Source of the DNA: a virus
Lineage: Duplodnaviria > Caudoviricetes
IMG/VR virus record: IMGVR_UViG_2061766007_000924
Span: 37,396 to 101,395 of that record
DNA: 64,000 nucleotides
Strand: one strand, 5' to 3'
Each line of letters begins with the position of its first letter. Position 1 is the stretch's first letter. The position numbers and the translations under genes are program-made. The notes below the pieces were generated by a model. That model ran no database searches. It saw nothing but the letters and a program-made list of their open reading frames with translations, and was not told the DNA's origin. This document shows, in pieces, positions 1 to 64,000 of this stretch.

Positions 1-2
1 TA

Positions 3-1451
3 GCAAAACTCCCGGTTTTCGCGGTAAATGTTCCTGAAGATCCTGTAATAATTGACAGCGATGTGACGTTCACATTTGAAGGGACATCAGGCCAGTCTGT
101 AAATCTTTCTCTCATGGTTGGAAATGCTGCTAAGTATAATGAAACGATAGAAGGAGACTCTGTAACAGTACACTGTCCTAAGGATTGGATTACAAGCGGA
201 TCATATGTAGATGTGACGGTGAATGCAACTTGCGGGAATAGAACGGATAATACGAAAAAATTCACGCTCAAATATCCAGATCTTGTGTTAGAGACAGACA
301 AAACAGAATCTACGCCATATGGATATGTTATCTACACATTTAGCAATCGTGAGGGACAGTCGGTATATTTGGAATATTACTATGGGAGTCGGAGACTATT
401 AAGAGAAGGGCCTTTTTCAGAAGACTTTGGAGGGCCGCTTGCAGACTTTTTTGACTTAGTACCGATCACCACTGCTCAGGTTATGTATATAGATATCTGC
501 GCAACAGATGCGATTGGGAGGATGTCAAATAAAGTTAAGCTAAAATTGACCCCGTCATTTATGATGGATCCAAGGCTTCTCAATTACGCATTTACAGCTA
601 TACAGCCGGAAACAGTTGATCCTGCGTTAGCAAATTGCGTTTTTCTTGGAATAACAAGAATACGACTGTCTGGAGCGTACGAATTGCCAACATTGGCAAA
701 AATGAGCAAGGTGAGAATCTCACTCAAGAAGCTTTACAGTCTTGGATACGCTACAATAAATAGCGAAACAGATACCTTCGTATTTGAGCAAACAGATAAT
801 GAAGGAAATCCGGTTCCAATAACGGAAGATGTGCCGCGCTTGATTGAGTTCACAGATGAAAGAGGGCTGGAATCTACATACGAGACAGCGGAAATTCCGA
901 GTATCAATTACAGAGCTCCGAGAATAAACGTATCGTATCACAGGTGCGATTCCAACGGGGTTAAAAGCGATACTGGAGATCATTGCCAAATTACGGTTGA
1001 ATACTCTGTCGATCATATTAGCGGACGAACCTTTGACGGAACATGGCTATATAATGCAAATCGGGCAACGATAACGATTTCAACTACTGGATATGAAGAA
1101 ACGGTAAGCATACCAACGTATGAAAGTGGAGAAGCCGTCTATGAGTCCACATTTACAGACATATTCCCAGCGGATATTGAAAAATCTTTTGAAATATCGG
1201 TCAACGTAAAGGACAGAGTTATGGAATACACCAACACGTATCTGCTTTCTACCGCAGGAGTCATTATGGACTTTAGAAGAGGCGGAAAAGGTGTTGGAAT
1301 TGGGAAAGTCGCTGAGGGAGATAAGAGAGTAGAGATTCACCCGGAATGGAAACTGATGGCAAGTGTCCAAATAAGCGGTCGCGCTCAATTGCAGGATCTA
1401 AGTACATTGCTTGAAGAAATTCTGACTCGGTTGTCAAACGGCGGACTATAA
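3..1451 (+). CDS. Tail/baseplate-associated structural protein, 5' truncated by the window (DUF859-like siphovirus minor tail protein)
   Basis: Frame is open from position 3. Thr-rich, beta-rich sequence. C-terminal 'RCDSNG...MDFRRGGKGVGIGKVAE' is typical of Bacillota siphophage tail proteins. Lies upstream of the tail fibre and lysis genes. Confidence 0.6.
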   Translation, partial: AKLPVFAVNVPEDPVIIDSDVTFTFEGTSGQSVNLSLMVGNAAKYNETIEGDSVTVHCPKDWITSGSYVDVTVNATCGNRTDNTKKFTLKYPDLVLETDKTESTPYGYVIYTFSNREGQSVYLEYYYGSRRLLREGPFSEDFGGPLADFFDLVPITTAQVMYIDICATDAIGRMSNKVKLKLTPSFMMDPRLLNYAFTAIQPETVDPALANCVFLGITRIRLSGAYELPTLAKMSKVRISLKKLYSLGYATINSETDTFVFEQTDNEGNPVPITEDVPRLIEFTDERGLESTYETAEIPSINYRAPRINVSYHRCDSNGVKSDTGDHCQITVEYSVDHISGRTFDGTWLYNANRATITISTTGYEETVSIPTYESGEAVYESTFTDIFPADIEKSFEISVNVKDRVMEYTNTYLLSTAGVIMDFRRGGKGVGIGKVAEGDKRVEIHPEWKLMASVQISGRAQLQDLSTLLEEILTRLSNGGL

Positions 1452-1463
1452 GGAGGTCAAGAG

Positions 1464-4019
1464 ATGATCTTTGACTTTGAAAAACTGACTTATGAAGATC
1501 TAATAACACTGATACCCGCGCAAAACTTAAACGACATACAGGATGCGATTCTGGCGCTATTGGGTCAGTCTGACGGAAATGAGCAGGTCTATAAAGCGGA
1601 AGAATCAAGCGGGAGTGCTGCAAATTTTGATGCTCCATCTGCCGGGTTGCCGCTCGATGGGTTGAAGGTGAATATTGTACCTGAGCAATCCGGCAGCGGT
1701 GATCCGAGTCCGAGTAACATTCGACAGTTTGTCAGCAGGACATCCGTGAAGGTTTATCATGCAGGGAAAAACATATATGTGGATGAGGTAACACCGTCTA
1801 CTGTTATCAATCCGAGCGGAGTTCCTACAGAAAACACAGGATACTCAACCGTGCTTACGTACATCCCGGTTGTCGGAGGCGAATCGTACTCATTTCAGTT
1901 TAAGGTTGATGCTGCGTCTGCGGCACGTATAATTGTGGCGTTTTATGACGAGAACAAAGCTTTCCAAGGGGACAGACCATATGCGACTGGCACGGCGGCG
2001 ATAGGGTTAAACACAGGAACTGTACAGGCCCCGAGCTATGCAAAGTGGATGCGCATATCTTTGCCGAAGTTGGCATATGATCTGCAAATTGAAAAAGGCA
2101 CCACGGCAAGCGAATATGAGTCTCCTGCGAAAATCATTACCATATCATTTCCTACAGAGGCTGGCTCGGTCTACGGCGGTGAGCTGGATGTAACGAAAGG
2201 CAAGCTGACCGTTAACTGGACGGCTGTGGACATGGGTACGCTCCAATATTGGGCATACTCTTCTGTGGCAAACGCCTTTACGTTCCACACGGTAGGCAGA
2301 GACACCAGTGCAGCCAATAAAGAAAAGCTTTATTCAGAGCGCTATAAGACTCAGATAGATCAGTTTTATGCCAGAATTGAAAACGGATGCATTATGCCGC
2401 ACCCCGGTGATAGTGCAGCTGGCATTCTGAGAGACAGCAACTTCTCAACGCCAAGCGATGTGACCGATGAGAATGATGGACTACACGGTGTGCTTATGTG
2501 CTATCCGGTGACTACGGAAACTGTTTATCAAGTCACGCCACAAGAATTTTTCACGTTTCCCGGTGAAAACAACATCTGGTCGGACGCTGGAGACGTTGAG
2601 GTCACATATGGTGCGTATTTAGAGCTGGTTAGTGAAAAAGCGTTTGGGCCGAAAGTCTACCATGTATCCAAATCTGGGAATGGAGATTATACGAGCTTCA
2701 CTCAATGCCTCCTTGATCTAAAGGACGATAGCACTCAAAAGATAATCTATGTCGATGGCGGGGACTATGACATTTATCAGGAGTATCAGGCGGCTGGAGT
2801 CCCAGTTTATACAGGCTCGAATCCAACCCTTGAGTATTGGGATTATAATGTCTGGATTCCAGTCAACACTCATATTATCGGTCGGGGTATAGTGCGGCTG
2901 ATATGGATGCCAGATCCGGTGACTTATCCAGAGCTTACAACGGTGCAATGTCAAGCTGTTTCTCCGGTAAACGTAGCCGGGAGCATGATATTGGAAAACG
3001 TGGAGATCCACTGCAAAAACGGGCGCTATTGCATTCATGACGATCCTCTCGGAAAAGGGCGCTACAGTAACGCCGTAAAGGTCTATAGAAACGTAAGGTG
3101 CTATCACTACATCAATGACCGCAAAAACAATGTTGCCTACGGCTTTGCAAACACGATTGGGATGGGCCTTGATAAGCAGATGCATTATCTGTTTGACCGC
3201 TGCTATTTCTGGAATGAGGGTACGGGCTATGCATTTTATTGCCACACCCGTCAAAAGGTGGACAACGTAACACTCACAGAGGCGGAATCCAGCGAACTTG
3301 TCTTGAAAAACTGCGTGTGTAAAACGGGCCGCGCTCAGGCAGCTAAGTTTGGGAACAGTGGGAGCACAACAAATCTCCGCATCAGGGTTGGCCTTTTCAG
3401 CTGTTGGTTAAGTGGCGGTGTGGACATTATTGACGAAAGCGGAACCGCTGGGAATCAGAACGCATATGACCTGACGATGGCACTATGCAGCGCAGGAAGC
3501 ATATCTGTTATGGACAGCAACAACAGATATCCGCCCAAAATTTTTGGGTCACTTGGTACAGCGAGGCTCCAGATACTCAAGCAGCCGGAGAGCCTCACGG
3601 TGCCTCCCAGCGTCCCATTTAGCATGTACATCATTACAAACACCGTCTCAGATGTAACCTACCAGTGGCAGTATTACTTCAACAATCAGTGGAACAACTT
3701 TGTCGGCGGCAATGCCGCAACGCTAACAAAGACACCAATGGTGACTTGGAACGGCTGGAAGATCCGTTGCATCGTCACTGGAGCTGACGGTACGGTGCTG
3801 ACTTCTAACGAGGCCACGCTGACTGTGAATGCTGGCGCGATTGCACAGCAAGAAGCATCGTTCACTTCGACCCGTGCCTATACGGTCGGCTCTTACCTTA
3901 TTGTTGACACAAATCTTTACAAGGTCATTTCTCCAATTTCCGTTGGTGGCACCATCACGCCGGGCACGAACGTAACACAAACTACAGTAGCCGCGCAGCT
4001 TACTGCTCTTTCAAATTGA
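1464..4019 (+). CDS. Tail fibre / receptor-binding protein with a pectin-lyase-like beta-helix region and an Ig-like domain
   Basis: 851 aa with RBS AGGAGG. 'VSKSGNGDYTSFTQCL...IYVDGGDY' resembles a pectinesterase-type beta-helix start. 'QPESLTV...TYQWQY...IRCIVT' is Ig-like. Confidence 0.6.
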   Translation: MIFDFEKLTYEDLITLIPAQNLNDIQDAILALLGQSDGNEQVYKAEESSGSAANFDAPSAGLPLDGLKVNIVPEQSGSGDPSPSNIRQFVSRTSVKVYHAGKNIYVDEVTPSTVINPSGVPTENTGYSTVLTYIPVVGGESYSFQFKVDAASAARIIVAFYDENKAFQGDRPYATGTAAIGLNTGTVQAPSYAKWMRISLPKLAYDLQIEKGTTASEYESPAKIITISFPTEAGSVYGGELDVTKGKLTVNWTAVDMGTLQYWAYSSVANAFTFHTVGRDTSAANKEKLYSERYKTQIDQFYARIENGCIMPHPGDSAAGILRDSNFSTPSDVTDENDGLHGVLMCYPVTTETVYQVTPQEFFTFPGENNIWSDAGDVEVTYGAYLELVSEKAFGPKVYHVSKSGNGDYTSFTQCLLDLKDDSTQKIIYVDGGDYDIYQEYQAAGVPVYTGSNPTLEYWDYNVWIPVNTHIIGRGIVRLIWMPDPVTYPELTTVQCQAVSPVNVAGSMILENVEIHCKNGRYCIHDDPLGKGRYSNAVKVYRNVRCYHYINDRKNNVAYGFANTIGMGLDKQMHYLFDRCYFWNEGTGYAFYCHTRQKVDNVTLTEAESSELVLKNCVCKTGRAQAAKFGNSGSTTNLRIRVGLFSCWLSGGVDIIDESGTAGNQNAYDLTMALCSAGSISVMDSNNRYPPKIFGSLGTARLQILKQPESLTVPPSVPFSMYIITNTVSDVTYQWQYYFNNQWNNFVGGNAATLTKTPMVTWNGWKIRCIVTGADGTVLTSNEATLTVNAGAIAQQEASFTSTRAYTVGSYLIVDTNLYKVISPISVGGTITPGTNVTQTTVAAQLTALSN

Positions 4020-4031
4020 GGAGGATAAAAC

Positions 4032-4244
4032 ATGAAACTTGCAATCATTCAGTGCGTTAATGGAGTTTTTTCTGTAGTTGCCGAGGGCATTGAAACAGAT
4101 CAAGCGGCGCTCGTATCTTTCCACAGCCAGTGCAAAATCTTGTGGAATGCCTCTGATGTCATTACAGGGGAAGTCGCCATTGTTGATGAGCAGCTCGACA
4201 TCTATCACGGCTACAAAGAGTTTATCAGGCACGAGGAAGCATGA
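4032..4244 (+). CDS. Small hypothetical protein following the tail fibre
   Basis: 70 aa ORF with RBS GAGGA, in operon context. Confidence 0.6.
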   Translation: MKLAIIQCVNGVFSVVAEGIETDQAALVSFHSQCKILWNASDVITGEVAIVDEQLDIYHGYKEFIRHEEA

Positions 4245-4294
4245 TGGAAGATGACGAAAAATCCTACAGCGGTTTACTGACGGAGGACTGAGCA

Positions 4295-5185
4295 ATGACA
4301 ATCACACAAGCTAAAAGCAGTCTGATCCTCTGGTTACAATCGCAGGTCGGCTATCATGAGGAGGCTGGGAACTGGAACAAGTATGCCAACATGCCAGCAG
4401 TCCAAAGATTGTACGGCGGGAGCATCCAGAACGCCCCGTGGTGCGACCTGTTCACCGATGCGGCGTTCCTCTCTGTGTTTGGTCTTGAGCGCGGAGCTGC
4501 AATGACCTACCAGACGGTAGGCAACGGCTCCGCAGCATGCAGGACGAGCGCTGACTATTTTAAGGAACACGGGGCATTCTATTACGAGCCAGAGATTTGT
4601 GATGTGATCTTCTTTTTTGTTGACGGTGCCATCAACCATCAAGGCATCGTTGTCAGAATTGACGGTGGTTACGTCTATACAATTGAGGGAAACAGTTCTG
4701 ATGCCGTCTCTGAGCGCTGCTACAGCATCAATGACAGAAGTCGAATTGCCGGGTATGGTCGGCCTGATTGGGCACTCGTTGCCGATGAGGGAGACGCAGA
4801 CGCTCCAATAACGGAGGTTCCTGAAACAGATGTTTACATCAACAAGGACAGTGTACGTTGTTATGAACTGAGACTCCCGTATCTTGCTCTCGGCAGCAGG
4901 GGAGACGCAGTGCGTTCTGTGCAGATCTTGCTCCTCTCGCACAACATCACCTGCGGGACTTGGGGCGCGGACGGCGATTTTGGAGCAGACACAGAAAAAG
5001 CCGTGAAAGAGTATCAGCGGAAAAACAGGCTCAACGAAGACGGAATTGTTGGGCCTGACACTGGAGCGAAGCTCTTCGGCGTGACTGTAGAAAAAGCGGT
5101 AATACTCAAAAAAGAAGAGCAGACGAAAGAAGACATAAAACCGGACACGTTTTGGAATAATCTGCTTGAAAAGATCAGAAAGTGA
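4295..5185 (+). CDS. Endolysin (CHAP domain plus peptidoglycan-binding domain)
   Basis: CHAP motifs 'PWCDLF', 'HQGIV' and 'TIEGNS'. PG-binding motif 'GADGDFGADTEKAVKEYQRKNRLNEDGIVGPDT'. Confidence 0.9.
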   Translation: MTITQAKSSLILWLQSQVGYHEEAGNWNKYANMPAVQRLYGGSIQNAPWCDLFTDAAFLSVFGLERGAAMTYQTVGNGSAACRTSADYFKEHGAFYYEPEICDVIFFFVDGAINHQGIVVRIDGGYVYTIEGNSSDAVSERCYSINDRSRIAGYGRPDWALVADEGDADAPITEVPETDVYINKDSVRCYELRLPYLALGSRGDAVRSVQILLLSHNITCGTWGADGDFGADTEKAVKEYQRKNRLNEDGIVGPDTGAKLFGVTVEKAVILKKEEQTKEDIKPDTFWNNLLEKIRK

Positions 5186-5249
5186 TGCACAGAGTGAAAC
5201 AGTTTGTAAAAGACCTTGAAAAAGGTAAAGTTTGAAAGGAGAAAACAAA

Positions 5250-5513
5250 ATGAATATTCCCGAAGTTGCGACAGTTGTGTCAATCGTCATTATTTGCTAT
5301 CTCATTGGCGTGGGAATCAAGCTCAGTCCTCTGGATGACAAGTGGATTCCTTTGATCGTGGGCGTTGCTGGAGGCATTCTTGGCGTTGTCGGCATGCATG
5401 TTGTGCCGAATTATCCTGCTGACAATATCATGGACGCAATTGCTGTCGGAATCGTTTCAGGGTTCGCGGCGACAGGTGTTGATCAGGCTTTCCGCAAACA
5501 GCTTGGAAAGTAA
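5250..5513 (+). CDS. Holin
   Basis: About 87 aa with three hydrophobic segments ('KWIPLIVGVAGGILG', 'AIAVGIVSGFAATG'). Adjacent to the endolysin. Confidence 0.85.
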   Translation: MNIPEVATVVSIVIICYLIGVGIKLSPLDDKWIPLIVGVAGGILGVVGMHVVPNYPADNIMDAIAVGIVSGFAATGVDQAFRKQLGK

Positions 5514-5527
5514 CTAAGCGCATAAAA

Positions 5528-5548
5528 GGGAGCTCATTTCGAGCTCCC
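5528..5548. terminator. Hairpin after the holin
   Basis: GGGAGCTC-ATTTC-GAGCTCCC, a perfect 8-bp stem. The U-tract on + is weak. Confidence 0.45.
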
Positions 5549-5571
5549 TCATTTGAAAAGAGGGCAGTGAA

Positions 5572-6015
5572 ATGAGCGAAGTAATTAAAAGCTTCTTACT
5601 CTTCTTGTTTGGCGCTGGCGGTTTGGCATTGATCAATGTGTTGCAGGAAAGATGGAAATTCAGGGCTCAGAGGAAAGCGGAAAAAGAAGACCGAAAAGAA
5701 GAGAAAGAAGACCAATTGAAAAACATTCAGGAGCAGCTTGAAGAGATCAAAGAGCAGCAGAGAAAAGACAATCAGGAAATTGCTGCAAAAATGGAAGAGC
5801 TGGAGAAGCAGAACAAAGCGCTAAAGGACGGCATGAAGTATGTTCTGCTTGACAGGATTCTTTATTTAGGACATTCGTACATTTCGGATGGACAAGTGAG
5901 TTTTGACAACAGAAAGAGGCTTGGCGACATGCATAGCGTGTATCACAATGGGCTTGGCGGCAACGGTGACGCTGATGCTGTGATGCATGATGTATATGAG
6001 CTTCCTCTATTATAA
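5572..6015 (+). CDS. Membrane-anchored coiled-coil protein of the lysis module
   Basis: N-terminal TM segment, coiled coil, and C-terminal 'YHNGLGGNG', which is common next to holins in Bacillota phages. Confidence 0.6.
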   Translation: MSEVIKSFLLFLFGAGGLALINVLQERWKFRAQRKAEKEDRKEEKEDQLKNIQEQLEEIKEQQRKDNQEIAAKMEELEKQNKALKDGMKYVLLDRILYLGHSYISDGQVSFDNRKRLGDMHSVYHNGLGGNGDADAVMHDVYELPLL

Positions 6016-6025
6016 TAGATGAGTA

Positions 6026-8512
6026 GTGAGAGGTGGTGCACGATTGAAAACTGTCACTATATCAACTAACAGCATCTCAGAATATACCACTTTTGGAATT
6101 GGTGAGAGGGGAGAAAACGAAGTATCTGCTATCTCATTTGATTTCGGAGAGTGGATTGAAGAATATGGAGACGGAGCGCTATCTTTATATGTAAAGAGAA
6201 GCGGGGACAAAAACGCATATCCTGTTGCTTTACAGATTGAAGATACAATAGCAACGTGGAATATTTCTGACGTAGATACTGCGAATAAAGGACGAGGAGA
6301 AGCTGAACTTGTATATGTCTCTGACGGCAAGATCGAAAAGTCGGCTGTTTTCGGATTTGTCGTAAAAAGAGATATTGGGAAACCATCTGATACTCCTCCA
6401 GATCCTTATGAATCATGGCTCGATACTCTTACGGAGCTTGGAAGCCAGACACAGGAAAATGCCAATTTGGCAAGGGCCAGTGCTGATGAGGCAAAGGAAA
6501 GTGCTGACTCAGCAGCAGAGAGCTTGGAAGGTATAGGAGAGTATACAGAGAGAGCCGAGACAGCCGCCGAAAGTGCCGAACAGTCCGCGCAGGATGCGGC
6601 GGCGGCACTGGAAAACGTGCAGGAGACCGTTGACAACGCCTTGCAGGAGGCCAAAGACAGCGGCGAGTTTGACGGCAGAGACGGCACTGACGGGGAGGAC
6701 GGCGTGACCTATACGCCGTCCGTGGATGCTGCTGGCAACATCTCATGGACAAATGACGGCGGCTTGCCTAATCCACAGCCGAGAAACATCATGGGGCCGC
6801 AGGGCGATCCTCTCACCTATGCTGATCTGACTCCAGCCGACAAAGCAGACCTGATTCAAGGGCCGATTGCTGAAGCGCAGACTGCGGCTGTCGAGGCGGT
6901 CAATCAGGCTGGCACAACGCAGGTTGACAATGTCAACGCTGCCGGGGCCGCGCAGGTGGAAGCCGTGGAAGACAAAGGCGAGGACGTGCTGGAGAGCATC
7001 CCGTCCGACTATACCGAGCTGTCCGAGGACGTTGATACCTTAAAGAGCCAGATCAACGACAAAGCGGCTGTTATCGTTGACACCGCCTCCGGCGCGATTG
7101 CGTCATTCCCGGACGGCGCGGACGGTGTGCCCGTCAAATCCCTGACCGTAGCCGTTGAGCCTGTGCAGGATTTGCATGGTTACAACAGCCCGTGGCCTGC
7201 CGGGGGTGGGAAGAATAAACTTTCTTATCCTTATGGATTTGACACCAACACGATCAACGGATGCACGGCAACAGTCGCAACTGATGGAACAATGACATTT
7301 AGCGGAATACCAACCGAAAGTGCTTTGTTCAATATTAAACGTAGAGTAGATACCACTGGAAACTTCTATTTGTTTCTGCCAGAAGGAGAATACACTCTGA
7401 ATGGGTGCCCGTCTGGTGGTTCTGGAACAACGTATCAAATATCCGTCACTACTTCCAGTGGAGCGGTTGCCACAGACAGAGGTTCAGGGGCAACATTTAC
7501 ATCACCGAGTGGTGGCACTTACTGTACAGTTCAGGTTGCAATTTTCAGCGGAACAAATCCCAATTCCATTGTCTTCAAGCCGATGATTCGCCTTGCATCT
7601 GTATCCGATGCAACCTACGCCCCCTACTCCAACATCTGCCCCATCAGCGGCAGGACGAGCGCGACTGTGACGAGGACGGGGAAGAATCTGCTGTCGCTTT
7701 CGACTGTCGAACTTGGCGGTACTAACCAGAGAACAATAAGCGTAAGTATCGGAACAATCCCGCCCGGAACATATCGTTTCAGCGCGGTCAAAAGCGGAAC
7801 TGCAACAGGGAATTTTGGTATTCAGTTTCTTGACAGCGGCGGCAAAATAGCGGGGCAGATAAATACTGTTTTGCAAAATGTTACACTGACTGTCCCAGCT
7901 GTTAGGGCTTACGCTTATATGGCAAGCGGAGACTACAGTGACGGTAAAACGCTGGTCTTGTCCGACATACAGATTGAGATTGGCTCCACCGCCAGCGCCT
8001 ATGATCCATATCAAGCCAACACCTACACCATCGCCCTCGGCGATACCGTCTACGGCGGGACGCTCGATGTGACGCAAGGGAAGATGGTGGTGACGCACAT
8101 GCTTTTCAACCGCAATTCCGCAACGATGAACAATTCAAATGCATATCCCGGTTGGAATGATGCTGGATTAAAAGCTCTTGGGTATACGGGCGGTCGCAGT
8201 GGGATGAACACCTTGCTAAATATTGGATCAGAATTCAGCTATAACTGTTCTGGAAAGAACGACGTCCTCTTCTTTGGAGCTGGTGCTTACCACAAAACAC
8301 AAGAAGAATGGAAAGCACTTGCTCTTGACATCCAAATTGTTATTCCTCTCGTTACCCCCATCGAAATCACTCTCACGCCCACGCAGATTGACACCTTGTT
8401 CGGCACGAACAACATCTGGGCGGACGCTGGCCCGGTCGATGTGGACTACAGAGCGGATACCAAACTGTACATCGACAAGAAGTTAGCTGCCCTTGTTGCG
8501 GCGCTCAGTTAA
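6026..8512 (+). CDS. BppU-like N-terminal domain tail/receptor-binding protein, paralogous in part to 1464-4019
   Basis: N-terminus 'GERGENEVSAISFDF...ATWNISDVDT...GEAEL'. Ala-rich stalk and short collagen-like GxD repeats. Shares blocks with the 851-aa protein. Confidence 0.6.
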   Translation: MRGGARLKTVTISTNSISEYTTFGIGERGENEVSAISFDFGEWIEEYGDGALSLYVKRSGDKNAYPVALQIEDTIATWNISDVDTANKGRGEAELVYVSDGKIEKSAVFGFVVKRDIGKPSDTPPDPYESWLDTLTELGSQTQENANLARASADEAKESADSAAESLEGIGEYTERAETAAESAEQSAQDAAAALENVQETVDNALQEAKDSGEFDGRDGTDGEDGVTYTPSVDAAGNISWTNDGGLPNPQPRNIMGPQGDPLTYADLTPADKADLIQGPIAEAQTAAVEAVNQAGTTQVDNVNAAGAAQVEAVEDKGEDVLESIPSDYTELSEDVDTLKSQINDKAAVIVDTASGAIASFPDGADGVPVKSLTVAVEPVQDLHGYNSPWPAGGGKNKLSYPYGFDTNTINGCTATVATDGTMTFSGIPTESALFNIKRRVDTTGNFYLFLPEGEYTLNGCPSGGSGTTYQISVTTSSGAVATDRGSGATFTSPSGGTYCTVQVAIFSGTNPNSIVFKPMIRLASVSDATYAPYSNICPISGRTSATVTRTGKNLLSLSTVELGGTNQRTISVSIGTIPPGTYRFSAVKSGTATGNFGIQFLDSGGKIAGQINTVLQNVTLTVPAVRAYAYMASGDYSDGKTLVLSDIQIEIGSTASAYDPYQANTYTIALGDTVYGGTLDVTQGKMVVTHMLFNRNSATMNNSNAYPGWNDAGLKALGYTGGRSGMNTLLNIGSEFSYNCSGKNDVLFFGAGAYHKTQEEWKALALDIQIVIPLVTPIEITLTPTQIDTLFGTNNIWADAGPVDVDYRADTKLYIDKKLAALVAALS

Positions 8513-8523
8513 GGAGCTAAGAA

Positions 8524-8604
8524 ATGGAATTTGTCGTTGGTGTTGTTGTTGGCACGATCATCGGCTTGTTTGTTGTTGCGCTGGTATCAGCAAATCGAGA
8601 GTAA
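8524..8604 (+). CDS. 26-aa membrane peptide (DUF3789-like), not in the ORF track
   Basis: RBS AAGGAG, then ATG...TAA. Translation MEFVVGVVVGTIIGLFVVALVSANRE. Confidence 0.55.
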   Translation: MEFVVGVVVGTIIGLFVVALVSANRE

Positions 8605-8676
8605 AACGGCGCAGCAGAAAAATAAATCTGGCATAAACTGCCCTGACCTCCGGCAGTTTTGCACCGCATAGCGGTT

Positions 8677-8713
8677 TCCCCCACTCAGGCATAGCTTGGG
8701 TGGGGGATTTTTT
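8677..8713 (+). terminator. Rho-independent terminator ending the late operon
   Basis: TCCCCCACTCAG...TTGGGTGGGGGA followed by TTTTTT. Confidence 0.8.
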
Positions 8714-8728
8714 GTGTTTATGGAGCGA

Positions 8729-8742
8729 TTGCTAAATAGCGA
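8729..8742. promoter_or_regulatory. Palindromic operator TTGCTAAATAGCGA
   Basis: One of six intergenic exact GCTAAATAGC copies. Confidence 0.65.
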
Positions 8743-8745
8743 AAT

Positions 8746-8812
8746 GCACAATCTGCAAAGCAAAAATCCGTGCAGAACGCCAATTGCTATAAAGCGAATA
8801 CAGCGGTATTAT
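8746..8812 (+). promoter_or_regulatory. Repeated phage promoter P1
   Basis: GCACAA-N16-CCGTGCA-N4-GCCAA-TTGCTA-N17-TATTAT. Confidence 0.8.
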
Positions 8813-8856
8813 AGTCATGCAAGAGAGGTTTATCGTGTGGTTTTTGGAGGTGCAAG

Positions 8857-10170
8857 ATGAAATATTCGATTCCTGAAATCAATATCGAGTCTCTGGAAAA
8901 GAAGCTCACTCGCATCCAGAACAAGTGCAAGAAATATGGCTGCGAGTTCAAGTATGAGCGTCTTGGTGAGCACTTCGAGGAGAAGACGTTCTACGCTTAC
9001 GATTACGATGCTGTTGATGCTTTCGGCACTCCGGCAAGCAAGAAGTGGAAAGAGATTGTGAAGTACATCGACATTGATGTCGAGGGCACTGCGGCTGTCA
9101 ATGGCTGGCGTTACGTTGCAAGTCTTGAATACACTGAGAAGGGCAATATCATTGCTGGCACTGGAGACGTTGAGATTCCTGAGAAGTATTATCATTGTGC
9201 TCCTTGGTGTGAGCACTGCAAGACTGCTCGTGACAGGCGTTACAGCTACATCGTGATCAATGAGGAGACTGGTGAGTTCAAGCAGGTCGGCAAGAGCTGC
9301 TTGAAGGACTTCACTGGCGGACTGAGTGCTGAGTATGTGGCGAATTTCGAGAGCTTTCTGAAAGAGATTGAAGAGGCTCGTGAGTTTGAGAGCTTTGGCG
9401 GTTCTGGAGTGAAGTATTTCAACGTCAAAGAGTTCATGGAGGCCATTGCTGAGACGGTTCGGCTTTATGGGTACTGCAAGCGTGACGGCATGAACATTAG
9501 CACTGCTGACAGGGCTGAGGAAATCTACCGTGAGGCAAATGGCATGAGGATCACGGAGGCTGCTTATGAGAGAGTTCTTGATGCAAAGGATCGCGGACTC
9601 AATCTCAAAAATGCGGAGAGCGTTGAGCTTGCAAAGACGGTTCGTGAGTGGATTCTTGGGAACGAGAGAGAGGACAATTACTTTCACAATCTGAAAGTTG
9701 CTTGCGCTCTTGAGTATGGCGATTACAAGGTGCTTGGTCTTCTGGCCTCTGCTTTTCCGACTTACAATCGGGAGCTTGAGTTTGAGGCTGAGAAGAAAGC
9801 TCGTGAGGCGGCTGAGAAAGAGGCTGCTGCAAGGGCTGCTTGGATGGGCAAGGTTGGAGACAAAGTCAGATTCAAGATTGCAGATTTCAAGCGGATTTCT
9901 TCTTGGGAGACTCAGTGGGGATTGACTTGTGTGTACAAGTTCGTTGACGAGAATGGCCTTGAGGCCACTTGGAAGACGAACAACTGGGTCAATGACAGAC
10001 GGATCATCGGCAGCGTGATCAGCGGCAAGATCAAGGAGCTCAAAGAGTACAGAGGGATCAAGCAGACCGAGCTGACTCGCTGCAAGATTGAGTACAAGGA
10101 AGAGGAGAAAAAGCCGTACAACAATGAAGCTGAGAAAGCGTTTGAGGCTTTTCTGGAGGAGACGGCATGA
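8857..10170 (+). CDS. Phage hypothetical protein with CxxC motifs and a possible C-terminal OB-like fold
   Basis: 437 aa with strong RBS GGAGGT. 'CEHC...VGKSCLKDF'. First gene after P1. Confidence 0.6.
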   Translation: MKYSIPEINIESLEKKLTRIQNKCKKYGCEFKYERLGEHFEEKTFYAYDYDAVDAFGTPASKKWKEIVKYIDIDVEGTAAVNGWRYVASLEYTEKGNIIAGTGDVEIPEKYYHCAPWCEHCKTARDRRYSYIVINEETGEFKQVGKSCLKDFTGGLSAEYVANFESFLKEIEEAREFESFGGSGVKYFNVKEFMEAIAETVRLYGYCKRDGMNISTADRAEEIYREANGMRITEAAYERVLDAKDRGLNLKNAESVELAKTVREWILGNEREDNYFHNLKVACALEYGDYKVLGLLASAFPTYNRELEFEAEKKAREAAEKEAAARAAWMGKVGDKVRFKIADFKRISSWETQWGLTCVYKFVDENGLEATWKTNNWVNDRRIIGSVISGKIKELKEYRGIKQTELTRCKIEYKEEEKKPYNNEAEKAFEAFLEETA

Positions 10171-10583
10171 AGGTAGTGGTTATGAGCAGGAGAGAGGCTG
10201 TAAGCTACAGTTTCTCTCCGCATGACGAAAAAAGCGTTGTTGTGTCAATTGGAAGCATTGAAGGAAAGTATGATACAGCGGTTTATGCAAGCCCGTACAA
10301 TGGAATCTGCGCAGTTCTGCCGCTGAGGTTTGATGATGAAGAGGGCGGAGAAAACTGCATGGTAGTTGAAGAGGCGGTACAGATCAAGACGTTTGTAGAG
10401 AGGCACAAAGACAAATTGATCATTGTTCACTGTGACGCTGGAGTTTCAAGATCCGCAGGAATTGCAGCGGCTTTGCTGAAACACTACAACGGAGACGATT
10501 CGGCAATATTTGACAATCCAAGGTATGTGCCGAACATGCTGTGCTACAGAACGATGCTGAATGTGCTGGAGGGCAATACATGA
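10167..10583 (+). CDS. Protein-tyrosine / dual-specificity phosphatase-like protein
   Basis: CX5R P-loop 'IIVHCDAGVSRSAG'. Confidence 0.8.
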   Translation: MKVVVMSRREAVSYSFSPHDEKSVVVSIGSIEGKYDTAVYASPYNGICAVLPLRFDDEEGGENCMVVEEAVQIKTFVERHKDKLIIVHCDAGVSRSAGIAAALLKHYNGDDSAIFDNPRYVPNMLCYRTMLNVLEGNT

Positions 10584-10832
10584 ATCGAAAGAGCTGGTAC
10601 AAAGACATGGAGAAGTTTCGGGTGACTCGTGAAAGGCAAAAGGCAAGATACTATGGGAAGACAACGGATGCAGAGAATCGCCGACAGCCGTGGACAGTTC
10701 ATGAGCTTGAAGCAATCATGAAGAGAGAAAAAAGTGACACTGAGTTGTCTGCGGAGCTTGGCAGAAGTGTAAAGGCAATACAGGTTAGAAGAAGCACAGA
10801 GAAGAGGAGACTAAGAGAGGAGAAAAGAGATA

Positions 10833-11141
10833 ATGGCTAAGTACGAGATTTATCAGGTGAAGCTTGACGGCGAAACCTTCATGAAATTTGCGTTCATGGA
10901 CTATGAGCAGACGATCAGGATGCACGGCGAAGGCTCGACCAAGAAAGAGAATTACGATATGGTTTATGAATTGGAAAGTGAAATGGAGCTGAGTCTTGAT
11001 GATCTGTTCTACATTTTCAACATGCAGCACCCGGCAGATTTCAAGGGACACAGCTTGAGTGTGAGTGATGTGGTAAAGACTCCAGACGGCTATTTCTTCT
11101 GCGATAGCTTTGGATGGGTCAAGCTGGACTGGGAGGGCTAA
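10833..11141 (+). CDS. YodL-like domain protein
   Basis: 'LDDLFYIFNMQHPADFKGHSLSVSDVV...FFCDSFGW'. Confidence 0.8.
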   Translation: MAKYEIYQVKLDGETFMKFAFMDYEQTIRMHGEGSTKKENYDMVYELESEMELSLDDLFYIFNMQHPADFKGHSLSVSDVVKTPDGYFFCDSFGWVKLDWEG

Positions 11142-11586
11142 AGATGAATTATGAACAGGCTGTAGTGTTCTTGAGAAATCAGGGGAGGAATCTGCGGAAG
11201 ATCAACAACGTGAGGTTTGTTCACAAAGGGTACGAGTACAGGCTTAAATATGAGGGCGGATTTGCAGCATTTGTTGCAATTGAACGGAGAGAGATAGGCA
11301 AGAGGAATTTCAAGTATTATAACGGGTTTGGAGCTTATAACTGCTGGAACGCTGGAGAGGCTTTGAAAACGGCTATGGATGTTATTGAGGGGAGAGCAGC
11401 ATGATACTTTCAATTCGGGCAGACAAGTGCAAAGGTTACTACTATGTTCAGGAGAAGACGGAAAACTGTTGCAGACTTGTGCGCAAGCAGTTTTTGGATG
11501 AAGAGGATCTGGAGTTCATTCGCAACGCAAAGACAAGAAACGAAACGCCATATATGATCAGATGGGCTTGAATTACCCGGCCTTTC

Positions 11587-11653
11587 GCACAAAATCATAC
11601 ACGCGAATCCGTGCAGACCGTCAATATCTTTTCGATTGCAGCAGCGTTATAAT
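11587..11653 (+). promoter_or_regulatory. Repeated phage promoter P2
   Basis: GCACAA-N16-CCGTGCA-N4-GTCAA-TATCTT-N17-TATAAT. Confidence 0.75.
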
Positions 11654-11734
11654 TATTATGCTGATAGGGCAACTGTCAGCCGCACCTTGACAACCGAATA
11701 TCGGCGGTGCTAAAATGCTCGTGAGGTGGATTGT

Positions 11735-12028
11735 ATGTTAGATGAGAAAGACTTACAGGCAATAGCGAATCTGATTGACTCAAGACTTGAAGTTAAGCTT
11801 GCTGAAAACAACAAGGCTTTGAGGAAAGAGATTCATGAGGATTTTATGACAGTCATTGAATCTGAGGTGATGCCGAAGATTCAGTTGATTGCCGAGGCGC
11901 AGGGAATCATGGCGGAAAAGATGATTTCTACTGACAGGATTGAGAGAATTGAGACTGATGTCTTCGCTTTGAAAGCTGCTTACAAGAGACTGAGCGAGAA
12001 AGTAACGGCTTTAGAGAACGCACGGTAA
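11735..12028 (+). CDS. Coiled-coil hypothetical protein in a moron-like cassette
   Basis: Has its own TTGACA...TAAAAT promoter (11687-11716), RBS GAGGTG and downstream terminator. Confidence 0.65.
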   Translation: MLDEKDLQAIANLIDSRLEVKLAENNKALRKEIHEDFMTVIESEVMPKIQLIAEAQGIMAEKMISTDRIERIETDVFALKAAYKRLSEKVTALENAR

Positions 12029-12042
12029 TAAGGAACTGATTG

Positions 12043-12076
12043 ACGCACCGCTGATATTCGGCGGTGCGTTATTTTT
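12043..12076 (+). terminator. Rho-independent terminator
   Basis: ACGCACCGCTG-ATATT-CGGCGGTGCGT followed by TATTTTT. Confidence 0.75.
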
Positions 12077-12270
12077 GTTTGGAGGTGTATTCGATGGAAG
12101 AGAAAAGAGTAGCAGAGCTCAAGGCGGAGATTGAGAAGATTGAATACGCGATGTTTATTGAGCAGATGGCTGATTTCATGGATTGGGGAGTTTACTACAA
12201 GCTCAGAGCAAAGAAACTCGCGTGTGAGGAAGAGTTGGCAAAGCTTGCTGCGTGATATGGAGGGCTGATT

Positions 12271-12714
12271 ATGAGAAGACTGGACAAGTATCCTGACACA
12301 AAGACGTTTCATTTCTTCAATGCGAATCCGAAGGGCAGATACACAACGGATTGCGTGATCAGAGCGATTAGCACGGCAGATGGCATTCCTTATGGTGAGG
12401 TCGTAATGGAAATGGCTGAGATGCAGTGCAAGACGGGATACGACATGTCGGAAAGCAAGCTGATTGACATGTATTTGAGCAGCAAGGGCTATGTGAAATA
12501 CAAGCAGCCGAGAAAGATGGACGGTCGGAAATACACTGGAGCTGAGTTCTGCGATGTGCTCAGACACAGAGAGTTCGTGGACGGGATAATGCTCAAAGAC
12601 AAGATCATAGCGAACATTGGAGGACATCATATCGTTGCTATCATGGGCGGCAAGGTGTGGGACACTTGGGACAGCACTGGCGGATGCATTGGGAACTACT
12701 GGGTAAAGGGGTGA
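12271..12714 (+). CDS. Phage hypothetical protein, possibly papain-like Cys/His fold
   Basis: 'NANPKG...DCVIRAIS...HHIVAI...DTWDS'. Confidence 0.5.
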   Translation: MRRLDKYPDTKTFHFFNANPKGRYTTDCVIRAISTADGIPYGEVVMEMAEMQCKTGYDMSESKLIDMYLSSKGYVKYKQPRKMDGRKYTGAEFCDVLRHREFVDGIMLKDKIIANIGGHHIVAIMGGKVWDTWDSTGGCIGNYWVKG

Positions 12715-12963
12715 AAAGAATGAAACAAGTATTCACGATAGAAGAGCAGGAGTTTATTAGGGGTTACGCAAGCAAGCTGCTTGCTGGGGTAGAGACAACA
12801 AGGGAAGAGGACGCGAGGCTGTATGAGCTTCGGGATAAGTTCATTGAAGAATATGAGAAAGAGCGTGAGATACATGGGAGTTGAGCATGGATATTGATGA
12901 AAGTATAGTTTAATGAAATCGCGCATTTCATATAAGTATAGTTACAATTTTACCCTCCCTTTT

Positions 12964-13030
12964 CAACAAAAACATGATCGTAAATCCGTGCATAACGTCA
13001 ATGGATTACCTTATCTCACAGCGTTACAAT
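12964..13030 (+). promoter_or_regulatory. Repeated phage promoter P3
   Basis: CAACAA-N16-CCGTGCA-N4-GTCAA-TGGATT-N17-TACAAT. Confidence 0.75.
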
Positions 13031-15678
13031 AATGATGCTGGAGGGACATCCTCTGGCGGATTGGAGGGCATCTCATGAAAGTTTATTATGTGGTTTACAG
13101 CTTTGGTAGCTACTATCGTGAGCGCACTCATGTCTATGCTGATAGCAAGCGTGAAGTTCGGAAGATCATGAAGAATCAGTTCGGCAGCAATGTCGTGATT
13201 CATGAGATTGAGATGGAGGGTTGATCATGAAATACATCGTTGAGGTCAGGTATCGGTATCAGTATGACTCCAGCACGGCATTGCCGGGAATCTTGAATTT
13301 CTTCACGGAAGAGGAGCTTCAAGAAGAGGTTGTGTGCAGCGATTGGGATTACGTTTGGGCTGAGTCAGCTGAGGAGGCAATTCGTGTCTTTACGAGGAAG
13401 ATCAAGATTCAGGTAGAGGATGTAAAGCTTTGCGAGAAGTATTCTTTCAGGTTCACGGAGATCAAGGTGAGCGAGGATCTTTCAAAGAAGCGGATTTGGT
13501 GAGGAGGGTATACGATGACTTTTGAGAAGCTGAATGAGATTTGTGGCGAGACTGTAAAGTATCTGAGTGAAAACGGTGTTGGATTTGTTGAAGTCTGGCC
13601 TTATCATGAAGATCTTCCGGTGATCGAGGTTTGCATTGATGGGGGAGACTGGAAGCACGACCATCTCAGGGCCAAAATGCTGATGCAGCAGCTTGGAGCT
13701 GTTCATATCGGCAGCGAAGTTCTGGAGGAGAATGGATCTGATACTTACTCTGCAATTCACAGGTTCATCGTGAGTGAGGACATTTTCAAGGAGGGTGCAA
13801 ATGAAAATTTGTGAGGTAACCGGGGATTTCAGCAGAGTCAAGGTCATCCTGTACAACAGCAAGGGAGACAAGGCTGTTTTTCACTGGAAGAACATTCGGC
13901 CCATGATAGACAACATCTGGGTAGGAGAGGGAGAGCCTGACAAATACGGGACTGTGTATTACAAGGTGTATGCAAAGTGGCCTGATGTAGATGTGGCGCT
14001 TTACTTCAACGAAACGAGCGGATGGAGAACTGAGGATGAACTGATTGAGTGGTTTGATCGAGAGTATTTGCTGACGAAAGAATCATTCATTGACGGCATG
14101 AAAAGACGGATTGAGGGGACGAGCTGGATCAAGCTGACCGAGGTGGAAATGATCAAGCTTGTTGCTCCTGAGCTTCTGGATGCTGCAATGGATGTGAGAG
14201 ACAGAATCACGGCTATTCGCGAGAAAAAGCATGCGGAGATGGCAAAACAGCGGCAGGAAGAGGACGAGAAGTTCGTCAAGGAATCGAATGAGATTTCTGA
14301 GAGTATTTTGGTCAAGGCGATTGAAAGAATCAAGGTTGGCGGCGTGGTCAAAAATGATGAAATCACTTTCTGGAAGGATCGCTATGATCACAAGAAAGTC
14401 TCTGTCATTACTGAGCTCATGGATCGGTACAAGATCAACGTGCCGATTAGGACAAGAGGCTGGATTATGAACAGGCTCAATAGCGTGACTATCAAGGATG
14501 GGAATGTAGTTGGCTGCCACTGGCAGAAATCAGGTCGTGCGGTTGTTTCGGATAAGTTCTGGGATTACATGGATCAACTTGTAAAGGCGGTGACTACTGA
14601 TGCTGAATCAGCTTGAGGAGTTTGATTTGATAAAGCTACGCGAGGCACGAAAGTTAATTGCTGAGGTATACAATTATTACTATGGCTTTAATCCTGCAAG
14701 GCGAGAAGTAGCAAGGCTTGAAACGATACTCAGCAAATTAGATTATCTGATTGGTGGTGAGAACGGTTGAAAATGTATAAAATTGACGGCTTTCGCAGAA
14801 TTGCGAAGATAAAAGCGCGGAAGCGGTACGACAACGGGGAGACAATTTATCTGTGTCCTATCAAGCTGCGCCCCGGCTATCCGTGGCACCCAGAGGTTGC
14901 GATTACTAAGGCCGGGGACAGGTCAGATGATTTGGTGCAGTATTTTGTATCAAGCACAAGTGAGTTCGATGACGTGGTAAATTCCTTCGCATACTACAAC
15001 TGCAACTATGGCGTTGGGATTTACCCTGCATTCTACGTTAAAGAAGGAAGCTGACTATGACAGACGCAGAATACATATTTCGGCAAACGAGCAAAGAGCG
15101 AAAAAGAAACGGTCGCGGGGATTATTGCAAGAAACGGAAGGGCGGCAAGGTTGTTCACTTTCCGTCAGATCATTTGAGCAGAAAGGAGAAAAAAGCATTG
15201 AACGGTGAGGTAAAGACGTACAGTTTCAGAGATCCTTTGACGTGGCAGCAGTTTAGGGAGATGCCGAGGGATATCAAGCAGCAGTATCTTGACACGCTTA
15301 CAGACAAGTTCCATGGAGTTCTTTTGACTATGATTGCTGAATCAATGGGAGTTAAGATCACGACACTGACTCCATACATGATCAGGCAAGAGCTCAAGTT
15401 TAACAGCAAAAAAGATTTGGGCGCACCGAGATCAGCAAGAAAGAAATTCCTTGAGTCCGAGGATGGTAAGGCGTGGGTGAAGTGGCATGAGGACAGCAAG
15501 AGGCAACAGAAGCTTGATGAAAAGACTGAAATTGAGCCTATTGAGGCAGAGGATTTTGAAGATCAGGACGAGCCGGAGTCAAGCGATGTCGAGAAGCTTG
15601 CTAATCTGATAGCAAGTCTCAAGGGCACTGGCGCTAAAGTCACAATAGAAATTACTCTGTAAAATGTTGCTCAAACGG

Positions 15679-15757
15679 TTGACATGCTGCGTAGCTATGC
15701 GGTATAATGAATTTGCTGGAAAGCATTTTTTAATCGTCAGCATTTGCTAAATAGCGA
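15679..15757 (+). promoter_or_regulatory. SigmaA-type promoter followed by an operator
   Basis: TTGACA-N18-TATAAT (15679-15708), then TTGCTAAATAGCGA at 15744-15757. Confidence 0.7.
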
Positions 15758-17708
15758 GTGGAGGATGCTATGAGGAAAATAGACCCGCATTATGTGATTC
15801 TTGGTGCATGGGATAAGCCTGACAAGGCGATAATAGGGTTTAGAAGGAAAGACAGCAAAGGGGCTGGAGTAGCAATCTGTAGGATAGAGAATGACGGGAG
15901 ATATGACTTTCACAGCTCGGATGTTCGACAAGAGGACATTAAAAGCGTCTGCGATGTTTTGTGGTTTTGCAAGGAAAAATCCCTTGATTCTATGATTGAT
16001 TGCTTGATCAAGCTAAAAGAAGATATGAAAAGGAGCGAAAATGAAAGAGTTTCTGATACTTCACAAGGATCTGGACGGGACTGAGATTTTAATTAGGACA
16101 AGTGCAGTTCACGACCTGAGTAAATTCAATGGGAAAACTTCTGTTGGACTCGGTGGAGATGTGGAGAATTATTATCTTGTGAAAGAAACTTATGACGAAG
16201 TGAAGGAGATGCTGCTTAATGGATGAGATCAAGAGTCCGATTAAGGCAATCAGAGCGTTTTGCTTGGACTGCTGCGGAGGGAATGCAAATGATGTGAGAA
16301 CGTGCACCTCAAAGATTTGCCCACTCAAGCCGTTCAGGTTCGGTAAGAATCCTTATTTGCACAGGGAGATGACAGAAGAGCAGAAGGAAGCAAGTGCGAA
16401 GAGGCTTGCTGAGGCAATGAAAAAGAAAGCGAGTGTGCAAATAGCAGATGATGACGCTGATTAGAGTGTTAGCTATCATAGCTGGTGGAGCGAGTTTTTC
16501 TGCACTCTTTGCTCTAATGATTGCAGGTATTGAATGGAGCGCTACAAAGTTCTGTACTTTAGGGAAGATAAGTTTTGACCATTTCAAAGGCTTGTATCGA
16601 ACGAATCCTAAAAGATGGGTGCTTTATGGTGGACAAGTAGCTTACAAAGAAGAGAGTTCTTCGTGGGGAGAATATCGTTTCTATTTCGGATTCTGGGATT
16701 TTCTGAGATATCGGAACTGGAAAGAAAAGATTGACGAGCAAAGGAAGAAAGAAGAGAACAATAAAGCTCTTAGAGCTCGCGTAGAGAGTTGGAACAGGGA
16801 TCTTGAAGAGTACAGTTTGAAGATCAAGAGCAAAAAGATGTGCGAAAAATGTAGGCTGGATGGTATCTGTGATCGTGCGTGTCCCGATGTTCTTGATGGA
16901 GGTAACAAATGAACAATTACAGCGATTATGACGAGCTTGCAAAAGAACTGCGTAACTGCGTTGATTCCTTGTGCGGTGAGTGCAAATACCAGCATCTCCA
17001 GAAGCCCGGTAATTTCGTCCCGTGCATGAATGCTATGATAACGGAAGCCGCCGATGCTATCGAGCAGTTGAGCGAGTACGCCGATACTATTGGGCGGCTG
17101 AAATGTGAAGGATGGTATCTACAGCAAACCAAGTTTCATGACGGTTGCCAAGCTATCGCAACAATGCCGCTCCCAGAGCCGCCGAAGGAGGAAACATAAT
17201 GTTTGGACATGATCCAATAACAGAGGCATATCTATTAAGAGACGATCCATACTGGCGTCAAAAGTGGGAAGAACTGAGAGCTAAATACAAGCAAAGTGTG
17301 CGCGATAGCAAGCCGTCGAAGGAGGAAAGCTGATGAAATACAAGGTCAGGTATTACGGCTTTGTCATTGTCGAGGCAGATGACGCGCAGGATGCACTTGA
17401 CAAGGCACAGAACGATGAAGAAGAGTACAAAGAATATGAGTGGGAATACCCGGAGCGGCTGTTCGGGGAGGAAAGCTGATGGCTAAACTTCCAGAGTTCT
17501 TTCATTTTCAGGTGCTTGGTGGCTTAACAAAAATAGGGATACAGGATGTTTCCGACCACGATTTTGTAGAGGTTGTGCGGTGCAAGGACTGCGAACATAG
17601 TGAACCGTGGTATTCGGATAAGTCACGATGTTTCCTTTGGGCGGAAAGCGGGATTGATGTATTCAATGACGGTTTCTGCTCATACGGGAGAAAGAAGGCT
17701 GAAACTTA

Positions 17709-17900
17709 ATGAAACTTAAACCTTGCAGACGCTGTGGCTCAAAGCATATTGAGATGCACGGCACAGAATCGGGTGACTCGCCGTGGATATTCTGCCGAGA
17801 CTGTGGGCTTTTGTTTGATTGCCGTGATGCAACGGGACGAGTTATACCATCTGTTGATAGGTTGGTCACGAATTGGAACAGGAGAGTAGACAATGTATGA
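17709..17900 (+). CDS. Lar-family restriction-alleviation-like zinc-ribbon protein
   Basis: 'LKPCRRCGS...IFCRDCG...NWNRR'. Confidence 0.6.
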   Translation: MKLKPCRRCGSKHIEMHGTESGDSPWIFCRDCGLLFDCRDATGRVIPSVDRLVTNWNRRVDNV

Positions 17901-18732
17901 CGAACGGATAAAGCGGCTGAGAGAAGTCGCAAATGAACAATGCTTTATCGGATGCTTTGGCATTTGCGATCATTGCAAAATTAGCGAAGAGTTAAACTGC
18001 GCCGCCGATGCAACTGAGGAACTGCAAGACGCTCTGCTCTTGATGGTTTTGCAATACTGCACCACGGATGACGGATTGCTGTATAACTCGTTTATGTCGG
18101 CAGGAGAAAATGCATTCGCTGTGTTGGGCCTTAAAAATGGACAGCAAGCAGACCCGTTATGGGATAGGGTGCTTCAAAAGCCGCAAAAGGAGGAATAGCA
18201 TGGGAGTTTATATCAACATGGAGATGCCCGTATTTGAGCATCAGAGTTGGGATATCCGGGAAGGTGCGGATGGAAAGTGGTATATGGTGGACACCAACGC
18301 AGAAACATCGGATGGTGAGTGGCATGAAATAGTCCCCGTCCCGCCGCATTATGACTTGATAGACCACAATGCGCTGAAAATTGCTGTGATGAACTGTGAT
18401 TGTGAGACGAGGATAGATTTCCTAAAGCATACTATGGACTGTATCAACAAAGCACCTGTTGTTATTCCGTCTGATATGCCGACTTATGAAGAGGAGGAAT
18501 AAACGTGGATAACAACAAAAGTGAAGAGTTTCGGTATGTATCCAAAGAAGAGTTTATCGAATTTCTGAGGTCATATCCTTATCCGCTTGCAAGAGACTTC
18601 TACATGGATTGGTGGTCTTGGAACGACTTTCGAGATGGAAGAAAGTGGCCTGAAAGCATGGTCGCTATGACTGATGACTATGGAGAAGAAAGCGTGTACA
18701 AGATCAGAGATTGCTACATAAAATGATGAGGT

Positions 18733-19218
18733 ATGTGTATGGAGAGAACAGACAAGGAAAACTATTATCTTGACATAGCTGATGCTGTGCTGGAGAGGTC
18801 AACGTGTCTAAGACGCAAGTATGGGGCTATCATAGTCAGGAATGATGAGATCATATCAACAGGGTACAACGGAGCACCGAGAGGTAGAAAGAACTGCTCT
18901 GATTTGGGAAGTTGCACGAGAGAAAGACTTGGCATTCCTTCTGGAGAGCGTTACGAGCTGTGCAGGTCTGTTCATGCAGAGGCCAATGCGATTATCTCAG
19001 CTTCGCGCAGGGAGATGATAGGGGCAACGCTTTATCTGGTAGGACGTGACGCTAAGACGAACGAGCTTTTGACAGATGCTATGAGCTGTTCTATGTGCAA
19101 GAGGCAGATAATCAATGCAGGTATATTCAGGGTGATTATTCGCACGAGTCCGAAAGAGTACAAGATTGTCTATGTGAACGATTGGGTAGATAACGATGAG
19201 TCAATCAAAGAAATGTAA
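18733..19218 (+). CDS. dCMP deaminase family protein
   Basis: 'RSTCLRRKYGAIIV...STGYNGAPRG...VHAEANAI...SCSMCKR'. Confidence 0.9.
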   Translation: MCMERTDKENYYLDIADAVLERSTCLRRKYGAIIVRNDEIISTGYNGAPRGRKNCSDLGSCTRERLGIPSGERYELCRSVHAEANAIISASRREMIGATLYLVGRDAKTNELLTDAMSCSMCKRQIINAGIFRVIIRTSPKEYKIVYVNDWVDNDESIKEM

Positions 19219-22200
19219 GGATTGTGAACATTTCAAAATCGAATATGAGCCGTATAGAAGTGGCGGTATGCTGTTAGACTTTGGTCTGGCAAGGTGCTTG
19301 AAGCATGACCTTGTAACCGACTTTATCACTCACAAGAAGTTTGAAAAATTGGAATGTGTGGAGGGAAATAATTATGCCGACAACTGAGGAAATTCGCGCA
19401 GAGTGGAAGAATATCAGATCATCTCTTGGAAATCTGCTTTGCTGTATTGATGGAAAGCTGGAGAGTCTGAAAACACTTGAAGAGGCTTATCAGAAGGGAG
19501 TGAGAGACGGGTGCCATGATGCCTACGAAAAGGGGCTTGAGGATGCTTGGGAGATGGCGAGACAGATTCCCGGATTAACGACTAAAGAGGCTTGTGATAT
19601 TTGGGGACTGGAAAAGTGGTTTGATGTATATGACATGACAGCAAATCAGGCACTGGAAAAGTGGAAAGAGTATAATGACAAGCAGGTGGTGACTAACGGC
19701 AGGAAATTCGTTGAGACGTTCGGATTCATTCCCGGATATGAGATCCTTGATGATGGTCGGTCGTATTATCCGAGTCTGGAGAAATTCTTTGAAAGCGAGT
19801 ACAAGCCGCCAGAGGGTAATGACGAATGAAATTGCTTGAGATTACAAGAGATGAAGACAGAGACATTATCTCAAGAATGAGACTGTGGAAAATGCCAGAT
19901 GTCACTGAACATCAAGCAAACATGATGCTTCATGCAATAGGCGCTGATAACAAAGGGTATAGGAGCTATCTTGGGGGCAAGTATTATCACGCATACAGGA
20001 ATTATTTTGACGCAGGTGGTACGGATGCTGAGGAATGGGATGACTTGGTAAAAAAGGGCTATGCAGAAAAGCGGAGAATGTACCATGTTACTGACTTGGG
20101 GCTGGACTTGCTCGAAACGCTTACAGGAAAAAGCACAATTTACGGGAACTATCACAATTACGCAGACTGTAGAGGAGCTGTGCTGACAAGGTTTCTCAGC
20201 GCTGATGTATATTGCGGCTACGGCTGCTGGTATCCAACGTCAGCAAAAACAGTCTCAGAAGTGCTGCATATTCCGTTGAAGCTTGTGCGCGATGCATGCA
20301 GGAGACTTGTCGAAGAGGGGTTTCTTATTAAGGGGCACGAGGGCGGAATGGATGAAGATGGATGCATTCACTGCTATCACGGCTATTTCATAACGAAAAA
20401 AGCAAGAGGGCTTGACGAGTGGAAAGCGCTATATGATGAGGAAATGGAGTATATAAACAGGATGGGGAGAGAAGATGAGGCCAAACACGATTCATTATAA
20501 TGACTGTGGGAACTGCAAGCATTGGCACGAGTGGCCTAAAGGAAAGCAGAGGTGGAGTTTACATCTTGGAACTTGCGACAAAATAGCAAAAGGGACTGTA
20601 TTTGATGGGTCAACTTACGATGGGCACAGCTTTGAGGATGAGTGCTATGATGAGGCTTTTAACTGTTTTGAGCCGCTGGAGGATGGCGAATGATCAAACT
20701 TACGAAGGAAGAGAAAGCTGCAAGGTATGATGCACTGCAAGCTGCGATAAAGCATACGATTGAATGCTACAAGAGACACATAGCGTATAACTACAAGAGA
20801 TATGAGGAGCTTACAAGTGAGGGCGTGTTGGGGGCGTATAATTATGGAGTTGCAGATGGTTTCAAATCTGCCTTGGAGGATCTGGAGAGGTGGGCTGATT
20901 CGTGACTGGGCGTGAGTTGATTGTGTGGATTTTAGAGAACGAGGCAGAAGACATGCAGTTTGAGGTGCAGTATCGTGACTATGGTGGGGATTATGAAGGA
21001 ACGGACAAGAAATTATATCTGCAAGAGGACATTGGAACAACAGACAGTGGATGGCAGTACGAGAGAATATTGCTGTAATGGAGGATGACGAATGATCGGA
21101 ATTGAGGCTACAACCTGCTATTGCTATCAGTGCGGGAAAGCGTTCAGGCCAGCGGTGAAGGATAAGTGGGAATTTCAGAGGAGCGTTCGCAAGTCGGAAA
21201 GAGTGAAGAATGAGACAAAGCGGTATTTTTGCAGCTGGAGATGCATGAGAGACTATGACAACAGGTTTTCGCCGCGCAGGGCTCTAAATTTTGACTAAGA
21301 TTTGCTATATAGCAGATAGGAGGAACAAATGGAAATAGTTGCGGCTGTTGGAATTGTTGCACTCGTTGTAATTATATTTGGGCTTACAGGAGGACGGCAA
21401 TGATTGTTATTGAAGACAACGACTTTCCGGTAGATGCAGCAGCGAAGATCATAAAAGGCACAAGGCCAGCGGAGCTTAACGAGCTGCAAAAGAGAATGAG
21501 AGGATACCTGCTTCCAGAAAGCTTGAAGGACGATCAAACAATGGACATGTTTACAATCGAGGAAATCAGGGAAATAGCAGAGCATTTGATGGTTTACTAC
21601 AATGCTCACAGCATGGATGGTGACTGACATGGACGATCAAATAGAAAGAATAGCTGCTTTTCTCAGGCAATATGTAGAGTATGATGGCGGATTATTGCTG
21701 CCAGCAGACAGAGAAGCTATCAAGGATGCAGTTTCACTGATGATTGAAAACAAAATTATGAGCGTTGATGAAATGCGGCGTGAAGCGCTCAGAGAATACA
21801 ATGTAATTATACCGTGGGATCTGTTTCCAAAGGAGAGTCAATAATGTCAAAGAACCAATATGCAAAGGCTTTACAGCAAGCGAGAAAGACAGTGAGCAAT
21901 GACTACGCAGAAATCAGAGGACAGATTGATTGCGATGGGGCTATGCTTGCCGCAAATGAAGTGTTCCAGATGGGGCCGGGAAGAGCAAGACAGTTCTATG
22001 AGGCGATGGTACGGTACGTGAACGAGATTTCGGAGCTGTTTGTTGAAGATTCAAAGGGAGATGTAACATTGGAGTATGCGAAACATACTCTTGACAAACG
22101 CATAATTGAAATCGTTGGAGAGGAAAATTTTGCTCCTTGGGATGTCAGGTATGGAAGACAGGTTTTCAAGAAAAGAGGTTAATGACTTGATGCTGGAGCT

Positions 22201-22307
22201 TGCTTTGGCAAAGGCGGAAATATCAAGTCTGAGAGAACAAAGAGACAAATACAGAGAGTGGAGCAATTTTTGGAGATCAATAGCAGAAACAATGTGGAGG
22301 TTTTGCA

Positions 22308-22724
22308 ATGAAACTCAAGATAAAGCTTGATGAAAATGCCATAGCGCCCGTGCGGGAGCATGAGGATGATGCAGGGCTCGACCTTCGTAGCACGGAGACA
22401 AAATGGGTGCATCCCGGCACTCATGAATTCTTCGACACTGGAGTGCATGTAGCCATTGAAAAGGGCTACTATGGGCAGATTGCAAGCAAAAGTGGGTTGA
22501 TGCTCAAGGGAATTACAACGCGAGGTGTAATAGACTCAGCTTACAGGGGGAGCATAGGGGTTGTTCTATACAATCACAGCGGCGAAGGATATCTTATTCA
22601 CAAGGGAGATAAGATTGCTCAGTTGCTCATTGTCCCGATTGAGCTTCCTGAGATTGAGTATGTCAATGAGCTTGACGAAACAGACAGAGGCAACGGGGGT
22701 TTTGGGAGCACAGGTCGGCAATGA
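22308..22724 (+). CDS. dut: Trimeric dUTPase
   Basis: 'DAGLDL', 'SKSGL', 'GVIDSAYRG', 'KIAQL', 'RGNGGFGSTG'. Confidence 0.95.
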   Translation: MKLKIKLDENAIAPVREHEDDAGLDLRSTETKWVHPGTHEFFDTGVHVAIEKGYYGQIASKSGLMLKGITTRGVIDSAYRGSIGVVLYNHSGEGYLIHKGDKIAQLLIVPIELPEIEYVNELDETDRGNGGFGSTGRQ

Positions 22725-22919
22725 CAAATTCAGAACTGAAAGATGCACTGATGGATGGAAGACCAGTCAGGTGCAACGGGATAGAATACAAGTGCGTAGA
22801 CGCTATTATATATAATAATGTAGGCGGCAGGATAGCTGTTGCTGCTGAACTGCTGGATAAGAACAGCAATTGCATTGTCAGAGTTCAGGCTGACAAGGTT
22901 CAAAACTTGGAGGAACAGA

Positions 22920-23273
22920 ATGATTAAAGACAGTGGAGAAAGAACAGAGTTCAGCACGGGAGCTCTTAGAGATATGCATGAGGGCAAGGGAAGATACGAC
23001 CTTCTTCCTTGGGAAGCAATTTGGGAGGTATCAAAGCATTGTGAGAATGGGGCTATCAAATATGGGGAGCACAATGTAGATAAGGGCATTCCTGTTCATT
23101 CCCTGTTTGACAGCGGTATTAGGCATGCTGTGAAGTGGTGGCTTGGATGGAATGATGAGCCACACTTGGTCGCTGCATGCTGGAATCTTTTGTGGGCGTT
23201 GCAGATGACAATTTGCAAGACCGAGATGGACGATAGACCGTGCGTAAAGGAGCATGATCAAAGTGCAGATTGA
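22920..23273 (+). CDS. dATP/dGTP diphosphohydrolase domain protein (DUF5664)
   Basis: 'GKGRYDLLP...GAIKYGEHN...GIP...DSGIRH...EPHLVAACWN'. Confidence 0.8.
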   Translation: MIKDSGERTEFSTGALRDMHEGKGRYDLLPWEAIWEVSKHCENGAIKYGEHNVDKGIPVHSLFDSGIRHAVKWWLGWNDEPHLVAACWNLLWALQMTICKTEMDDRPCVKEHDQSAD

Positions 23274-24747
23274 ACAGATTAACAGCAAGTGCGTAGCGTT
23301 CAAAACTTTGACGGATCTTATGGTAGGACGCTACAGGGAGAGGCTTCTTGGGCAAGAGGTTGAGTCGGTAACTGCTGCTGAGAAGCTGCTTGATGCTGCT
23401 GAAAGAGTCGTGTCGTATATAATGGAGGTCACAGAAGATGAGGAATTGCATTAACTGCGGTGCGCCTCTACGCGGGAGGAAATGTGATTATTGCGGCACT
23501 GAGTATACAGAAGACGGAAATATTCAGGCTGAGTTCGATGCAAGAGATGGGATAGGCGTTGTGAATCTTATGGGTCAGAAATACACTTGCTATGTTGCAA
23601 AGATGGAGGCAGTTGGAATTGATGGCCCAAATTCAGGGCGAGACATGTATGGAAGGATGCATAGAGAGACTATATGTTACAAGCACAGATTTACTCTTGT
23701 GGAGGTGTAATGTGAAAGCAAACGAAATTTGCGTTGTGTTAAGTTCTGAAAAGGGCGTTGTGTGTGGATTTAGCAATAAAGAGATATATTCAATCCGAGT
23801 TGACGGAGGTGCGACAACTGTCGAAGCGGTAAAAGACGGGGTCAACTACAGGATGACAGTTCCCAATGAAAATGCTGAGTTCATAGACAAGTATGAATAT
23901 GAGAGGCGAAGAAACACATGGAGATGACACCAGTGAGCGCCGTCCACGTTCTCGGAGAGACATACAAAGTATTCAAGAAAGACTATAAAGACGATGAGGC
24001 TTTTGAGAGAAATCAGATAAGCGGATATTGTGATGGGCTACAAAAGATAATCGTCTTTTGCAACATGAACACATACAAAGACTGGGAGTATGAGCCGGAG
24101 GCGACTAAGAGGGCTTGCGAAAAGCAGACGCTCAGGCACGAGATTGTACATGCTTTCTTTAACGAAAGTGGATTGGCGGAGTGCGCTCACGTATCAGAAG
24201 GATCATTTGCAAAGGATGAGGAGCTTGTAGACTGGATAGCAAATCAAGGAGCTAAAATCTACAGGGCATGGGAAGAGGCCGGGTGCTTGCCTTGACAGGT
24301 GGTGAAATGTTAACTATAATGGCAACAGAGAGCAAAGGAGGGGCTAAGATGAAAAACGACCCCTACACACAAGATGTGATAGAAGTCTTTGAGCAGATCA
24401 TGGAGGGGTGCGAGACAAATTACTCCAAGACTGCTGCATTGATTGAGACAAACGGAAAGCCGATGTCCAGACAGGCTATTTTCAAGATGGTCAAGCAAGG
24501 CTCTATGAAGCTGTCTGCATTTTTCAAAATCATGGATGCACTCAATGTGCAGGTGGTTTTCAAGAAGGGCGGAAAGATCATTTCTGCAAGGATGCCTAAG
24601 TTTTAATCGTGGTAGCCGTGGTAGCCAACTGTGGTAGCCAAACATACAAAAAGACGTATGAACTTATCCAAAGAAGTCAGAAGACGCATCCTAAGAAAAC
24701 CGCAGAAAATCTAACATTTTTGAAGATACCAGATGCCAGCCTCATAG

Positions 24748-24792
24748 ATGGCATTCAAGAGGTCAGCGGTTCGATCCCGCTTATCTCCACCA
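24748..24792 (+). mobile_element. attP core corresponding to the 3' half of a tRNA-Ala(GGC) gene
   Basis: ATGGCATTCAAGAGGTCAGCGGTTCGATCCCGCTTATCTCCACCA runs from anticodon loop to CCA with no 5' half. It lies about 200 bp upstream of the integrase. Confidence 0.88.
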
Positions 24793-24798
24793 AGGGGT

Positions 24799-24833
24799 AA
24801 AAGGACGGAAACGAAGGTTTTCGTCCTTTTTTT
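24799..24833 (+). terminator. Terminator after the att core (would terminate the reconstituted tRNA gene)
   Basis: AAAAGGACGGAAAC-GAAG-GTTTTCGTCCTTTTTTT. Confidence 0.75.
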
Positions 24834-24996
24834 GTACTTTTTGGGCAATTTGGAGTAACGGCAAAATGGTCGTGGTAGCCAAAAAAGGTAGCCAAACTTG
24901 ATTTTTGAGGCTAATTTTTTCAAAAAGGGGCTATCTCCGAAGATAAGAAATGATATATAATGAAATCAGAAGCAAGCTGTCTGGAGGGTGTGTGGC

Positions 24997-26286
24997 ATGG
25001 CGGTTATCAGGGAGAGAAAAGACAAGAATGGGGTTGTCACAGGGTACAAGGTCGTTGTTACTCTGGGACGGGATGACCACAACAAGAAAATCTATGTCTC
25101 AACCACGATCCCAAGGCAAGAGGGTCTTACTCCTAAGAAAGAGGAAAAGGAGATCCACAGGCTTGCCGAGGAGTGGGAGCATGAGCAGAGGGAGCTGTTT
25201 GAGCAGAATAAGGATGCGCTAAAGGATAAGGCCAACAAGAAAAAAATCACTCTGAAAGAGTTTATAGATGAGATATGGTTTAAGAAGCATGTCAAGGATG
25301 GAACGCATACTCCAGAGACGATATCTTTCTACACCTACATGTCTCAGGACATAAAAAACTATTTTGGAGATAAAAAACTTGCCGACATAAGCAAGAATGA
25401 CATACTGGACTATCTCCTGTTCATGAGGACGGAGGCAAAGACGAAACAAGGGAAGCCGTATAGCAAAGCGACCATACAGCACCACTTCAACACGATCAGG
25501 AATATTTTAGAGTATGCTGTTTACATTGAGTACAAAAAGGATAATCCTTGTCTGAGATTAAAGACGGCGGATAAGCCAAAAAGGGGAGAAGGAGAGATTG
25601 ACTTCCTTGAAGAGGAAGAGGCCATAAACTTCATGAGCTGTCTGGAGTCAGAAAAGGAAATAGAGCACTGGAGGAAAAACAGGAGCAGCTATCTCAGGTG
25701 GAAAACGATGGTCAACATCATGATAGTTACCGGGCTCCGCAGAGGCGAGATTGTTGGCTTGCAATGGGGGGACATAGATAAAAAGAACAACACGCTCAAG
25801 GTGTGCAGGAACGTAACGCCGGACACTTCTCACAAGGGAGAGAAAGAAAGCAAAGATAAGGTTCATGTTGGCGAAACGAAGGGGAAGAAGATCCGGCGAG
25901 TGCCAGTATCGAAATATCTCGTAGAGCTGCTTGATGAGTATAAAGAGGAGCAGGAGCAGAAATACAAAGAAATTGCAGATGACGATTACATCTTTTGCAG
26001 GGATGATGACACAAAGCTTTCCATCTATCCAACTGTGCCTACGAGGATGATGAAGAATTTCATAAAGAGGCACGGGCTCCCGAATGTCAGTCCTCACGAT
26101 TTAAGGCATACGGCGGCTTCGCTTGCTATTCAGAGTGGGGCTAACGTGAAGGAGATTCAGGCACTGATGGGGCACAAGGATGCTGCAACAACGCTCAAAT
26201 TTTATGCGGGTATCAGTGAGAAGGCTCAGAGGGACACAATAGATGGAATTGAAGGGATTTTGAGGAAAAGCAACGATGTCAAATAA
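24997..26286 (+). CDS. int: Tyrosine integrase
   Basis: 'TGLRRGEIVGLQW', 'HDLRH', 'LMGH...TTLKFY'. Confidence 0.95.
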   Translation: MAVIRERKDKNGVVTGYKVVVTLGRDDHNKKIYVSTTIPRQEGLTPKKEEKEIHRLAEEWEHEQRELFEQNKDALKDKANKKKITLKEFIDEIWFKKHVKDGTHTPETISFYTYMSQDIKNYFGDKKLADISKNDILDYLLFMRTEAKTKQGKPYSKATIQHHFNTIRNILEYAVYIEYKKDNPCLRLKTADKPKRGEGEIDFLEEEEAINFMSCLESEKEIEHWRKNRSSYLRWKTMVNIMIVTGLRRGEIVGLQWGDIDKKNNTLKVCRNVTPDTSHKGEKESKDKVHVGETKGKKIRRVPVSKYLVELLDEYKEEQEQKYKEIADDDYIFCRDDDTKLSIYPTVPTRMMKNFIKRHGLPNVSPHDLRHTAASLAIQSGANVKEIQALMGHKDAATTLKFYAGISEKAQRDTIDGIEGILRKSNDVK

Positions 26287-26312
26287 AGTCGGAATTTGCT
26301 ATATGATAAATA

Positions 26313-26341
26313 TTGACACGCTAAAAAGCAAATGATATTAT
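26313..26341 (+). promoter_or_regulatory. xis promoter with an operator-like site in its spacer
   Basis: TTGACA-N17-TATTAT overlapping ACGCTAAAAAGCAA. Confidence 0.65.
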
Positions 26342-26373
26342 GGTGACAGTCATTTTGAACGGAGGGCTTACTT

Positions 26374-26550
26374 ATGGTTAAGCTGATGACTGTCAAGAAC
26401 GTAGCGAAAGAATACGGGCTATCTGAGGATATGCTGCGTTCGTGGATCAAGCGCGGCGAATGTCCCGGATTTTACAACGGTAACAGGTTCATGATAAACG
26501 TGGATCTTCTGGAGAAGAAAATCACGGAGATTTCCACAAAAAGACAATGA
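26374..26550 (+). CDS. Excisionase-like HTH protein (58 aa, not in the ORF track)
   Basis: RBS GGAGG. Translation MVKLMTVKNVAKEYGLSEDMLRSWIKRGECPGFYNGNRFMINVDLLEKKITEISTKRQ. Adjacent to int. Confidence 0.75.
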   Translation: MVKLMTVKNVAKEYGLSEDMLRSWIKRGECPGFYNGNRFMINVDLLEKKITEISTKRQ

Positions 26551-26802
26551 GAGGGTCACAATTTGTGGCTCTCTCATTTGTGCGCTTTAAGGTATAATCA
26601 GTCTCTGTATGGCGACTAAAAAACGTAAAGGAGATCAAAATGGACAACACGGAAAACACACTGGCGTTTGAGCTGGAGGCTCGGTACATGAGATGCAATG
26701 CTTTGCTTAATTCCACAGAACATGTTTGCTCGGAGGACAAAGAAGCTATTATGTGGATCTTTGAGGAAGAGTTTGGAAAACTTGGAGAGGCTATCGCAGC
26801 GG

Positions 26803-27141
26803 CTATTGAAATAGTTCGGAGCAAATAAATGTAATATTCTGTTTCTCTAAATTGTAGGAAAGATACTCATAAAAGTCGCCATATGCATTTCTGCTCAGTA
26901 GCCTGTTCAGGAGCAAGATGTCTGCTATTGCATGGGCGTGAGGCTTTCCACCATAGTAGAAATCACGGCAGAGTGATTCAAGATATTCAACGGATAGACG
27001 AGGGCAAGACGCATTGGGGCCGATCTGGCTTGTAACAATGATGACTTTGCCCTCATTTGATATATAGATTTCTTTTGCTGTGAGCTTGAATGTTAGCTGA
27101 ACGTTTTTTGAGATTAGAACACAGTTATCAAATTCAGTCAT
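26803..27141 (-). CDS. Hypothetical protein translationally coupled to cI
   Basis: 112 aa, overlaps the repressor stop codon on the same strand. Confidence 0.6.
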   Translation of the reverse strand: MTEFDNCVLISKNVQLTFKLTAKEIYISNEGKVIIVTSQIGPNASCPRLSVEYLESLCRDFYYGGKPHAHAIADILLLNRLLSRNAYGDFYEYLSYNLEKQNITFICSELFQ

Positions 27142-27481
27142 ATTTTGATAAGAGAGTGTCTATAACAAGCCTGTCGTTTTCAGAAGCTACTTTGTATCTG
27201 TTTAGGAATTTCATGTCCTCCTCGGACATTTCTGGATATTTATCGTCTGTTCTTCCGAGCAGCCAATCAACAGAAACATTAAACAAGTCTGCTATTCTCC
27301 ATATAGCGAGAGTGTCCGGGCTTCTGCTGATAAAGTATCTGGATATAGATGTTGGGTTCATGTTCAGTGCAATTGCGGTTTCCTTCATGTTGATTCCCCT
27401 GCTGTCAATGAGCTGACGGAATCTTTTTTTGAACGTCTCAAAAGTGCGTTCATCGACAACCCTGTAGCGACCATCACTCAT
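27134..27481 (-). CDS. CI-like XRE/HTH repressor
   Basis: 'INMKETAIALNMNPTSISRY...IADLFNVSVDWLLGRTD'. RBS AGGAGG. Divergent from a cro-like gene. Confidence 0.85.
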   Translation of the reverse strand: MSDGRYRVVDERTFETFKKRFRQLIDSRGINMKETAIALNMNPTSISRYFISRSPDTLAIWRIADLFNVSVDWLLGRTDDKYPEMSEEDMKFLNRYKVASENDRLVIDTLLSKYD

Positions 27482-27645
27482 GATAAAGACCTCCTATATA
27501 TATTTTTATCAATGATAACGCAAAAGAAATCACCTGTCAAATAAAATCGCTAAAAAGCGTGAATAAATTGCTATTTGCCGTTGACATTTGCTTGAAAGAG
27601 CGTTACAATGGCAGTGCAAATTGAGGGAAGGAGGGAACAGAGCTT
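27482..27645. promoter_or_regulatory. Lysis/lysogeny switch region
   Basis: Rightward TTGACA-N17-TACAAT (27581-27609). Leftward TTGACA at 27535-27540. Operator-like TCGCTAAAAAGCGT (27547) and TTGCTATTTGCCGT (27568). Confidence 0.75.
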
Positions 27646-27864
27646 ATGTGGAGCGAGAAACAGATCAAGATGATGAGATGTGGGAAGGGCCTTTTTACAG
27701 CGAAAGATATGGTAGATGCTCTTGCTAAAGAGGGAGTTGATATTGCTACGAGCACATATCTGGGCAAAGAAAAGGGAAAGCGGCCTTTCTCCGCGAAGGA
27801 GATCAGAGCGTTGTCTGCTGTGCTTGGGCTAACCATAGGACAAGCAGTGGACATTTTTTCTTGA
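27646..27864 (+). CDS. Cro-like HTH protein
   Basis: 72 aa, 'TYLGKEKGKRPFSAKEIRALSAVLGL', divergent from cI. Confidence 0.8.
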   Translation: MWSEKQIKMMRCGKGLFTAKDMVDALAKEGVDIATSTYLGKEKGKRPFSAKEIRALSAVLGLTIGQAVDIFS

Positions 27865-27934
27865 CGGAAAGTTGCTAAACAGCGAACAGAAAAACCAGTA
27901 GGCGTTTGCTTTATGGTAATTTTAGCATGAATGT

Positions 27935-28447
27935 GTGGTGAAGAAAATGGGGCGTGATGCATCAATAGCGCGAGGAAATGTGTGGTATGAGGCTCGGTTA
28001 AGGGCTGCAAAGTGGGTTGACAAGCTTTCGAGCAGAGCTGGAGCTGCTGAGATGCTTGGTGTCAGTGAGGAAGTAGTGAAATCGACAGAAATGGGGCTGT
28101 ATAGGCACATGCCTGTAGAGACAGCAGTGAAGATGGCGGATGTCTACAATGCTCCAGAATTGCTAAACACTTACTGCATGTATGAATGCCCAATAGGGTG
28201 TAACAAGCCGATATCTGATGAGCCGATTGAAGTAGACAGAGCTGCTGTAAAGCTTACTCAGATTTTAAGGAAAGAGACTGTTCAGGCGTTCAAGCACAAA
28301 TTACAGGACATTGCTATGGATGGCGTAATCTCTGATGATGAACTGGATGAGTTTAATGAGGTCGTAGACAGCCTCAAAGATGTGTCGAAGATAATCTCAC
28401 AGCTGGAGATTATTAGAGATAGACGGATGGCTTACAGGGTTAAGTGA
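27935..28447 (+). CDS. XRE-family transcriptional regulator (CII-like position)
   Basis: HTH 'SRAGAAEMLGVSEEVVKSTEMG...MADVYNAPEL...YC...CPIG'. Confidence 0.7.
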   Translation: MVKKMGRDASIARGNVWYEARLRAAKWVDKLSSRAGAAEMLGVSEEVVKSTEMGLYRHMPVETAVKMADVYNAPELLNTYCMYECPIGCNKPISDEPIEVDRAAVKLTQILRKETVQAFKHKLQDIAMDGVISDDELDEFNEVVDSLKDVSKIISQLEIIRDRRMAYRVK

Positions 28448-28464
28448 AAGGGAAGGGATGTTAA

Positions 28465-29217
28465 ATGGACGAAAACATGACAATCTGGAATCCGGGAGAC
28501 AAGATCAATCGAATCAAGCCGTACAAAATCTATGAAGAGGCAAAGTGGTCGGAAGAGAAAGAGGAAGAGAAGACTTCACGCAGGACGCATATCCGCAAGA
28601 GACGCAATCTGACGGACTTTATCAGGCAAAACAGCGATATTGTCAGGAATGTCATTATCATGATCGTTGCTGTGGTCATCGGGTGTTTTATCACTTACTG
28701 GCGCACGAGTGACGTTCTTGAAAAGCGTTACGAAATGCAGCTCAAGACTGAGATTTTCAAGGCGGAGCAGACGCTTGCGGCAAGGATGAGAGAAGAGTAT
28801 GGCGTGACTGAGGCTGAGGCCGCTACACTCAAGATGGAGGAAGAGGCAAAGACTATTGCAAAAGTTCTCTATCCGATGAGAAACAACAAGGCTCATGGAC
28901 TCAGATCCGCAGTGTGGTGCGTTTTGAACAGGGTGGATAATCCTCTGTATGCAGATGACGTTTACTCAGTGTGCTCTGCAAAACAGGCGTTCATGGGATG
29001 GTCTGACGATAATCAGGTGCTTGATAATCTGTATAACATTGCGCTCAAAGAGCTGCAAGTCTGGCATTCTGGAGTAAGGCCGATGGATACGAAATTCGTC
29101 TTTCTTGACTGGACTGCACGGGAAATCATGCTGAGAGATCAGTTTGAGGAGCGTGGCGCTCACGTTTGGACGGAAGATGACTGGTACGACTATGATGAGG
29201 CTCACGGAGTCTCATAA
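28465..29217 (+). CDS. Membrane-anchored SleB/Hydrolase_2-like cell wall hydrolase homolog
   Basis: TM segment followed by 'AKVLYP...AVWCVLNRVDNPLYADDVYSVCSAKQAF'. Confidence 0.6.
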   Translation: MDENMTIWNPGDKINRIKPYKIYEEAKWSEEKEEEKTSRRTHIRKRRNLTDFIRQNSDIVRNVIIMIVAVVIGCFITYWRTSDVLEKRYEMQLKTEIFKAEQTLAARMREEYGVTEAEAATLKMEEEAKTIAKVLYPMRNNKAHGLRSAVWCVLNRVDNPLYADDVYSVCSAKQAFMGWSDDNQVLDNLYNIALKELQVWHSGVRPMDTKFVFLDWTAREIMLRDQFEERGAHVWTEDDWYDYDEAHGVS

Positions 29218-29236
29218 AAACAAGGAGGGTGTATAT

Positions 29237-30166
29237 ATGGAAGAGAAACTTGCGGTAAGAGATGAAGACATCATTGTAGTTAAGCAGCTGCCAATCATTG
29301 AGGACAGGCTTGAAGGTGTGTTCTTGTCTGTTAAGGACAGGCTCGAAGCTATGTCCAATTTGGTGGTAACCGAGGAAAACTACAAAGAGCTCAAGAAGAC
29401 ACGGGCGGATCTGAACAAAGAGTTTGGAGAGCTTGAGGCTTTGAGAAAGGGCGCAAAGGCAGCGATTGAGGCACCATACAAGCGTTTTGAAAACGGGATC
29501 TACAAGCGCATTTCTGACACTTACAGAGATGCTATTGGAAAGCTTGATGGAGAAATCAAGGACGTTGAGGGTGGCTTGAAGACTCAGAAGCAGAAAGAGC
29601 TTTTCGTATACTACGAGGAGTACAGGCAGAGTCTTGGGCTTGACAGTGCGATTGCAGATCCTAAGAAGTCTGGTATCAAGGTAGGGCTTTCCAGCGGCAT
29701 GAAAGCGCTCAAGGAACAGGTGCGGCAGTATCTTGACCGCATTGACGGCGATTTGAAGATGATCGACACGCTGGACAATGCAGATGAGGTGCTTGCTGAG
29801 TATCGAGAGTGCATGAGCGTGACTGATGCTGTTCGGATTGTTGCAGACAGGCATAAGCGGATTGAGGACGAGAAGATCCGCAGGATGGCTGAGGAGGAGA
29901 ACCGAAAGGCCAGAGAAGAGAATGAAAAGGCTGTAGAAGAGGCTATACAGCAAGCACAAGAGGCGGAGGATGAAGTTCCGGTCACGCCTACTGTCAAAGC
30001 TGAACCAGAGGCAATCAGCGAGGCCACGGAGCCTGTTTTGAGCACTAAGTATCTCGGCTATGAGATTTTTGGCACACTGACTCAGCTCAAGGCGCTCAAG
30101 GCGTTCTTGAAGGAAGAATTGAAGAATTATCTGGAAAGGGAAGGTATGAAGTATGGGGAATGCTAA
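29237..30166 (+). CDS. DUF1351-like coiled-coil protein
   Basis: 'VVTEENYKELKKTRADLNK...RK...PYKRFE', upstream of RecT. Confidence 0.7.
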   Translation: MEEKLAVRDEDIIVVKQLPIIEDRLEGVFLSVKDRLEAMSNLVVTEENYKELKKTRADLNKEFGELEALRKGAKAAIEAPYKRFENGIYKRISDTYRDAIGKLDGEIKDVEGGLKTQKQKELFVYYEEYRQSLGLDSAIADPKKSGIKVGLSSGMKALKEQVRQYLDRIDGDLKMIDTLDNADEVLAEYRECMSVTDAVRIVADRHKRIEDEKIRRMAEEENRKAREENEKAVEEAIQQAQEAEDEVPVTPTVKAEPEAISEATEPVLSTKYLGYEIFGTLTQLKALKAFLKEELKNYLEREGMKYGEC

Positions 30167-31139
30167 CGCACTTGTCGCAGGGCAGAAAAACAAGATGAAG
30201 TTCAGCGTGGCTTTGCAGACTGACATGTATCAGAATCTGATTAAGAACACGCTGCAAGACCCTGAGAGAGCTAAGAGGTTCATTGCGTCAATTTCGTCTG
30301 CTGTGGCTGTAAATCCGCAGTTGCAGGATTGCACGGCGAGTTCGATTTTGGCAGGGGCGCTTTTGGGCGAGAGTCTGAATCTTTCACCGTCTCCTCAGCT
30401 TGGTCAGTATTATCTTGTGCCGTACAAAAATCAGTGCAAGGATAAGGACGGCAAAAAGCTTTGGGCGGTAGACGAGAAGGGGATCAAACTCAAGGACGAA
30501 AACAACAAGTGGATTCCTGTTACAGAGATGGTAGCCACTTTCCAGATTGGTTACAGGGGGTTAATCCAGCTTGCGCTTCGGACTGGTCAGTATAAAAAGC
30601 TCAATGTCATTGAGATCAAAGAGGGCGAGTTGAAGCACTTTGATCCTCTTAATGAGGAAATTGAGTGCTTGCTGATTGATGACTTTGAGAAACGTGAGGC
30701 AGCTCCAACGGTTGGGTACTACTGCATGTTTGAGTATCTGAACGGTTTCAGAAAAGCCATGTACTGGAGTAAAGAGAAGATGCTGTCTCATGCGGACAAG
30801 TACAGTCCTGCTTTCAGCGCTGAGGGCTATAAGAAGTACATTTCTGGAGACTACGACAAGAAGGATGAGTGGAAATACAGCTCGTTCTGGTACAAGGATT
30901 TTGATGCGATGGCTAAGAAAACGATGCTGAGGCAGATCATTTCAAAATGGGGCGTAATGTCTACAGAGATGCAGGAAATTATCATGAGAGATGAGAAGAT
31001 GACCCAGCTTGTGGGTGATCAGATTGTCACTGAGGACATTGTAGAGATGCCTGATCCAGTCGCTCCTGTGACTGTAGAGGACTTCAAGCAGCCTGAGTTT
31101 GAGGCCGTGGGCGGTCAGGTGGATTTAGACTCACTTTAA
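30153..31139 (+). CDS. recT: RecT-family single-strand annealing protein
   Basis: 'LNLSPSPQLGQYYLVPY...FQIGYRGLIQLALRTGQY...FDAMAKKTMLRQ'. Confidence 0.92.
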   Translation: MGNANALVAGQKNKMKFSVALQTDMYQNLIKNTLQDPERAKRFIASISSAVAVNPQLQDCTASSILAGALLGESLNLSPSPQLGQYYLVPYKNQCKDKDGKKLWAVDEKGIKLKDENNKWIPVTEMVATFQIGYRGLIQLALRTGQYKKLNVIEIKEGELKHFDPLNEEIECLLIDDFEKREAAPTVGYYCMFEYLNGFRKAMYWSKEKMLSHADKYSPAFSAEGYKKYISGDYDKKDEWKYSSFWYKDFDAMAKKTMLRQIISKWGVMSTEMQEIIMRDEKMTQLVGDQIVTEDIVEMPDPVAPVTVEDFKQPEFEAVGGQVDLDSL

Positions 31140-31163
31140 TGTAAATTGGCTGGAGGGACAAGA

Positions 31164-31811
31164 ATGGTCGATGTGAATGTAATAGAGACTGGATCTTCTG
31201 GAAACTGCACGATATACGACAAGACAGTCATGGTAGACTGCGGCGTTTCATTTAAGAAGGTTCAGCCGTTCATTGGAGACTTAAAGCTTGTCCTTCTCAG
31301 CCATGTCCATTCAGACCACTTCAAGGTAAGCACGATTCGCAGGATGGCACTGGAGAGACCAAAGATCAGAATCGCTTGCTGCGGGTGGCTGGCAAAGCCT
31401 CTTGCTGATGCAAATGTGCCAAAATCTCAGATTATCGTGATGAAGCCAAACTTTATCTATGATTTTGGCATTTGCAGCGTCATTCCCATAGAGGTCGAGC
31501 ATGATGTGCCGAATGTAGCGTACAAGATCCTTTTCCCGTCTTGCAAGGTGTTCTATGCTACAGATTGTGTAAATTTGAGGGGAATTATAGCAAAAAACTT
31601 TGACCTGTACTGTGTAGAGGCCAACTTTGAAAAGGAAGAGCTCAAGGCAAGAATGGACGCAAAGAAAGAGGCTGGGCTATATCCTTATGAGCAGAGAGTC
31701 ATGCGCTGCCACATGTCGAAAGAGGATTGTGATGATTGGCTTGTCAGGAATATGGGGCCGAACAGTCAGTATATGTACATGCACTGTCACGTAGACAAGG
31801 GAGAGTCATGA
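31164..31811 (+). CDS. Metallo-beta-lactamase-fold hydrolase (RecT-associated nuclease)
   Basis: 'TGSSGNC', 'SHVHSDH', 'HDVPN', 'YATD', 'EANF'. Confidence 0.88.
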   Translation: MVDVNVIETGSSGNCTIYDKTVMVDCGVSFKKVQPFIGDLKLVLLSHVHSDHFKVSTIRRMALERPKIRIACCGWLAKPLADANVPKSQIIVMKPNFIYDFGICSVIPIEVEHDVPNVAYKILFPSCKVFYATDCVNLRGIIAKNFDLYCVEANFEKEELKARMDAKKEAGLYPYEQRVMRCHMSKEDCDDWLVRNMGPNSQYMYMHCHVDKGES

Positions 31812-32368
31812 AGGGGAGAATTGTGTTTTATGACTGGGCGAAGAACAGGGCAATCATAGAGTTTGACCCGGACTTTTCCCAGACTTACGAGAAGTACAAA
31901 GAGAAAGATGTAAATGTAGAGGTTAAGGCATGGAAGCCTAAGCGGAGTGGAGCAGCTAACAGGTATATGTGGACTCTGGCTGACAGGATAGCTAAGGAAT
32001 GGAGCAAAACAAAGCATTTTCAGGTATCTAAAGAGGACGTTTACAGGGACACGATCAGAGACATCGGAGGATGCTCAAGCATTCTTCTGATGGTAGATGA
32101 GGCTGTGGACAGGTTTTGCGAGTCTTGGGACAAACAGGGTATAGGCTGGCAGACGGAACGAATTCCTGTAGGCGATGGAAACACGAATGTCATTGCGTAC
32201 TATGGATCATCATGTTTTGACAGAGATCAAATGGCAGAGCTAATCAACAAGCTCATCTGGGAGGCCGAGGGACTTGGTATAGATACGGACACTCCTGATC
32301 GAGCTTTGTGGTGGGAATCATTGGAGGAAGAGTATGGAAACAGTCATAAAAAAGATAAGGCCACTTGA
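31808..32368 (+). CDS. NinB-like recombination accessory protein
   Basis: 'KRSGAANRYMWTL...GSSCFDRDQMAELINKLIWEAEGLGI'. Confidence 0.6.
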   Translation: MKGRIVFYDWAKNRAIIEFDPDFSQTYEKYKEKDVNVEVKAWKPKRSGAANRYMWTLADRIAKEWSKTKHFQVSKEDVYRDTIRDIGGCSSILLMVDEAVDRFCESWDKQGIGWQTERIPVGDGNTNVIAYYGSSCFDRDQMAELINKLIWEAEGLGIDTDTPDRALWWESLEEEYGNSHKKDKAT

Positions 32369-32603
32369 AGACGAGGCAATTATTGCAAGAATGCCGCAGA
32401 CAGTCAAGATCAGGAATCATTTGATCAGGTACGGCAGCATTACTTCTCAGGAGGCATGGAGGCTGTACAACATCACGAGGCTATCTGACGTGGTGTACAA
32501 GCTGAAATACAAGAGAGAGCCACACATGGACATTAAGACAGAAATGATCTATGAGAGGGACAGATTTGGCAATCCTATACAGTATGCCAAGTATTATATT
32601 TGA
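32334..32603 (+). CDS. Winged-HTH domain protein
   Basis: 'HLIRYGSITSQEAWRLYNITRLSDVVYKLK'. Confidence 0.7.
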   Translation: METVIKKIRPLEDEAIIARMPQTVKIRNHLIRYGSITSQEAWRLYNITRLSDVVYKLKYKREPHMDIKTEMIYERDRFGNPIQYAKYYI

Positions 32604-32618
32604 TTTTGGAGGAAAGAA

Positions 32619-32966
32619 ATGCAGAATAGTTGTAATTTTACAGGAAGACTCGTAGCAGATCCGAAGCTCTTTGAGGGGAATCCGAACAGGGTATGCTTTA
32701 CTGTATCTGTTCTTGGGGATTACAAGGACAAGGACGGAAAGATCCAGTCGAGCTTTCTTGACTTCATTGCATGGAGAGACACTGCTGACTACATTGCACG
32801 GCATTTTCGCAAGGGAGATATGGTCAGAATTGATGATTGCGAAGCAAAGGTCAGAAACTACGAGGACTCCAGCGGCGTTAAGCATAGGAAGGTGGAGTTT
32901 GAGGTTGACGGAACATACAACATTATCAGGTCAAGAGAAATTGACCAATTAGCAAATTACCGTTGA
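32619..32966 (+). CDS. ssb: Single-stranded DNA-binding protein
   Basis: 'GRLVADP...FLDFIAWRDTADYIARHFRKGD'. Confidence 0.88.
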   Translation: MQNSCNFTGRLVADPKLFEGNPNRVCFTVSVLGDYKDKDGKIQSSFLDFIAWRDTADYIARHFRKGDMVRIDDCEAKVRNYEDSSGVKHRKVEFEVDGTYNIIRSREIDQLANYR

Positions 32967-33094
32967 CATAAAGCGGTTGCAAGCGGTACAATAGAGAAAA
33001 AGAGGTCTATTTTTTACGGTCATGGATTGGCATTTAGCGAATGAAGTGAACTGAATAGAAAATAGACCTCTATTCTTTGAATGGGCGGTGAGTT

Positions 33095-33685
33095 TTGGTG
33101 AGAGATGATTATGTGATGATACCCACTGACTTTTTCGAGCACGAAGAGGTTAAATATTTAGAAAACTGTGATGACGGTGACTCAATTCTTGTGCTGTGGT
33201 TAGAAATGCTTACAAAGTGCAAGTCAGAAAGCAACGGGGTAAGGGTGTTCGAGTGGCCTTATACAGAAATCACATATCGCGATGTTGCCGTTTTCTTTGA
33301 CACAAATGAAGAACTTGCGAGAAAAGCATTTACTGAGTTTGAAAAATTGGGAATTGCTCAGATGTTAAAACACAAGATTCTCGTCAGGATGTTTTGGGAG
33401 GAGAAAAAACAGCGGGTTGGATCAGCAGAGACAAACGCATGGCGAGTAAAGGTTTTAATGAGGGATGGGTATGAGTGCAAGGTTTGTGGAGGAAAAGACG
33501 ATTTACAGGCTCACCACATTGTTGCATGGAAGGATACTGGAGAAGGTGATGAGCTTCGCGTTGACGTAAGCAACGGCATAACTTTGTGTAGACCGTGTCA
33601 TTTGAAAGCTCACGGTGGAAGTTGGAAAAACAGCAGTACGAGGGAAATGATGGACTATTTGCTGTCTTTAATTGAAGGAGGTTAA
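33095..33685 (+). CDS. Replisome-organiser-like N-terminal domain fused to an HNH endonuclease
   Basis: N-terminus 'DFFEHEEVKYLE...LWLEML'. C-terminus 'CKVCG...AHHI...NGITLCRPCH'. Confidence 0.75.
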   Translation: MVRDDYVMIPTDFFEHEEVKYLENCDDGDSILVLWLEMLTKCKSESNGVRVFEWPYTEITYRDVAVFFDTNEELARKAFTEFEKLGIAQMLKHKILVRMFWEEKKQRVGSAETNAWRVKVLMRDGYECKVCGGKDDLQAHHIVAWKDTGEGDELRVDVSNGITLCRPCHLKAHGGSWKNSSTREMMDYLLSLIEGG

Positions 33686-33689
33686 CGGT

Positions 33690-34577
33690 ATGTCTTTTTA
33701 TACGGTAGATACTGAGTTCTGGACAGATCCAGATGTGATTGATGACTTCACTCCAGAGGACAAGTATTTTTATCTATACCTGTTAACTTCTCCGCATTCC
33801 AACATTTCTGGATGCTATGAACTGAGCTTGAAGCAAGCTGCAACCGAACTTGGTTATAGCAAAGAGACGGTGGAACATCTGATGGAGCGCTTTATCAATG
33901 TTCACAAGGTCATTGACTACGATAAAGAAAACAAAGAGGTTATTATTCACAAATGGGGAAAACATCATTGGACTAAATCGGAAAAGTATATCACGGCACT
34001 CAATAAAAGAGTAAGTGATATTAAGACGAAAAGGTTCAGGTCTTTTTTAGAAGCAACGGTGACAGCTTTTTCAAGAAGTGACGGTACTGATATGGTATGG
34101 ATACCGTATAAGTACGGTATGGATACATCTTATACTTATATATATAACATATATCCTTTAGATAATAATATAGAAGAGGGGGTTAAAGGGGGAGAGGAGA
34201 AGCCGCCTGAGCCCACTAAAAAGAAAAAAACTGAGGAATCACATAAGTATGGCGAATATGGATGGGTAAAGCTGACTGATAAGCAGTATGAAAAACTTGA
34301 GAAGGATCTTGGAAAGCAAGAGCTCGATAGATGCATTCAGTATGTGGACGAGTCAGCACAGGGAAATCACAACAGAAATGGGTGGACTGACTGGAATCTT
34401 GTGGTAAGAAAGTGCCACCGAGAAGGATGGGGAGCTAACAAAGGATATAGAAACTGGGGAGGGGAAAATGGATATAGAGCAGAGGGTAATAGAGGCCAAG
34501 TACGAAGCTATTATGGCAATGCTGCGAAAGGCACAGAAGACTTCAACATCCACGTTGATGTCTGCGGAGACTCTTGA
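33690..34577 (+). CDS. Phage replication initiator
   Basis: 'FWTDPDV...TPEDKYFYLYLLTSPHSNISGCY'. Carries an internal repeat/AT-rich tract and precedes a DnaC-like loader. Confidence 0.8.
   Translation: MSFYTVDTEFWTDPDVIDDFTPEDKYFYLYLLTSPHSNISGCYELSLKQAATELGYSKETVEHLMERFINVHKVIDYDKENKEVIIHKWGKHHWTKSEKYITALNKRVSDIKTKRFRSFLEATVTAFSRSDGTDMVWIPYKYGMDTSYTYIYNIYPLDNNIEEGVKGGEEKPPEPTKKKKTEESHKYGEYGWVKLTDKQYEKLEKDLGKQELDRCIQYVDESAQGNHNRNGWTDWNLVVRKCHREGWGANKGYRNWGGENGYRAEGNRGQVRSYYGNAAKGTEDFNIHVDVCGDS
34081..34172. other. Putative replication origin inside the initiator gene
   Basis: GGTATGGATAC twice, ACGGTA/TACCGT repeats, then a ~45-bp AT-rich tract. Confidence 0.5.
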
Positions 34578-35250
34578 GGACTATGGTCTTGGGGGAGTTA
34601 AATGCAGCAAGTGCAACAATACGGGGTACATAGTCAAGAAAGAGGAGAATGGGACGCTGACATCAAAAGAGTGCTCATGTATGGCGCAGAGGCGCTCACT
34701 CAGAAAGATCAGAGAGAGCGGCATGATTGACATGCTTGAGCGCTACACGTTTGAAAACTACCAGACCCCGGATGAGGGAAGAAAAAAGGTCAAGGAGGTA
34801 GCGGAGAGCTTTTCTGATGGAGACAGCGGGTGGATGCACATTTCAGGCCGCAGCGGCAGTGGGAAAACGCACATTTGCACAGCTGCTTGCGTTCGGTTTA
34901 TCTCAAGAGGCATTGAGGTCTACTACATGTCATGGAGAGATGAGAGCACGGCGCTCAAAGGGATGGTAACGGACACTGAGCTTTACACGCAGAAAATGAA
35001 TAAGCTCAAGAAGGTCAAGGCGCTGTACATAGATGACTTTTTCAAGGGAGGAGTCACAGACGCAGACTTGAGGCTTGCGTTTGAGGTAATAAATGCGAGA
35101 TATAACGACAAGGGACTCAGGACAATCATATCGTCCGAAATAAAGTTGAAGGATCTGATGAAGATCGATGAGGCACTTGCTGGAAGAATATATGAAAGAT
35201 CAAGAGGATATATCATAGAAACACCAGACACGAACTGGAGAATGAAATAA
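34468..35250 (+). CDS. DnaC/IstB-like helicase loader ATPase
   Basis: Zn motif 'CSKCNNTG...CSC', Walker A 'GRSGSGKT', Walker B 'LYIDDFFK'. Confidence 0.9.
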   Translation: MDIEQRVIEAKYEAIMAMLRKAQKTSTSTLMSAETLEDYGLGGVKCSKCNNTGYIVKKEENGTLTSKECSCMAQRRSLRKIRESGMIDMLERYTFENYQTPDEGRKKVKEVAESFSDGDSGWMHISGRSGSGKTHICTAACVRFISRGIEVYYMSWRDESTALKGMVTDTELYTQKMNKLKKVKALYIDDFFKGGVTDADLRLAFEVINARYNDKGLRTIISSEIKLKDLMKIDEALAGRIYERSRGYIIETPDTNWRMK

Positions 35251-35711
35251 CGGAGGTCAAGAAATGGAAGAGATACTGTGGAAGATTGAGCTGTTCTGCA
35301 AGTGTGTGAAATATGACTTTGGGAACTGGGTTCTGAAAAGAAGGATCAAGGCTGCTTGGGCGAGAGCTGGAGCTATGCAGGACGAGCTGGACAGGATCAA
35401 GGAACAGGCGAAGCTGTGAAAAGGATAAAGGTGTACTACGGGATGATCGACAAGGAGAAAATGGAGCTGATGAACCTGAGAAAAAGGGTGAAAGAGCAGC
35501 GCGAGGAGATCAAGAGACTCACAGAGGAAAACAAGAGGATGAAAGATGAGCTGGGCGAAGTCGGGCGAGAGTTTGCTTCAAACGCTGATTAGTAGCTTAG
35601 AGAATTGAACCAGAATCAATCCTGATCGCTAAAAGGTGTAATCGCATTACTGAAAAGAAAATGCACCACAGAGCAAATAACACAGCTACAGACAAGGGGA
35701 CGGAGGAAGAC

Positions 35712-36311
35712 ATGAAGACAGAGATTCTTAAAGTGAAGGGTGACTGGCAGGAGGTTTTGTCAGATTGCAGAAGCACAGTTGGAAAAGAGCCTTTAGGAAA
35801 AGAGCCGTCAGACAGTTTTAAGAGGTCAATTCTGATTGCGGAGCACAGCCCGATTAGAGACATTTCGATCAAGTGGAAGTGGAGAGGCATAAAGAGCTGG
35901 ATAGCTACTCACTTTTCAAGACACAAATGGGAGTGTTTCATCAAAACGCAGAGGTCAGACAGGACAGGAGTTGACAGAAACAAGCTGCCGCAGGATGCTC
36001 CGGTTGACTTTGTCGGAGAGGCAAACGTGCAATCTCTGATTGACACGATGAGAAAGAGGCTGTGCTATCAGGCTTCTCCAGAGACAAGGGCGTATGCGGA
36101 GGATCTGAAACGGGCTATCACAGAGGTTCAGCCGGAGATTGGGAATGTGCTGGTTTGTAACTGCTGCTATCGTGGGTTCTGTCCAGAAATGCAGTCTTGC
36201 GGATATTGGGAACGCTTAACTCAAAACGCGACTAAAGAGCAGATTTGCAGCTGGGAAGAGAGATATAAGATTTACAACGATGATCTTGCGCGTAGAATGC
36301 AGGAAAAATGA
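35712..36311 (+). CDS. thyX: FAD-dependent thymidylate synthase-like protein
   Basis: 'EHSPIR', 'HFSRH...QRSDR', 'RLCYQASPETR', 'CCYRGFCPE'. Confidence 0.75.
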   Translation: MKTEILKVKGDWQEVLSDCRSTVGKEPLGKEPSDSFKRSILIAEHSPIRDISIKWKWRGIKSWIATHFSRHKWECFIKTQRSDRTGVDRNKLPQDAPVDFVGEANVQSLIDTMRKRLCYQASPETRAYAEDLKRAITEVQPEIGNVLVCNCCYRGFCPEMQSCGYWERLTQNATKEQICSWEERYKIYNDDLARRMQEK

Positions 36312-36736
36312 AAGAAGTAAAATTCACTGTATACGGAGATCCGGTGCCAAAAGCAAGGCCACGGGTATATGGAAATCACGGAGTAACACCGCAAAAGACA
36401 AAGATACAGGAACAGAAAATCGCCTTGGTATATAAGTCTCAGTATCACGATGCAAAGTTTGAGAAGGATGTTCCGCTAAAGATTGCGGTGGATATGTTCA
36501 TGAGAATACCGAAGAGCACAAGTGAGAAAAACAGGCAGCTTATGATTGCAGGGAAGATCAGGCCGATAAAGAAGCGCTGCGACAGCGATAATGGCACTAA
36601 GCTGGTAATGGATTCCCTCAACGGAGTTGCATACTATGATGATTCTCAAGTAGTTGACGAGAGAGGAAGGAAGTTCTACTCAGAGACTCCGAGGACGGAA
36701 ATATATATAGCGGAGATCAACACGGATGAAGAATAA
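36308..36736 (+). CDS. rusA: RusA-family Holliday junction resolvase
   Basis: 'PVPKARPR...DSDNGTKLVMDSLNGVAYYDDSQV'. Confidence 0.9.
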   Translation: MKEVKFTVYGDPVPKARPRVYGNHGVTPQKTKIQEQKIALVYKSQYHDAKFEKDVPLKIAVDMFMRIPKSTSEKNRQLMIAGKIRPIKKRCDSDNGTKLVMDSLNGVAYYDDSQVVDERGRKFYSETPRTEIYIAEINTDEE

Positions 36737-37043
36737 ATATGGAGTACAACTGGACAGGAACGGATATGCGCCGAGTCTTTGGATTCAGGAAGACAGGTGC
36801 GCGATATGTGGACGCACTGACAGAAAATTAGACAGGCACGAGGTTTACCACAGCAGCAACAGAACAAAGAGCAAAAATCTTGGACTGTGGGTAAGGATAT
36901 GTGACTTATGTCATTCGGAGCTGCACCAGAGGAACGCGAAGCTGGATGAGATGTTGAAGGCCAACATGCAGAGGGTGGCTATGGAGCATTATGGATGGTC
37001 AATTGATGATTTCAGGCGAGAAATAGGAAAGTCTTACATTTGA
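36726..37043 (+). CDS. HNH-like zinc-finger protein
   Basis: 'CAICG...HEVY...R..S...GLWVRICDLCH'. Confidence 0.65.
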   Translation: MKNKYGVQLDRNGYAPSLWIQEDRCAICGRTDRKLDRHEVYHSSNRTKSKNLGLWVRICDLCHSELHQRNAKLDEMLKANMQRVAMEHYGWSIDDFRREIGKSYI

Positions 37044-37056
37044 TCGGAGTAACGCC

Positions 37057-37527
37057 ATGTACAAAACTCAGGCAGACGAAATAAAAGATTGGCTGAGAGC
37101 CTATGTAAACAATGAAAAAGAAATAGATGAGCTGCTTGAGAAAATCAGAGAGCTCAGGGGCAGAGCCACAAGCATAGGCGCTCAGGAAATCACGGATATG
37201 CCTAAAGCTCCAATAAACATAACAGATTCAATGGCTGAGTACATGGTAAGGCTGGATAGCATGGAACGGCAGGTACAGGACATGATCAGGGCGCACAAAT
37301 CAAGCAAAAAGGCGCTTGAGGAAGTGCTTGACAAGATGGAGAGTCTGAAACAGAGAAAGATCATAAGATGCAGGTACATATATGGTATGGAGTGGTCTGA
37401 TGTGATTTATCAGTGCTATCACGAAAAGCCAGATTATCAGCTAAAGCTACGAGCCTATTCAAAGAGAGTTTACAGGGATCATGATAGGGCTTTGCTGGAG
37501 ATGGCAAGGAAATGGACTGAAAAATGA
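37057..37527 (+). CDS. RinA/ArpU-like transcriptional activator
   Basis: Position at the end of the replication module. C-terminal sigma-region-4-like segment 'RKIIRCRYIYGMEWSDV...VYRDHDRAL'. Confidence 0.7.
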   Translation: MYKTQADEIKDWLRAYVNNEKEIDELLEKIRELRGRATSIGAQEITDMPKAPINITDSMAEYMVRLDSMERQVQDMIRAHKSSKKALEEVLDKMESLKQRKIIRCRYIYGMEWSDVIYQCYHEKPDYQLKLRAYSKRVYRDHDRALLEMARKWTEK

Positions 37528-37530
37528 AAA

Positions 37531-37567
37531 CTGACTCATAAGACTTGGGGGAGTCTCATGAGTCAGC
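37531..37567. terminator. Hairpin between convergent genes
   Basis: CTGACTCATAAGACT...AGTCTCATGAGTCAG. Confidence 0.6.
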
Positions 37568-37572
37568 TTCGG

Positions 37573-37791
37573 TCAATCCTTAACATACCAGATCAGTTTA
37601 CCCGGCTGCTTTCCAGTCAAACGGCAGATGGTTTCGAGGTCACGCCATGATATGATTGGAGACTTGGTGCGCAGGTTTTGAACAGTGGATTCAGCAAAAA
37701 TCTTTTCTTTCCTGATGCGGTAGGTGGAGTAACCGGATTCTTTGAGAAGGGCAAGAACGTCAACACGCCATTCTAAAGGCATTTTCAGCAC
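37573..37791 (-). CDS. Cro/C1-type HTH regulator (HTH_26-like)
   Basis: 'LKESGYSTYRIRKEKIFAESTVQNLR...LETICRL'. RBS AGGAGG. Divergent from P4. Confidence 0.8.
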   Translation of the reverse strand: MLKMPLEWRVDVLALLKESGYSTYRIRKEKIFAESTVQNLRTKSPIISWRDLETICRLTGKQPGKLIWYVKD

Positions 37792-37863
37792 CTCCTGTTA
37801 GAAACATACACGGAAATTATAGCAGATGATTTGAGAATTGTAAAGATATAGACCCGTCAAAAC

Positions 37864-37930
37864 CTCCAAAAACAAACACGGATATCCGTTCATATTGTCA
37901 ATAGAAAAACGCGCATGATAGTGGTATATT
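37864..37930 (+). promoter_or_regulatory. Repeated phage promoter P4
   Basis: CTCCAA-N16-CCGTTCA-N4-GTCAA-TAGAAA-N17-TATATT. Confidence 0.7.
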
Positions 37931-37977
37931 ATTGACGTAAGGAAGAGTTAAAATGGTTTGGGTATGGAGGGTATGAT

Positions 37978-38841
37978 ATGAACAAGAAAATTTGCGAGAT
38001 GGTAGCTGATCGTGTTCTGGAAGAGCTCAAGAACGGCGTTGTTCCTTGGAATCAGCCGTGGTTTGGGTCGGATCGTTTTGTGAGTCACATCAATGGCAAG
38101 CACTACAGTCTGCTGAACTGCATGCTGCTTGGGAAGCCGGGTGAGTATGCAACATTCAATCAGATCAGCAAAGAGGGCGGCAAGGTCAAGAAGGGAGCAA
38201 AGTCGAAGATTGTGGTTTTCTGGTCGCCTGTCAAGAAGGAAGAGACGGATGACGCTGGTGAGAAGACTGAAAAGCTGTACTTCATTCTCAAGTATTACAG
38301 GGTGTTCAATCTGAATGACTGTGAGGACATCAAGAAGAAGTATCTGAACGATGATGACACGAAGTTCATTCATGAAGAGGTCAAGGACGCTGAGGATGTG
38401 ATTCGCGGCTACAGTGAAGCGAATCCGACACTGAAAATCATGCGGGACGAGAGAAGCAACAGAGCGTTCTATCGTCCGAGCGAGGATCTGATTCAGGTGC
38501 CGATGATGGAGCAGTTCGAGAAGGTTGAGGAGTTCTATTCGACTCTGTTTCATGAGATGACGCATTCTACTGGACACTGGAGCCGTCTGGGACGGTTTAA
38601 GGAAGAGGGAAAGGTTGCTGCTTTCGGCGGTGAGGATTACGGTAAGGAAGAGCTCATCGCGGAGCTTGGCGCTGCGGCACTGTGCGGCAAGTGCGGGATC
38701 GAGACTCGTGATTCTTTCAGAAACAGCGCAGCGTATCTCAAGGGCTGGACTGATGCAATCAAGGGAAATCCTGAGCTGATTGTTGCTGCGGCAGGGAAAG
38801 CGGACAAGGCTGTGGAGTTCATACTTGGGGAGGTGGCGTGA
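37978..38841 (+). CDS. ardC: ArdC-family antirestriction protein (ssDNA-binding plus zincin-like domain)
   Basis: 'GVVPWNQPW...YSLLN...YATFNQ...GGKVKKG', 'AFYRPSED', 'HEMTHSTGH', 'EELIAELGA'. Confidence 0.9.
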   Translation: MNKKICEMVADRVLEELKNGVVPWNQPWFGSDRFVSHINGKHYSLLNCMLLGKPGEYATFNQISKEGGKVKKGAKSKIVVFWSPVKKEETDDAGEKTEKLYFILKYYRVFNLNDCEDIKKKYLNDDDTKFIHEEVKDAEDVIRGYSEANPTLKIMRDERSNRAFYRPSEDLIQVPMMEQFEKVEEFYSTLFHEMTHSTGHWSRLGRFKEEGKVAAFGGEDYGKEELIAELGAAALCGKCGIETRDSFRNSAAYLKGWTDAIKGNPELIVAAAGKADKAVEFILGEVA

Positions 38842-39163
38842 TGACGAAAATTGAAAAAGAGATGGCGAAGCTCAAGACATACAGGGTGTACGGTCACGAC
38901 AATGAGAACGTGTTCGATGAATACTGTCAGGCATTGAGCGCACAGCATGCGGTGGACAGGGTGCGGGAATGGTTTTCTGACAGAGAAGGTGTCGTGATTG
39001 AAGAAGTGGCTAAAGTGGTAAAGGGGTGGAAGTGATGCTTTCGTTTGAAGCGCTGGAATGGCTCAAGAGTGTTGACTACGGGAAAAGAAATCATGATGAG
39101 AGAATGGCGCTGATTGAGGCTGCAAAGATCCTCTTTCCGTCTGATGAAGACTCCCTCCGTTTT

Positions 39164-39230
39164 GAACAAGAACAGACACGATAATCCGTGCATTACGTCA
39201 ATTGCAAAGGCGCTGATACAGCGTTAAGAT
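39164..39230 (+). promoter_or_regulatory. Repeated phage promoter P5
   Basis: GAACAA-N16-CCGTGCA-N4-GTCAA-TTGCAA-N17-TAAGAT. Confidence 0.8.
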
Positions 39231-40629
39231 GGTGATGTAAGGAGGGGTTGAAATGATCGTTGTGAAGTGCTTTGGGAAGACTTACAAGTACAGAAATCGT
39301 GAGCATGCGATCCGGTTCTATCAGGATTGTCTTCGTGCAGTTCGAGGTTTCGAGGAGCGCTATGTATATGGGAAGATCCTTTGCGACCTTGTGGACGGGA
39401 AGAAAGTGTGCGGAGAATGAGAGAGCTGATTGGCTACTGGGATGGCGGATACAGAGTTGGGAGCTATGCGGTTTATCTGGATCACGGAGTCATGTTCGTG
39501 AAAAAGGAATTCGCAAAGGGCTCTTGGAACAAGGACTTCAAGAGGGAGTTTGGAAAAAGATTCTTCGGGGACTCTGAATTCCTCATTGGAGTTGTAAATG
39601 AGTACGTCACAGGTATCTTGTTCGAGTGTGACGGCAAAGACGAAAAAGGCGTTCGTGAGGTCATCGAGAAGCACAAAGGCAGGAGAGAAGAACGCAGAGC
39701 TGAGTGGTACAAAAAACGCAAAGAGTGGGAAAAGCTGAGAGAGACGTTTGACGGCATCGTGATTGGCGTTGACAGCCAGATTGATGTTTACGATAGTGGA
39801 TTCTCCGTGAGAGTGCTGTTCAGCAGTGATGTGACTTTTGGAGGTAGGAAGAAATTCCTCGCTGAGAATAAGATCGAGTTCGTCAAGTGGGTAATGCAGG
39901 AGATCAGGAACAGCAAGGTCATGACTCGAAGGATTGGGGATATGAAGTTCTACAAGCCTGTTGAAATTATCAATTTGAGGGCGCATGAGGTAGAGGTTAA
40001 GTTTGAGGTAAAGAGGGAGGTAGCATGATGAACGTGAGTCGTGAAGAAAAGAAGGTTGAAGCGCTGAACAGGATGAAGAAGATCGGGTATTTTGGTCTGG
40101 CAAAGGAAAAGTTTCGCAGGAGCAACAAGATTTTCGTGAATGAGCCTCCGTTTGGAGCTGTGTTTGACGTAGAGCCAGAGCTGGCAAAGACAGTCAAGGA
40201 ATTCGAGGACGAGCACAACGCTCTTGTGTACATGGTGCTTCGGTCTAAGACTGAGTTTGGACTGATGGATTCTCTGATTTATGTCAGCGACCACCCGGAA
40301 GAGTGGGAGTATGACAATGACGATCTGGGATACGGAATCATGATGAGCTACACGATCAACTACGATGCGCCTGATTGCTCCGAGTTCGGAAGCATTGGGT
40401 TCAGGAGAGGCGCTGGGGCTGGAATGGTGAGGGTTGCGTGATGAAGAAGTATTACAGAAACGCAGTCAGGAATAACAAGACAGGAGAGACGGACACTTAT
40501 GTGTCTGAACGACAGCGGTCAGCACCCTCTGGGTGGACATGCACTGGAGTGTGCGGATACTTTGAAGTGACTGATGATGAAAAATATGATGTCGGATGGG
40601 CCAACAGGAGATTTTTTAATCGGTAAGAG

Positions 40630-40643
40630 TTGCTAAATAGCAA
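40630..40643. promoter_or_regulatory. Palindromic operator TTGCTAAATAGCAA immediately before the tRNA cluster
   Basis: Perfect 6-2-6 palindrome. Confidence 0.65.
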
Positions 40644-40650
40644 GAGATAT

Positions 40651-40726
40651 GTGCCGATAGTTCAGCTGGTAGAACACCGCACTTTTAATGCGGGGGTCGG
40701 GGGTTCGAGTCCCTCCCGGCGCACCA
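40651..40726 (+). tRNA. tRNA-Lys(TTT)
   Basis: Cloverleaf with anticodon arm CCGCA-CTTTTAA-TGCGG, TTCGAGT loop and CCA. Confidence 0.92.
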
Positions 40727-40878
40727 TCTCCAAGTTAGTGTGCGAGGCATGGTCAACGAAAACGAGAGAGTATCACGGCTTCTGGAGTGCAACCAGTCGT
40801 AGTTAAACAGTGAGATGGTATCGCAAAGCAGAAAACCATGTGTAGGGTTAAGCACGGCCCTGCTGACTTGGAGAGCCA
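40727..40878 (+). ncRNA. Unidentified structured RNA with a long closing stem and GCCA end
   Basis: TCTCCAAGTTAGT (40727-39) pairs with GCTGACTTGGAGA (40862-74), followed by GCCA. Confidence 0.55.
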
Positions 40879-40898
40879 AAAAACAAGAAAAACCTGCC

Positions 40899-41135
40899 GG
40901 AGCGCCGTCTGTGCTCTTAGCCATTCAGCACGAGACGGTTGGAGAATTAACAGCTGGATGATACATTAAAGCTCCGTAAACCGTGGGACTGGACGTGGAC
41001 ACTAAGAGATAGCTCATTGATCCTCCCAAAAGCATTGATGCTGAAAAGGGCTTGATAGGGACACTGAGCACTCGGAAACACCTTCCGCCGCAATCGCCAT
41101 GAAGTTGATTGGAGGTCTTCATGGACGCTCCGCCA
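40899..41135 (+). ncRNA. Unidentified structured RNA with an acceptor-like stem and GCCA end
   Basis: GGAGCG pairs with CGCTCC-GCCA. Internal stems CCGTCTGTGCT/AGCACGAGACGG and CCATGAAG/CTTCATGG. Confidence 0.5.
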
Positions 41136-41228
41136 GATGGGAGAACTTATGCATCTGGAATGTTGTCTTTGCATTCTGATTGATGCTGTGGGTGCCGCAG
41201 CGGGAAAAAGACAGGCACACTTATATAG

Positions 41229-41304
41229 GCTGTCATAGCTCAATTGGTGGAGCCTCTGACTTATAATCGGAAGGTTGAAGGTTCGATCCCTTCTGGCAGC
41301 ACCA
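41229..41304 (+). tRNA. tRNA-Ile(TAT)
   Basis: Acceptor GCTGTCA/TGGCAGC, anticodon arm TCTGA-CTTATAA-TCGGA, ACCA end. Confidence 0.88.
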
Positions 41305-41415
41305 GCGGCTCTCTTCCGGGCAGAAGAGTAGCCTCCTTCCAAGCGTCAAGGCTGCTGACATGGAAACATGTTGTACGATGAAAGGAAGCAGCGGCGTGAA
41401 AATCGCCAATTATAT

Positions 41416-41491
41416 CGGGGTGTAGCGCAGCTGGAAGCGCACCGCATTTGGGGTGCGGGGGCCGTGAGTTCAAATCTCACCACTCCGACCA
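41416..41491 (+). tRNA. tRNA-Pro(TGG)
   Basis: Acceptor CGGGGTG/CACTCCG, anticodon arm CCGCA-TTTGGGG-TGCGG, CCA. Confidence 0.92.
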
Positions 41492-41494
41492 TTT

Positions 41495-41584
41495 GCTGAC
41501 GTGGCAGAGAGGAAATGCAACGGTCTTGAAAACCGAGGTCAGGCTGAGAGGTCTGCGGGGGTTCGATTCCCTCCGTCAGCGCCA
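41495..41584 (+). tRNA. tRNA-Ser(TGA)
   Basis: Acceptor GCTGACG/CGTCAGC, loop CTTGAAA, long variable arm, GCCA. Confidence 0.88.
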
Positions 41585-43434
41585 ATAATCGTCTGGAGGT
41601 TAAAATGAAACTCAGAGAAGCATGCAAAGTAGCAAGATGCGCAGGGTTGAAAACGGTAGGAGAAGCTGTGCTTAATATTGAACAGCATGCAAGCATGTTC
41701 TGGCCTTATGAAAAAATGGCATTTGAGCTTGTAGAGCTCGTTAAAGAGGCGGATCAGTATGAAGATGATACGCCAATTTCGCTTATTTTGGAGGGAAAAT
41801 AATGAAAACAGCTTTGATTGTGGTATTTGCGTTGTCGTATCTGCTTTCGATGCTCAGGTCAATTACGGATAAAGTCAGCGTGGGAGCTGGGATCTTGAGC
41901 AGTGTCATAGCTGTTACGAGCGCTGCATGCATGATGATTCTGACGTATTTAAGGTGAAGCTATGGAAAGAAAATATTTGGCTGTGAGCATCAAGCACTCA
42001 AATGGCTACTGGAAATATGGGAAGCCGCTGACGCTGTGGGGCACAAGAAGATCTGGAGATGACGAAAAAAGGGTGTTTAGCGGGTATACATACTACCCAA
42101 AGAACGCAGAGCTCTATGAGCTTGGGGCGTTTGTGGAGCATGGATATCCAACAGACTGTGTAAAGGAAGAGCCTGTGAAATTCACAATGGATATTTGCAA
42201 GAGGTGGCGGAAGGAATATGACACGGTTCTTGTGCTTGAGGAAGAGATTTTGAAATATTACAAGAACAATTGGCTCGCCCTTGAGAGACCGGAGGATGAC
42301 TGAGCATGGAGATCAGTGAGCTCATAAAAGAGCTGAGAGAGCTTGCGGAGTGGGCAGATGCAAACATCTGGGAAGTGCCTATCAATCTTCCTGATGTGCT
42401 TAGGCAAGCGGCTGATGAGATTGAGAAGACGCAGGAGGGCAGAGAGTGAAGGTGTGCGGTTCTCAGGAGCTTTGCCCGTTCAAATCAAAATTAACAACAG
42501 GAGGATGCATTGCGGCTGATGTGTGTCCCGGATACTGTGAGCCTTGGCACTGGTCAACAACAGCAAAAATGGCAATAGAAGAGGCAGAAAAGCAAAATTG
42601 GTTTTATGTAGATGGAAACGAGGACGGAGGGAAAGAATGAAACCGCAGAGCATGAGGCTAAAGTCTGTTTTACTTGACAATATTTATGGATACGAAACAG
42701 AACACATTTTGATTGAAGGAGATTGGTATTACAAAAAGGGATTAGCGTGGAGTGTCGTATCTTTGAAGAGAAAAATGGCTTGGTGCATAGAAATACTGAG
42801 AGGGAAAGCAATTGCTGTTCATTTCAAGGAAGACGAGGTGTGAGATGAGTTACGACATTGAGCTGAAAGATCCGGTCACAAAAGAGACAATTGAGATAGC
42901 TGATGCGCATTTTATGAGAGGCGGTACATATCAGCTTGGGGGATCAAAGCAGCTGTGGCTGAACATAACATACAACTACGGGAATTACTACTACGAGGCA
43001 ACGGACGGAGATCCACGCTTTGCTCATGATGAGGTGTCTTGCGTATATGCAGATGGACGGGAAGGGCCAATTGAGACTCAATATGGAATCAGAGGTATCT
43101 ACGGAAAGACAGGTCTTGAAAGCGTTCCGATGCTGGAAGACATGATCAGTAGAATTGAAGAGAAGTACAAGAAAAACGGAGAATGGATCAGCACAAAGAG
43201 AAAGTTTATGAAATATTATGATGAGGACGGCACAGAGCTTGATTTTGCTGATGTTTTAGATGCGCTCTTACACAAGACAGGGATGAAATATGTTAAGAGA
43301 GAAGAAGAGATAGAGGTCAATGAGGGGCCACACATTGATTACTGGATGGAAACGGCAGCGAATGCAATCAAACCCTTAAGACAGCTCATAGTGTTTGCAA
43401 AGATGAGGCCAGACGGGATATGGGACGGAGACTG

Positions 43435-43743
43435 ATGAGAACAAGGTGCAAGGATAAAAACGGAGACTGGATCTGGGCTGGAGATGTGGTGTCTGTAGAG
43501 GAATATCCAGATAAGTATGTAGGCGGAAGCCTGAGCTTTGAGGGCGTTGTGACAATTGAAAAAGGCCATGCTATGGTCACATACCATGACATTGGAGAAG
43601 AGGAAAGCTATCGCTTGTCAGGATTTCCACGGGCTGGGAGGTATATTCTGACTGACAAAGAGAGCCATGACTACTGGAGAACTGCGATGCTCGGTGGGGA
43701 GCCGCCAGAAGAGTGGTGGAAGAAGGAGAAGTACCGTGGATGA
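43435..43743 (+). CDS. YopX-like protein
   Basis: 'CKDKNGDWIWAGDVV'. Confidence 0.5.
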   Translation: MRTRCKDKNGDWIWAGDVVSVEEYPDKYVGGSLSFEGVVTIEKGHAMVTYHDIGEEESYRLSGFPRAGRYILTDKESHDYWRTAMLGGEPPEEWWKKEKYRG

Positions 43744-44691
43744 TGTGACAATTATGGATTTGGCTATTCTGTTTCCACAGATAGACGGTCGCTCTGATAG
43801 ACAAGTATGGTATGCAAATTGTCTGCGAAATGAATATGTAAAAAAGCACGAGCAAAGATTCAGAGAGATTGAAGAAGCAATGTTACGTGAGACAGATAGG
43901 CGGCTTCACAATTTGGATGAATACGATTATCTGTGCGAGGAAACATTTGACGAAGAATATAGCAATGCCGAAAGAGCGTGCTTGTTTGGAGTGGATGCTG
44001 GAGGGATAATTGCAGCATTGAGAGATGAGGTGCGTGACTGAGATGATCCCAGACAAAGAAAGAGAAGCACTGATGATGCTTTGTATGTGCGCAAACAGAA
44101 TGTGTAAAGCATGCAAATATGATAAAGACTGGTACGAGGAACGATGCAAAGAGGAAATCAACAATGCAATGAATGTGCTGACTGAGGCACTGGAAAGAGG
44201 CGGAGAGTAATGGAAGATAAGAACACATATATATGTGGACTTAGGGACGAAATAGAAGGAAAGCTTTGGGATGCGTATAACAGAGGGTATGATGACGGGT
44301 TTGAATACTGGAGGAATTTTACAAAAGCAGAAGAAGAGTATTTTTCTGCCATTGGGAAAGCTTTTTCGCAATGGATTGCTGATAAGAAGCACATTGTAAT
44401 GAGAGGTAAGCACAATAAAGAGAACGCAGAAAAGTTCGTCTATGGAGTTCTGAGCAAAATTGCGAATGGAAAAGAGCCTGAGACGTTTAGAGTAGGTGAT
44501 GAGGTCGTTGATAACTCAGGAGTCGTTGGAGTCATAACGAGGCTTTACGAAAACGAGGGGACAGCTGATGTGTTTGTGACAGACGAGGGGAATTATGGTC
44601 AAACTGTCTCTGGGATTAAATTATATAAAATGAAGAAAACAGGGAGACATTGCGACATAACGCTCAATTGGTAAAGGGAGGGAGAAAGAAG

Positions 44692-45372
44692 ATGAAACCG
44701 CCGATTTATGAACCGAAGGGTGCTGCAAAAGAATATGGAGATTTAGCGCTAAACATATACACGGGATGCCCGCATAGGTGTTTCTACTGTTATGCGCCGG
44801 GCGTGCTTCACAAGGACAAGGAAACATTTCACGGACATGTGGAGCCCCGCCCCGGCATCGTTGAGGAAGTAAAGAAGCAGCTCGAAAAAGAGCAGATCAC
44901 AGGGAAACTCATTCATCTATGCTTTACATGCGATCCGTACCCGACAGGTTACGACAGCACGGCAACGCGGGAGATCATCAAGCTTCTTAAAGAGCACGGA
45001 AACAACGTCCAGATCCTGACAAAGGGCGACGGCAAACGCGACTTTGATCTGCTGGACAGCGGCGACTGGTACGGCGTAACCATTGACGGAGCCGGGGCGC
45101 AATCTGATATAAAGCGTGGATTTGACTTAATGGCAGCAAACAACCGAGGAATAAAAACGTGGGTATCTTTTGAGCCTGTATTAAGCGCCCCAGTTGTACT
45201 CAACGAGATCAGAAACCTTTCTTTTGTCGATAAAGTGAAGATTGGAAAGCTCAATTACCACCCGTCAAAAATCGACTGGGCTGCGTTTGGAAGAGACGCA
45301 GAGGCGCTCTGCCAGAAACTCGGAGTGGATTATTACATCAAGGACAGCCTGAGGGCTGAGATGAACAAGTAG
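44692..45372 (+). CDS. Radical SAM protein (spore-photoproduct-lyase-like subgroup)
   Basis: CxxxCxxC 'NIYTGCPHRCFYCYA', plus 'CDPYP', 'ILTKG' and 'VSFEPV'. Confidence 0.85.
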   Translation: MKPPIYEPKGAAKEYGDLALNIYTGCPHRCFYCYAPGVLHKDKETFHGHVEPRPGIVEEVKKQLEKEQITGKLIHLCFTCDPYPTGYDSTATREIIKLLKEHGNNVQILTKGDGKRDFDLLDSGDWYGVTIDGAGAQSDIKRGFDLMAANNRGIKTWVSFEPVLSAPVVLNEIRNLSFVDKVKIGKLNYHPSKIDWAAFGRDAEALCQKLGVDYYIKDSLRAEMNK

Positions 45373-45566
45373 ATGCTGACGAATGACAGAGAAAAGAGAA
45401 TCTGCGCAAAGTATTCTGCTTATGACGAGAGCGGAAAGGTGCATTGCTCGGAGTGTCCGCTGCACAAAGGGGATGTTAGGTGGTGGGACTTTAGGTGCAA
45501 GGCAAACAGCCACTATGACAGGCACACAGGAGAATGGGAATACGATGAGGCAATGGAGGTTATTTG

Positions 45567-46088
45567 ATGGGGAAAGCGGTTTTGATCAGCATTAAGCCAA
45601 AGTGGGTGGAGCTAATTGCAAGTGGGCGTAAGACATTTGAACTAAGGAAGACACGTCCGAAGATTGACACACCGTTCAAGTGCTATATTTACTGCACAAA
45701 GCCAAGTTTTGAGCATGAGGATTTCTTCATCGTAAATACAGGGGATGGGGGAACAAGAGGATTCTATGGAGGCGGCAAGATTGTCGGAGAGTTCGTGTGC
45801 AATGAGATCATGACGGACTTGCACGGAGAACATGACGTATTCTTTGAGCACCATGCTTGCGTAACGGTTGAAGAGCAGAGAGAATATGCACCAGATGGGG
45901 CGCTTTATGGATGTCACATTTCAGAGCTTGTGATTTACGAGAAGCCGAAGGAGCTGACAGATTTTCAACTGGCTTGCAACCACAAAGAAGATTGCTGCAC
46001 ATGCAAGAGGTGGAGCACAAAGGATTATGCGTGCATATCTGGAATTTCACGTCCGCCGCAAAGCTGGATGTATGTCGAGGAGCTGTGA
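45567..46088 (+). CDS. ASCH domain protein
   Basis: 'LISIKPKWVELIASGRKTFELRK...IVGEF...PPQSWMYV'. Confidence 0.88.
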   Translation: MGKAVLISIKPKWVELIASGRKTFELRKTRPKIDTPFKCYIYCTKPSFEHEDFFIVNTGDGGTRGFYGGGKIVGEFVCNEIMTDLHGEHDVFFEHHACVTVEEQREYAPDGALYGCHISELVIYEKPKELTDFQLACNHKEDCCTCKRWSTKDYACISGISRPPQSWMYVEEL

Positions 46089-46288
46089 TGGAGCCTAAAT
46101 ATCCAGCAGGGGAAATTCCTTGGGTGAGGTACTTGAACAAAGCAGGAGAGACAATCTGCATTATCACAAGCAAAGAGGCAAGGGACGGCTACTATCTTTA
46201 TGATCTTGTAGATGGCAAGTTCGTGAAGAGAGGCAAGGCAAAAGAACCGCCTGAGCTGATAGAAAAATTCAATGTTTATAAGAGAATG

Positions 46289-46314
46289 AAGACGGCTGAA
46301 TAGGCCGTCTTTTT
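46289..46314 (+). terminator. Rho-independent terminator directly before P6
   Basis: AAGACGGCT-GAAT-AGGCCGTCTTTTT. Confidence 0.75.
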
Positions 46315-46381
46315 GCATAAAAATATGAGCGCAAATCCGTGCATAATGTCAATTGCTAAATAGCAACCATAGCGTTAGTAT
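46315..46381 (+). promoter_or_regulatory. Repeated phage promoter P6, with the operator overlapping -35
   Basis: GCATAA-N16-CCGTGCA-N4-GTCAA-TTGCTA(AATAGCAA)-...-TAGTAT. Confidence 0.8.
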
Positions 46382-46431
46382 ATAAGCGTAAGGAAGGTCA
46401 ATAATGTGTGAGATATACAGGAGGTGCCAAC

Positions 46432-49400
46432 ATGACTAAGAAGGATCTGGCTGCGAAGGTCGCAGAGTACAAGAGCTACAAGGCTCTGCTCAAAGAGGCT
46501 GAGGCTGAGGTTGAGCGTCTGGAAAAAGAGCTCAAGAAAGAGCTCGAACGCAAGGGCGTGGATGAGCTTGAGGTTGGAGAGTCTGTTGTGCGCAACACTG
46601 AGTTTGTTCAGAAGCGCTTCGACAGCAAGGGCTTCAAGGCTGCACAGCCTGAGCTGTATGAGACGTTCGTCAAGGAAATCAAGGGCCACCGTTTCTCGGT
46701 GGCCTGAGAGGAGGGAAAGAGATGTATTGCCTGTATATGATCGACAATGCGAGCTGGGGTCAGAAATACTACATGAAGAAAGACGGGTTTTGGGTCAACG
46801 TCAAGATTGCGGACGAGCTCATGAGATTCGAGACTGAGGATGAGGCAATTGATTGGGCGTGGACAGAAAATCCGTTTCGGAAATTCGGAGCTACGTATCA
46901 CGCAGAGAAGATAGGCGAGTAACGGAGGGGGAGAAGACATGTTCAACGAAGATGGCGAAAAGATTTGCGGACGCTACACCGTGAGCTATGAAGGTCATCT
47001 GTTTGAGGGCGACAAGGACGGGCTGAACTTCCATGATTACGACAGGTGGGATGAGGTCAACAGCTTGATTGACGCTTACGGGGACATTATTCATGTCAAA
47101 GACAATGAATACGGCGTTGATTTTGGATATGGGGAATGGTACTGATTTGGAGGAGTCTGCACGATGGAAGAGAAGAGATATCGCACTCGTCAGGAAATGA
47201 TTGAGTATTTCAAGGTCTTGGCAAACGGGTTTAGGATGGATGCGGCGATAGATGGGAAAAATGGAAACGGAACGTTAGCTGCTTGGGAGATGGGGAAGGC
47301 CGATGCGTATGAGATGGCAGCTTTCGAGCTGGAGCACAACATGGAGGGATGAAGATGAAAGCATTACCGATTGATGTTTATCGCAGCAAGAGCGTGGATT
47401 GCACGAATGGCGGTATTTCTTCAAAGTTCAATTCACTGCTTCTGGTTTGCAAAGAAGGGTTCATTGATGTGGATGAAAGCAATCCGCCTGAGAATCTGGT
47501 GAAGGTCAATAAGCGCTTCCTTTTTGGGGAGAACGTCTACAGCATAGTGCCGTACAATGAGCCCACGGGGGCAGGATGGATGTTTGGAGGCAATTTTGCC
47601 TACACAAGCGACAGCAGGTTCAGCAGAATGGTGGAAGGTGTGTATGGAGCAATTGCGATCCATGACAGGGAGGAGTGATAGCATGACAAGAGAATGGGCT
47701 GACGCTCTTGAGATTGCGGCAAACTTCTGCAAGTTTGATGCACCGCACAAGATATATGTTGAGAACAAGAAGAGATACATGGAGATTTTTGGGCATCGGT
47801 TCTGGTACAATCCTGACACGGATCTGTACGAAATTGATGATGCGGAGGGCATCGAATGAGGCACTTGAATCTGGATGATATGTACTACGCAAGCAAATGG
47901 GGGTTGATAGACTTCTATGAGGAAGCAGAGCGAAAGCTACGGGAAGCAATAAATTCAGGAGAGGACTTTGACACTGGATGGTTCGGGTGCAAAAAGGAAA
48001 TCCGATATGCAAGATATGAGAAAAGCGAAGACGGTTTTTTCATTACAGTATCCGCACACATGGACGATCTGTGGGATGGAGAAGAGCTTATCTATGATGC
48101 GCTAAGTGAAATTGGCATAGAAGATGAGCTGACGGAAGAGCTCATCGGAGAGATCAGGGATATAGCAATGGAGGTCGGGATAGAAGACGAGACAACCGTT
48201 TTCTGCAAACTGCATTCAAACGCAAGTTTTGATGAAGTGGTGAGAGAAACGGAAAAAGCGGAGGAAGAAGCAGAGGAAATCAACGAAGATATGTACAGAA
48301 GACTCTGCGATATAGTTAGGGAGGTTGTTAGGCCAGAAGGAAGTAAATAGCAATTTGCACAAACCAAATAGCAAATATCCGTGCGAATCGTCAATGGAAA
48401 TCTGAGTGTAATAGCGGTAGAATGATGATGCTGAGATAATGTCTCAGCGATGTTTTGAGTGAGTAGTTGCTAAATAGCGAACAGGAGGGCGAAATGGTCT
48501 TAGGGAAGGTAAAGAGCGACAAGGGCTTCTATCTGGGAGATGTCTGCTATGTGCTCGGTGATGATGTGTATGATCAGGTTTGGGGAAAGGAGAACAACTA
48601 TGAGGATGGTATTATCAAAGTTTCGGGAACTGATTTGCTCTTTTGTGTCGCCAGTACAGCGTACGGAGATGGAGCATATTATGATGGCGAAGGCCATGAG
48701 TACGGCGTTGATGCAGGGGTGATTGGCCTTGTGCCGCTGGAGCTGGTGGAGAAAGAGGACGGGCTGGAACTTGGGCGAGTCTTTGAAGAGGCTGGCACGG
48801 CAGAGTATGAGGCTGACGATGGCAGATTTTTCGTCACACTGCCGTCAGGGAAAATTGTGATTATCGACACTAAGGGAGAAGATGAAGTGTACGAGGATGA
48901 AGAGGAAGAGCCTGATGACGATGGTTGGTACTTCGATATAGTGGAAGGGTTTGCAGCAGACGAAGTGGGTTTTGACCCGTATCTTGGCTGCTACACGGAC
49001 GATGTGTGAGGTGAGAGGATGAGTCAATGGGCATATGTAAAAGGCGTTGTGATTGTCAGTCCGATGGGGAGGACGCAACCGGAGAAGAGATACATTTTAG
49101 ATACTGTTCTGGCTCATTTACCGAGGGTAACTGGTTCCGAAAAAGACATGGATGTGTATGTGATCCAGAAGAATGGGCACGATATCTCGTCCTCTTGTGA
49201 TGAGTTCGGGATGAACACTGACAATCTGGAAAGTATATATGGAGGCAAGAGCAACAGGGGGCGGCTGAACGTGCAGAGCCAGTATATCCTTGCTGTGGAT
49301 GGAAGTCTGAGAGACAGAACGTTTGAGGAAACTAAGAAAGAGTTTGTGAGGTGGCTTTGCCGTCTCGCAAAGAGAGTTACCGTAGAGGAAATACTTGTGA

Positions 49401-51525
49401 CCGTTGAATCTATTGATGGTAGCTTGCTCATCCGTGAGGATATGGGCGCTTTCTGGAAAATGTTTGAAGATCCGTCATGGGCGAACAAAGATCATGAGCC
49501 AACGTGGTGCGAGTACCTGATGTGGGACAGGGCAAAGGGCACGGATATGCCGATGATGCTTGCGTATAAGTATTATGCAGACGATGAGAATGACGCTGAG
49601 GTTGAGAGGCGTATGGGGTATGAAGAATTTTCAAAAAGAGGGTGAAGCAGATGGATGAAAAGCTTTTTTATCGAGCAAGGGAAGAGGAAAACGGGGAAAT
49701 CGTGATTGAGGGCTATGCTTACGGCCCGGATTGGGTAGCAATGGCGATGTACATGGATGATTTGCTGTTTGATACTCCAGAAGAAGCTAAGGATTGGTGG
49801 AACAAGGAGAAGATGAATGGCTGAATACACAATCAAACCGAAAATTGAAATCAAGATCACAGATGAGGACATTGATGACATTATGAGTGCAGCTCTTGAG
49901 GGCGGCGTGAATTATTGGTGTTATCGGGTTGATGTTGTCGGAGGGAATTATCTGGGTGAGTGGGCGCATGAACAGATCAGCAGGGGTGGAAGACTGAGAC
50001 TTTTTGATGCGGAATCCGATGATACATGGATTCTGTCCAGAAAAAAGTTTTTGGAAGGTTTCAGACGTTGGGTGGAAAAGGGCTACGACAGCAATGGGGC
50101 GTGTTCATCTAATGGTGTTGACTGCTGTCTGATTGACGCTGGAGATGCTGACGTTATAGTTCAGTTAGCGATTTTTGGAGATGTCGTTTTTGGCTGATTG
50201 GAGGGGATACAGTGATGAACTGCAAAAACTGTGGATATAAGTATTGCGCTTTTCGCGGGGCTGACAGGGAAATTCCTGCTTACCTTTGCGAAGACTTTGA
50301 AGCAGTGAAAAAGGATGGAGAGCCATTGGCAGAGAAGAGATTTCCGCGAATGACTCCTTATGAGAGGACAAGGGCTGCGGTTTATGCGACAGGGAATCGC
50401 TGGGCGATTGAGAATTTTCATGCTACGCATGACTGAGAAGGGGGATTGAAGATGGGGCTTGACATGTATTTGGATCGGCTTCCGAGATATAAGCACTATT
50501 CGGTTCGGGATATGAACAACGTGGACAGCTATCTTGAGTGGCTGGATAGAGATGAAGAGTATAAGAAAGATTCGCTCGAAGCGTGGTGCGGCGTGGATGA
50601 GAAGGATCTTCCGCCGAAGGAAGACTTGGATTATCTCATTTCTCTTGCGAGACCGAGAACTTACGCATGGGATCATGAGAAACGGTATGAGAGAGTAAAG
50701 CTGAATGAGGGCGTTGCATATTGGCGCAAGGCGAATGCTATTCACAAATGGTTTGTTGATCACGTTCAGGACGGAGAAGATGACTGCGAGTATCATAGAG
50801 AAGTAACAAAGCAGGATCTTGAAGAGCTTCGAGATACATGCAAGGAAATTCTGGAGAAGTGCGTTCTCGTTAAAGGAAAAGTTCAGAACGGTTGGAAATG
50901 GGACAGCAAGAAAAACAAGGAAGTTCCGAACTATCAGGATGGTCTGCTGGTGGCAAATCCTGATGTGTGCAAAAAGACTCTTCCGAGCTGCGATGGATTT
51001 TTCTTCGGGGGCACAGAATACAACGAGTGGTACATAGAAGATGTGAGGTACACGTTTGAGACGCTGAGTAAGATCATTGAGGAGACAGACTTCGAGAAAC
51101 AGCAGCTTTGGTATTGCGCGTCTTGGTGATGGAGAATGAAAGAAAAGTATGATGTTTACTCTGAGTTTGATCTTGAGCAGCACAAAAAGCACTTCGTCAA
51201 CTATTTGGAGGTCATGATTGATGAGGACGGGAAAGTGCATTATGCTGTCCCGTCTCATCAAGAGTGGGCTATAGCGGAGGCGTGTAAAAGACTGGGCGTT
51301 ACGAGGCAAGAGCTTTCTGACATGACTCCACCAGAGTTCTATTTTGACTGGCTAAATTGGCTTTTGATGCAATGCAAGAGTGTAGCGGTATGGGAGGACT
51401 TCTACATGGCACCGATGGTCAACAAGAGGCAGTACGCAGCTCTGAGGCGGTTGAAAATGGACGGGGTATATAAAGGAAAGCTGTTAAGCAACGGATTGGA
51501 TTGGCACAGAATAGCAGAGGAGTAG
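46432..51525 (+). other. Run of acidic hypothetical early ORFs (e.g. 46432-46707, 47349-47678, 47856-48350, 48494-49009, 49019-49645, 50446-51129, 51136-51525)
   Basis: Co-oriented ORFs with strong RBSs. No recognisable catalytic motifs. Confidence 0.7.
48357..48423 (+). promoter_or_regulatory. Repeated phage promoter P7 (operator at 48467-48480)
   Basis: GCACAA-N16-CCGTGCG-N4-GTCAA-TGGAAA-N17-TAGAAT. Confidence 0.8.
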
Positions 51526-51983
51526 AGATGCAAGGAGTTGCGCCGAGTCGAAAAGCAAAGGAGCAGCACGGCAGGGAGAGGCAGAGCAAAGGAAAAGAAT
51601 CGTTTTGAAACGCAATGGCATAGAAGAGAAAAGAACCGCCAAGGAATTGCATGGCTAAGAATCACTTGGAATTGTAGATCGAGGGAAGCTACTGAATAGC
51701 ATGTATGGGATACGAAGCGCAAAGGCAGAGAGAGGAAGAGAGAGGAAGAGCGATGGAACAGCAAAGACGAGGAACGCCAAGGAATTGCATAGAGTAGATA
51801 GGCAGAGAGTTTGAAAAGAACCGCAATAGAGACGGGAGATTTGGAGAGCCTTGATTTGCAAAGGGAAAGTGTAGTGCGGCTTGGCAAAGGAATTGTAAAG
51901 ATACGAATTGCCAAGGAATAGCAGGGAATGAACAGCTAAGGACGAGAACAGTTGCGAACAGCAGAGGAGAGGAGGAGCAACGG
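51488..51983 (+). repeat. Array A1: GCNNNGG heptamers with (NNNNG)n-NNNN spacers, about 19 heptamers
   Basis: Heptamers at 51488, 51514, 51555, 51586, 51612, 51638, (51664), 51688, 51719, 51750, 51776, 51802, 51823, 51858, 51884, 51910, 51935, 51961, 51977. Spacers are mostly 19 or 24 nt with G at every fifth base. Confidence 0.85.
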
Positions 51984-52004
51984 ATGGAAAAGCACCTCCG
52001 TTAT

Positions 52005-52071
52005 GCACAAAAAAGAACACGAAAAACCGTGTATAACGTCAATAGACGGATGCTTGCTACAGCGTTAGAAT
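52005..52071 (+). promoter_or_regulatory. Repeated phage promoter P8, heading the unit that contains array A2 and RAMP gene A
   Basis: GCACAA-N16-CCGTGTA-N4-GTCAA-TAGACG-N17-TAGAAT. Confidence 0.8.
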
Positions 52072-52104
52072 ATGTATGCTGATAGGGCAGATATTTGACA
52101 GGAG

Positions 52105-52449
52105 GTGCTTTTGATGGATCTGAGAGATTACAAGGGTACGATTCGCGAGGCTGTTCGGCGTGAACGGCACTGTGATCAGAACTGGTCGTGGAAAGTGCTG
52201 GCAATCAGCAAGGAAAAGGCTTCAATCGCGTGGACGTATCTGACGGAGTATCTTGGGGAAAAGAGTTGCTTTGAGATTCGTGTGATCGAGGATAAGGTAG
52301 CTGGGACAGTCGTTGAGGCGAAGAGTCCTGACGGATTCAAAGTTATTCGGTTCATTGGAGAAGGGCGCTGGAACGATTTTGAGACTGTCGAAGAGGGGCT
52401 TGCAAGTGCGATTCATGGGGTTGCACAGCATGCTCACTGGGCTTACTGA
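52105..52449 (+). CDS. Hypothetical protein
   Basis: RBS AGGAGG. First gene after P8. Confidence 0.65.
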   Translation: MLLMDLRDYKGTIREAVRRERHCDQNWSWKVLAISKEKASIAWTYLTEYLGEKSCFEIRVIEDKVAGTVVEAKSPDGFKVIRFIGEGRWNDFETVEEGLASAIHGVAQHAHWAY

Positions 52450-52461
52450 GGAGGGTGCAAA

Positions 52462-52926
52462 ATGACTTACAAAGAATACAAGGTTATTCGTCAGAAGAGC
52501 GTCAATGATCTGCCCATCTTCTGGGCGTTCAGCAACAGTCAGTTCAAAGAAGCAATGGAGGAACGTGGTCTGACGGAGAACGACACTGACAAGATTTACA
52601 GTCTTGGTGGAGGCGGCTTTTATCTGAGGTCTGACGCTGAGGTGATTCACGCTTTCTTCAACAAAAAGGATGAGCTTCCTGAGCTCATGAAAGATCCGGC
52701 ATTTGCTGAGGAAGCTTTCTTCTATGAGATGAAGAATCATGAGTTCGGGATTAACTGGCAGGGAGCTTGGGATGTGTGTCGGTGCTTCGGCGACTGCGAG
52801 TACGGAGAGGAAAAGGGCGGAGTTGATTATCTCAGAGAGATGGGGTACGGAGAAGAGACGGTCGCTGCTTACAAGAGAGCAAAGAAGCATTATTACAAGA
52901 TGGCTGAGGAAAACGAGTGGTTTTAA
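52462..52926 (+). CDS. Phage hypothetical protein
   Basis: RBS GAGGAGG. 'FWAFSNSQF...GGGFY...YEMKNHEF'. Confidence 0.7.
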   Translation: MTYKEYKVIRQKSVNDLPIFWAFSNSQFKEAMEERGLTENDTDKIYSLGGGGFYLRSDAEVIHAFFNKKDELPELMKDPAFAEEAFFYEMKNHEFGINWQGAWDVCRCFGDCEYGEEKGGVDYLREMGYGEETVAAYKRAKKHYYKMAEENEWF

Positions 52927-52939
52927 TGGAGGCGCGACA

Positions 52940-53119
52940 ATGACGAGTAATCAGTATTGGATCTTTCTGGAGGAACTGAGGCGTTCTGGAGCAGTCAACA
53001 TGTATGGGGCCGGGCCTTACATCAAAGAGGTGTTTGGGGTCAGCAGTAGAGAGGCAAGAAACATTCTTGCTGACTGGATGGCGCACTACGATCCAAAAGA
53101 TTACGAAGCTATGGAGTAG
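52940..53119 (+). CDS. Small hypothetical protein whose stop codon lies inside the start of array A2
   Basis: RBS GGAGG. 'LEELRRSGAVNMYGAGPY'. Confidence 0.65.
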   Translation: MTSNQYWIFLEELRRSGAVNMYGAGPYIKEVFGVSSREARNILADWMAHYDPKDYEAME

Positions 53120-53812
53120 CATTGAACGGCGAAGTCTTGAAATGATTAGCGAAGGCGTAGCGCACAGGAGAATTGAGCGGCAAAGGCAGAGAATAGACGT
53201 GAGCTGATGTGCAATGGATTGGCACGGAATTGAAGGGAATGGTGCAGAGCTGCTATGGAATAGCTCAGAGTAGATAGGCAGAGGAGTGGAGTCGATTGGG
53301 TGAGAACTGCAATGGAAAGGCGGGGAGAGGTGTGGCAGCGCCACGGAGCAGCCATGGTTTGAAATGATATGCAATAGAAGAGCACAGAAGCGCTGAGGAT
53401 CGAAGTGCTAAGGCACAGCGTGGAGGGGGGATGAGGTGAACTGCAAAGGCATAGGCGTGCGAGGACGAGCGAGGCGAGGGAATAGCCGGGTGCTGAGTAG
53501 AAGCGCAACGGATTAGCGTGGACGAGAGTTGATTCGCAAAGGCAAAGAAAGGACAGGCACCGAACCGCTAAGGAGAGGTCAAGAGTCGCGCCGCCAAGGT
53601 AAGGTTCAGCAAGGACAGGATTTGCAGAGGCAAGGCATCGAAACGAATGGTTATGAGACGCAAGGGTGAGGCCACGGTCGGATCAGAGCCGCAAAGGTAA
53701 GGAGAGGCGTGAAAGGGACTTGCAATGCAAAGGAAAGGCGGGGGATCGCAGGGTAAGGAGTGGCACCGCAAAGGAAGGATTGCAATGGATTAGCATGGCG
53801 TAGTCAAGATGT
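53108..53812 (+). repeat. Array A2: 22 GCNNNGG-type heptamers with (NNNNG)n-NNNN spacers (putative guide RNA array)
   Basis: Spacer lengths 34,24,24,34,19,24,24,24,29,29,24,24,24,24,19,24,29,24,29,34,7,24. G at 90 of 92 expected fifth positions. Ends 38 bp before the RAMP-like gene. Confidence 0.92.
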
Positions 53813-53850
53813 GAAAAAACAAATTTAATTAAAAGGAAGGAATTGAAAAC

Positions 53851-54537
53851 ATGGAAAAGATCAACGTGAGAGCAACTTTTATCGAGAGCGTGCTTGGGAC
53901 TGCAAGCAACAACAAGAACATCTATGAGGAGTTCATTGCCAGCAAGGCACCGAATGCGATGAGCGCAGAGGAAGAGATTGCGGCAGTCGGTGTCAATGAG
54001 GTCGTAGAGAAGGGAACAACGGTGTTTCCGCGCATGGAAGACGGCACTCCGATGTTCTGGGATTACCAGATCAGAGGGTTCTTCAAGGACACTTGCGGAA
54101 TGCTGAGTAAGTTGACGGAAAAGGACGAGAACGGCAAGAAGAAAAAGGCTGTGAATGAGTCTGGAAAGATCACGGCATACAAGAAAGTGATTGACGGTCT
54201 GATTTTCGTAGAGCCGCGCAAGATTCCGATTAAGTTCAATGGAGACATTACGATTTGTCAGCGTCCGCTTCGCGCAATGACGGCGCAGGGTGAGAGAATT
54301 GCTCTGGCAAGTTCTGAGGAGATTCCGGCAGGAGCACAGATTGAGTTCTCTGTCGTGTGCATGAGCGCAGAGCATGTCAAGGCTGTCAAGGAATGGCTTG
54401 ATTACGGTTACTGGCGCGGACTTTCTCAGTGGCGCAATTCGGGTAAGGGCCGCTTTGTATACGAGATCCTTGACGATGACGGGAACGCCATTGAAGGGAA
54501 CACAAAGCTGGCGGGAAAATACTTGAAGACAGCGTGA
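53851..54537 (+). CDS. Stand-alone RAMP/Cas7-like protein A
   Basis: C-terminal Gly-rich loop 'GLSQWRNSGKGRF'. 'TPMFWDYQIRGFFK' sits at the position of the Cas7 IPGSS.KG motif. Thumb-like 'RPLRAMTAQGERIALASSEEIPAG'. Confidence 0.72.
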   Translation: MEKINVRATFIESVLGTASNNKNIYEEFIASKAPNAMSAEEEIAAVGVNEVVEKGTTVFPRMEDGTPMFWDYQIRGFFKDTCGMLSKLTEKDENGKKKKAVNESGKITAYKKVIDGLIFVEPRKIPIKFNGDITICQRPLRAMTAQGERIALASSEEIPAGAQIEFSVVCMSAEHVKAVKEWLDYGYWRGLSQWRNSGKGRFVYEILDDDGNAIEGNTKLAGKYLKTA

Positions 54538-54541
54538 TATT

Positions 54542-54608
54542 GCACAAAAACAAGCACTGGATTCCGTGTATAGCGCCAATTGATTATTAGGCGCTGTAGC
54601 GGTATCAT
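54542..54608 (+). promoter_or_regulatory. Repeated phage promoter P9 (leader hairpin 54611-54651, operator 54655-54668)
   Basis: GCACAA-N16-CCGTGTA-N4-GCCAA-TTGATT-N17-TATCAT. Confidence 0.8.
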
Positions 54609-54675
54609 AATGGTGCGAAGAGCTGAGAGATCAGCATTTTTCTTCGCACCAGATGTGCTAAATAGCGAATAGAAG

Positions 54676-56456
54676 ATGCCAACGAGCGGCAGGAGGGTTA
54701 TGATGGAAAACGCACTTGAAAAGCTGAATGGTCTGTTTGAAGAGCTTGTTCCTGATGCTGGGCCAGCGGAAACTAAAGCCGGGGAACTTGTTCGTGCTGT
54801 TAGCAGAATCGGATATCGTTACTACAACGATGGAGACAAGATTGGCGTGGAACGCGGGAACGAGACATGCAATGCTGCTGCGCGGTACATCATGAGCGAA
54901 TTTGCGGATCAGGACTTTTCATGGACTGTGAACGGAATGTGGGGCCTCGTGAGTGACAGGTACTATGAGAAGGGGCTTGGGCTCCTGATTGAGCAGGTTG
55001 TTAAATACATAGAGAGCGATCCTGAAATCTCGGAAGAGATAAACGAATGCGACTATGACGATGACTACTATGAGGCAGAGGATGCGGAGTGGGATAAAGA
55101 GGAGGAAGCTTTCGAGCCTGTGGCTGTGTACGATCCTGAGCCTGAGTGGGAGGAGTGAAATAAATGCTGAAATGCAATGGCTATAAGATGTTCAAGGGCA
55201 AGGTGCTTGTAGATTTTCAGAATGGAGCGAAGCCGTTTCCAGTTGAAGGGACGTGGCTTCATAAACCGGAGGATGCATGCTGGTATCTTGCGCCTACGGA
55301 CGGCTATCCGTGGGGGTACAGCTTCGATGACAAGTTTGTGACTATTCTGGAGGATGCGTCATGAGCATATCAGAACACAAGGTATATAGGGACATGAGAT
55401 TTCCGAAAGACTGCTGGGATAAGAAATGCATACACTTTCATTGCTGGGACATGAGTGTTGATGACATCTGCTGTTTGTGTGACATTTTGCAGAGAGAATG
55501 TGACGCTTGCGATGAAGACTTTAGCTACGTGAGATGTCCGCTGGATGAGAAAGATGGTACACGTTAGAGGTCGAAGAGTTTGAGGTTGAGCTGTGAGCTG
55601 GGAAACAATGTATGACAAGAGAGAGGGCATTGAGCCTCTTTTAGATAGGTTCAGGAGACTTCCGCTGTGGGCTGTTTCAATGGCTTATGCTTACGCATTT
55701 AACATAGCTCAATATGGAGTGGATGCTTCCGAGAAGTGGGAAACAATCACAAAGCAGCAGGAGATGCTTGACAGAGCATACAGAAAAGGCAGATATGATG
55801 AGGCTGCAAGATGGAGGGGAAAGTGTAATGGTTAGGGTCTACGGCTGTTCGGATGATCTTGTAGAGATTGAAGGAGCAAAATATCCAGATGATGAGATTG
55901 ATTGCTTCGACAAGGATATGCTGATCGGGTTCAAGGACGGAACAGAAATCCGAATTGGCTATCCGAAGGAAAACTTGGCTGTCTGGTGGATTGAGATTGA
56001 GAAAACAGGCGGAGCTGCTTATGCCATGAACCGCTGCTATGATCAGGACGCAGAAATCTACAGTGATGTGTTTTCTATCAACAGTGAGGTAGCATGGCAT
56101 AAGGCTGTGAGGAAGAAATACAAATGGGAGTAAGTGGAACGAAAAGGAAAGAGCTTCTTGCCGTTCAGAAAAGAGAAAATGGCACAGAACTTTGTGGCGT
56201 GGATGGAGTGTATGTAATTCCAAGTGGAAGAAAGCACGAAAGCGGATGGGCATGCATGGACTTTGTGGCGACATTCAGAGATGATAGACCGATGGTAAGG
56301 TTCGGCGGGATCTGTGATGATGTTTCGTTCTATGGCCCACATTTCAGAATGGACTGTGACCATCCGAGCAGGATCATTCACATTTGGAACAGTCATGGGA
56401 CATTCACGGTATCAGGAATGGATATTTCGAGCTTGAACTTCGCGGAAGAGGAATGA
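54676..56456 (+). other. Six hypothetical ORFs between P9 and system B
   Basis: Co-oriented, closely spaced ORFs. Confidence 0.65.
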
Positions 56457-56481
56457 AGGGAGAGAAAAAGAAGTGAGTTAG

Positions 56482-56547
56482 GGATTATGTGGTTGGCATG
56501 GGCAGGGTGTGGCTCGGATGGGTATGGCGCGGTTAGGTAAGGATTAT
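56482..56547 (+). repeat. Array B1: one unit of 10 GGY-NN pentamers between GGATTAT delimiters
   Basis: GGATTAT gt GGTtg GCAtg GGCag GGTgt GGCtc GGAtg GGTat GGCgc GGTta GGTaa GGATTAT. Confidence 0.88.
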
Positions 56548-56582
56548 ATGGAAAAAGAACAAAATGGAAAGGAATTGATTAA

Positions 56583-57173
56583 ATGAAAAAGCTGCATGTT
56601 ATTTTGAATGGTACGTCTCCGCTGATTGAGCATTCTCCGAAGTGTGTGAATCCGCTTCATCCGATTTCAAAGGAAATGAAGAAGTACACCAGCAAGAAGA
56701 AAAAGACAGAAGAGGATCTTATGAAGCTCAGTGACCTTGAGTGGGAAGCTGGAGTTTATTGGGATGACAACATTGGGCTTGTTATTCCTAACGAGTGCAT
56801 CGCTGCCACATTTCTCGCGGGGGCAAAGATGAACAAGAACGGCACCAACTTCCAGAAATATGTCCACATTATTGATGGACAGGCACCGCTGGACATTGGA
56901 GAGGTGCAGAATTATGATGAGCTCAAGACGGAGGCGAGATTTAGAGATGTCAGAAGCGTCTGCGTCATGAGATCAAGGGTTATTCGCACGAGACCGAGAT
57001 TCAACACATGGAGAACTGAGTTCGACATGATGTTTGACGAGACAAAGATTGACGTGGATGCAATCATCATGGCTATTGAGAATGCAGGAGCATATTGCGG
57101 AATGTGCGAGATGCGCAATATGGGCTACGGAAGATTCTCCGCAAATATCACAGAGGTAGAGATGGCTGCATAA
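56583..57173 (+). CDS. Stand-alone RAMP/Cas7-like protein B (Vipr-like)
   Basis: N-terminal 'LNGTSPLIEH', 'GLVIPNECI', 'RTRPRFNTWRTEF', and C-terminal Gly loop 'GAYCGMCEMRNMGYGRF'. Flanked on both sides by GGY-NN arrays. Confidence 0.78.
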   Translation: MKKLHVILNGTSPLIEHSPKCVNPLHPISKEMKKYTSKKKKTEEDLMKLSDLEWEAGVYWDDNIGLVIPNECIAATFLAGAKMNKNGTNFQKYVHIIDGQAPLDIGEVQNYDELKTEARFRDVRSVCVMRSRVIRTRPRFNTWRTEFDMMFDETKIDVDAIIMAIENAGAYCGMCEMRNMGYGRFSANITEVEMAA

Positions 57174-57178
57174 GGTTT

Positions 57179-57365
57179 GGATTTTGCGGCGGGGTTCGGT
57201 CTGACTGGTTCCGGCAAGGCAGGGTATGGTTGGATGCGGTTAGGTAAGGATTATGCGGCATGTTCTGGTTAGGATCGGTAATGCGAGGTAAGGTAAGGTA
57301 CGACATGGCGTGGATTATTAGGTTGGGCCCGGCGCGGATTGGTGAGGCGTGGTCAGGTAAGGCAA
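57179..57365 (+). repeat. Array B2: three units of 12, 11 and 9 GGY-NN pentamers
   Basis: Delimiters GGATTTT (57179), GGATTAT (57248) and GGATTAT (57312). Confidence 0.9.
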
Positions 57366-57387
57366 GAAACATGAAAGGAGACAATAC

Positions 57388-57858
57388 ATGAACAGAAAAG
57401 AAAAAGTACAGGCGCTCGTGCAGGAGTTTCTGGGCAAGGACTACGGAGGCTCAATGACTCATTATGAGATTGCGAGTGTTATTGAAGAGAGAGAAGGGTC
57501 TACAAAATATAGGAGCATTGTTGAGGCGGCGCAGAAAAAGCTCCTTGAATGTGGAAAGATGATCGAGAATGTGCGCGGGGTAGGGTATAGAGTAATCAAT
57601 CCTGATGAGTACACGGGGCAGTCTGCAAGATGCGTTGTCAGTGGAGCAAAGAGAATTGACAAAGGCACAAAGATTTTGCAGAACGCTCCAGTGAAGGACA
57701 TGACTCAGGACGGTGTTACCCAGTACAACATGATTTCAGACAAGATCAGGATTCTACAGGCCGCTGTATGCGGAGCTAAGGTAGAAATTAACATGCTCAG
57801 TTCTAAGAGGGAAAATCCCTTGAAGAGGATGAGCGAACGGGCAGGATTGTTCAGGTAA
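57388..57858 (+). CDS. Hypothetical accessory protein embedded between arrays B2 and B3 (possible winged helix plus helical tail)
   Basis: RBS AAGGAG, 156 aa. 'MIENVRGVGYRV' resembles a wHTH wing. Confidence 0.7.
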   Translation: MNRKEKVQALVQEFLGKDYGGSMTHYEIASVIEEREGSTKYRSIVEAAQKKLLECGKMIENVRGVGYRVINPDEYTGQSARCVVSGAKRIDKGTKILQNAPVKDMTQDGVTQYNMISDKIRILQAAVCGAKVEINMLSSKRENPLKRMSERAGLFR

Positions 57859-58194
57859 GGTTTATATGGCTGGGCGAGTCGAGTTTAGGTCAGGCATGGT
57901 GAGATCAGGAGAGACATGGCAAGGCGAGTTCGGGCGGGGTATGGTATGGATTATAAGGCAAGGAATGGTCAGGTAAGGCGTGGTCAGGTAAGGTTAGGAA
58001 TATGAGGTTAGGCATGGTAATGAAGGCACGGTCAGGTAAGGCACGGTCAGGTGAGGCAAGGGTTATAAGGTCAGGCAAGTATGGGCGAGGTCGGTTCTGG
58101 CGTGGAATGGTAAGGGTTATAAGGTAAGGCGGGTTAGGGTTAGGAATGTTAGGGCATGTTCAGGCATGGTATGGCACGGTATGGTAAAAATTAT
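57859..58194 (+). repeat. Array B3: five units of 16, 8, 11, 9 and 13 GGY-NN pentamers
   Basis: Delimiters GGTTTAT (57859), GGATTAT (57948), GGAATAT (57997), GGGTTAT (58060), GGGTTAT (58114) and AAATTAT (58188). Confidence 0.9.
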
Positions 58195-58215
58195 AGCGAA
58201 AAGGAGAGTGACTGA

Positions 58216-59031
58216 ATGATCGGAGCGATTATTGGAGATATTGTAGGCAGCAGATTCGAGTTCAACAACATCAAGTCTAAGGACTTTGAGTTCCTGCATC
58301 CCGATTGCAGGACTACGGATGACACAGTGATGACTTGTGCAGTAGCCGAGGCGCTGATGCGGAGCTGGAGACTGGACAGGTTTGAGACGCTGCCTGATGT
58401 GGCAAGAGAGACACTGAGACAGATTGGGTACTGGTATCCGTATTGCGGGTTCGGCGGCAAGTTCATCAAGTGGATCTATTCTGAGAAAGATCCTGAGCCG
58501 TACAACAGCTGCGGCAACGGGGCTGCAATGAGAATCAGCGCTGTAGGAGACATCGCTGAGAGCATCAAGGAAGCGAAGATGCTGAGTCATGGGGTGACGG
58601 TGATCAGTCATAATCATCCAGAAGGGCTCAAGGGTGCTGAGGCTGTAGCTGTAGCAAATTTCCTTGCACGGTCTGGAAAGAGTAAGAAGGAGATCCGCAA
58701 GTACATTGAGGACAACTACTATGAGCTTGACAAGACCGTAGAGGACTACAGGCACGAGACGCTTGGGCACGGTAAAGAGATTTGCCAGATCAGTGTACCA
58801 CAGGCGTTTGTGTGCTTCTTTGAGGGCAAGAGCTACAGGGATGTGATTCGCAACTGCATTTCGATTGGCGGCGACAGCGACACGATTGCGGCAATTGCCG
58901 GAGGCATTGCAGAGGCGTTCTATGGAGTTCCTGATAGTGACGTGAGGATGGCGAGAAGGTACATGGATACAACCATGAGAGACATCTATGACTCTTTTGA
59001 GACTTTCAAGAAAATTAAAGTGGGAGGTTGA
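58216..59031 (+). CDS. ADP-ribosylglycohydrolase family protein
   Basis: 'GAIIGDIVGS', 'TTDDT', 'SCGNGAAMR', 'SHNHPEG', 'GGDSDTIAAIAG'. Confidence 0.92.
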   Translation: MIGAIIGDIVGSRFEFNNIKSKDFEFLHPDCRTTDDTVMTCAVAEALMRSWRLDRFETLPDVARETLRQIGYWYPYCGFGGKFIKWIYSEKDPEPYNSCGNGAAMRISAVGDIAESIKEAKMLSHGVTVISHNHPEGLKGAEAVAVANFLARSGKSKKEIRKYIEDNYYELDKTVEDYRHETLGHGKEICQISVPQAFVCFFEGKSYRDVIRNCISIGGDSDTIAAIAGGIAEAFYGVPDSDVRMARRYMDTTMRDIYDSFETFKKIKVGG

Positions 59032-59055
59032 TTTCGCGGTCGAAAAGCGGTATAA

Positions 59056-59586
59056 ATGAAGAAAAAACCGGAGAGAGGTAGAGGCATGAGCTGGACAGAG
59101 GAAGGGAAGATTGCGGTAGGAGAAACAGCATATAGTTTTGTTGTATATTGGGATGACAGAGCAGATCAAGAGTGTGTAAAGTTGTACACGGGGGATCTAT
59201 CAGAGTACATCACGCAATTTCAGAATGTGCGGGAAATGAAGGAATTTTTGAATCACGCAGAACCAGAGGACGTTAATTATCAGGTCGAAGAGATTCTACG
59301 TTTCAGAAGGTTTTGCGGTGAGGAGATAAAGAAGCTCGACAGCAAGGAAAGAGTGCTTGGATCTTTAGAAGATAAGGAGAAGCAGGAAAACACCGAGGTG
59401 TTTATGAAGAGAATGCACATGCTGCGAGGGGAAATGAATGCAAGACAGTTTGCCTATATACTCGGTCTGAACGCAGGTACTGTGCAGAATTTGCTGAACG
59501 GGCAAAGGACTCCGGGTGGACACATATTCAAAAGAATAGCAGATAAAACAGGGATGAGCGCAGATTGGCTCATAGGGAGGAAATGA
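59056..59586 (+). CDS. Protein with a C-terminal XRE HTH
   Basis: 'NARQFAYILGLNAGTVQNLLNGQRTPG...SADWLIG'. Confidence 0.75.
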   Translation: MKKKPERGRGMSWTEEGKIAVGETAYSFVVYWDDRADQECVKLYTGDLSEYITQFQNVREMKEFLNHAEPEDVNYQVEEILRFRRFCGEEIKKLDSKERVLGSLEDKEKQENTEVFMKRMHMLRGEMNARQFAYILGLNAGTVQNLLNGQRTPGGHIFKRIADKTGMSADWLIGRK

Positions 59587-59587
59587 A

Positions 59588-60037
59588 ATGGCAGCAAGAT
59601 TAGATGTTAAAGGAATGCGGGACGCGAAAACGCTTTCCATGCTAAGAGAAGCATACGCCCAAGGGACAAAAGTTGAGGCTGTAAAAGTCAGGAACATAGT
59701 ATCAGGTATGTTGGGCGTTGTAAGAGAAGTGAAAGAGAACGGAGAAATCTCTGTTCTATGGAACACGGGGGAAATCGGAGACGTTGAGTACGGGCTTGAC
59801 AGCGTGAGAATTGTGAATGCAAGCAAGTGCATGGTCAGGAGGAAGCCGGACGATCAGGTATGCTCAGGAGATAAGTGCTCGGAATGCGGTTGGAATGAGG
59901 AGATCCACTCAGAAAGGATCAAGAGAATCAGAAATGGAGAAATGGTTACACGGAAAACAGAAACAGGCGAGAAACTTTTTTTACAAGTGAAAAAGAGCCA
60001 CGAAAATAATACTGGGACGAAAGTGCTAAAAAGCTAA
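59588..60037 (+). CDS. DUF4314-like protein
   Basis: 'LREAYAQGTKVE...GVV...ISVLWNTG...YGLD'. Confidence 0.55.
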   Translation: MAARLDVKGMRDAKTLSMLREAYAQGTKVEAVKVRNIVSGMLGVVREVKENGEISVLWNTGEIGDVEYGLDSVRIVNASKCMVRRKPDDQVCSGDKCSECGWNEEIHSERIKRIRNGEMVTRKTETGEKLFLQVKKSHENNTGTKVLKS

Positions 60038-60098
60038 AGCAGTTGCTATAAGTTCACAATTCGTTCATGAAAATGTCTGTTGCTTCTGATAAAATGTT

Positions 60099-60755
60099 TA
60101 ATGTGGACAGGTACGTATGGGTATTTGCACCTTGAGAAATGGATATGTGACGTTGATAACTCAGTGAAGACGCAATGCGATGTTGCGGCTGAGAAGCGTC
60201 CGAAAAGTGCTCGGAGGACACGAAAGACGGATACGTCTGGAAACCTGACCGCGCCCTGATGGTGACTGAAAGGGCGAATCCCTGTTGGGAGAAAGTAAAG
60301 GCGCTGTGCTAAAGTTATCGCAAGCAAAGGCATCCGTGGAGTGGCGGGAGCAATAGAAGGTGGGCGTTAAAAGCGTGACCTGAATCCTGATAAGGCATTA
60401 GCTGGTGACTGTTGCAGACTCAGGAAAGACCAACAATCTCGTTTGCGGTGATGTCGTGGAAACACGGCTATAACACTCTACAGAATCGGAGTAGCAGAAA
60501 TCGCAGTGACAAAATGATATTAGAAGAAAATGTTTTATTGAAGAACATCTTATTCTGAATATCCTGTGAAACGTGCTCGTAAACAGTCGGGTGGCAGCTT
60601 GTGGAGAAATCCAAGGGCAAGAAGTTATATGGGGACGCTCATGTGGCTCAGACTTGTCTTCTGCGTGGCTGAATATGCTTGAAGGTAGCAGAGGTAAGAC
60701 GAAGGTCTATCAATGAAACGTATTCATTTCTCAGGGTGCAAAACCTGCCACATTA
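60099..60755 (+). ncRNA. Large structured ncRNA (~655 nt), ROOL-like
   Basis: No credible ORF. Extended -10 TGATAAAAT upstream and a terminator downstream. The 5' and 3' ends form two long helices. Phage/tRNA context. Confidence 0.7.
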
Positions 60756-60766
60756 TAGAGATCAGG

Positions 60767-60791
60767 AGCGACCGAAGAGGTCGCTTTTTTT
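60767..60791 (+). terminator. Rho-independent terminator of the large ncRNA
   Basis: AGCGACC-GAAGA-GGTCGCT-TTTTTT. Confidence 0.85.
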
Positions 60792-60808
60792 ATTGGGAGT
60801 GACGGGCT

Positions 60809-61510
60809 ATGATTGACAAGAAAGCGATCAAAAAGTATCATAAGCGCATGGACGAAAGGCTGAAAAGGAGAGGAGTAAGCCTTGATGGAGTCCACAGGTT
60901 TGATTACAATGACAAGCATGATAAGCTGGGAAGGTTCGCGCCGAAGAGTGGAGGCAGTGGTGGAAAGACTGCTGAGGAAATGACAAAGGCTGATATCAAG
61001 GTGCATGGGCCAAAGGAATCCAGAAAGCACATTGACGCATATATCAAGGCGCATCCAGAGGCAAAGAAGCAGATCATGAGTGACGCTAAGAAGTACAAGG
61101 ATGCGATGCAGAAGGTCAAAAACTTTCAGAAAGAGCATCCTGACGCTGAGGCTGGGACATATAGTGCGTCTGATGGCAAGCTGGTAGACGTTAAGGATGG
61201 ATATTGCGTCACATTCCACCAGAATCATGAGATAGGGAATGAGTATGGCGGATATGATGACAAGACTTATGCTCTGATGGCAGCTGTCACGAAGCATGAG
61301 CTTGGATCTGATGACGTTTATATCGGATACTTCGGGAATCCTGAGATTTCTTTCAACTGTAAGAATTATCAAAAGGCAAAGAAATTCTGCGTTGAGCATA
61401 ATCAGCACTCGATTTATGACGCGAAGAAGCACCAGCTGTGGGTGAACACAGAAGGATGGGATGAAAAGTACAATCCCATTAGAGGAGAAGGGAGTCACAA
61501 AGATGATTGA
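60809..61510 (+). CDS. Hypothetical protein with an 'H...GRF' leader motif
   Basis: 233 aa, 'FDYNDKHDKLGRFAPKSGG'. Confidence 0.6.
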   Translation: MIDKKAIKKYHKRMDERLKRRGVSLDGVHRFDYNDKHDKLGRFAPKSGGSGGKTAEEMTKADIKVHGPKESRKHIDAYIKAHPEAKKQIMSDAKKYKDAMQKVKNFQKEHPDAEAGTYSASDGKLVDVKDGYCVTFHQNHEIGNEYGGYDDKTYALMAAVTKHELGSDDVYIGYFGNPEISFNCKNYQKAKKFCVEHNQHSIYDAKKHQLWVNTEGWDEKYNPIRGEGSHKDD

Positions 61511-61811
61511 GCTCAAGGGAAAAGAAAAGGAAAAGATGGAAAAGGCCGTAGAAAAGGCTTTGAAGCATCCTTATTGGAAAAAGATGTTTGAGGAAGCACC
61601 GTCAGAAGAGTGCAAGGACTATATCAGGTACACTTTCTATTCAAGCGAATATTACGATCCTGACGCAGAAGACGCCGCTGACTTCGACAAGCTGCAAGAG
61701 CAGGTAGAAGGGAAGCTTAATGCGGAAAATTGGGAATACCTGAAAGGGATGTCTCCGAACAGTCCGTTTGTAGGTTATTGCAATCAGAGGATCAAAGAGC
61801 TTTCAAAGTAG
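61503..61811 (+). CDS. Hypothetical acidic protein overlapping the previous gene
   Basis: Start overlaps the end of 60809-61510. Confidence 0.6.
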   Translation: MIELKGKEKEKMEKAVEKALKHPYWKKMFEEAPSEECKDYIRYTFYSSEYYDPDAEDAADFDKLQEQVEGKLNAENWEYLKGMSPNSPFVGYCNQRIKELSK

Positions 61812-61818
61812 GTAAAGT

Positions 61819-61885
61819 CACCAAATATATACATTGAAATCCGTGCATATTAGCCATTGCAAAATCACGGGGAATTTGGTAAAAT
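61819..61885 (+). promoter_or_regulatory. Repeated phage promoter P10, upstream of tRNA cluster 2
   Basis: CACCAA-N16-CCGTGCA-N9-TTGCAA-N17-TAAAAT. Confidence 0.7.
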
Positions 61886-62112
61886 ACATTATGTCAAGGA
61901 TAAGTGAGAGCTGCTTGACGGCCTGTGCTTTTCTTGATAGCGCTATGGGCAAGGCGCTGATTAGGATCTTCCGAGGGCTGCACCAGAGGGAAAGAGCCAA
62001 TCAAAGTTGCTCAGGATGGTGGACATTTATTAGCCGTGCAGGGCGTGTCCTAAAACGAGCGGCCTACACTCCAGAAGACTGTGGCGAGTAGATTAAGCTT
62101 GGGTCTTCAAAT

Positions 62113-62188
62113 GCTGTCGTGGCGCAACGGGCAGCGCACGCGATTTGTAATCGTGAGGTTGGAGGTTCGATTCCTCTCGGCAGCTCCA
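62113..62188 (+). tRNA. tRNA-Thr(TGT)
   Basis: Acceptor GCTGTCG/CGGCAGC, anticodon arm CGCGA-TTTGTAA-TCGTG, CCA. Confidence 0.9.
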
Positions 62189-62191
62189 TAC

Positions 62192-62266
62192 AGTGATGTA
62201 GCATAATGGTAATGCACCTGACTTTGACTCAGGGTATTGGAGGTTCGAGTCCTTCCGTCACTGCCA
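62192..62266 (+). tRNA. tRNA-Gln(TTG)
   Basis: Acceptor AGTGATG/CGTCACT, anticodon arm CCTGA-CTTTGAC-TCAGG, GCCA. Confidence 0.9.
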
Positions 62267-62352
62267 GTAGTATCGCCAAACAACAAAACTGGTGTCACGA
62301 AGTCCGCGAGACTTAATGTGCTGTGTGAGGATCGAGCCGCCAGTAACAAAAT

Positions 62353-62428
62353 GGTTCTTTAGCTCAATTGGCAGAGCATGCGGCTGTTAACCGCAGGGTT
62401 ACAAGTTCGATTCTTGTAAGAACCGCCA
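62353..62428 (+). tRNA. tRNA-Asn(GTT)
   Basis: Acceptor GGTTCTT/AAGAACC, anticodon arm TGCGG-CTGTTAA-CCGCA, GCCA. Confidence 0.92.
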
Positions 62429-62509
62429 CAACTGTCAAAAGCCACATTGACAGTCTCGAAAGAGTTGCAGGAAGGGCGCACCCGCACTGCGTAAAATGGG
62501 GTGCTACAT

Positions 62510-62598
62510 GTAGCCTTGCTCGAATTGGTAAGAGGCAAGATTGCTAATCTTAGGCCACGGGAAACTGTGTACAGGTTCGAGTCCTGTAGGCTACGCCA
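62510..62598 (+). tRNA. tRNA-Ser(GCT)
   Basis: Acceptor GTAGCCT/AGGCTAC, loop TTGCTAA, long variable arm, GCCA. Confidence 0.85.
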
Positions 62599-62685
62599 GA
62601 GGGATGACTGCTTTTGACTTCGTTCTAATCTAACCTCATAAAAGGGAAGAAACGAGTCGCGCCCACTGCGAGAGTGTGGGATTAT

Positions 62686-62759
62686 GCGGGTGTAGTTCAA
62701 TGGTAGAACAACAGCCTTCCAAGCTGTGGACACGAGTTCGATCCTCGTTATCCGCTCCA
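62686..62759 (+). tRNA. tRNA-Gly(TCC)
   Basis: Acceptor GCGGGTG/TATCCGC, anticodon arm ACAGC-CTTCCAA-GCTGT, TCCA. Confidence 0.92.
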
Positions 62760-62947
62760 GATAAAACCGTCATGATTTCGGTCATGGCGGATTTTTGATG
62801 CTTTCACGGGGGTGCGGCGGGGCGCTCTCGTTTTCTCATGCGTATTCCTTCGCCTCACGGGTGCTGGACTGATAGGTAGGTTCGTAGGCTGAAAATAAGC
62901 ATCGCGGGTGAAAATCCCGCAATAAAAATAGGGGGTCAAAATTAAAC

Positions 62948-63427
62948 ATGGAGTTAGTAAAGCTGAGGGTAGATGAGATTCGTCCTTATCAAAACAATCC
63001 TCGCTACATAGAAGAAGCGGTGCTCGCAGTCGAAGAGAGCATTGAGCAAGTGGGCTACATTACGCCGATCATTGTAGACGAGAACAAGGAAATTCTTTGC
63101 GGTCACACGAGGTGGAAGAGTCTGGACAACCTTGCTCGTGATGAGGTAGAGTGCATCATGGTCAAAGGGCTGACAGACGAACAAAAGAGAAAGTTCAGAC
63201 TTCTGGACAATAAAACAGCGGAAATCGCCGATTGGGATTACGAAAAGCTCATGAACGAGCTGGAGGATCTTGATTTCGGCGATTTTGATTTTTTCTCGAA
63301 GGAAATTGAGAAGATGGCTGATAAGACAATTGCGGAGCATGCAGATCCCAAAGAGAAGGTTGTTATTTGTCCGCGCTGCGGGAAGGTTGTTGTAGGGCTT
63401 GTGAACATGGAGGAGTATGAGGATTAA
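62948..63427 (+). CDS. ParB/Srx-like N-terminal domain protein
   Basis: 'PYQNNPR...SIEQVGYITPIIVDE...GHTR...RLLDNKT'. Confidence 0.88.
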   Translation: MELVKLRVDEIRPYQNNPRYIEEAVLAVEESIEQVGYITPIIVDENKEILCGHTRWKSLDNLARDEVECIMVKGLTDEQKRKFRLLDNKTAEIADWDYEKLMNELEDLDFGDFDFFSKEIEKMADKTIAEHADPKEKVVICPRCGKVVVGLVNMEEYED

Positions 63428-63429
63428 GT

Positions 63430-63891
63430 ATGGAAAAGAAACTGATTAAAGTAAATATCAAAGACATCATTCCCTATGAAAACAACCCCCGCAAGAACGG
63501 AAAGGCAGTAGACATAGTATCTCAAAGCATTGAGCAGGTGGGGTACAACAATCCGATCATTGTAGACGAGGATATGGTTATCCTCGCTGGACATACACGC
63601 AGACTCAGCTTGATCAAGAACGGGGCAAAGGAAATAGAGGTTCTTCAAGTCACAGGACTGACGGACGAGCAGAAGAGGAAATATCGTCTGTTGGATAACA
63701 AAACAGGTGAGTATGCATCTTGGGACTATGTAGCTTTGGTGGATGAACTGCAAGGGCTTGACTGGGATGGCCTTGAGCTTGACTGGGGCCTTGGCGGAGA
63801 AGAGCCAGAAGAACCGGAAGAGCCGGAAGAGGACGAAGAAGAGGATTTTGACTATGAGTGTCCTGAATGTGGGTTCAGGTTCAAGGCGTGA
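63430..63891 (+). CDS. ParB/Srx-like N-terminal domain protein (tandem paralog)
   Basis: 'PYENNPR...SIEQVGYNNPIIVDE...GHTR...RLLDNKT', with C-terminal CPECG. Confidence 0.88.
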   Translation: MEKKLIKVNIKDIIPYENNPRKNGKAVDIVSQSIEQVGYNNPIIVDEDMVILAGHTRRLSLIKNGAKEIEVLQVTGLTDEQKRKYRLLDNKTGEYASWDYVALVDELQGLDWDGLELDWGLGGEEPEEPEEPEEDEEEDFDYECPECGFRFKA

Positions 63892-63899
63892 GGTGTGAG

Positions 63900-64000
63900 A
63901 TGGACAATAAGCAGAATTTGAAGCTGTATAGGGCTGCGGTAAAGGATCTCAAGCCATATCCGAACAATCCGAGAATAAATGATCGGGCTGTCAACGATGT
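63900..64000 (+). CDS. Third ParB-like gene, truncated by the window end
   Basis: MDNKQNLKLYRAAVKDLKPYPNNPRINDRAVND... Confidence 0.7.
   Translation, partial: MDNKQNLKLYRAAVKDLKPYPNNPRINDRAVND

What the first reader, a model, noticed from the sequence alone, without database searches (positions are those of the whole stretch)
51488..58194. Two orthogonal pentamer-code RAMP systems within 7 kb of one phage
Seen: the two RAMP-like proteins share little beyond the C-terminal G.GRF loop. Their arrays share a design (5-nt step, 7-nt delimiter, variable number of steps, start at or overlapping the upstream stop codon, sense strand) but use different fixed bases (NNNNG with GCNNNGG versus GGYNN with GGATTAT). 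Each lies in its own transcription unit (P8 and P9), and I saw no mixing of array types. Inference: the protein and the array grammar co-evolve, and the family contains several orthogonal codes. This gives a natural pair for working out how the fixed bases are read.
Basis: partly seen in the sequence, partly recalled or inferred. Interest (0 to 1): 0.82.

Follow-up and report, generated by a model that had tools for sequence, protein, structure and literature searches.

The report
Two VIPR guide-RNA systems, one phage
This rumen phage carries two different VIPR systems side by side (CRISPR-like, RNA-guided DNA silencers of phages first described in 2026), so the odd five-base repeats are real and functional but belong to a known kind, and one guide demonstrably points at the DNA polymerase gene of rival phages.

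Summary
Five intergenic tracts between 51.5 and 58.2 kb carry strict 5-nt periodicity found nowhere else in the 101-kb phage. There are two grammars and they never mix. Both neighbouring proteins have the Cas7/Csm3 (RAMP) fold.

This scan found the same kind before on other DNA: these are VIPR systems (Vipr protein, vrRNA guides, accessory vap gene), described in 2026 bioRxiv preprints.

- **System B** (196 aa, GGY/NN repeats) is a clear homologue of the solved SUSP1 Vipr (profile E 5e-39).
- **System A** (228 aa) has single-G repeats (G-M-a-N-N) and units offset by one base. This fits the published "NNNNG" and "staggered" variants, but it matches SUSP1 Vipr in sequence only at the glycine loop.

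New here:
- The A+B pair recurs in a related 145-kb phage contig.
- Repeat grammar follows protein clade. A G-loop change (Trp to Ser) goes with GGY becoming GTT.
- Guide B5, read by the published 1-nt-skip rule, matches at least 116 viral contigs exactly. The match sits in a conserved family-A DNA polymerase motif, in codon register.
- A divergent phage keeps the same guide dinucleotides.

Not tested: orthogonality (no cross-loading), system A's targeting rule, and RNA expression. Verdict: new members of a known kind, moderate interest.

The parts
51488..51990 (+). A-type vrRNA array 1, about 14 units. Each unit is a conserved pentamer GCNAN, one extra G, then 3-15 pentamers of the form G-M-a-N-N. 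It starts inside the last 38 nt of ORF 51136-51525.
   Evidence: Unit parse, HMM logo, motif enrichment, period-5 power.
52105..53119 (+). Three small ORFs between the two A arrays: 52105-52449 (114 aa), 52462-52926 (154 aa, DUF7659) and 52940-53119 (59 aa). Whether any of them is a vap-type accessory gene is unknown.
   Evidence: ORF list. Pfam DUF7659 at E 1.4e-20. Their conservation next to vipr-A was not tested.
53108..53812 (+). A-type vrRNA array 2, about 25 units of 26-41 nt, directly upstream of vipr-A.
   Evidence: A relative, L128, has the same arrangement: array at 6800-7490, then the A gene.
53851..54537 (+). vipr-A: a 228-aa stand-alone RAMP with a Cas7-like fold. Its G-loop reads SQWRNSGKGRF.
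   Evidence: Model pLDDT 76.5. Foldseek best hits are type VII Cas7 and Csm3, E 1.6e-5. More than 7,700 relatives and no Pfam family. No sequence match to SUSP1 Vipr beyond the G-loop.
54622..54645 (+). Terminator-like hairpin with a T run after vipr-A. It separates system A from the six ORFs that precede system B.
   Evidence: Consensus scan. Function not shown.
56482..56547 (+). B-type vrRNA B1: a leading GGATTAT, then 10 GGYNN repeats, then GGATTAT. It lies upstream of vipr-B.
56583..57173 (+). vipr-B: a 196-aa homologue of SUSP1 Vipr (type II-like). It keeps H17, E71, R137, E176 and R178. It has M177 where SUSP1 has W178.
   Evidence: Profile against PDB chain 36pp_D 'SUSP1 Vipr protein', E 4.9e-39 over the full length. 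tblastn against phiSUSP1 gives 35.8% identity. Model pLDDT 88, best fold hit Csm3. Residue mapping.
57174..57365 (+). B-type array 2 with three vrRNAs: B2 at 57178-57254, B3 at 57255-57318 and B4 at 57319-57365. It starts right after the vipr-B stop codon.
57388..57858 (+). Candidate vap (accessory) gene, 156 aa, phrog_5926.
   Evidence: It is conserved in the order vipr, array, this gene in 25 B-family viral loci and in L128-L131. It shares only a GVGYRV stretch with SUSP1 vap1, pairwise E 0.002.
57840..58194 (+). B-type array 3. A short first unit overlaps the 3' end of the vap candidate. Then come vrRNAs B5 (57866-57954), B6 (57955-58003), B7 (58004-58066), B8 (58067-58120) and B9 (58121-58194).
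57868..57954 (+). vrRNA B5: 16 repeats plus GGATTAT. This guide is directed against a conserved motif (W-D-E-Y-H-I-D-Q-E-I-N-D-R-G) of the family-A DNA polymerase genes of other phages.
   Evidence: The 1-nt-skip pattern of repeats 1-10 gives at least 116 exact hits in IMG/VR. Repeats 11-14 were not searched for and also match. The gene is DNA_pol_A / phrog_17. L011 and L012 carry the same guide.

Best explanation
The region holds two complete, co-resident VIPR (Viral Interference Programmable Repeat) systems of different clades.

**How such a system works.** These steps are published for the SUSP1 and P. fulva type II systems and are not shown for this phage. The tract is transcribed with the genes. 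Vipr protomers bind one pentamer each and form a helical filament. The fixed bases are flipped into protein pockets. The variable NN of each pentamer are left free to pair with double-stranded DNA, skipping every third target base. Binding silences the target gene.

**System B** (56482-58194) is vrRNA, vipr-B, three vrRNAs, a vap candidate, then five or six vrRNAs. It is a type II-like system with GGY/NN repeats. It differs from SUSP1 in having almost no 3' tail, only GGATTAT.

**System A** (51488-54537) is two long arrays and vipr-A. It belongs to a very large family of gut and rumen phages whose repeats keep one strong G and a weak A/C next to it.

**Delimiting of guides (my inference).** In both systems neighbouring guides are out of step by one base: B units are 5n+4 nt and A units are 5n+1 nt. 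I infer that this lattice slip, rather than a structured tail, ends each filament and so delimits the guides.

**Function (shown by sequence for one guide).** The system acts in phage-against-phage interference. Guide B5 matches codon positions 1-2 of a conserved DNA polymerase motif in many other phages. This phage has no such gene.
For: **B is a Vipr.**
- The A1 profile matches PDB 36pp_D 'SUSP1 Vipr protein', E 4.9e-39, residues 1-190 of both.
- tblastn against phiSUSP1 gives 35.8% identity.
- The GGY-contacting residues named in the cryo-EM paper are conserved or conservatively changed.

**The arrays are real.**

**Gene and array travel together.**
- 43 of 45 B-family viral loci carry an array directly after the gene.
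- A-family loci carry single-G arrays next to the gene.

**A is a RAMP.** Foldseek gives type VII Cas7, Csm3 and Cas7-11, E about 1e-5. The G-loop aligns Q193-W194-R195 with the Vipr D-W-R.

**The published description fits.**
- Vipr plus vap plus flanking intergenic vrRNAs, and seven types.
- Alternative NNNNG repeats.
- Staggered arrays whose vrRNAs overlap by 1 nt.

**A natural target exists for guide B5.**
- Three other B patterns of the same size gave 0, 0 and 0 hits.
- In 20 aligned hits the next four NN (AA, GA, CG, GG), which were not part of the search, also match. [quoted passage not shown] L227 matches all 32 of 32 bases.
- The gene is a family-A DNA polymerase: PF00476 E 5e-25, phrog_17 E 4e-145.
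- The phage itself has no homologue and no self-target.

**Selection acts on NN.** The B5 guide in L011 and L012, whose Vipr is 55% identical, keeps the NN of 12 consecutive repeats while the 'fixed' bases differ. At repeat 13, CG becomes AG; both dinucleotides begin arginine codons seen at that target position.
Against: - No RNA data exist. Transcription, strand, processing sites and binding of the RNA to the proteins are inferred.
- Protein A has no detectable sequence homology to any described Vipr beyond the G-loop. Its published type could not be assigned, because the papers' figures and tables are not held.
- No target was found for any A guide read as NN with a 1-nt skip. A different function or rule for system A is therefore not excluded.
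- Only one of seven B guides searched (B1, B2, B3, B4, B5, B8, B9) gave a clear target. B3 and B8 were searched only against the loci already fetched.
- The SUSP1-type pseudoknot tail is absent.
- The vap assignment rests on synteny and one short motif.
Confidence: 0.82

Rival explanations
1. System A is not a DNA-targeting VIPR. Protein A would be a separate RAMP lineage that coats its single-G array RNA for another purpose, for example as an RNA scaffold, a decoy or sponge for host or rival RAMP complexes, or a regulator of the genes embedded between the arrays. Alternatively it uses a targeting rule other than NN with a 1-nt skip.
For: - There is no sequence homology to Vipr beyond the G-loop.
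- The units are very short, mostly 3-6 variable pentamers. Read as NN, each guide would then carry only 6-12 specifying bases.
- Four A guides read as NN with a 1-nt skip found nothing beyond chance.
Against: - The architecture matches published VIPR: a RAMP gene flanked by period-5 arrays on the gene strand, with two low-information positions per pentamer.
- The VIPR paper lists NNNNG repeats and staggered arrays among its types.
- The target searches were few and required exact matches, so the blanks carry little weight.
Confidence: 0.15
2. The two systems are not orthogonal. Either Vipr can load either array, and the different grammars reflect ancestry rather than a specificity barrier.
For: - Both grammars keep a G at position 1.
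- Both G-loops keep the x-W/M-R core.
- B arrays in this clade tolerate a degenerate G2: 78% G here and 53-60% in close relatives.
- The literature shows that solo vrRNAs from other elements can be loaded by a resident Vipr when the tails match.
Against: - Grammar tracks the protein family in every locus examined, including the second phage that carries both systems (L128).
- A has A/C where B needs a pyrimidine-compatible pocket and has no second G.
- GGY-to-AGY, GAY or GGA substitutions are among the perturbations reported to abolish SUSP1 silencing.
Confidence: 0.2
3. The tracts act as DNA rather than as RNA guides. They could be protein-binding iterons, G-rich or R-loop-forming origin elements, or recombination hot spots that merely sit next to RAMP genes.
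For: No expression data are available. The tracts are G-rich on one strand.
Against: - Homologous tracts in SUSP1 are transcribed and co-purify with Vipr.
- Guide B5 matches a foreign gene by the published RNA-DNA pairing rule, with independent extension of the match.
- NN are conserved and the fixed bases drift between two phages. This is the reverse of what a protein-binding DNA iteron would show.
Confidence: 0.03

Closest known systems
Type II VIPR of Escherichia phage SUSP1 and the Pseudomonas fulva prophage (bioRxiv 10.64898/2026.04.26.720920; structures in 10.64898/2026.04.26.720927; PDB 36pp)
   Same: System B shares:
- a homologous Vipr (E 4.9e-39, 35.8% identity);
- GGY/NN pentamers, 8-16 per guide;
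- one vrRNA upstream and arrays downstream of vipr;
- a small gene after vipr;
- targeting of rival phage genes in codon register by the 1-nt-skip rule.
   Different: - There is no about-40-nt pseudoknot tail. Guides are separated only by GGATTAT plus 2 nt, which shifts the lattice by one base.
- An array is inserted between vipr and the vap candidate.
- Met replaces the G2-stacking Trp178, and G2 is relaxed.
- The host is probably a rumen Clostridia lineage rather than Enterobacteria.
Non-canonical VIPR types: NNNNG, YNNNG and NNNGG repeats and staggered arrays (Methods and fig. S17-S18 legends of 10.64898/2026.04.26.720920), and 21 non-GGY clusters (10.64898/2026.10.21.760802)
   Same: System A shares a stand-alone RAMP next to period-5 arrays with a single strong G, and neighbouring units offset by one base.
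   Different: - I could not see the figures or tables, so I cannot say whether this exact protein family and its punctuation (GCNAN plus G) are among the published types.
[quoted passage not shown]
Class 1 CRISPR backbone subunits (Csm3 of type III-A, Cas7 of type VII, Csf2 of type IV, Cas7-11)
   Same: The best structural matches of both predicted models fall here: RRM core, thumb and glycine-rich loop, with one protomer per RNA segment.
   Different: - The step is 5 nt rather than 6.
- There is no CRISPR repeat, no Cas5, Cas6, Cas10 or Cas11, and no adaptation genes.
- The guide is non-contiguous (2 of every 5 bases) rather than 5 of every 6.
- Sequence identity is only 8-16%.

Membership tests
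VIPR (system B, type II-like) | The Vipr protein is a single-RRM RAMP homologous to the described Vipr. | tested here: met
   Profile A1 against PDB 36pp_D 'SUSP1 Vipr protein', E 4.9e-39, full length. tblastn against KT454805.2 gives 35.8% identity, E 1e-24. The fold matches Csm3/Cas7.
VIPR (system B, type II-like) | vrRNA tracts of tandem GGY/NN pentamers lie in the intergenic DNA flanking vipr. | tested here: met
   In-phase parse. HMM logo G 93%, G 78%, Y 88%, N, N. 13 hits against 0.04 expected.
VIPR (system B, type II-like) | Residues that hold G1, G2 and Y3 in the cryo-EM structure: H17, D177, R138, W178, R179, E71/M72. | tested here: inconclusive
   H17, E71, R137 and R178 are kept. 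D177 becomes E176. W178 becomes M177. M72 becomes C72 (residue roles).
VIPR (system B, type II-like) | A conserved, structured 3' tail (a pseudoknot in the SUSP1 clade) caps each vrRNA. | tested here: not met
   Only GGATTAT or a close variant follows each guide. More distant relatives do have long hairpin delimiters: L029, L034, L042, L039 and L041. The paper allows other array architectures.
VIPR (system B, type II-like) | An accessory vap gene lies next to vipr. | tested here: inconclusive
   ORF 57388-57858 is conserved in synteny in 25 viral loci and in L128-L131. Similarity to SUSP1 vap1 is limited to GVGYRV plus context, E 0.002. No Pfam family matches.
VIPR (system B, type II-like) | Guides match foreign mobile elements by the 1-nt-skip rule and do not match the phage's own genome. 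| tested here: met
   B5 matches at least 116 viral contigs in the DNA polymerase A gene, with an unsearched extension that also matches. No self-match rises above shuffled controls. The phage has no homologue of that polymerase.
VIPR (system B, type II-like) | vrRNAs are expressed and form an RNP with Vipr. | not testable with these tools
   No RNA run holds the sequence.
VIPR (system A, non-canonical type) | A stand-alone RAMP with RRM core, thumb and G-loop. | tested here: met
   Foldseek gives type VII Cas7 at E 1.6e-5, plus Csm3, Cas7-11 and Csf2. The G-loop aligns with the Vipr and Csm4 G-loops. The model is only moderate: pLDDT 76.5, with residues 28-51 below 50.
VIPR (system A, non-canonical type) | Homology to described Vipr proteins. 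| tested here: inconclusive
   hmmsearch of profile A2 against PDB sequences gives no Vipr hit. hhalign against a 15-member Vipr profile aligns only 30 G-loop columns, probability 14%. The Vipr family was defined by structure, and its types are highly diverged.
VIPR (system A, non-canonical type) | Period-5 arrays with fixed and variable positions lie next to the gene, across relatives. | tested here: met
   Window. Viral loci: 39 arrays G-M-N-N-N and 9 G-N-N-N-N. Loci from genome assemblies: 24 G-N-N-N-N and 15 G-M-N-N-N.
VIPR (system A, non-canonical type) | The repeat consensus and array layout are among those published (NNNNG; staggered, 1-nt overlap). | tested here: inconclusive
   The text of the Methods and the fig. 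S18 legend fits. Unit lengths are 5n+1. The figures and supplementary data are not held.
VIPR (system A, non-canonical type) | Guides match foreign DNA by a gapped rule. | tested here: inconclusive
   Four guides read as NN with a 1-nt skip gave one chance-like hit each in two searches and none in the others. Other rules were not tested.
CRISPR-Cas class 1 | A CRISPR repeat-spacer array with cas genes (Cas5, Cas6, large subunit, adaptation module). | tested here: not met
   No Pfam Cas families occur among the neighbouring ORFs. No Rfam CRISPR repeat is found. The arrays have a 5-nt period, not 60-79 nt.

The most novel reading that the evidence does not exclude
The most novel reading has three parts.

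1. The two co-resident systems form a true orthogonal pair: each Vipr loads only its own grammar.
2. System A represents a huge family in gut and rumen Clostridia phages (more than 7,700 clusters at 90% identity) that reads a single G. It uses short guides of about one helical turn, with a targeting rule not yet described.
3. In both systems a one-base slip of the pentamer lattice (+1 in A, -1 in B) replaces the structured tail as the signal that ends a filament and delimits a guide.
Probability: 0.3. Interest if true: 0.6.

Novelty: new member of a known kind. Interest (0 to 1): 0.42.

Why it matters
VIPR was described only months ago, from E. coli and Pseudomonas models.

- This locus shows that two distant Vipr lineages can sit together in one phage, and again in a relative. 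That gives a natural test bed for guide-loading specificity and for two-channel programmable repression.
- It gives a clean natural target outside Enterobacteria: a conserved DNA polymerase motif of rival gut and rumen phages, hit in codon register. A divergent phage preserves the same guide. This supports the published idea that wobble-skipping blocks escape by synonymous mutation.
- The link between a G-loop residue and the second fixed base (Trp/Tyr/Phe/Ala/Met with G, Ser with T) is a concrete lead for re-engineering repeat specificity.
- The near-absence of a tail suggests a smaller guide format.

Tried and rejected
- **Similar phages and known RNAs.** Megablast of 51-59 kb against GenBank phages gave no match. 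Rfam gave nothing relevant.
- **Expression.** No RNA holder is listed. Only DNA runs hold the stretch, and the likely source is a bovine gut metagenome.
- **Promoters.** Promoter-like sites are not above chance (7 found, 8.1 expected), so P8/P9 are unverified.
- **Homology between A and B.** hhalign gives probability 2%. Against a broader Vipr profile it gives 14%, G-loop only.
- **B-guide target scans.**
  - B1: 0 hits in IMG/VR and one chance-like hit in metagenomes, with no codon register.
  - B2 and B9: 0 hits.
  - B3, B4 and B8: 0 hits in the loci held.
  - B4 with 18 specified bases: 6 near-identical contigs, which count as one independent hit, about chance.
- **A-guide target scans (NN, 1-nt skip).**
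  - The 15-repeat unit gave one hit whose extension fails.
  - The same unit gave none with up to 3 mismatches in 401 genomes of the order of a rumen Clostridiales genome bin.
  - Three 7-repeat units gave one unextended hit and two blanks in the loci held.
- **Self-targeting.** B guides against the phage's own genome under 0-3-nt skips gave nothing above shuffled controls.
- **Supplementary tables** of the VIPR paper are not held, so the published type of system A could not be assigned.
- **Lost tool.** The script machine was lost. A planned anchored logo of A units, a Vipr tree with grammar mapped on it, and an exhaustive target search could not be run.
- **TRAP-like or CsrA-sponge readings** of the repeats were considered early and dropped once the RAMP folds and the VIPR homology were found.

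Full report
**1. What is in the sequence**

A sliding Fourier measure of 5-nt periodicity picks out only five stretches in the 64-kb window, and the same ones in the whole 101,395-bp virus record. They are 51.6-51.97, 53.67-53.83, 56.47-56.6, 57.16-57.39 and 57.83-58.25 kb, and all exceed the 99.9th percentile. All lie between + strand genes.

The three right-hand tracts parse into GGYNN pentamers that stay in phase through whole units. The units are closed by GGATTAT or a one-base variant, and their lengths (49, 54, 59, 64, 74, 89 nt) are all 5n+4. Four consecutive GGY steps occur 13 times, all at 56521-58185 on the + strand, against 0.04 expected.

The two left-hand tracts have a G every fifth base. 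GCNNNGG recurs every 26, 31, 36 or 41 nt, all 5n+1. A pattern of the delimiter plus two G steps occurs 26 times, 21 of them at 51488-53798, against 3.9 expected. Neither pattern occurs in the other kind of tract.

A five-state cyclic HMM gives the logos:
- A tracts: G (93-97%), A/C (about 85%), an A-rich base, N, N.
- B tracts: G (93%), G (78%), Y (88%), N, N.

One refinement: the A 'delimiter' is a conserved pentamer GCNAN followed by one extra G. The lattice thus slips by +1 between A units and by -1 between B units.

**2. The proteins**

ORF 53851-54537 (A, 228 aa) has no Pfam or PHROG family. ORF 56583-57173 (B, 196 aa) is phrog_4652, of unknown function.

Both have many uncultured relatives: more than 7,700 clusters for A and about 1,000 for B.

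AlphaFold models built on these alignments have pLDDT 88 for B and 76.5 for A. Their best matches are Csm3 of type III-A, Cas7 of type VII, Cas7-11 and Csf2, with Foldseek E about 1e-5 and TM 0.45-0.56.

The two proteins share only the C-terminal glycine loop.

**3. This is a known kind**

A look-up of earlier notes of this scan pointed to the VIPR preprints. I then read them.

- bioRxiv 10.64898/2026.04.26.720920 describes phage-borne Vipr RAMPs, flanking vrRNAs of GGY/NN pentamers, and vap accessory genes. It gives the 1-nt-skip DNA-pairing rule, seven types, alternative NNNGG, YNNNG and NNNNG repeats, and staggered arrays whose vrRNAs overlap by 1 nt.
- 10.64898/2026.04.26.720927 gives the structural reading of GGY. 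There is one protomer per repeat. G1 is held by H17 and D177, G2 by R138 and W178, and Y3 by E71/M72, R179 and others.
- 10.64898/2026.10.15.759431 covers competition between a phage and its satellite, and solo vrRNAs.
- 10.64898/2026.10.21.760802 reports 99 period-5 clusters, 21 with non-GGY trinucleotides.

I tested membership directly.
- The B-family profile matches PDB chain 36pp_D, 'SUSP1 Vipr protein', at E 4.9e-39 over the full length.
- tblastn finds phiSUSP1 at 35.8% identity.
- B keeps H17, E71, R137 (equivalent to R138) and R178 (equivalent to R179). It has E176 for D177 and M177 for W178.
- Protein A gives no Vipr hit by sequence. Profile-profile comparison aligns only the G-loop, placing A's Q193-W194-R195 on D-W-R. 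Its membership therefore rests on fold, on the conserved neighbourhood of period-5 arrays, and on the paper's mention of NNNNG repeats.

**4. Does grammar track the protein?**

- Of 45 IMG/VR loci with a B homologue (27-83% identity), 43 have a period-5 array starting right after the gene.
- The delimiters range from 7 nt to about 37-nt hairpin repeats.
- The logos are GGY/NN in most loci. A subclade (L015, L018-L024) has GTT/NN, with the second base T in 51-76% and G in 0-19%.
- That subclade, and only it, has Ser at the position of the G2-stacking Trp178, and Asn at the M72 position.
- Clades with Trp, Tyr, Phe or Ala keep G2 at 71-79%. The Met clade, to which this phage belongs, averages 66%.
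- The Ser clade is one lineage. This is one evolutionary event, not a statistical correlation.
- A-family loci show G-M-N-N-N or G-N-N-N-N. These are 80 viral loci and 80 from genome assemblies, mostly Oscillospiraceae, Faecalibacterium and other Clostridia bins.
- The A-family arrays are never GGY next to the gene. The one exception is a separate GGY tract 2 kb downstream in L132.

The co-variation part of the interpretation therefore survives.

**5. Two systems together**

None of the 125 IMG/VR loci, nor the 80 loci from genome assemblies, has both proteins within the flanks fetched (±6 kb and ±5 kb).

A 145-kb ENA contig (L128) does have both:
- an A homologue (68% identity) at 7511-8185, with a single-G array upstream;
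- a B homologue (82%) at 10001-10576, 1.8 kb downstream, with GGY arrays and the same following gene.

The pairing is therefore inherited in this phage lineage, and each system keeps its grammar. The available text of the VIPR papers does not mention two systems in one genome.

**6. What the guides do**

I read the nine B guides by the published rule: positions 4-5 of each pentamer, with one skipped target base.

- Against the phage's own genome and 2.2 Mb of fetched loci, no guide scores above shuffled controls.
- Exact-pattern scans of IMG/VR, each with 20 specified bases, gave 0 hits for B1, B2 and B9.
- In 20 aligned hits the target reads TGG GAy GAr TAy CAy ATh GAy CAr GAr ATy AAy GAy CGn/AGr GGn.
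- The ten searched dinucleotides fall on codon positions 1-2. The next four guide dinucleotides (AA, GA, CG, GG) were not in the search pattern and also match.
- One contig, L227, matches all 32 guide bases.
- The gene is a family-A DNA polymerase: PF00476 E 5e-25, phrog_17 E 4e-145.
- This phage, 92% complete by the record's estimate, has no homologue.
- The same guide is present in L011 and L012, whose Vipr is only 55% identical. Aligned, the NN of 12 consecutive repeats are identical while Y3 and G2 differ in 8 of them. At repeat 13, CG is replaced by AG; both dinucleotides begin arginine codons found at that position in the targets.

This is the signature of selection on the guide bases. 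It fits the published view that VIPR silences essential genes of rival phages in a register that synonymous mutation cannot escape.

**7. What remains open**

- For system A, four guides read as NN with a 1-nt skip found nothing beyond chance. Its rule, its targets and even its DNA-targeting role are inferred by analogy.
- Most A units have only 3-6 variable pentamers, about one turn of the published six-protomer helix. Under the NN rule each would carry little specificity.
- My suggestion that the ±1 lattice slips act as tail-less filament stops is inference only.
- Expression could not be examined, because no RNA run holds the sequence.
- Promoters were not distinguishable from chance.
- Cross-loading between the two systems cannot be addressed by computation.
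- The script machine was lost, which prevented a tree-based test and an exhaustive target search.

**8. Verdict**

It rediscovers VIPR, which was published during 2026 and which this scan has found on other genomes.
- The locus is a new member of a known kind. Three points are worth a specialist's attention: the natural A+B pair, the polymerase-directed guide shared across divergent phages, and the G-loop residue that goes with the second fixed base.

Noticed in passing
L047 about 6600-7260 (also L048, L049): In some A-family loci, vipr-A appears interrupted near its 3' end by a ~650-nt insert that carries an ORF. The last ~15 codons (…SGKGRF.YEILN stop) recur after the insert. This looks like a homing-endonuclease or intron-like insertion.
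   Followed up: no
L108 1-220: A period-10 tract (TTYGGCTTNN repeated about 20 times) lies 6 kb upstream of an A-family vipr gene. It may be another array type or unrelated.
   Followed up: no
L132 7571-7970: A contig from a genome bin with an A homologue (61% identity) and single-G arrays also has a strong GGY/NN array 2 kb downstream. No B homologue is detectable by tblastn. It could be solo vrRNAs or a third, more distant Vipr.
   Followed up: no
window 58216-59031; L128 11908-12738; L129 6501-7313: An ADP-ribosylglycohydrolase gene (PF03747, E 7e-33) follows the B system in this phage and in two relatives. It may be a counter-defence gene linked to the locus.
   Followed up: partly
L129 11085-12530: A related phage contig encodes a TROVE/Ro60 protein with a vWA domain, 5.5 kb downstream of its vipr-B.
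   Followed up: no
window 57955-58066: Guides B6 and B7 contain an internal 15-nt repeat (GGTCA GGTAA GGCNN). Read by the 1-nt-skip rule, they would match a 9-bp-periodic target, such as a repeat protein or iterons.
   Followed up: no
L015, L018-L024 (B-family loci): One subclade uses GTT/NN instead of GGY/NN. It has D-S-R in the G-loop (Ser at the SUSP1 W178 position) and Asn at the M72 position.
   Followed up: yes
L029, L034 (about 37-nt repeat GGACTCTTTTGAGTTGGTGGCGGTTACGCGAATGT); L042; L039, L041, L044: More distant B-family arrays separate their GGY runs by long conserved hairpin repeats or GC-rich stem-loops, giving a CRISPR-like look. This contrasts with the 7-nt punctuation in this phage.
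   Followed up: partly
window 52462-52926: A DUF7659 protein (E 1.4e-20) is encoded between the two A arrays, within what may be one transcript with the guides.
   Followed up: no
L212-L291 (IMG/VR contigs with the B5 target): The targeted DNA polymerase A motif is present in at least 116 viral contigs from many IMG/VR sample sets. The rival phage group is therefore widespread.
   Followed up: partly

What the first reader, a model, noticed from the sequence alone, without database searches (positions are those of the whole stretch)
53108..54537. System A: lone RAMP/Cas7-like gene with a 5-nt-phased array in which every fifth base is G (candidate new RNA-guided system)
Seen: the 705 bp before gene 53851-54537 parse exactly into 22 heptamers of consensus GCNNNGG (GCAAAGG, GCAATGG, GCTATGG, GCTAAGG...) separated by unique spacers. 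21 of 22 spacers are 5n+4 nt long (19/24/29/34) and 90 of 92 expected fifth positions are G. Example: GCAAAGG cagaG aataG acgtG agctG atgt GCAATGG attgG cacgG aattG aaggG aatgG tgcaG agct GCTATGG. The base after each G is mostly A or C; the others vary. The 228-aa protein ends in a RAMP-type Gly loop (GLSQWRNSGKGRF). No cas1/2/3/5/6/8/10 gene and no CRISPR repeat is present in the window. Known: Cas7-family RAMPs polymerise along guide RNA with a fixed nucleotide step per subunit and flip out one base per step. Inference: each pentamer is one subunit footprint, the fixed G is protein-bound, the variable bases encode a gapped target, and the heptamer is a handle or processing site. This would be a minimal phage-encoded RNA-guided binder, possibly directed at competing phages or host genes. 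The grammar differs from the GGY-NN code of system B, so it may be an undescribed type.
Basis: partly seen in the sequence, partly recalled or inferred. Interest (0 to 1): 0.96.

Follow-up and report, generated by a model that had tools for sequence, protein, structure and literature searches.

The report
Phage VIPR guide-RNA array, non-canonical type
A rumen-type phage carries a small Cas7-like protein next to long arrays in which every fifth base is G. This is a divergent member of the VIPR RNA-guided silencing systems first described in 2026 preprints, so it is real and interesting but not a new kind of system.

The parts
53108..53810 (+). Array A: about 21 units of GCNNNGG plus (NNNNG)k, each 26-41 nt, with G every fifth base. 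Candidate vrRNA array of NNNNG type with a +1 register slip at each heptamer.
   Evidence: parse, 83 of 88 phased G; the RNA folds worse than all 20 shuffles, z +1.88; skeleton conserved, N positions hypervariable in relatives.
53811..53850 (+). A/T-rich leader with a Shine-Dalgarno-like AAAGGAAGGA directly before the gene. The equivalent leader is conserved in relatives.
   Evidence: sequence; the leader is conserved among L009, L011, L012 and L013 while their arrays differ.
53851..54537 (+). vipr-like gene: a 228-aa stand-alone Cas7-type RAMP with a helical insertion at residues 24-55, a thumb hairpin at 134-158 and a G-loop GLSQWRNSGKGRF at 190-202.
51526..51990 (+). Array B: a second array with the same grammar (GCAAAGG, GCAATGG and GCCAAGG heptamers, G every fifth base). 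Probably part of the same system.
   Evidence: The equivalent array is present in relative L017 at 1170-1520.
52105..53119 (+). Three small genes between the two arrays: 114 aa; 154 aa with DUF7659; 59 aa starting at 52940. No known link to the system, and not conserved next to distant homologs.
54622..54645 (+). Terminator-like hairpin with a T run, downstream of the gene.
   Evidence: consensus scan only.

Best explanation
This is a VIPR (Viral Interference Programmable Repeat) system of a non-canonical type. The + strand arrays (53108-53810, and probably 51526-51990) are likely transcribed with the flanking genes and cut into short guide RNAs (vrRNAs). Copies of the 228-aa Cas7-like Vipr protein polymerise along each RNA, one protomer per pentamer. 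The invariant G is held by the G-loop and thumb, and the variable bases are presented to read a gapped DNA target in a competing phage or satellite, which silences it. Here the canonical GGY/NN repeat is reduced to one fixed G followed by a mostly A or C base. Units are short (5-8 repeats) and are punctuated by GCWAWGG, where the register slips by +1. Shown here: the array grammar, the RAMP fold, the conserved gene-array association, hypervariable N positions on a conserved skeleton, and a canonical VIPR in the same phage. Inferred by homology: transcription, filament formation, DNA targeting and silencing. Open: which of the four N positions pair, and how many target bases are skipped.
For: The fold is Cas7-type RAMP. 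The G-loop motif QWRNSGKGRF aligns with DWRP-RFGRF of the solved SUSP1 Vipr through the window's 196-aa Vipr homolog. The A1 profile also picks up that G-loop within the phage itself (E 0.008). In 15 of 15 evaluable IMG/VR homolog loci (43-60% identity) a lag-5 G array lies directly up- or downstream of the gene, and almost nowhere else in the 8.6-kb loci; a few isolated 100-nt windows elsewhere also pass the lag-5 threshold. The arrays show the same GCWAWGG punctuation at 26/31/36/41-nt spacing. Arrays differ in content and length between phages whose gene is about 90% identical in DNA, and one unit reappears at another position. Window and L017 share the G and heptamer skeleton but not the N positions. 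The array RNA avoids secondary structure. No CRISPR repeat family was found, and the record is a phage genome of 101 kb. The VIPR paper reports stand-alone phage RAMPs flanked by long intergenic arrays of pentanucleotide repeats. It includes NNNGG, YNNNG and NNNNG variants and staggered arrays offset by 1 nt. The structure paper shows one protomer per repeat, with G1 read by H17 and D177 and G2 read by R138 and W178. In this family W and R of the G-loop are kept while the two G1-contacting positions align to T17 and an invariant Q193. That fits loss of the first G, but it is an inference from a weak alignment.
Against: Sequence similarity to characterised Vipr proteins is weak (hhalign probability 41%). 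The A1 profile did not reach the SUSP1 Vipr chain in the PDB sequence search. I could not see the paper's figures or tables, so I cannot say whether this family is one of the seven published types. No structured 3' tail like that of SUSP1 vrRNAs is evident, and units are half as long in repeats as SUSP1 vrRNAs. No conserved accessory (vap) gene was seen.
Confidence: 0.85

Rival explanations
1. The RAMP and array form a ribonucleoprotein, but with a different job from DNA silencing. Examples are RNA targeting as in type III or type VII Cas7 backbones, or a scaffold or decoy RNA that soaks up a competitor's Vipr.
For: The closest solved folds are RNA-targeting type III and type VII Cas7 proteins. 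Solo or decoy vrRNAs that redirect another element's Vipr are documented. No natural DNA target was found.
Against: The only characterised relatives (type II VIPR) bind dsDNA and repress transcription. The gene sits directly beside its own arrays in all evaluable loci, which argues for a cognate guide rather than a decoy.
Confidence: 0.08
2. The arrays are long purine-rich leaders or sponges that act without the RAMP. For example, repeated AGG/GGA Shine-Dalgarno-like or CsrA-like sites could titrate ribosomes or a host RNA-binding protein.
For: The arrays are rich in AAGG, AGGA and GAGG and lie directly upstream of genes. The RNA is predicted to be unstructured.
Against: This does not explain the strict 5-nt phase, the 5k+1 unit lengths, or the specific co-occurrence with one protein family. 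It also does not fit the arrays lying downstream of the gene in 5 loci.
Confidence: 0.04
3. The repeats act as DNA. They would be iteron-like or centromere-like binding sites, with G's about every half helical turn (660 nt per 128 steps, 10.3 bp per two steps), for a DNA-binding protein.
For: The average period of 5.16 nt is close to half a B-DNA turn (my arithmetic). Arrays occupy intergenic DNA.
Against: The signal is strictly strand-specific and always on the gene's coding strand (no C-phase arrays). The neighbouring protein is an RNA-binding RAMP and not a DNA-binding fold. N positions are hypervariable, unlike iterons.
Confidence: 0.02
4. The long ORFs on the - strand (for example 52832-53374 and 53146-53508) are real genes, and the periodicity is a by-product of them.
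For: ORFs of 120-180 aa exist on the - strand.
Against: They overlap one another in different frames, as expected from a pyrimidine-rich strand that is poor in stop codons. They have no Pfam family. A 5-nt period is incompatible with a reading frame. Array length and content change between close relatives.
Confidence: 0.01

Closest known systems
VIPR systems: Vipr RAMP plus vrRNA, as in type II of Escherichia phage SUSP1 and a Pseudomonas fulva prophage (bioRxiv 10.64898/2026.04.26.720920, 10.64898/2026.04.26.720927, 10.64898/2026.10.15.759431)
   Same: Phage-encoded, stand-alone small RAMP with RRM core, helical bundle, thumb and G-loop. Flanked by long intergenic arrays of pentanucleotide repeats with conserved G and hypervariable N. 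No CRISPR array and no adaptation genes. Arrays lie on the gene's strand, either up- or downstream.
   Different: One fixed G plus an A/C-biased next base instead of GGY. Units have 5-8 repeats instead of 9-16. No structured pseudoknot tail; instead a 7-nt GCWAWGG punctuation with a +1 register slip. No conserved accessory gene was seen. Protein similarity to type II Vipr is only at profile level (E 2.7e-4). The decoding rule is unknown.
Non-canonical VIPR variants: 'NNNGG, YNNNG and NNNNG repeats' and 'staggered arrays' (methods and fig. S18 legend of 10.64898/2026.04.26.720920); 21 non-canonical 5-mer clusters in the Evo-PIN survey (10.64898/2026.10.21.760802)
   Same: The NNNNG consensus and the 1-nt stagger between successive vrRNAs fit what is seen here. 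The 5-nt period co-locates with a Vipr-like fold.
   Different: Those variants were only catalogued, and none was tested experimentally. I could not view the figures to confirm that the GCWAWGG-punctuated architecture or this protein clade is among them. The Evo-PIN non-canonical motifs listed (GAC/NN, CAC/NN, WGT/NN, TGH/NN) are not this one.
Class 1 CRISPR Cas7 backbone proteins: type III Csm3/Cmr4 and type VII Cas7
   Different: A 5-nt rather than 6-nt step. A base-specific fixed G in every step. No CRISPR repeats, no Cas5/Cas6/Cas10/Cas1/Cas2. Encoded by a virus.
The canonical GGY/NN VIPR in the same window (arrays 56441-56600, 57175-57380 and 57830-58210; vipr 56583-57173)
   Same: Same phage, same strand, same gene-plus-flanking-array layout. 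The C-terminal G-loop motif RNxGxGRF is shared.
   Different: Its protein is a clear SUSP1 Vipr homolog (E 2.4e-31). Its repeats are GGNNN with GGWTTATRNGG separators. A 156-aa gene of no known family follows it, which could be an accessory gene. The cassette is absent from relative L017.

Membership tests
VIPR (Vipr + vrRNA) | Sequence homology to an experimentally characterised Vipr (SUSP1 Vipr, X1U2U4 lineage) | tested here: inconclusive
   hhalign A1 against the 196-aa Vipr family: probability 41%, E 2.7e-4, colinear over 174 columns. The A1 HMM hits that protein's G-loop at E 0.008. No hit to PDB 36pp in the profile search.
VIPR (Vipr + vrRNA) | Gene flanked by long intergenic tandem pentanucleotide repeats with conserved G positions and hypervariable N positions | tested here: met
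   (window). (15 of 15 evaluable homolog loci). (skeleton conserved, N positions variable).
VIPR (Vipr + vrRNA) | Non-CRISPR, mostly viral context | tested here: met
   G000 is a 101-kb virus record, 92% complete. No CRISPR-DR family in the Rfam scan. Atlas neighbours are 88-98% viral.
VIPR (Vipr + vrRNA) | Arrays are expressed as discrete vrRNAs that co-purify with Vipr | not testable with these tools
   No RNA run on record. This needs small-RNA sequencing and a pull-down.
VIPR (Vipr + vrRNA) | Variable bases match natural targets in competing mobile elements under a gapped rule | tested here: inconclusive
   Four exact-match IMG/VR scans on two guides gave no hit above chance. No mismatch-tolerant search was possible after the script machine was lost.
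VIPR type II (SUSP1 clade) | YNNGG repeats (GGY/NN), 9-16 per vrRNA, followed by a conserved structured tail | tested here: not met
   Only one G is fixed. The base before it is G in about 35% of pentamers, by my hand count. Units have 5-8 repeats and the separator is the 7-nt GCWAWGG. So this is not type II.
Class 1 CRISPR-Cas | CRISPR repeat-spacer array (repeats of about 24-40 nt) with Cas5/Cas6 and large-subunit or adaptation genes | tested here: not met
   No CRISPR-DR family. Only two RAMP genes in the whole 101-kb record. Neighbouring ORFs have no cas-related Pfam family.

The most novel reading that the evidence does not exclude
This very large RAMP clade (1676 clusters at 50% identity) may lie outside the seven published VIPR types and may use a different recognition code. 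With only one protein-held base per pentamer, three or four bases per subunit could pair with the target, either Cas7-like as 4+1 or as NNN plus a skip. That would give 20-32 informative bases from units of only 5-8 subunits. The GG slip would serve as the nucleation or processing mark of back-to-back minimal guides.
Probability: 0.3. Interest if true: 0.75.

Novelty: new member of a known kind. Interest (0 to 1): 0.5.

Why it matters
VIPR is a months-old discovery: a guide-RNA code read in gapped pentamers by a single protein of about 20 kDa, proposed to be ancestral to CRISPR RAMPs. This locus shows that a one-G variant of the code is carried by an enormous, unannotated family of gut and rumen phage proteins with no Pfam or PHROG family. 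It also shows that a single phage can carry two VIPR systems with different repeat grammars side by side, presumably kept apart by protein-repeat specificity. The one-G variant is the natural test case for how much of the pentamer can be freed for target reading. If three or four bases per subunit pair, it would be a denser and shorter programmable DNA binder than the published type II system.

Tried and rejected
1. Pfam and PHROGs gave nothing for the 228-aa protein or its neighbours except DUF7659.

2. BLAST of the locus against GenBank phages found only three unannotated human-gut phage records, and they matched the gene only.

3. RNA evidence: no RNA holder was listed for the stretch.

4. 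Natural-target scans of IMG/VR used exact patterns.
- Window unit 4 under a symmetric period-5 rule gave 0 hits.
- A unit conserved in four rumen phages under the symmetric rule returned only the four arrays themselves.
- The same unit under NNN plus 1 skip gave 20 hits. They collapse to 4 unrelated A/T-rich families, 16 of them one near-identical sequence, which is the number expected by chance for 17.5 specified bases.
- The same unit under NNNN with the G deleted gave 0 hits.
- The canonical NN plus 1 skip rule could not be tested this way, because a unit gives only 10-16 specified bases.

6. The script machine was lost. Planned positional-entropy tables, shuffled-guide controls and mismatch-tolerant target searches were not run. 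Positional counts in the report are hand counts.

7. I considered and dropped four ideas: a TRAP-like (G/U)AG 5-nt binding site, a CsrA/RsmZ-like GGA sponge, DNA iterons, and - strand genes. See the rival explanations.

8. The search of earlier findings returned nothing for this genome.

Full report
**Observation**

The stretch 53108-53850 is non-coding on the + strand and purine-rich (G 275, A 241, C 114, T 113). G autocorrelation is 1.71 at lag 5 and 1.58 at lag 10, and then drifts to lags 11, 16 and 21. Other lags are 0.7-0.9.

Reading the parse shows that the heptamer is a register slip. Its first G and the G five bases later are in the old phase, and the adjacent second G starts the new phase. 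Units are therefore 5k+1 nt long (26, 31, 36 or 41 nt, with 31 commonest).

By my hand count, the base after the fixed G is A in 55% and C in 29% of pentamers. The other three positions vary.

**Surroundings**

The same lag-5 G signal marks five + strand intergenic arrays in the window.
- Array 51441-52021 has the same grammar as the finding, with GCAAAGG, GCAATGG and GCCAAGG heptamers.
- Arrays 56441-56621, 57141-57441 and 57801-58241 are GGNNN pentamers separated by GGWTTATRNGG.

The genome is an IMG/VR virus record of 101,395 bp, 92% complete. The DNA appears to come from a bovine gut metagenome.

**The protein**

Pfam and PHROGs give nothing for the 228-aa protein. The family is huge: more than 7,787 clusters at 90% identity and 1,676 at 50%. 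It is almost entirely unnamed and mostly viral.

A 61-sequence alignment (A1) gave an AlphaFold model with pLDDT 90.7 and pTM 0.84.
- Foldseek's best hits are all Cas7 proteins: type VII Cas7, Csm3, Cas7-11 and type IV Csf2, with E about 1e-7.
- The A1 profile also hits type VII Cas7 (E 3.9e-5) and Csm4 through the C-terminal G-loop.

The RAMP claim is therefore confirmed.

**Conservation of the association**

Sixteen IMG/VR loci encode homologs at 43-60% identity. In 15 of them an array with lag-5 G signal lies directly upstream (10 loci) or downstream (5 loci) of the gene, and almost nowhere else in the 8.6-kb loci; a few isolated 100-nt windows elsewhere also pass the lag-5 threshold. The sixteenth locus is cut at the contig end. 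GCWAWGG sites cluster in those arrays at spacings of 26, 31, 36 and 41 nt, or sums of two of these.

Among near relatives the gene and its leader are about 90% identical in DNA while the array content differs. One unit reappears at a different position (L009 against L011, L012 and L013).

A relative with a 79% identical protein (L017) keeps the flanking genes and the G and heptamer skeleton. Its N positions are different and its array is 340 nt instead of 700 nt.

The array RNA folds worse than all 20 shuffles, z +1.88, as expected for a single-stranded, protein-bound scaffold.

**What it is**

The 196-aa protein at 56583-57173, flanked by the GGNNN arrays, matches the solved 'SUSP1 Vipr protein' (PDB 36pp) at E 2.4e-31. 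That match led to three 2026 preprints on VIPR systems.

The preprints describe the following.
- The systems are phage-encoded stand-alone RAMPs flanked by intergenic arrays of pentanucleotide repeats (canonically YNNGG).
- One Vipr protomer binds each repeat, sequestering GGY and presenting NN.
- The RNP reads dsDNA with one skipped base per repeat and represses transcription of competing phages and satellites.
- The methods state that some types use NNNGG, YNNNG or NNNNG repeats.
- A supplementary legend describes 'staggered' arrays whose vrRNAs are offset by 1 nt.

The finding fits that description.

The 228-aa family aligns colinearly with the 196-aa Vipr family, but only weakly (hhalign E 2.7e-4, probability 41%). 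Its HMM also detects that protein's G-loop in the phage (E 0.008).

I mapped the published contacts through. The G2-stacking Trp and the following Arg of the G-loop are kept here as W194 and R195, both nearly invariant. The two G1-contacting residues (H17 and D177 in SUSP1) align to T17 and an invariant Q193. That would explain why only one G is fixed. This step is inference from a weak alignment.

**Mechanism and limits**

By homology, the arrays are transcribed and processed, and the RAMP forms a filament with one subunit per pentamer. The fixed G, and probably the A/C base after it, are protein-held. Some or all of the remaining bases read a gapped target.

None of this is shown for this variant. 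No RNA data exist. Four exact-match target scans gave nothing above chance. Mismatch-tolerant searches could not be run after the script machine failed.

No conserved accessory gene was seen, and there is no structured tail.

**Comparison and novelty**

This is not type II VIPR, because the repeat consensus, unit length and tail all differ. It is not a CRISPR-Cas system either. It has no CRISPR repeats, and no cas-related Pfam family among the neighbouring ORFs scanned. A1 finds only two RAMP genes in the record.

It is best filed as a member of the recently described VIPR kind, in the catalogued but uncharacterised NNNNG/staggered class. I could not check whether this protein clade is one of the seven published types.

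The remaining open and valuable question is the decoding rule of the one-G repeat.

Noticed in passing
window 56441-58210: A second, canonical-looking VIPR system. The vipr gene at 56583-57173 (196 aa) matches the solved SUSP1 Vipr at E 2.4e-31. It is flanked by GGNNN arrays (56441-56600, 57175-57380, 57830-58210) with GGWTTATRNGG separators, and followed by a 156-aa gene (57388-57858) of no known family that may be an accessory gene.
   Followed up: partly
window 56441-58215 versus L017 4229-4668: The relative L017 (79% identical 228-aa protein) has the ADP-ribosylglycohydrolase gene but no type-II-like VIPR cassette in front of it. The cassette therefore looks like a gain or loss between close phages.
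   Followed up: partly
window 60136-60727 (+): A full-length ROOL RNA (Rfam RF03087, 319 bits) lies about 2 kb downstream of the VIPR cassettes.
   Followed up: no
window 40651-41581 and 62113-62756 (+): Two clusters of tRNA genes, nine tRNAs in all by Rfam.
   Followed up: no
window 58216-59031 (+): An ADP-ribosylglycohydrolase family gene (PF03747, E 6.8e-33) lies directly after the last GGNNN array.
   Followed up: no
L009 3640-3980 versus L012 3440-3980: One guide unit (GG aaaaG caagG actcG agtcG atctG agtt GC..) is shared by four rumen phage contigs but sits at different positions in their arrays. This suggests unit-wise rearrangement or exchange rather than point drift.
   Followed up: partly
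window 52462-52926 (+): A DUF7659 protein (E 1.4e-20) lies between the two NNNNG arrays. No link to the system is known.
   Followed up: no
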